DNA from: Promethearchaeota archaeon
GTDB taxonomy: Archaea > Asgardarchaeota > Lokiarchaeia > Sigyniarchaeales > SOKP01
DNA: 22,049 bases
Direction: 5' to 3'
NCBI GenBank assembly: GCA_048940645.1
Contig: JBHLOI010000057.1
Span: 1 to 22,049, forward strand
In this document: positions 1 to 22,049 of the stretch, in pieces
Numbering within the stretch: the first letter of the stretch is position 1
Layout: each line of letters begins with the position of its first letter
Program-made: the position numbers and the translations under genes
Notes under the pieces: model-generated
The model's input: only the letters and a program-made list of their open reading frames with translations
Told to the model about the DNA's origin: nothing
Database searches by the model: none

Positions 1-3
1 TAA

Positions 4-88
4 GCGGGAATTGCCAAGTCTGGACAAAGGCGCTGGACTCAGAATCCAGTCTCGTAGGGGTTCGGGGGTTCAAATCCCTCTTCCCGCA
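4..88 (+). tRNA. tRNA-Leu, anticodon CAG (class II, long variable arm), CCA not encoded
   Basis: Acceptor stem GCGGGAA(4-10)/TTCCCGC(81-87), discriminator A88; anticodon stem CTGGA/TCCAG with loop CTCAGAA (CAG at 40-42); variable arm CTC-GTAG-GGG; T-arm GGGGG-TTCAAAT-CCCTC; no intron. Confidence 0.97.
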
Positions 89-92
89 TATG

Positions 93-109
93 TTTTTTTA
101 TAAAAAAAA
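93..109. terminator. Bidirectional oligo-T terminator between the tRNA and the convergent ATPase gene
   Basis: A T-run immediately followed by an A-run between converging 3' ends, giving U-tracts on both strands. Confidence 0.55.
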
Positions 110-119
110 TAGCTATATG

Positions 120-2273
120 TTAAACTAAACTCAATTTATTATTACAGCTGGGGCAAAATAGGGGTAATTCTTGTTCACATGATTCTAGTACATCACTATT
201 TAGCATCTTTCTCCAGCATACTAATTTATCTTCTGATTGAATCATATCTCTTCCATGATGTTGAGGTATAATCTGTTTTGTTTTACAATTCTCGCAAATT
301 ATCATAATTGATTCTGTTTTAATATTATCAGAAGAAATTTCAGAAATTTTATTCTTATAGCGAAATATTCTCATAGCGTTCAACATTACGGCGAGTGAAA
401 CTCCCATATCACCAATACCTACAGCTAGCCATAATGTCATTAACCCAATAACTGTTAAAATAGCAAACGACAGTTTAATAATAATTGAGGTCCAAATATT
501 TTGTTTTATAATTTTATTTGTTTTCTTTGAGATATCAATAAAATCAATAATTTTTTTTAGATCATCATTTATTATGATAACGTCAGCAGTTTCTAAAGTA
601 AGATCTGTAGCAGAAGCACCAATGGCTATCCCTAGATCTGATAACGCTAAAGCAGGAGCATCATTAATGCCATCTCCCACCATCGCAACACCTTTATAAT
701 TAGCTTTTAATTTTTTTATTTCCTCCAATTTTTGGTCTGGTAAGAGCTCACCGTATATATTATCAATATCTAAACAAGAACCAATTGTATTACATACATT
801 TTGATTATCACCTGATATTAGAATAGATTTATATTTTCTTCTTTTCAAACCATCTATTAATAAAGGAGAAGTTATTCTTAACACATCTCGAATAGAAATT
901 AATCCAATTAGTCCGTTATTTCCAACCAATATTGGGATAGTCCCATTCTCTTCAATTTCTTTTATTTCTTTAATCGGTAATTTAATATTAAGCTCATTAA
1001 AAAATTTCTGGCTACCAATATAATATAATCTTCCGTTAATCTCTCCCTTTATTCCCATTCCTTTTGAAATTTCAAAATTAGTGACATTCAATAAGTTAAC
1101 ATTCATCCTTTTAGCTTGACTTACAATTGCTTGACCAATAGGATGTTCTGAAAGTGATTCTAAACTTGCTGCAATACTTAATATTGCATTCTCATCATAA
1201 TCCTTATAAGCTCTAACCTCAAAAACCTTAAGAGATCCCTCCGTTAGCGTCCCAGTTTTATCAAATGCAATTGCTTCAATTTTATCTACTTTTTCAATAA
1301 ATACATTTCCTTTTACTAAGATACCTTCTTTTGCCAATTTTGTGAGAGCAGTAATATTTGCTAATGGCGTTGAGAGTGTTAAAGCACAAGGGCATGAAAC
1401 TACGAGTAAAATTAAACCACGATAGAACCAGTTATTAAAATCTAATCGAAAGATTAATGGAGGCAATATCATTAACATGAGTGACATAATTAATATTGTT
1501 GGAGTATAATACTTAGCAAATTTCTCAATAAATTTCTCACTATTGCTTTTATTTTGCTGTGCTTCTTTTATACTCCGGACAATTTGAGCTACAACAGTAT
1601 CATTGGTTTCTCTAATTACTTCAACGTCGACAAATCCTTCAGAATTAATACTAGCAGCAAAAACCTCATCTCCTTCATTTTTAAATACTGGTAAAGATTC
1701 ACCTGTAATCGTACTTTCATCAAAATACGATTTACCTTTTATAATAATGCCATCTAAAGGAACTTTCATTGCTGGTTTTACACCTATGATATCCCCCTTT
1801 TTAATTTGGATAGTTGGTACCGAAATATACTCATTTCCTTTTTTTAACAAGGCTTCATCAGGAGATAATTCAAGTAATTCTTTAATTGCATCTCGAGATT
1901 TGTCTGTTGTAAGTTCTTCTATATGTTCTGCAATTGCATATAGTAATATGGCAGTTGCGCCTTCTTGACCATGGAAAATAAAAAAAGAAGCAATAGCTGC
2001 AATTATCATTAAAATATTCGCTGTTATTTTTTTCTTAATTATATCTTTAATTGCTTCTTTAACTACGCCACTACTAGATAAAATTATCGAAAAAATTGCT
2101 AACAATTGGGCAATCAAGACTTCTTCAAAACCAAATTCCAAAAAAATGGCTATTACTAATAATATTGCAGAAGGTATTATGAAATACCAAAATTTTTTCT
2201 CAAAAAAGGTGCTTTCTTCAATTTCTTCCAAGTTAATATCACAAGCAGCATTTGAACACTCAAAATGAGATAT
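120..2273 (-). CDS. Heavy-metal translocating P1B-type ATPase (P1B-2, ZntA/CadA-like) with C-terminal Cys/His domain
   Basis: TGES, SCPCAL, DKTGTLT, SEHP and GDGINDAPAL motifs; Lys in M5 (IIIKL) and GDMG in M6 fit the Zn/Cd/Pb subclass. The ORF track starts at TTG 2231, but the frame is open to ATA 2273, which lies 6 nt after AGGTGA. Confidence 0.93.
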   Translation of the reverse strand: MSHFECSNAACDINLEEIEESTFFEKKFWYFIIPSAILLVIAIFLEFGFEEVLIAQLLAIFSIILSSSGVVKEAIKDIIKKKITANILMIIAAIASFFIFHGQEGATAILLYAIAEHIEELTTDKSRDAIKELLELSPDEALLKKGNEYISVPTIQIKKGDIIGVKPAMKVPLDGIIIKGKSYFDESTITGESLPVFKNEGDEVFAASINSEGFVDVEVIRETNDTVVAQIVRSIKEAQQNKSNSEKFIEKFAKYYTPTILIMSLMLMILPPLIFRLDFNNWFYRGLILLVVSCPCALTLSTPLANITALTKLAKEGILVKGNVFIEKVDKIEAIAFDKTGTLTEGSLKVFEVRAYKDYDENAILSIAASLESLSEHPIGQAIVSQAKRMNVNLLNVTNFEISKGMGIKGEINGRLYYIGSQKFFNELNIKLPIKEIKEIEENGTIPILVGNNGLIGLISIRDVLRITSPLLIDGLKRRKYKSILISGDNQNVCNTIGSCLDIDNIYGELLPDQKLEEIKKLKANYKGVAMVGDGINDAPALALSDLGIAIGASATDLTLETADVIIINDDLKKIIDFIDISKKTNKIIKQNIWTSIIIKLSFAILTVIGLMTLWLAVGIGDMGVSLAVMLNAMRIFRYKNKISEISSDNIKTESIMIICENCKTKQIIPQHHGRDMIQSEDKLVCWRKMLNSDVLESCEQELPLFCPSCNNKLSLV

Positions 2274-2414
2274 TTTATATCACCTAATTTAAACATACTG
2301 AAGAAAACATAAAAACTTGATATTTATGGATAATAAAAAAAAAACCGTTCTGAAGTTATAAGATATTGATATTTAGTTAAATTTATTATTTTTCAAAAAA
2401 TAATTCTAAAAAAC

Positions 2415-3296
2415 TTATCTGATAACGTAAACTAATTTTTGACCCTCATCTAAAGGAAGATTTAACTTTTTTCTAATTTCATTTCTTATCAAATATCCAG
2501 CTACGTGAAGAATAGAATCTTTTAAAATTGAATCTTGATCCATAGAAGCATTACACGGATATGAATGATGTGCTTTGCTAATTCTTTCATTTAAACTGAG
2601 TTCACCATTACTAATATATTTGCCCTTTAATTGTTGTAATATAAAATAAGTTGAGCCACATGGGGCACTTTGTAGAACACAACTGTCTAAAATAGCGTTT
2701 CCCTCTTTATTTAATAAAAACGAAATTATAGGAACGCCTATTTTAAAGTACTCAATAAATTCTAATATATTATTTCTATTTTTAGTGATATTAAACCCTT
2801 CTCTATTATATTCATTAAGCTCTTTACTCAACGCACAGAAAGGTTTTGGAAAAGCCGCTTGAATACCGACCTGCTCAAACTCTTTTATAATTTGGACTTG
2901 TAATCCTGGAGGAACCCATTTCGGGTTTTCAACTGGAACTATAACAGCTTTTATTTTTGTATTCTTCAGATATTCAGGTAATCCTGATAGTAAATCTTGA
3001 TGAATCCCAATTACTAATAAAAAATCCACTTGCGGTATATTTCTTGGTAAATAATCCTCAGGCTGTTCTATAAAACTTGGAATATTTTCTCCAATTCTCT
3101 CATAGAAGTAAACAGAGCCTGAATAATTTTTTAAATTTTCTCTACAATGGTCACACTTTACATTTTGTTCGAATAATTCGCATGCTTTACAGAATTGATC
3201 ATCATTAATAAGATTTCCAACAAATTTTTGAGCTAACATCTCTGTATCGGGATCTGCTCCATAGAAAACTCCAAGTTTGTAATGTTTATCATTCAT
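2415..3296 (-). CDS. DUF166-family protein (archaeal, Cys/His-rich)
   Basis: Recognised motifs HQDL, AVIVP, PKPFCAL, APCGST, HHSYPCxASM, LHxAG; N-terminal CxxC..CxxC. Confidence 0.75.
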   Translation of the reverse strand: MNDKHYKLGVFYGADPDTEMLAQKFVGNLINDDQFCKACELFEQNVKCDHCRENLKNYSGSVYFYERIGENIPSFIEQPEDYLPRNIPQVDFLLVIGIHQDLLSGLPEYLKNTKIKAVIVPVENPKWVPPGLQVQIIKEFEQVGIQAAFPKPFCALSKELNEYNREGFNITKNRNNILEFIEYFKIGVPIISFLLNKEGNAILDSCVLQSAPCGSTYFILQQLKGKYISNGELSLNERISKAHHSYPCNASMDQDSILKDSILHVAGYLIRNEIRKKLNLPLDEGQKLVYVIR

Positions 3297-3516
3297 TATG
3301 AATTATATTTAGTTATTACTTTTATTTATGATTCTAATATTTTAAAAACCTTATAATTTTTAACCCGAACATCTTCATTTGCTTTATAATTTCAATTTAC
3401 CTAATAAAGTAATAAAGAAAGGATTAATGTGAGGCATTATAATTTAAATACTGTATGCATTATGCTTATCATATAATATATTATTTTAATACGAAATTTT
3501 TTCACCATATTACGAA

Positions 3517-4356
3517 ATGGAGATTTTAGAAATAAGAAAAGAAATAATTATTGATTTAAGGGATCAAATTCCAGAATTAGTGGATAAATTTAACCACTTC
3601 ATATTAAAAAAGTTACCTAGTAAAAAGAACTTCGTTTTAAATATAGTATTTAACCAGAAAACAGATCGATTTCCTAAAGAATTCATAATTAAAGTATTTA
3701 GAACTGATAAATCCAAAAATGAGTATTATACCTTGAATAATTTAACAAGCCAAGAAATCAAATTACCAAAAATTCTCTTTTTTAAAGAACCATACTTATT
3801 TTTGAAGAAAATAAAAGGTGTAAATCTATGTGATTTCATTAATGATAAATTGCGAAATGTTGTAAGTATAGACGATTTAGATCCAGAATCTAGAGAAGGG
3901 ATATTTGAAGGTTTAAACAAGTTAGCTGCCTGGTTAGCTCAATTACATAATACAAATATTGTAGATGCATCTGACGATTCAGAAATCATCGTATTGAACA
4001 AAGGAGACACAAGGTTAAGAGATTTTATTTACAATATTGATAAAAATAAAATATCTGGAGTTGATTTCGAAGATTCCTACAATGGAAATCATTTAGATGA
4101 TATTGCATGGATTTGTTGTTCTTTACTTGATACTAATCCTGGAATATTTGAATTAGATAATCCAAAATTAAAGATTGATTTAATAAATTTCTTTCTTCAG
4201 AGTTATTATAAAGTAAATACTAATTTTCACTTTGATTATAATTATTTTGCAGGACAATTAATTGAAAATCTTAATCTCGTAATGAGAAGAAGAAATATCA
4301 ATTTAACTCTTGATAAAGCATACTTTATTGAAGATATTTCAAAAGAACTCTTATAA
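3517..4356 (+). CDS. Atypical protein-kinase-like / aminoglycoside-phosphotransferase-fold enzyme
   Basis: IIKVF lysine, NEY helix-C Glu, WLAQLH, catalytic loop KGDTRLRD, VDFED metal-binding motif, downstream DIAW. Confidence 0.75.
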   Translation: MEILEIRKEIIIDLRDQIPELVDKFNHFILKKLPSKKNFVLNIVFNQKTDRFPKEFIIKVFRTDKSKNEYYTLNNLTSQEIKLPKILFFKEPYLFLKKIKGVNLCDFINDKLRNVVSIDDLDPESREGIFEGLNKLAAWLAQLHNTNIVDASDDSEIIVLNKGDTRLRDFIYNIDKNKISGVDFEDSYNGNHLDDIAWICCSLLDTNPGIFELDNPKLKIDLINFFLQSYYKVNTNFHFDYNYFAGQLIENLNLVMRRRNINLTLDKAYFIEDISKELL

Positions 4357-4460
4357 CTTTTTTTCTCATTTTTAAAACTTCCTTCTTAAAAAAGCATATT
4401 TAATAATAATTACCCTATACATTTATTATAATTTTTTTCAAAATTGTAGGAGATTTAGTA

Positions 4461-5213
4461 ATGAGTACACCATTATTAGACGCAAAAACCTCATTAAAGA
4501 AAATATTATCTAATGTTGATTATTTGGAAAGCTTAAATAAGGATTATATACCTAAATTGAAAGAATTACCAACAAACTTATTAGAGGCTATTCAAAAACT
4601 TGAAGATGAGAAAAGTGGAATATTAAAGGCAATTGATCAGAATTCAGATGAAATAAATTCATATAAAAATAAAATATCTGAAAATCAGAGGGAAGTTTCA
4701 AAACTCGAGGAATCTAACAGTGACTTAACACAGCAACGTCAAAATCTTATGGACAAGATACAAAATAAGCAAAATCAATTAAAAGCGACTAAGGATACTA
4801 TTAGAGTAAAAAACGAAGAATTTGGAAACCGTACGAAACGATTGAATGAGTTAGAGAATAAACTCATAGACTTATCAAGAGAATTGAATCAATTTGAAGA
4901 TAATTTAAAGCAAATTGAGAAAGATCTTGAAAATACTTTTCTCAAAAAAGAACGACAAGTCCAGAACTTTGGGTATTGCGTGCAGGCAATGAAGATTCTT
5001 ATTAATAAAAAGTATATTAACTCATCATTATATCAATTCATAAGAGCACTACAAGTAGGAAGTGCATTAGAAGTAAAAAATATCTTAGTAGCAATTGATA
5101 TGAGGGAAGATCAAGCAATAAAGATTCTTAGTAAAATGTTAGAGGAAAATGGTCCAATTGAATTTGATTCAACCACCGGGACAGTAACATTAAAACAGGA
5201 GGTGGATTTCTAA
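4461..5213 (+). CDS. Long coiled-coil protein with predicted C-terminal winged-helix domain
   Basis: About 150 aa of heptad E/K/L/N/Q-rich sequence, then about 60 aa helix-helix-helix plus beta-hairpin (..ILSKMLEENGPIEFDSTTGTVTL); AGGAGA RBS upstream. Confidence 0.7.
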   Translation: MSTPLLDAKTSLKKILSNVDYLESLNKDYIPKLKELPTNLLEAIQKLEDEKSGILKAIDQNSDEINSYKNKISENQREVSKLEESNSDLTQQRQNLMDKIQNKQNQLKATKDTIRVKNEEFGNRTKRLNELENKLIDLSRELNQFEDNLKQIEKDLENTFLKKERQVQNFGYCVQAMKILINKKYINSSLYQFIRALQVGSALEVKNILVAIDMREDQAIKILSKMLEENGPIEFDSTTGTVTLKQEVDF

Positions 5214-5950
5214 TGAGCTCAAATTTAAAGGATGTGTTTGGATTGATTGAAACACTCGAAAAATCTTTAGATGGATATCAACAATTTTTTCAAAAAACTC
5301 ACGAAAATTTAACACAAGATTTAGGAACTGCCTGGAAAAGAATGAAAGATGAGCAGAAAGAAATTGAAGATTTTGAAGCTGTAGTTCGTTCACAAAATTC
5401 CGAACTTACTGAATTAAAGCTTAAATCTGACGAGTTAGATAAGAAACTTGAAGAATTAAAGAAGACAAAAAGCGAATTAACATCAAAAATTTCTGAATTA
5501 AATAGTTCTTTAGAAAAGGTAGATGATGAACTTAAAACCCCTCAATTAGAACTAGAAAATCTACTGTCGAAGTTAAATTCTTTAAATCAAAAGATTACAT
5601 CAAAAGAAGATGAAAAATCAGCAATGGACCAAAAGAAGTTGGATTACCAGAATCACGAGAATTATCTAACAACTACATATACGCAAGAAAAAATGGCTGA
5701 TCTAAATACAAAATTATCTCAATTAAAAAGAAATAATTTCTTTACGTCGTTTTTAATTGAAAATTCGGAAGAAAAAATTCCAGAAGTAGATATCATCGCA
5801 ACAATTATGACCCAAGGAAGTGTAAGTCTCGATGAGCTCAAGAAACTACTGGATGTCCCCCCAATTATGGCAGTCAGAACTATAAAACAATTAGCAATTG
5901 CTGGAATTATAAATTTAGATGAAGATACTAATATAATTACTATGCCTTAG
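5213..5950 (+). CDS. Second coiled-coil protein with predicted C-terminal winged-helix domain, translationally coupled to the upstream gene
   Basis: TAATG stop/start overlap; GGAGGTGGA RBS; heptad repeats, then VSLDELKKLLDV..AVRTIKQLAIAGIINLDEDTNII wHTH pattern. Confidence 0.72.
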   Translation: MSSNLKDVFGLIETLEKSLDGYQQFFQKTHENLTQDLGTAWKRMKDEQKEIEDFEAVVRSQNSELTELKLKSDELDKKLEELKKTKSELTSKISELNSSLEKVDDELKTPQLELENLLSKLNSLNQKITSKEDEKSAMDQKKLDYQNHENYLTTTYTQEKMADLNTKLSQLKRNNFFTSFLIENSEEKIPEVDIIATIMTQGSVSLDELKKLLDVPPIMAVRTIKQLAIAGIINLDEDTNIITMP

Positions 5951-5965
5951 TATTTAAAAAATTGA

Positions 5966-6056
5966 ATATTTTTTGTTTTTTCTTTTTTTATTTATTATAA
6001 AGTGCTTATTTTATTTCTTTTTCAAAAGTTTTTTACATTTTCAAAAAAAAAAAAAT
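5966..6056. terminator. T-rich/A-rich bidirectional termination zone between convergent genes
   Basis: Multiple T-runs on + after 5950 and a long A-run (T-run on the - strand) near 6043-6055. Confidence 0.45.
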
Positions 6057-6082
6057 AAAGATTTAAAGACAAAACAGCTTAA

Positions 6083-6475
6083 TCATTCAATTTTTTTGAT
6101 ACCAATTAAGAATTCAACGAATAGGCATGCAAATATTAAATCAATAATCACAGGAATGAATCCAATAAAATTGAATTCGCCTAAAATTAAATATACTAAG
6201 AAATTAACAAAAACAAATCCTTTCGAAACCGCTCCTATTATTAGAATACCGTGGTTTTTATTAATATCTAAGAAGATAATAAAATACCCAATTCCAAATA
6301 TAAATACTAACCCGAAGAAAGCATGTATAAATATATTACTCGGTGGAACTGCCACTCCAAAAAAACCAAAACCCGCAGGCCAAACTAATGGTATCAGAAA
6401 AAATATTATGCCTATAATCCAATTCCAAAGTGCTGAAACTAAAAATAGATATTTGTAATATTTTTTTTTTTCCAT
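6083..6475 (-). CDS. Small integral membrane protein (about 4 TM), unknown function
   Basis: Four hydrophobic segments; ATG 6475 preceded by AAGTGA-TTTAT (the track's GTG at 6484 is part of this RBS). Confidence 0.75.
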   Translation of the reverse strand: MEKKKYYKYLFLVSALWNWIIGIIFFLIPLVWPAGFGFFGVAVPPSNIFIHAFFGLVFIFGIGYFIIFLDINKNHGILIIGAVSKGFVFVNFLVYLILGEFNFIGFIPVIIDLIFACLFVEFLIGIKKIE

Positions 6476-6631
6476 ATAAATCACTTTCTTTCCAATATTA
6501 TCTAATATAACAGATTAGACAAAATTGTGCAAGTGAAATAATTTAACTTTTATATTTAAAATTTTTATTCTTTTTTTTATCTAATCTCATCTTATGATGA
6601 GAGTTTATGCTATAATATATAGGGAATTAAG

Positions 6632-6655
6632 CGTTATGTCTCGCTGGTAATAACG
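6632..6655. promoter_or_regulatory. ModE-box-like operator upstream of tupA
   Basis: CGTTAT-N12-ATAACG perfect dyad; a related copy lies before moaC. Confidence 0.7.
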
Positions 6656-6705
6656 TTTAAATTAAAAGAAAATTATATCAAATTAATCACTAGAATGAGA
6701 AGGTT

Positions 6706-7740
6706 ATGACTAGAAGAAAATCGTTAACAAGAATATTAAGTGAGCATAAAACAGCGGTTTTATTAGCAGTTTTAATTATTACGGGAGGTTCAATTGGAAC
6801 ATATTTCATAATAGATTATTTAAACGCTCAAGATCCGGAAAAAATAACATTAGCAACTACAACCTCCACGTATGATTCAGGGTTGTTAGATTACTTACTA
6901 CCAAAATTCACTGAACAAACGGGAATTCAAATTAAGGTGCTATCAGTAGGTACAGGCACTGCAATACAATATGGGAAAGATGGGAATGCTGATGTGATTC
7001 TCGTTCATTCAAGACCTAGGGAGGATGATTTTGTAAATGTTAGTCTTGGTGTTAATGGTATTCCTTATGGGATTCATCGTGCTTGTATTATGTACAATGA
7101 TTTTATAATCGTTGGACATTCTTCTAACCCAGCTAATCTAAAACCTGGTGAAAATATAACAACTGTTATGACAAAATTAAGAGATGCAATTGATACCGGT
7201 AATATGACTTTTTACTCAAGAGGAGATGATTCGGGAACTCACTCGAAGGAAAAAGCATTATGGGCAGAGATAGGAATCGTAGCTGCAACAAGATGGAGTG
7301 GACAACCAGATAAATATACAGAAACCGGACAAGGTATGGCAGCAACTTTATTGATGACCTATGAAGATATAAATCCTGCTCATGAAGGATATACTCTTGT
7401 AGATCGAGGTACATGGTTAACTTTCAATGATACGTATACATCATTAAATATCTTAGCAGAATCTGTTGTTGGAGAAGATATCTTACTAAATCCTTATGGT
7501 GCAATCCCAGTTAATCCTGTTTTACACCCAAAAGTAAAGTATATTTCAGTTTGTAGATTTATTGGCTTCTTAACATCCCCTTATGGTCAAACACTAATTA
7601 ATACATATAAAAAAAACAATGCAGTTTTATTTCATGCTAATTTTGGATCATGTGATAGTACCACAGGTTGTGCTACAACTAATGATGAAATCGCTATATG
7701 GACTCCCTTTCAAGCAGAATTTGCAGGTTTAACTTTATAA
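6706..7740 (+). CDS. tupA: Tungstate ABC transporter substrate-binding protein, N-terminal membrane anchor
   Basis: Signature LATTTSTYDSGLL, VGTGxA, SRGDDSGTHxKE, GQGM, DRGT, NPY. Confidence 0.93.
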   Translation: MTRRKSLTRILSEHKTAVLLAVLIITGGSIGTYFIIDYLNAQDPEKITLATTTSTYDSGLLDYLLPKFTEQTGIQIKVLSVGTGTAIQYGKDGNADVILVHSRPREDDFVNVSLGVNGIPYGIHRACIMYNDFIIVGHSSNPANLKPGENITTVMTKLRDAIDTGNMTFYSRGDDSGTHSKEKALWAEIGIVAATRWSGQPDKYTETGQGMAATLLMTYEDINPAHEGYTLVDRGTWLTFNDTYTSLNILAESVVGEDILLNPYGAIPVNPVLHPKVKYISVCRFIGFLTSPYGQTLINTYKKNNAVLFHANFGSCDSTTGCATTNDEIAIWTPFQAEFAGLTL

Positions 7741-7793
7741 AATAATTTTTTAATATTTTATTTGTATCTGATAAAAAAATTTAAGATAAAGCT

Positions 7794-8489
7794 ATGTCGA
7801 ATGAAATTATTGACGGAATATTAGAAGGACTGCGTTTGATTTTTACTTTTGATCCAGAAGTATGGGGTATTATTGGAGTTTCTTTTAGGGTATCACTAAC
7901 TTCAACATTTTTAGCAGCTTTAGTAGCATTACCTATGGGTTCATTTATTGGCTTAAGAAAATTTAGAGGAAAAAAGGAATTATCAAATTTAATTAACACA
8001 TTTATGGGTTTTCCTCCAGTAGTTATGGGCTTAATCGTGTATTTATTACTTTCTCGAAACGGTCCGTTTGGCGCCCTAGGGCTATTATACTCGACAACAG
8101 CTATGATAATAGCTCAATTTCTTTTGGCAGTTCCAATAATTATGGGAACAGCAAAAGCAGCAATAGAAAGTGTTGATCCTGCTTTAAAAGAGACTGTCCT
8201 CTCTTTAGGGGCAAATGAACGACAATTATGGTGGGAAATGATAAAACATTCGAAAAAATCTATTATTGCAGGTTTTCTTGTCGCATTTGGTCAAGCAATT
8301 TCAGAGGTAGGAGCAGTGATAATCGTTGGAGGCAATATCAGATGGGAGACGAGAACCTTTACAACTGCTATTGTACTTCAAACACGTATGGGAGAATTTG
8401 GAATGGCAATCGCATTGGGTATAATTCTAATATTAATAGCTTTTATTGTTAATTATGGAATGACTCGTCTACAGTCCAGAGTTGACTAG
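7794..8489 (+). CDS. tupB: Tungstate ABC transporter permease
   Basis: MGFPPVVMGL, LLSRNGP, AISEVGAVIIVGGNI, TRTFTTAI; follows tupA. Confidence 0.93.
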   Translation: MSNEIIDGILEGLRLIFTFDPEVWGIIGVSFRVSLTSTFLAALVALPMGSFIGLRKFRGKKELSNLINTFMGFPPVVMGLIVYLLLSRNGPFGALGLLYSTTAMIIAQFLLAVPIIMGTAKAAIESVDPALKETVLSLGANERQLWWEMIKHSKKSIIAGFLVAFGQAISEVGAVIIVGGNIRWETRTFTTAIVLQTRMGEFGMAIALGIILILIAFIVNYGMTRLQSRVD

Positions 8490-8490
8490 T

Positions 8491-9582
8491 ATGAAAATAC
8501 TTGAAGTTAAATATCTAAGTAAAGAATTTTACAAAGAAGACAAATCAATAATTAGTGTTCTCTCCAATGTCAGTTTTACAGTTAAAAAAGGAGAATGTTT
8601 TGTAATTATTGGGCCCAACGGCAGCGGTAAAACTACTTTATTAAGATTGATAGGTTTACTTGATACACCAACAAATGGCCAAATATTTTATAATAACCAA
8701 GATTTAATGAAAATTTCAAGAAAAGAAAAAGTTAACTATCGAAGAAAATTCTCCTTCGTAAGACAAAAGCCTGTAGTACGGAGTACAACTGTATTCAATA
8801 ATATTTCATACGGCCTAAAGGTACGTGGTATTAAATTTGACGAATATAAGGAATCTGTAGAAAAACTAATTGAATTTATAGGATTAAAAGGAATGGAAAA
8901 TAAAAACGCAAAATCATTATCCGGTGGAGAAATGCAACGCGTTGCGATCGCAATGAATTTTATTATTAGACCTGAGATTTATTTATTAGACGAGGTTTCA
9001 GCTAACCTTGATTCAATGAACGTTAAATTATTAGAAGATTTTATAATGAGAATAAGGCAAGATAAAGAAAAAACCATTATTATGAGCACCCATGATCCTA
9101 TTGAAGCAATAAAATATGCAGATCGCATCGCAGTACTCAAAGATGGCCAAATAACTCAAATTGGAACTCCAAATGAAATATTTATTGCACCAAAGGATGA
9201 ATTTACAGCTCTTTTTGTTGGATATGAGAACATTTTGAATGGATTTGCAGAATTAGATAAATCAACTGGTTTGTCGCAAATCAAAGTTGGTGATTTAATT
9301 ATAACCGCCTCAAGTCAACAAGAAGGGGAAGTGAAAGTGTGTATACGACCAGAGAGTATTGGAATCGTAAAGGAAACTGCTAAAAACACGAGTTATAGAA
9401 ACACATTCAAGGGGATTATAGAAAATATTCGTGAACTTGGGAACATTTGTCATTTAATTGTTAGATGTAAATCGGAAAAATTTTTAATCACAATAACCGA
9501 ATTATCTCGCAAGAACTTAAACTTAAAATTAAATTCTGAGGTTTTTATCAATTTTAAAGCAACTGATGTAAAAATATTATAA
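8491..9582 (+). CDS. tupC: Tungstate ABC transporter ATPase with C-terminal TOBE domains
   Basis: GPNGSGKT, LSGGE, LLDE, STHD; TOBE-like IRPE..S.RN and FKA; ATG 8491 follows the tupB stop (alternative start TTG 8482). Confidence 0.88.
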   Translation: MKILEVKYLSKEFYKEDKSIISVLSNVSFTVKKGECFVIIGPNGSGKTTLLRLIGLLDTPTNGQIFYNNQDLMKISRKEKVNYRRKFSFVRQKPVVRSTTVFNNISYGLKVRGIKFDEYKESVEKLIEFIGLKGMENKNAKSLSGGEMQRVAIAMNFIIRPEIYLLDEVSANLDSMNVKLLEDFIMRIRQDKEKTIIMSTHDPIEAIKYADRIAVLKDGQITQIGTPNEIFIAPKDEFTALFVGYENILNGFAELDKSTGLSQIKVGDLIITASSQQEGEVKVCIRPESIGIVKETAKNTSYRNTFKGIIENIRELGNICHLIVRCKSEKFLITITELSRKNLNLKLNSEVFINFKATDVKIL

Positions 9583-9622
9583 ATAAATTTTTAAGAAATT
9601 TCTATTTAATTTAAATAACTTT

Positions 9623-9646
9623 CGTTATGTTTAACGAGTAAGATCG
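9623..9646. promoter_or_regulatory. Second ModE-box-like element, just downstream of a TTTAAATA TATA-like box, before moaC
   Basis: CGTTATGTTTAACGAGTAAGATCG matches the tupA element at 17 of 24 positions. Confidence 0.55.
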
Positions 9647-9651
9647 GTAAA

Positions 9652-10080
9652 ATGATTGATATATCAAAAAAAGATACAATTACTAGGATTGCTAGGGCAT
9701 CTGGTAAAATTAAGTTGAAAAACGAAACATTAGAGAGGATTAAAACCAAGCAGGTTGAAAAGGGGGATCCATTCACTATAGCAAGAGTAGCTGCTGTTAC
9801 AGCTGTCAAAAAAGTTCCTGAATTAATTCCATTTTGTCATCCAATTACTATAACCAATGTTATTGTTGATTTTAAAATTGAAGAAGAGGCGATAAAAGTT
9901 ACTTGCCAAGTAAAGAGTATTGCGAAAACAGGAGTTGAGATGGAAGCTCTAACAGGAGTTAATATTGCTCTTCTGAATTTATGGGATGTAGTTAAAATGT
10001 ATGAAAAAGATGAAAAAGGGCAATATCCATTTACAAAAATCTGTGATATTAAAGTCGATGAGAAAATTAAAAAACAGTGA
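9652..10080 (+). CDS. moaC: Cyclic pyranopterin monophosphate synthase
   Basis: MIDISKK, KGD, LIPFCHP, KTGVEMEAL, DVVK. Confidence 0.96.
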   Translation: MIDISKKDTITRIARASGKIKLKNETLERIKTKQVEKGDPFTIARVAAVTAVKKVPELIPFCHPITITNVIVDFKIEEEAIKVTCQVKSIAKTGVEMEALTGVNIALLNLWDVVKMYEKDEKGQYPFTKICDIKVDEKIKKQ

Positions 10081-10089
10081 TTCAGTAAT

Positions 10090-11019
10090 ATGAAAGATAA
10101 ATGCAATAGAGAAATTAAGCATATCAGATTTTCAATTACTTCCAAATGTAATTACAATTGCATTTATTGTGACCAAGAAGGATTTATTCCTAAAACCACG
10201 GAATTAACTGTGGATGAGATAACTAAATTATGTAAAATCTTAGCAGAAATATTAAAAGTTACTAGAATCAAATTTACAGGCGGAGAACCTTTATGTCGAG
10301 AAGAAGTAATCACGATTATTAAAAATGTTTCCGAATTAGGCCTGTATAAGGATATTTCTCTTACGACAAATGGATATTTACTCTACGAAAAAGCTGAAGA
10401 ATTATTCAAGGCTGGGTTAAATAGGATTAACGTTTCTTTGGGATCTTTAAAACCAGAAGTATATAGAAAAATTTATGGTATTGATGCTTTAGATAAAGTA
10501 CTTAAAGGCTTGGAAAAAGCAAAGCAAGTAGGATTTGAACCCATTAAATTAAATTTTGTATTTCTTAAAGGAATTAATGATAATGAATTAGAAAATATAT
10601 TAGAGTTCTGTAGAAAAAATGGATTTGTTTTACAATTAATTGAATTACACGAGGCTTCTGATACCGTTGGAAATAATGGTGAATTTTTTAAGAAACACCA
10701 TCTTTCTGTAAAACCATATATTGAAAGATTTGAATCTCAGGCATGTGAAGTGTTAATAAGAGGAAACATGCAAAATAGAAAGGTATTTATAATGCCTAAC
10801 TCGACAGTAATAGAAACTATTACTCCCGGACATGAATTTTGTAAGGGTTGTACAAAATTAAGAGTAGGATGTGATGGAAATCTTTTTGGATGTCTCTATC
10901 GTTCAGATCTCGGGAAAAATATTAAAGAAGCATTACATAATTATCATTCATTATCAAAATACGAACAAATTGTTAAAGAGGTTGTGAATTCTCGGGAACC
11001 TTACTATAAAAATTATTAA
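10090..11019 (+). CDS. moaA: GTP 3',8-cyclase (radical SAM), archaeal type
   Basis: CNYNCIYC, KFTGGEP, TTNG, RINVSL, C-terminal FCxGC..LR..GCL; ends REPYY rather than GG. Confidence 0.95.
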   Translation: MKDKCNREIKHIRFSITSKCNYNCIYCDQEGFIPKTTELTVDEITKLCKILAEILKVTRIKFTGGEPLCREEVITIIKNVSELGLYKDISLTTNGYLLYEKAEELFKAGLNRINVSLGSLKPEVYRKIYGIDALDKVLKGLEKAKQVGFEPIKLNFVFLKGINDNELENILEFCRKNGFVLQLIELHEASDTVGNNGEFFKKHHLSVKPYIERFESQACEVLIRGNMQNRKVFIMPNSTVIETITPGHEFCKGCTKLRVGCDGNLFGCLYRSDLGKNIKEALHNYHSLSKYEQIVKEVVNSREPYYKNY

Positions 11020-11031
11020 AAATATGATTAT

Positions 11032-11310
11032 ATGATTGTAGAAGTCCTATATTTCGCTGAGTTTAAGGATATTACCTCCAAAGAAAAAGAAAAGATTAAA
11101 ATAAAGGAAAACTTGAAGGATTTGTTAAATTTATTATTTAAAAATTATAATCCTTTTAGAAATTTAGTATGGGATGAAAAAGCTCAAAAAATACGTAATT
11201 TAATTTCAATAATAATTAATAATCAAGCTATTTACGAAAAAGATCCATCAAAAATTAATTTAAAGGATGGAGATAAAATAGCTTTCTTATTGCCAGTTTC
11301 AGGAGGATGA
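11032..11310 (+). CDS. moaD: MoaD/ThiS-family sulfur carrier (ubiquitin-like)
   Basis: V.YFA N-terminus, LKDGDKIAFLLPVSGG C-terminal di-glycine. Confidence 0.93.
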   Translation: MIVEVLYFAEFKDITSKEKEKIKIKENLKDLLNLLFKNYNPFRNLVWDEKAQKIRNLISIIINNQAIYEKDPSKINLKDGDKIAFLLPVSGG

Positions 11311-11314
11311 ATAA

Positions 11315-11761
11315 ATGCCCTCTAATGAAGATAGTATTAATTCTGGTATTTATAATAAAGGTGAAATTGAATTAGATCACTTAATTAAATCATTGAAGGA
11401 AAATCCAAACATAAGTAAGGCAGGATCTATTCATACATTTACGGGTATTGTTAGAGATAGTTCGAATAATGGAAAATCTGTAATCAGTATGAAAATTGAT
11501 GCTTATGATGATTTAGCAAATAAAAGTCTTACAAAGATTTGTGAAAAATTAAAGCAAAAAAAAGGAATTATTGATATTAAAATAATACATCTAAAGGGAG
11601 ATTTCCGGCTCTCTGAAGATTTAGTTTATGTCATTGTGGCATCAGCTCACAGAAAAGAAGGCTTTGAAGTTATTAGTAAAGCTGTTGAAATGTATAAAAA
11701 ACAAATAGCAGTGTGGAAGAGAGAGGATTTTAGTGATGGAACATCAGAATGGATCCATTAA
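11315..11761 (+). CDS. moaE: Molybdopterin synthase catalytic subunit
   Basis: G.I.TFTGIVR, H..G, VASAHR, K....WKRE. Confidence 0.94.
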   Translation: MPSNEDSINSGIYNKGEIELDHLIKSLKENPNISKAGSIHTFTGIVRDSSNNGKSVISMKIDAYDDLANKSLTKICEKLKQKKGIIDIKIIHLKGDFRLSEDLVYVIVASAHRKEGFEVISKAVEMYKKQIAVWKREDFSDGTSEWIH

Positions 11762-11824
11762 TATTGGCAAACAAGATTAGCTAGTGCATTTTAAACGTTA
11801 AAGAATAATAAAAAATAATTTTTT

Positions 11825-13051
11825 ATGAAATTTCTTAAAACTATTAGCGTGGAAGAATTTAGAAAAATACTTGATTCAGTTCACAAAATTGAAACAGGAG
11901 AAGAACTGGTCAGTCTAGATGATGCATTCAATAGAATTTTTTCAAAAAATTTAACTAGTAATATTCATGTGCCACATTTTAGAAAATCAAGAATGGATGG
12001 ATATGCTATCATTGCAGAGGATACTTTTGGAGCGGAAGAAGATAACATAATTGATCTTAATTTAATAGAAATAATTCAAGCTGGGGATATCCCACGAAAA
12101 AAGTTGAATCATGGTCAATGCTCTTATGTAGCAACTGGGGCAGCTCTCCCAGAAAATGCAGACGCTGTATTAATGGTTGAATTTACTGAAAAAAGAGATA
12201 ATAAAGTTTTAATTTCTAAAGCTGTTGCTCCTGGAACTCATGTTATTACCATTGGAAATGATATAAAGAAAGGTGATGTCATAGTTAAAAAAGGCACATT
12301 GGTTAATTTAGCAACGATGGGCATTCTAGCTTCTTGTGGAATTAAAGAAATTCCAGTATATAAAAAACCAAAAGTAAGTCTTATAAGCACAGGAAATGAA
12401 TTAGTAACCCCAAATGTAAATGGATTAGAAATTGGTAAGATTTATGATGTAAATTCTATTATTTTGAAAAAAGCCATAGAAAATACGGGTGTTCAAGTGA
12501 ATTTCCTAGGTATTGTAAAAGATATATATGAGGATTTAAAAAAAACAATTGATAAAGCGTTAGATAATAGCGACATAATCATTCTTTCCGGGGGAACTTC
12601 TAAAGGAGAAGGAGATTTGGGCCCCAAGGTTTTAGAAGAGTATAATAATATTGAAATTTTTATTCATGGAGTAAAAATAAAACCAGGAAAACCAATTATT
12701 TTTGTAAAAATGAAGAAAAAAACGTTATTTATTTTACCTGGTTATCCCACTTCTGCATTAAGTTGCTTTTATGTTTTTATTGATAATTTTTTAAGAAAAA
12801 TGTCCGGTCTACCTCTACGAGAGACGTTTGCTAAAGAATTAGAAGTTGGTGAGAGAATTTATAGTACGATTGGTAGGCATGAGTTTAAAGCAGTGAAAAT
12901 TCAAGAAGAGAATGGAGAGAAGAAAATTTTTCCTATTAAAACGGGATCAGAAGCAATAAGTACTATGTTCTATGCCGATGGATATATAGAAATTGATGAG
13001 TTTGAATCAATAATAGAAAAAGGAGATAAAAGAAGAATTTATTTTTTCTAA
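11825..13051 (+). CDS. moeA: Molybdopterin metal-insertase MoeA paralogue 1 (no fused PBP domain)
   Basis: SRMDGYA, TGA.LP..ADAV.MVE, STGNEL, SGGTSKG, KPGKP, LPGYP. Confidence 0.93.
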   Translation: MKFLKTISVEEFRKILDSVHKIETGEELVSLDDAFNRIFSKNLTSNIHVPHFRKSRMDGYAIIAEDTFGAEEDNIIDLNLIEIIQAGDIPRKKLNHGQCSYVATGAALPENADAVLMVEFTEKRDNKVLISKAVAPGTHVITIGNDIKKGDVIVKKGTLVNLATMGILASCGIKEIPVYKKPKVSLISTGNELVTPNVNGLEIGKIYDVNSIILKKAIENTGVQVNFLGIVKDIYEDLKKTIDKALDNSDIIILSGGTSKGEGDLGPKVLEEYNNIEIFIHGVKIKPGKPIIFVKMKKKTLFILPGYPTSALSCFYVFIDNFLRKMSGLPLRETFAKELEVGERIYSTIGRHEFKAVKIQEENGEKKIFPIKTGSEAISTMFYADGYIEIDEFESIIEKGDKRRIYFF

Positions 13052-13084
13052 AAAAAAGTAAACAATAAATGGAAATTGAGAGAA

Positions 13085-13645
13085 ATGAAGAAGAATTCTA
13101 TGGTTCCGAATGAACATAAAAAGAAAGCTCCCGATAAAATTAATTTAGCTCTAATCATAGTGAGTACAAGTCGTTTTAATGAGATAAAATCAGGAAATAG
13201 TAGTACAGATAAAACTATACCGAAAGTAAAAGAATTGTTGAAAAATAACAAATCAGTTTTTTTAACTTTTACCGAGATTATACCTGATTCGGAAGAATAT
13301 ATCAATAATAGCCTATCTCGATTAATGAAAGATCATACAATTGATTCAATTCTATTTAGTGGAGGCACAGGATTATCAACGAAAGATATTACATATGAAA
13401 TATTAGAACCTCGTTTAGAAAAAAAATTTAATGGTTTTGGAGAACTCTTTAGATCACTTTCTTACAATGAAATTGGTACTTCAGCTATATTATCAAGAGC
13501 AACAGCTGGTATTTTAAGAGGAGAAAAAAAGAATAAAGTTATATTCTTACTTCCGGGGTCACCTAATGCTGTGAGGTTAGCACTACGTGATATAATAATC
13601 CCTGAATTAGGACACATTTTATATATTATTAATAAAGAAGAGTGA
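13085..13645 (+). CDS. moaB: MoaB/MogA-family molybdopterin adenylyltransferase
   Basis: VSTSR, IIPD, SGGTG...D.T.E, GFGELFR, SRATAG, LPGSPNA; start uncertain (13076, 13085 or 13100). Confidence 0.92.
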   Translation: MKKNSMVPNEHKKKAPDKINLALIIVSTSRFNEIKSGNSSTDKTIPKVKELLKNNKSVFLTFTEIIPDSEEYINNSLSRLMKDHTIDSILFSGGTGLSTKDITYEILEPRLEKKFNGFGELFRSLSYNEIGTSAILSRATAGILRGEKKNKVIFLLPGSPNAVRLALRDIIIPELGHILYIINKEE

Positions 13646-14898
13646 TATTGGTGAAAAAACTTCGAAAAATAGGATTTTCCAAGTTAACACCTTTAAACGA
13701 GGCTGTAAATATACTATTTTCCAAGATTCAGGTGAATTCAATTGAAGAAATTGAAATCAAGGATGCATTAAATCGGATTCTAGCAGATGATATAATTAGC
13801 GAGATGGATGTTCCACCTTTTGATCGATCTGCTATGGATGGCTATGCCATTAAAGCAGAGGATTCATTTGGAGCATCTCCAAAAAATCCAAAAAAAATCA
13901 AACTTGTTGGTGTAATCGAAATTGGCGAATATACAAGGCTTAGGATAAACAGAAATGAAGGAATGAGAATTTCTACAGGCGCCCCAATTCCAAAAGGTTC
14001 TAATGCTGTTATTAAAATTGAAGATACTGAAATTGATAAGAATTTTGTCAGTCTTTATACTTCGCTCGTCCCAGGACAAAATATTTCTAAAAGAGGGGAA
14101 GATCTAAAGAATGGAACCAAAATTCTAAGTAGTGGTGTAGAATTAAAGGCAGAACATATTGCACTTCTATGCTCATTAGGTTTTAATAAAGTAATGGTTC
14201 GAACAAAACCAGAAATAAGCATTTTCTCATCTGGTAATGAATTAATTGAACCTGGAGAACCATTAAAACCCGGCAAAATCTACAATTCAAACACTTCGAT
14301 GATCTCAGTTTTAGTGAATTTATACGGTGGCATCGTAGTTAGGAGCGAAACTATAAAAGATGATAAAGAATCAATTAAAAAAAAGATAATTGACGCATTA
14401 AAAGATTCTCAGATCATAATCTTTACTGGAGGTACTTCTGTTGGAACTAAAGATTATTTGCCTGAAATTATGGAAGAATCGGGCTTGATTTTGACCCATG
14501 GAGTTGCTCAACGACCAGGAGTTCCCGTTTTGATAGGTTTCTTGAACGATGTTTTAGTATTTTGCCTTCCTGGTACACCAGTTGCTGCATATGTTTCTTT
14601 TTTGAAAATTACTGGACCCTCGATAAGAAAGATGTTAGGCTGTTTAGTTCTAGATCCAAGGATTTCAATTAAAGCAAAAATAGCTAGAGATATTCCTGTT
14701 TCCAGTCTTGGATTTCTCCATTATTTAAGAGTAAAATTGGAAGAATGTAATGAGGAAATTATCGCAGTGCCAGTTAAATTAAGAGGCTCTGGAGTTATAA
14801 GCTCATTAACTTATTCCGATGGAATCGTCGAGATTGTACCACATCAGGAAGGCTTGAAAAAAGGAGAAGATGTAATAGTTAAACTCCATCCAAAATAG
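13642..14898 (+). CDS. moeA: MoeA paralogue 2
   Basis: PPFDRSAMDGYA, STGAPIP, SSGNEL, TGGTSVG..D, LPGTP, GSG.ISSL; start may be GTG 13651. Confidence 0.93.
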   Translation: MILVKKLRKIGFSKLTPLNEAVNILFSKIQVNSIEEIEIKDALNRILADDIISEMDVPPFDRSAMDGYAIKAEDSFGASPKNPKKIKLVGVIEIGEYTRLRINRNEGMRISTGAPIPKGSNAVIKIEDTEIDKNFVSLYTSLVPGQNISKRGEDLKNGTKILSSGVELKAEHIALLCSLGFNKVMVRTKPEISIFSSGNELIEPGEPLKPGKIYNSNTSMISVLVNLYGGIVVRSETIKDDKESIKKKIIDALKDSQIIIFTGGTSVGTKDYLPEIMEESGLILTHGVAQRPGVPVLIGFLNDVLVFCLPGTPVAAYVSFLKITGPSIRKMLGCLVLDPRISIKAKIARDIPVSSLGFLHYLRVKLEECNEEIIAVPVKLRGSGVISSLTYSDGIVEIVPHQEGLKKGEDVIVKLHPK

Positions 14899-14925
14899 TT
14901 TATTAAACTTAAGTTTAGAATCTTT

Positions 14926-14955
14926 GTGCAGGGAGCGGATATATTCCCACTTTTT
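14926..14955 (+). terminator. Possible hairpin plus U-tract after the cofactor operon
   Basis: GT..GGGAG/TTCCC-AC imperfect stem followed by TTTTT; locally GC-rich. Confidence 0.35.
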
Positions 14956-15011
14956 AGAAGTTTATTTTAGATAAACTAAAAATATTTTAGAAGTGATAGA
15001 TTCTTAATATT

Positions 15012-15893
15012 ATGGTTGATGCAACCAAAATAGTAAAGGAAATACAAGAGAAATATAAAATAATAGGAAGAACAGAAGAATTAAGACAAATTGTATTAGC
15101 TCATGCAGTAGGCAAGAATATATTACTAGAAGGAAATGTAGGTGTAGGTAAAACCACATTAGCCAAAGCGGTTGCAGAATATTATGGTTCTAATGAATCT
15201 AATTTTTATAGAGTTGACTGTAGTGAGGAATTACTACCTCATAACCTTGTAGGATATTTTGAACCACCACTTGTAATTGCGAAGGGATATATTGAAGATG
15301 CTTATGTCTTTGGAGTACTTGCTTCTGCTATGCTTAATGGAGGGTGTCTATTTATTAATGAAATAAACAGGATGCCAGAAAGCACTCAAAATTCTTTATT
15401 AACTGCTTTGGATGAAGGAATTTTAGATATTCCTAAATTAAGAACTATTCACGCCCATAAAGATTTCTTTGTGGTAGCTACGCAAAATCCTGCTGCTCAT
15501 GTAGGTGTGACTGTTTTAGGAGAGGCTTTAAAAGATAGATTTATTTGGATTAAATTAAATTATCAAAATCCTGAAGAAGAAATTTTAATTATAAAAAAAG
15601 AGGCAAAACTCAACATTTCGAATGGAGATAAAATAGCAAATATCTGTCAAAAAATAGTTCAAATAACGCGTGAAACTACTACTATTCGTCGAGGGAGTTC
15701 AATAAGGGGCGCAATCGACCTTGCGGGACTGATTTGTAATTCTGGTAGAGAAAGCAGCACAAAAAACTGGGTTGAGGCAGGCATTATGGCTTTATATAAT
15801 AAAATCGAATTAGAAGATGGTGTAACTAGATCAAAAACAGAAATTATTACTGATATTATCGTTTCTGCCTTAAATGAAGTGGATTTTCAATAA
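15012..15893 (+). CDS. MoxR-family AAA+ ATPase (CoxD-like)
   Basis: IIGR, Walker A GNVGVGKT, Walker B LFINEINR, ATQNP, EALKDRF, SIRGAI. Confidence 0.9.
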   Translation: MVDATKIVKEIQEKYKIIGRTEELRQIVLAHAVGKNILLEGNVGVGKTTLAKAVAEYYGSNESNFYRVDCSEELLPHNLVGYFEPPLVIAKGYIEDAYVFGVLASAMLNGGCLFINEINRMPESTQNSLLTALDEGILDIPKLRTIHAHKDFFVVATQNPAAHVGVTVLGEALKDRFIWIKLNYQNPEEEILIIKKEAKLNISNGDKIANICQKIVQITRETTTIRRGSSIRGAIDLAGLICNSGRESSTKNWVEAGIMALYNKIELEDGVTRSKTEIITDIIVSALNEVDFQ

Positions 15894-17005
15894 TCGATGA
15901 TTTCTCTTCAAAAGTTTCTGAAGAGATTGAGAGTGAACGGTTGCACGTGAGATTAACAGAACGGATTCCTGATAAAGAGATTTTAAGATTCGAGATTATA
16001 AGAAAAAAAAAGAAAAAACCTGACTATTATCATCATTTAGCAAATTCATTGGATTATAAACAAATCAAAGATTTAACCTATTTAGCAATTGAATATAAAA
16101 ATCTGGAAGCTATTATAGGGTTGCTTAAATCAAATGTGTACGCTGCCACAGATGCTTTAGATTGTGATAAGGGAGTTAAATTCTTCTCGGAAAAAGCAAA
16201 AGATTCAGCAACTTCTATGGCAGAAGTTTATTTTTTCATAAGAAGACCTATTTCTGAGAAATATAAAAATATTTTTAGGCGATTGGCTAGGCAAAGTATA
16301 TTAAAAAGTTCGCTTAAAATTACAAGTAAAGGAATAAGAGGAAGTTACAGAAAAACTATTCCATATTATGAGATAGGAATGCCTGAATTTGATATCGATG
16401 AGACCATCCAACATAACCCCCTAAAAATCCATCAAAGAAGTCTATCTTATAAAGATATTTACGGTATTAAAAGAAAACAACAAAAAAGAAAGATTGTTTT
16501 AATTCTTGATACGAGTGGTAGCATGTATGGGAAACTTCTTCTAAACGCTGCTTTAACAACTTCAGTGTTAGCTTATAATATGGAAAAAGAAGATTACGCA
16601 ATCGTGTTATTTAACTCAACAGCCATGGTTTTAAAACATATTAATGAAAGAAAACAAATTGCAACTATTATAGATGAGATTCTTGATTCTGAAGCAGTTG
16701 GTTTTACAAACATTCATATCGGATTAGAAAAAGGATTGAAAGAATTAAGTAAAGTAAAGAAGGATCCAAGAAATCAATTTGGAATCTTAATTACAGATGG
16801 TAATTATAATCGTGGTGAAAAACCATATGAATTGGCGAAAAATTATCCAAAACTACATGTGATTGGGATGCCCGCTGAAAATGATGCTGATAGAGGTATT
16901 AAAACCTGTAAAAAGATAGCAAAAAAGGGTCGCGGGAAGTTTTACGCCGTGAATGACTATAAGGAAATCCCTAGGGCTTTAATTGAATTATTATCACAAA
17001 CTTAA
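15890..17005 (+). CDS. VWA (MIDAS) domain protein, CoxE-like partner of the MoxR ATPase
   Basis: DTSGSM, GFTNI, ITDG MIDAS residues; D..ETI linker motif. The frame is open from 15878, so the start is ambiguous (TTG 15941, ATA 15890, or entry by -1 frameshift). Confidence 0.88.
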   Translation: MIDDFSSKVSEEIESERLHVRLTERIPDKEILRFEIIRKKKKKPDYYHHLANSLDYKQIKDLTYLAIEYKNLEAIIGLLKSNVYAATDALDCDKGVKFFSEKAKDSATSMAEVYFFIRRPISEKYKNIFRRLARQSILKSSLKITSKGIRGSYRKTIPYYEIGMPEFDIDETIQHNPLKIHQRSLSYKDIYGIKRKQQKRKIVLILDTSGSMYGKLLLNAALTTSVLAYNMEKEDYAIVLFNSTAMVLKHINERKQIATIIDEILDSEAVGFTNIHIGLEKGLKELSKVKKDPRNQFGILITDGNYNRGEKPYELAKNYPKLHVIGMPAENDADRGIKTCKKIAKKGRGKFYAVNDYKEIPRALIELLSQT

Positions 17006-17036
17006 TTATGAAATCAAAAAGAATTGAGTTTAAAGA

Positions 17037-17501
17037 ATGGAAAAACTAATAAGATATGTCTCAGAAAAAGATTTAGATTTTTTAAGAGAGATTTATCTTC
17101 ATGATGTAGAAGATAATAAGCAAAGAGCAAAGACATTTGCTGAAGATTTGATTTTCCGATTAAAAACAATTATTTGTGAAATCAATAGTGAAATAATTGG
17201 AACTCTTTCTTGGGATACTCGAGGTGGCTTAAATGATGGTGTTATTGAACTCATCGGGTTGGGAGTATCACAAAATTATAGAAGACAAGGTATAGCAGAA
17301 GAATTAGTTTTAACTTTAATAAATGAAGCCAAAAACTTTTTTAAAGTAGAGGGTTATAAATTAAGGGTTATTTACTTTTTCATGGAACGAGAAAATAAAG
17401 GGGGTCGAGCGTTTTACAAACATATGGGATTTCGTGAAGTTTCAATTATTCCCGCTTTTTATCCTCATGATGATGCTGTGTTATGGATTAAATATTTCTA
17501 G
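17037..17501 (+). CDS. GNAT-family N-acetyltransferase
   Basis: V..NYRRQGIA acetyl-CoA motif; N..GRAFYKHMGF. Confidence 0.9.
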   Translation: MEKLIRYVSEKDLDFLREIYLHDVEDNKQRAKTFAEDLIFRLKTIICEINSEIIGTLSWDTRGGLNDGVIELIGLGVSQNYRRQGIAEELVLTLINEAKNFFKVEGYKLRVIYFFMERENKGGRAFYKHMGFREVSIIPAFYPHDDAVLWIKYF

Positions 17502-17650
17502 TTTACAGTAAGACTTCTAATTAATTTATCTCATTATTTTCTATTATAAGCTCTTCACCATAAATTTCTGCATCAATTTTAAAATCCCCATGATTAATTT
17601 AAATGAAATGGGACATAATTTTCCTTATAAATTAAGTGGTTAAAGTAAAA

Positions 17651-19363
17651 ATGAAAAATATAGAAATCGCTAAAATTCTCTATGAAATCGCTGAGCTCTT
17701 AGAATTTAATGAAGTAGTATACAAACCAAGAGCATATAGAAGAGCAGCCCAAAATATAGAGATGTTATCTGAGGATATTATTGGTATATATAAAAAAGGA
17801 AGATTAGATGATATTCCGGGAGTAGGAAAGAGTATAGCATCTAAAATACAAGAATATATTGAAACAGGAGATTTAAAATATTTAAATGATTTAAGGAGTC
17901 AAATCCCCCATGGACTACAGAATTTGTTAAGAGTAGAAGGAATTGGCCCAAAAACAGCACAAATTTTACATAAAGAACTTGCAATTAAGAATATTGATGA
18001 ATTAGAATTAGCTATAAAAAAAGGTAAGTTGCAAAATATTAAAGGCTTTGGAAAGAAAAAAGAAGAAAATCTTCTAAAAGCAATTGAACTATTTAAAACA
18101 TCCCAAGAAAGGTTTCTATTAGGAGATATCTTGCCTATAGCTAAATATATTAAATCAAAATTAAAAAATTTAAAAACAGTTATTAAAGTTGAATTTGCAG
18201 GGTCTATAAGGAGAAGGAAAGAAACAATAGGAGATATCGACCTTTTAGTGGTTTCTAACCAACCTAAAAATGTTATGGAGTTTTTTACTAAATTACCAGA
18301 AATAAAGAATATTGTTTCAAGTGGAGAGATAAAAAGTACAATTGTCCTCAATAATAATATTCAAGTTGATTTAACCATTGTTGAAGATTCTAGCTATGGT
18401 TCAGCCCTTCAATATTTTACAGGATCAAAGGAACACAATATTCAATTAAGAGAATTAGCCAAAAAAAGTAATTTGAAACTAAATGAATTTGGTCTTTTTA
18501 ATTTAAATAATAACAAAAAGATTGCAGGTACTACTGAGACAGAGATCTACGAGTCATTAGGTTTAAGCTATATCCAACCAGAATTAAGGGAGAATCGTGG
18601 GGAATTAGACCTTGCCAAAACTAAAAGGCTTCCAAAGTTAGTAGAACTTAAGGATATTAAAGGAGATTTACACATTCATACAAAATGGAGCGATGGTTCT
18701 AATTCAATTGAAGAAATGGCTATAGCCGCCAAAAATCTAGGATACAAATACATTTCTATTTGCGATCATTCAAAGACTCTAAAAATTGCAGGAGGATTGA
18801 ATGAAAACGATTTAAGAGCTCAGATGAGTGAAATCGAAAAAGTAAATCGCAAATTAGAAGATTTTAGAATTTTATCGGGTATTGAGGTTAATATTGATTC
18901 AGAAGGGAATTTAGACTTAAATAATTCTATATTAAAGGATTTGGATTTTGTAGTTGCTAGTATTCATTCTGGCTTTAAAAAAAGTGAGCGAATTTTAATC
19001 AATAGAGTATTAAATGCAATACATAATGATTACGTTAATTGTATTGGTCATCCATCTGGAAGAATAATTAACAAAAGAGCTCCAGCCATCTTAAATTTCT
19101 CAGAAATATTTGAAGAAGCCGAAAAACTCAATGTATTTTTAGAAATTAATGCCTTTCCTGATCGTTTAGATTTATCTGATCTCAATTGTTTTAAAGCAAG
19201 GGAACGTAATATTTACTTTTCGATCGGTAGTGATGCTCATAATCTTAATCAATTAAACTTTATGGATTATGGTGTTGCTGTTGCTAGAAGAGGCTGGTTA
19301 GAAAGTAAACGTATATTAAATGCGATGGATCTAAAGCAATTAAAGAAAAGTTTAGGGCTTTAA
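17651..19363 (+). CDS. polX: DNA polymerase X with PHP 3'-5' exonuclease domain
   Basis: HhH repeats (IPGVG, VEGIGPK, IKGFG), AGSIRR, GDIDLL, QVDL, YFTGSKEHN; PHP motifs HIHT, DH, GIE, SIH, GHP, SDAH; alternative start GTG 17636. Confidence 0.95.
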   Translation: MKNIEIAKILYEIAELLEFNEVVYKPRAYRRAAQNIEMLSEDIIGIYKKGRLDDIPGVGKSIASKIQEYIETGDLKYLNDLRSQIPHGLQNLLRVEGIGPKTAQILHKELAIKNIDELELAIKKGKLQNIKGFGKKKEENLLKAIELFKTSQERFLLGDILPIAKYIKSKLKNLKTVIKVEFAGSIRRRKETIGDIDLLVVSNQPKNVMEFFTKLPEIKNIVSSGEIKSTIVLNNNIQVDLTIVEDSSYGSALQYFTGSKEHNIQLRELAKKSNLKLNEFGLFNLNNNKKIAGTTETEIYESLGLSYIQPELRENRGELDLAKTKRLPKLVELKDIKGDLHIHTKWSDGSNSIEEMAIAAKNLGYKYISICDHSKTLKIAGGLNENDLRAQMSEIEKVNRKLEDFRILSGIEVNIDSEGNLDLNNSILKDLDFVVASIHSGFKKSERILINRVLNAIHNDYVNCIGHPSGRIINKRAPAILNFSEIFEEAEKLNVFLEINAFPDRLDLSDLNCFKARERNIYFSIGSDAHNLNQLNFMDYGVAVARRGWLESKRILNAMDLKQLKKSLGL

Positions 19364-19435
19364 ATATGAAATAAATAATCCTGTGAGAAAATCATATTTT
19401 TCAACCCAAAATTAAAAGAGAAGGATGTTAAAAGT

Positions 19436-21322
19436 ATGGTAAACAAAAGAGAAGTTGTCCAAAAATTAGAAGATTTAATTAGATACCATCGTAATCTCTA
19501 TTACAACAAGCAACCTGAGATAAGCGATGAAGAATATGATGCTTTAGTGGATGAGTTAAATAAACTTAATCCAAATAATAAAATTTTCTCTGAAATTGGA
19601 AAAGATTCCGCAGCTGGATTTATAAAAAGAAAGCATGTAATTTTTATGAATTCACAATCTAAAATTAATACTCCTAATGAATTATTAAAATGGAATAAAA
19701 AAATTTCGTGTTCTATATTAGTCGTGCAATTAAAACTTGATGGTATTTCAATTGAAGTTCAATATATAAACGGTGTGCAAACATTTTCTGTCACTAGGGG
19801 CGATGGTGAAATTGGAGATGATATTACTAAAAATGTTAAAAAAATGCATGGTTATCTTCCAAAAGTGGATGATAATTTTTCAGGAGCTGTAAGAGCAGAA
19901 ATTATATTAACTCGCAATATTTTTAAAAAAAAATATTCCCAACAATATGCAAATTGTAGAAATACCGCATCTGGTATTAGTAAAAGAAAAGATGGTCATG
20001 GTTGTGAAGATTTGTCACTAATATATTACGATGCATTAAGTATTAACGATAAAACTAAGTTTGATAATGAAATCGATAAAATTGAATGGATGAAAAAACA
20101 GAAATTTAATGTAATTGAAACTAAAACCTTTGAAAATGTGGAGGAAATTGTAAAATATCGTGAAAATGTGATTAGAATAAGAAAACAATTGAATTTTGAT
20201 ATTGATGGTCTTGTTATAAAATGTAATGAAATTGATCTTGAAGACATGAACCGAATTACTCCAATGAGACAAGTTGCATTTAAATTTCCTTCACAATCAG
20301 TAGTTTCGGTTTTAAAGGATGTAGAATGGAGTATTAGTGGTGGAACGTTTACGCCTGTAGCAATTATTGATGAGGTCGAAATAGGAGGTACGAAAGTAAG
20401 ACGTGCTTCATTATCAAATCCTGATGAAATTAAACGATTAGGATTGAAATTGGGATCAATCATAATGGTTACAAAACGGGGGGATATTATTCCTAAAGTT
20501 GAAAAAGTTGTTGAAAACCCTTCTACCACAAAAAGTATCATATATCCAATTTTATGTAAATCCTGTGGTACAAAATTAAAAAATATTGGAGTAAAACTAT
20601 ACTGTCCGAATGAAAGTTGTCCTAGTAAAGAATTTCATAGACTCGAAGTATGGATTAGAGTTTTAGGGGTAAAAAATTTTGGAGAAAAATTATTAAGAAA
20701 ATTGTATAACACCAATAAAATTAAAAAAATCGCGGATTTATATGATTTAAAAGTTGAGGATATTTCGAAATTAGAAGGTCAAGGGAAAAGATCCGCAGAA
20801 ATTGCTTTAGGAAATTTATTTAAAATAAAAGAAATCTCTTTATCAAAATTTATTGCTGCTTTTAACATTGAAAACATAGGAGAATCAATTGCTAAACTTA
20901 TAACAGATGCGGGTTATGAAAAACTTGATTCTATTAAAAATGCTAAAATCCATGAATTAGCGAAAATTGAGGGAATAGGTGAAATAAACGCAGAAACTAT
21001 TATTGATGGTATCAATAAACTTTATAATGAAATGATTTCTGTTTTAAAAAAAAGTATTATTAAAATTAAGGAACCTTCAAAAGGACAGTTAAACGGAAAG
21101 TCATTTTGTTTCACAGGGGCGCTAAAATCAATGACACGAGATCAAGCAAAAACTTTATTGGAAGAAAAAGGTGCAATATTTAAGAATAGCGTAGTAAAAA
21201 ACTTAGATTATTTAATTACTAATGATCCCCATTCTGGGAGTGAAAAGAATCTAAAAGCTAAAGAATATGGTATTAAAATTATAACTGAAGAACAGTTTTT
21301 AAATATTTTAAAATCAAACTAA
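19436..21322 (+). CDS. ligA: NAD+-dependent DNA ligase
   Basis: Ia domain YY...P.ISD.EYD, KLDG adenylation motif, TRGDG..G.DIT, RN.A.G, DGLVIK, AFKF, OB fold, GDIIP, C4 zinc finger, HhH, C-terminal BRCT. Confidence 0.96.
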   Translation: MVNKREVVQKLEDLIRYHRNLYYNKQPEISDEEYDALVDELNKLNPNNKIFSEIGKDSAAGFIKRKHVIFMNSQSKINTPNELLKWNKKISCSILVVQLKLDGISIEVQYINGVQTFSVTRGDGEIGDDITKNVKKMHGYLPKVDDNFSGAVRAEIILTRNIFKKKYSQQYANCRNTASGISKRKDGHGCEDLSLIYYDALSINDKTKFDNEIDKIEWMKKQKFNVIETKTFENVEEIVKYRENVIRIRKQLNFDIDGLVIKCNEIDLEDMNRITPMRQVAFKFPSQSVVSVLKDVEWSISGGTFTPVAIIDEVEIGGTKVRRASLSNPDEIKRLGLKLGSIIMVTKRGDIIPKVEKVVENPSTTKSIIYPILCKSCGTKLKNIGVKLYCPNESCPSKEFHRLEVWIRVLGVKNFGEKLLRKLYNTNKIKKIADLYDLKVEDISKLEGQGKRSAEIALGNLFKIKEISLSKFIAAFNIENIGESIAKLITDAGYEKLDSIKNAKIHELAKIEGIGEINAETIIDGINKLYNEMISVLKKSIIKIKEPSKGQLNGKSFCFTGALKSMTRDQAKTLLEEKGAIFKNSVVKNLDYLITNDPHSGSEKNLKAKEYGIKIITEEQFLNILKSN

Positions 21323-21432
21323 AAATATGGTTGTTTTTTAATGGAGGATCACCACTTTAAGAGCAAAATATATAAATTAAACCTCTTTCTAATTATATCC
21401 CAAATACCAATAAAAATAATGGGTGATTTTTA

Positions 21433-22049
21433 ATGGAAAATCTTGATACTCTTGAAAGAATTGCAAAAGAAAATTTAAGTATAGCAAAAAATGAAAAAAG
21501 GGTTGCAATAGATTCTAAAAATATAGCGAAATTTGAAATAAAAAAAGCTAAAGCTAGAGAAACACTCGTAAAAAAAGAACTTGAATTAGCAAAAATCAGA
21601 AGAGATTTAGCCGAAGAGACAACAGAATTAATAAATAGTAAAATGAAAGCTAAAGAGCTATTAAATTTGTCGGATTCTGGACTGAAAATTGAAAAAGATC
21701 AAGCCGTTTTTAACGAAAAAGTGGCTGATATCCAAGAAGAAATCGCAGAAATTCATAAAAAAATTGCGAAAACCGAAAAAGATATAGCTGAAGAAAATAA
21801 AAAATTAATGAATGAAAAAATAGAAGTTGCAAAAGAAAGAGAGAAATTAGGAAATAGACAATTATCTTATATCAAACTTGTTAGAAGTTCAGCAATAGAA
21901 GAAAAGATATCTTCCGCTAAAGACGATTATCTTTCTCAACAAAAAAATTTAAATAAAGCTGAGGATAAGGTTATAGAGAAGAATGAAGATCTAAAAAAAT
22001 TACAAAATAAATTATCTGATTTAAAAAGAGAACTATCTATAAAATTATC
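21433..22049 (+). CDS. All-alpha coiled-coil protein, truncated by the window end (not in the ORF track)
   Basis: GGGTGA-TTTTTA-ATG 21433; frame MENLDTLERIAKENLSIAKNEKRVA... has no stop up to 22049 (about 205 codons); E/K/A/I-rich heptads. Confidence 0.85.
   Translation, partial: MENLDTLERIAKENLSIAKNEKRVAIDSKNIAKFEIKKAKARETLVKKELELAKIRRDLAEETTELINSKMKAKELLNLSDSGLKIEKDQAVFNEKVADIQEEIAEIHKKIAKTEKDIAEENKKLMNEKIEVAKEREKLGNRQLSYIKLVRSSAIEEKISSAKDDYLSQQKNLNKAEDKVIEKNEDLKKLQNKLSDLKRELSIKL

Follow-up and report, generated by a model that had tools for sequence, protein, structure and literature searches.

A probable -1 frameshift joining a MoxR-class AAA+ ATPase to its VWA partner in Asgard archaea

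The window analyzed here is a 22,049-nt stretch of DNA from a Promethearchaeota (Lokiarchaeia, Asgard) MAG. It contains an ORF for an AAA+ ATPase, whose 3' end reads GTG GAT TTT CAA TAA, followed by an overlapping ORF for a VWA protein. The VWA frame is open from 15878, and a TGA at 15875-77 closes it upstream. The original prediction proposed that a programmed -1 frameshift on a G_GAU_UUU heptamer, aided by a hairpin with a short extension, fuses the two. It had placed the ORF phase, the heptamer, and the hairpin with its extension correctly, and the sizes of its two conceptual products, an ATPase of 293 aa and a fusion of about 664 aa, agree with our recomputed values (292 + 372 = 664 aa for the fusion). 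The conceptual fusion has the layout AAA+, acidic linker, VWA with MIDAS. The features of the locus are as follows.

15012 to 15893, forward strand: zero-frame ORF, giving as short product a MoxR-class AAA+ ATPase (AAA_5) of 293 aa
15881 to 15887, forward strand: slip site G_GAU_UUU, with conserved core U_UUU at 15884-15887 and zero-frame Phe codon at 15885-15887
15882 to 15906, forward strand: nearly invariant 25-nt block, GATTTTCAATAATCGATGATTTCTC
15887 to 17005, forward strand: -1-frame ORF; it encodes an acidic linker, about 150 aa of helical region and, with its MIDAS intact, a VWA domain
15891 to 15893, forward strand: zero-frame stop codon TAA, one codon past the slip codon
15894 to 15902, forward strand: 5' flank of the hairpin, U-C-[GAU]-GA-UU; the bulged strand in a box C/D-like kink-turn reading
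15903 to 15926, forward strand: hairpin, with stem 15903-10 paired to 15919-26 and loop 15911-18
15927 to 15932, forward strand: 3' flank of the hairpin, UU-GA-GA, a possible partner strand
15941 to 15943, forward strand: TTG, the first canonical start codon in the VWA frame and a possible minor internal start

The ATPase matched Pfam AAA_5 with 69.3 bits (cut-off 22) and AAA_3 with 66.3 bits (cut-off 27), and its PDB sequence matches include NorQ and CbbQ. Its orthologues keep the Walker A motif (GxxGxGKT) and, at 87 of 87 loci, have the variant Walker B hhhNE. With only 23.3 bits against TIGR02031 BchD-ChlD (cut-off 499.55), the protein does not belong to the ChlI/ChlD (Mg_chelatase) family. 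Its top NCBIfam match is GvpN/MadB-like, not ChlI/ChlD, and Pfam Mg_chelatase covers residues 16-55 only. Midasin was rejected as nearest relative: its PDB match (E = 7e-34) arises from six AAA domains summed, and its best single AAA domain reaches 40 bits versus 55 bits for the bacterial MoxR protein 2r44.

The VWA ORF matched Pfam VWA (40.3 bits, cut-off 23.8), VWA_2 and VWA_CoxE, and the MIDAS residues (D-x-S-x-S..T..D) are unchanged across its orthologues. Homology of relatives to this frame begins at residue 1-3 of the open frame, and conservation of the encoded protein extends all the way to the slip codon, with F3, R25, Y51 and N75 invariant. No start or near-cognate codon is conserved for the VWA frame across families. 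Depending on the locus, the first ATG, GTG or TTG lies between codons 4 and 111 past the slip site (91 loci); in 64 of them it comes no earlier than codon 30, and in 55 no earlier than codon 50. The TTG at 15941, present in the window and in the three closest relatives, could yield a separately initiated 354-aa VWA protein missing just the acidic linker; it is not conserved as a start, since most relatives have the Leu codons TTA, CTT, CTC or CTG there. Two other candidates were discarded. An 830-aa VWA paralogue on contig 68 might have been a fused form within the same genome, but no AAA domain could be detected in it, and a single TGA in the VWA matches of two relatives, considered as selenocysteine, is really the -1-frame TGA of T_GAT_TTT.

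We found a VWA orthologue in 189 of 301 sampled genomes. The VWA frame is -1 to the ATPase frame at all 108 loci fetched from the family and order, at each of 91 non-redundant orthologous loci, and at 36 of 39 loci from about 20 further families of the phylum. Both the -1 phase and the U-run are kept throughout the family and the order and in most of the phylum in the alignment that the original prediction had proposed as a check. It had also named an ATG at the equivalent of 15890 as grounds for refutation, and no orthologue in -1 phase has one. In one family, f31, the VWA gene is in +1 phase and has its own ATG; this is a separate-gene state and no refutation of the frameshift.

The slip codon is TTT at 87 of 87 loci, compared with TTC at 10-45 of 87 (11-52%) in ten control conserved Phe columns. 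The codon before it ends in T, again at all 87 loci, and where that codon encodes Asp it is always GAT (80 of 80), against 9-25 GAC in control Asp columns. The ATPase always ends NNU UUU, at most one more codon, and a stop: across 91 of 91 non-redundant loci the zero-frame stop lies 0 or 1 codon past UUU. Of the heptamer, whose conservation the original prediction had proposed to check, only the U_UUU core is kept. The base equivalent to 15881 is G, A or T; since some 16 loci have A or T at this leading position, conservation does not extend to tandem re-pairing. G_GAU_UUU does not fit the canonical X_XXY_YYZ, and a P-site tRNA-Asp would be unable to re-pair fully on it, but the invariance of U_UUU means that tRNA-Phe re-pairs perfectly. 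The shift is confined to UUU, given the -1-frame TGA directly 5' at T_GAT_TTT loci and the stop codon directly 3' at GAT TTT TAA/TAG loci. In distant families this place is taken by different, canonical heptamers: A_AAU_UUU/C, G_GGU_UUU, C_CCU_UUU, U_UUU_UUA/C and A_AAC_CCU. Some family loci have a canonical U_UUA_AAU five codons before the slip site, which was rejected as unproductive, since the -1 frame gives TAA right after it.

Synonymous diversity around the slip site falls to 0.10-0.18 of expectation at codons -3 to +8 and returns to about 0.9 by +18 codons, close to the value for the whole gene (0.89). The 25-nt block at 15882-15906 occurs once in this genome. Across 78 family members its per-position conservation is 0.87-1.00, with protein identity among them of only 74-97%. 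Judged from these alignments, the junction as a whole clearly exceeds chance.

The in-frame fused orthologues that the original prediction suggested looking for do exist. Among the best 150 homologues, about 26 have lengths of 519-711 aa, and of the ten long ones tested all had an N-terminal AAA_5 domain and a C-terminal half matching the VWA ORF, and nine matched Pfam VWA. Some of these in-frame AAA_5-VWA fusions belong to the same phylum as the genome of the window. One of them, P0129 (Promethearchaeota), aligns colinearly to both ORFs with 40% and 31% identity, and keeps TTDDY in place of the window's IIDDF. That a single ATPase-VWA chain is viable is already evident from the natural fusions.

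An extended structure begins 6 nt past UUU. The predicted 8-bp hairpin and its extension, TCGA (15894-97) with TTGA (15927-30), fold as described. This short, AU-rich hairpin folds at -9.8 kcal/mol and is no more stable than shuffled sequence, with z-scores of -0.10 for a 73-nt stretch and -0.72 for a 39-nt stretch, and 44 of 200 shuffles folding equally well; on these values the hairpin alone is not distinctive. The pairing itself is conserved: 82.5% of cells pair in this register versus 27-55% when it is slid, and the sum-56 register (slide -3), rejected as an alternative, pairs about 40%. Compensatory changes are few (C.G to U.A in two sequences, G.C to A.U in seven). The covariation score of 0.115, compared with 0.093 in shuffles, was reached by 0 of 500 shuffles, which is modest support. 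For the 5' flank of the hairpin, including its UCGA, within-family covariation is lacking.

Comparison of these loci establishes the -1 phase, the slip codon, the missing start codon, the constraint on synonymous sites and the existence of fused homologues, and on this comparative ground it strongly supports a -1 frameshift joining the ATPase to the VWA frame. All the comparative checks put forward in the original prediction gave results that favor such a shift. We put the probability that ORFs 15012-15893 and 15878-17005 are one recoded gene, expressed through a -1 frameshift, at roughly 0.85, in the absence of RNA- or protein-level evidence. The slippage and its efficiency are inferred. In the model we propose, most ribosomes would stop at the TAA at 15891-93 and release the 293-aa MoxR-class ATPase, while a fraction would slip by -1 as tRNA-Phe decodes UUU at 15885-87 and re-pairs on UUU at 15884-86. 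The shifted ribosomes would continue UCA AUA AUC and make a protein of ~664 aa with the junction NEVDF-SIIDDFSSK, so that the predicted junction peptide of the fusion is EVDFSIIDDFSSK. This long form would consist of the ATPase, the acidic linker, the helical region and the MIDAS-bearing VWA domain. The conserved RNA 6 nt downstream, which comprises the hairpin at 15903-26 and the GA-rich sequence on either side of it and may form a kink-turn like that of box C/D, probably promotes the slip, a role that is likewise inferred; the adjacent stop codon may help as well. From the analogy to ChlI/ChlD we infer that the long form would join the ATPase ring sub-stoichiometrically, as an adaptor-bearing subunit.

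The locus could instead hold two separate genes, with ribosomes re-initiating after the TAA on the near-cognate ATA at 15890 or ATC at 15893 to give (M)IDDFSSK and no fusion. The ATA does overlap the TAA with the geometry of ATGA coupling, and every listed locus in the window's family keeps ATA or ATC at the two positions. However, the ATA, put forward in the original prediction as the competing explanation, is replaced by GTA, CTA or TTA in many loci. Within the family it is GTA in at least 12 loci, and the ATC is GTC in six; other families have TTA GTT, GTA ACC, CTA AAG, TTA GGG and the like, none of them near-cognate. Re-initiation also leaves unexplained the TTT and the preceding T (each 87 of 87), the stop 0-1 codon past UUU, and the canonical heptamers at that spot in other lineages, and we consider it very unlikely. 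Two genes with an ordinary internal start, at TTG 15941 or GTG 15947, would leave the upstream -1 codons untranslated and retained as RNA only. A weak GTGA lies four nt before the TTG, gene callers predict truncated VWA proteins of 289-358 aa, and the genuine ATG-initiated VWA gene of f31 indicates that the pair is able to work as two genes. Against this, the Leu and Val codons of the window are not start codons in most relatives, and starting at codon 50 or later, as 55 of 91 loci would have to, would remove the invariant R25 and often Y51 or N75. Past +18 codons, moreover, synonymous diversity is normal and amino acids are conserved, as expected of translated sequence and not of an RNA element. 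The chance we allow an internal start is, if anything, a little slimmer than that of re-initiation.

A frameshift at the level of transcription, with RNA polymerase slipping on the T-run so that some transcripts are a U shorter or longer and carry the fusion as one continuous frame, would account for a conserved element that is a homopolymeric U-run. The chlD precedent, moreover, has long poly-A runs for which transcriptional slippage is hard to exclude. Such slippage usually needs runs of 7-9 or more, and the run here is just 4 U in most loci, far below that length. A_AAC_CCU and G_GGU_UUU in other lineages suit tRNA re-pairing better, and the conserved RNA structure, lying as far downstream as frameshift stimulators usually do, suits a ribosomal mechanism; polymerase slippage seems to us barely credible. 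The existence of in-frame fused homologues also raises the possibility of a pseudogene or assembly error, in which a once-fused gene was broken by a 1-nt indel. More than 120 independent assemblies, produced by many different studies, share the identical "break"; purifying selection acts on both halves, with Walker A and MIDAS invariant. Conservation effectively refutes this explanation.

A ribosomal frameshift between AAA+ and VWA parts, invoked in the original prediction as a precedent, is real in fs-chlD of Mg/Co chelatases, where one gene gives a short AAA+ and a long AAA+-VWA protein through -1 frameshifting that reaches 63% in reporters (PMC3711429). As predicted for the Asgard locus, the short AAA+ protein arises by termination and the long AAA+-linker-VWA protein by a -1 shift (Antonov et al. 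2013, PMC3711429; Kuznetsov et al. 2022, PMC9227772). Both systems are annotated as two adjacent genes and have in-frame fused relatives, and fs-chlD too occurs in archaea, besides bacteria. They differ in AAA+ family, which is AAA_5/MoxR class at the Asgard locus, and in slip site, which is U_UUU and its variants here but A7-A11 runs in fs-chlD (PMC3711429). Unlike fs-chlD, the Asgard locus has a conserved 3' RNA element, an Asgard lineage, and no link to a chelatase H/N subunit. The only archaeal cellular -1 frameshift shown experimentally, according to a 2021 review, is that of fucA1 in Saccharolobus solfataricus, likewise a heptamer followed by a putative stem-loop (PMC8211752). That case is strain-specific and resembles a "corrected" indel with one functional product, whereas the Asgard signal is phylum-wide and two functional products are expected.

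NorQ/NorD, CbbQ/CbbO, CoxD/CoxE and RavA/ViaA resemble the Asgard pair in having an AAA_5/AAA_3 ATPase beside a MIDAS-bearing VWA protein. We know of no report that any of these pairs is joined by frameshifting, and a full-text literature search for MoxR-VWA pairs joined in this way found none. Literature searches on frameshifting in Asgard archaea or Lokiarchaeota found no publication describing the ATPase-VWA system. The heptamer of the window is a shift site in plant RNA viruses (dianthoviruses and umbraviruses), where a 3' stem-loop follows it. Those sites are viral and read by eukaryotic ribosomes, whereas in the Asgard family the leading G is dispensable and other lineages have different heptamers.

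If our reading is correct, the Asgard locus would be the second kind of archaeal cellular -1 frameshift after fucA1. It would be a recoded gene with two products that most of the Asgard phylum has conserved, in which one of several interchangeable slip sites precedes a conserved RNA, and would open archaeal, eukaryote-like frameshift mechanics to comparison and reporter assay. It would also extend the ChlI/ChlD logic, an AAA+ ring with few adaptor-bearing subunits in a proportion set by recoding, to another AAA+ family. Public records show two genes with an arbitrarily truncated VWA protein (289-358 aa), so annotation and any structural or functional work on the pair would begin from the wrong protein.

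Many Asgard families have a kink-turn-like GA-stem-loop-stem-GAU-GA hairpin 2-5 nt past the stop. In its GA...GAUGA flanks adjoining a helix and its 3-nt bulge, it is like kink-turns of the box C/D and SECIS types. SECIS is a k-turn-type element that recodes UGA. Lokiarchaeota have been reported to possess SECIS elements resembling eukaryotic ones (PMC8211752). The window's family may carry the same two strands circularly permuted around its hairpin in a box C/D-like arrangement, with C-GAU-GA at 15895-15900 and U-GA-G at 15928-15931, although this is unproven. Compared with a kink-turn, the window has its strands in swapped order and a C helix of 2 bp only. Rfam gave chance-level matches only around the junction and no family, and a literature search on kink-turns, frameshifting and L7Ae revealed no natural k-turn frameshift stimulator in the titles and opening lines of abstracts. 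That the stimulator is a kink-turn, and with it an RNA-protein switch, is a tentative idea that we do not favor, and there are no L7Ae binding data. Were the kink-turn reading to hold, it would define a new class of frameshift stimulator. If L7Ae, a ribosomal and sRNP protein, binds, free L7Ae would set the ratio of short ATPase to ATPase-VWA fusion, and the archaea most closely related to eukaryotes would have a natural k-turn frameshift signal that depends on a protein.

The window fits tandem G15899.A15930 and A15900.G15929 pairs with a bulge at G15896-U15898, and its C helix has two pairs at most, C15895.G15931 and U15894.A15932. All 65 aligned sequences have the same bases from G15929 to A15932, where Glu is always encoded by GAG. 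In the 5' flank, Ile is always ATC (GTC, Val, in six loci), and GAT GAT is kept in nearly all loci. The same positions also encode Asp-Asp and Glu, and DD[FY] is retained as protein in a fused homologue. The descriptor cc-NNN-GA-xx-stem-xx-GA-cc matched 77 of 78 family loci versus 0.6% of background windows, but family members are close kin and the match is not independent evidence. A looser k-turn descriptor (stem of at least 4 bp) matched 11.7% of background windows and was dropped for stricter, unbiased scans; a k-turn whose C helix would pair GAUU with AAUC around the slip site was rejected because the 5' GA it needs is missing. In other families, C helices are 5-10 bp long and varied in sequence, and a C-GAU-GA hexamer adjoins the hairpin at 19 of 37 loci. 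The sequence signature of tandem G.A pairs beside a 3-nt bulge is plain there, with GA and NNNGA flanking 21 of 37 hairpins. The bulge in these families is GAU at 16 of 17 loci (AAU in one), while GAT makes up merely 65% of Asp codons there.

The ATPase and VWA frames overlap on the forward strand of the window, as follows:

15012-15893, + strand, ATPase ORF of 293 aa, ending GTG GAT TTT CAA TAA
15878-17005, + strand, VWA frame, in -1 phase relative to the ATPase ORF and open throughout

The ATPase ORF specifies an AAA+ protein of the MoxR class (Pfam AAA_5, 69 bits; AAA_3, 66 bits); its best NCBIfam matches are GvpN/MadB-like, and BchD-ChlD scores just 23 bits. Its Walker B motif (window 15345-15368, residues 113-120, LFINEINR) reads hhhNE, with Asn replacing the usual Asp. 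This form is present in 87/87 orthologues; it is a conserved variant rather than a decayed site. The second frame encodes an acidic stretch, then ~150 aa that no Pfam family matches, followed by a domain matching Pfam VWA, VWA_2 and VWA_CoxE. The original prediction proposed that a programmed -1 frameshift could fuse the two products, and it is supported by the phase of the frames, the slip codon, the missing start codon, synonymous constraint and fused relatives. Judging from sequence comparison alone, we put at about 0.85 the probability that ribosomes undergo a programmed -1 shift on U_UUU (15884-87), which would yield the 293-aa ATPase together with a fused ATPase-VWA protein of 664 aa. 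Any statement here on shift efficiency, on the RNA element's role or on what the ATPase-VWA pair does is an inference.

We examined the junction in related genomes. The VWA frame lay at -1 in all 29 orthologous pairs of the genus and order, with overlaps of 13-85 nt, and none of these pairs had an ATG at the junction. Adding 80 named contigs gave 108 loci (91 non-redundant), every one of them in -1 phase; that the offset reflects a pseudogene or an assembly error is, in our judgment, barely credible. In all these loci the ATPase ends with NNT TTT followed by one sense codon and TAA or TAG, or with a stop right after TTT. The proposed heptamer G_GAU_UUU is present at its predicted position, but only part of it is kept among relatives. 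The base preceding GAT is mostly G, is A in ~14 loci and T in 2, indicating that the canonical P-site part is not conserved and that U_UUU is the constant element. The T_GAT_TTT loci carry a TGA in the -1 frame immediately 5' of UUU, and eight loci have a zero-frame stop directly 3' of it; together, these stops leave only the UUU codon as the place of the frame change.

Codon choice around the slip site is restricted. Every complete locus (87/87) uses TTT as its slip codon, whereas the ten further Phe columns with at least 95% conservation, taken as controls, have TTC in 10-45 of the 87. The preceding codon has T as its third base in 87/87, and where it encodes Asp it is GAT (80/80), compared with 9-25 GAC in other conserved Asp columns. 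Synonymous diversity, which is 0.89 of the codon-usage expectation over the whole gene, is 0.10-0.18 across codons -3 to +8 around the slip site and ~0.9 again by +18. The block at 15882-15906 is near-invariant among 78 members of the window's family and is single copy in the window's genome.

An ordinary internal start, which we consider very unlikely, could lie at TTG 15941, the earliest canonical start in the window's VWA frame, or at GTG 15947. However, these codons become TTA/CTT/CTG and GTA/GTT in relatives, yet the protein alignment is conserved from the slip-site Phe on, with F3, R25, Y51, N75 and others invariant. Among the 91 loci, the first ATG/GTG/TTG falls between codon 4 and codon 111 counted from the slip site; in 64 loci it comes no earlier than codon 30, and in 55 no earlier than codon 50. 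Near-cognate re-initiation at a coupled ATA, the competing explanation raised in the original prediction, is likewise very unlikely: the ATA is not kept, being GTA in at least 12 family loci and TTA, CTA or GTA in other families. An ATG at 15896-98, in the ATPase's own frame and 2 nt past its stop, opens a 17-codon ORF (15896-15949) with no evidence of use; its invariance in the family comes only from its place within GAT GAT.

Across the phylum, the VWA orthologue is present in 189 of 301 sampled genomes (45 of 70 genera), and 36 of the 39 distant loci parsed were in -1 phase. At or adjoining the ATPase stop, distant loci carry A_AAU_UUU/C, G_GGU_UUU, U_UUU_UUA/C or A_AAC_CCU, besides G_GAU_UUU or A_GAU_UUU. 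In L124 (family f5) A_AAC_CCU directly abuts TGA, and in L139-L141 (family f26) the hairpin behind U_UUU_UUA is a plain GC-rich one of 6-10 bp that lacks GA flanks. A slip by the ribosome, in tandem or at the A site, predicts such independent exchange of one slippery heptamer for another at a single position; transcriptional slippage seems highly improbable. In three loci of family f31 (L116, L117, L146) the VWA gene is in +1 phase and starts at an ATG of its own, 7-10 nt past the ATPase stop, and their ATPase ends ...UUU UUU CGG GCC (AAA) stop. They represent the ordinary two-gene state, a split and separately initiated version of the pair. An exhaustive, profile-free search with the VWA ORF returned, among its best 150 homologues, ~26 proteins of 519-711 aa, each matching in its C-terminal half. 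All ten long homologues tested had an N-terminal AAA_5 domain, and nine also had a Pfam VWA match. One in-frame fused protein, P0129 (642 aa), whose cluster holds Promethearchaeota and Kariarchaeaceae records, is colinear with both of the window's ORFs, at 40% identity to the ATPase (E = 3e-47) and 31% to the VWA ORF (E = 1e-23), and has TTDDY at the position of the window's trans-frame junction IIDDF. Together, the fused homologues, -1 loci and f31 loci indicate that the pair can be fused, frameshifted or split.

The predicted hairpin of 8 bp (15903-10/15919-26) and the UCGA/UUGA pairing that extends it lie exactly where the original prediction put them. The fold is not thermodynamically unusual (z = -0.10 for 73 nt, -0.72 for 39 nt). 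Within the window's family, pairing holds in 82.5% of cells versus 27-55% in slid registers. Double changes are few: two sequences have U.A in place of C.G, and seven have A.U in place of G.C. The pairing scores 0.115 for covariation, versus 0.093 for shuffles, and 0/500 shuffles attained 0.115. Backing for the putative hairpin is real but modest. Of 65 sequences, 8-10 lack intact pairing in the extension, which is beyond the reach of covariation because the hairpin flanks are invariant.

Outside the window's family, we scanned without bias for any hairpin of at least 5 bp beginning within 13 nt of the stop. Of 37 such hairpins, 21 were directly flanked by 5' GA and 3' NNNGA, 19 of these as GAUGA or AAUGA, and stem sequences varied by family (GGAGG, GGGAAUUC, GGCUC, GAGGACAU, AGGAAUU and others). 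This arrangement is the sequence signature of a kink-turn with the hairpin as its C helix. A stricter kink-turn descriptor matched 17 of 52 junctions versus 1.8% of background windows; the bulge codon was GAU in 16 of the 17 and AAU in the other, although GAT makes up just 65% of Asp codons in those genes. No Rfam family matched. The window's family has the same strands in swapped order around the hairpin (C-GAU-GA, 15895-15900; U-GA-G, 15928-15931), giving a box C/D-like layout in which AUGAUU faces UUGA with U.U pairs and the C helix is only 2 bp. Fixed synonymous choices there are compatible with a kink-turn (ATC wherever Ile occurs; at G15931, GAG without exception). Yet an in-frame fused homologue keeps DD[FY] at the protein level too, so a kink-turn in this window remains a hypothesis.

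The nearest precedent for such a junction is frameshifted chlD, a single gene whose short product is ChlI-like and whose long product, AAA+-VWA, arises by a -1 shift on poly-A runs; reporters gave efficiencies of up to 63%, and methanogenic archaea are among the cases (PMC3711429; PMC9227772). The short AAA+/long AAA+-VWA logic is common to both, but the Asgard locus fails membership on AAA+ family and on slip site. According to a 2021 review (PMC8211752), fucA1 is the one archaeal cellular gene for which a -1 frameshift has been demonstrated. A full-text literature search found nothing on Asgard frameshifting, MoxR-VWA frameshifting or kink-turn frameshift stimulators.

Two MoeA genes and a MogA/MoaB-like gene (11825-14898) lie immediately upstream of the ATPase on the same strand, and 25 related loci likewise have a MoeA homologue upstream on that strand. 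These neighbours give an untested hint that the pair might help to mature a Mo/W cofactor enzyme, like CoxD/CoxE. The window's genome also encodes, on contig 68 (15173-17665; L151:174-2666), an 830-aa paralogue with a C-terminal VWA/CoxE-like domain ~25% identical to the VWA ORF and no Pfam family in its first 660 residues; it is found in most genomes of the genus. Downstream of the pair (17636-21322), a PolX-PHP polymerase gene lies beside one for a bacterial-type, NAD-dependent DNA ligase with a BRCT domain, a class of ligase that is unusual in archaea.
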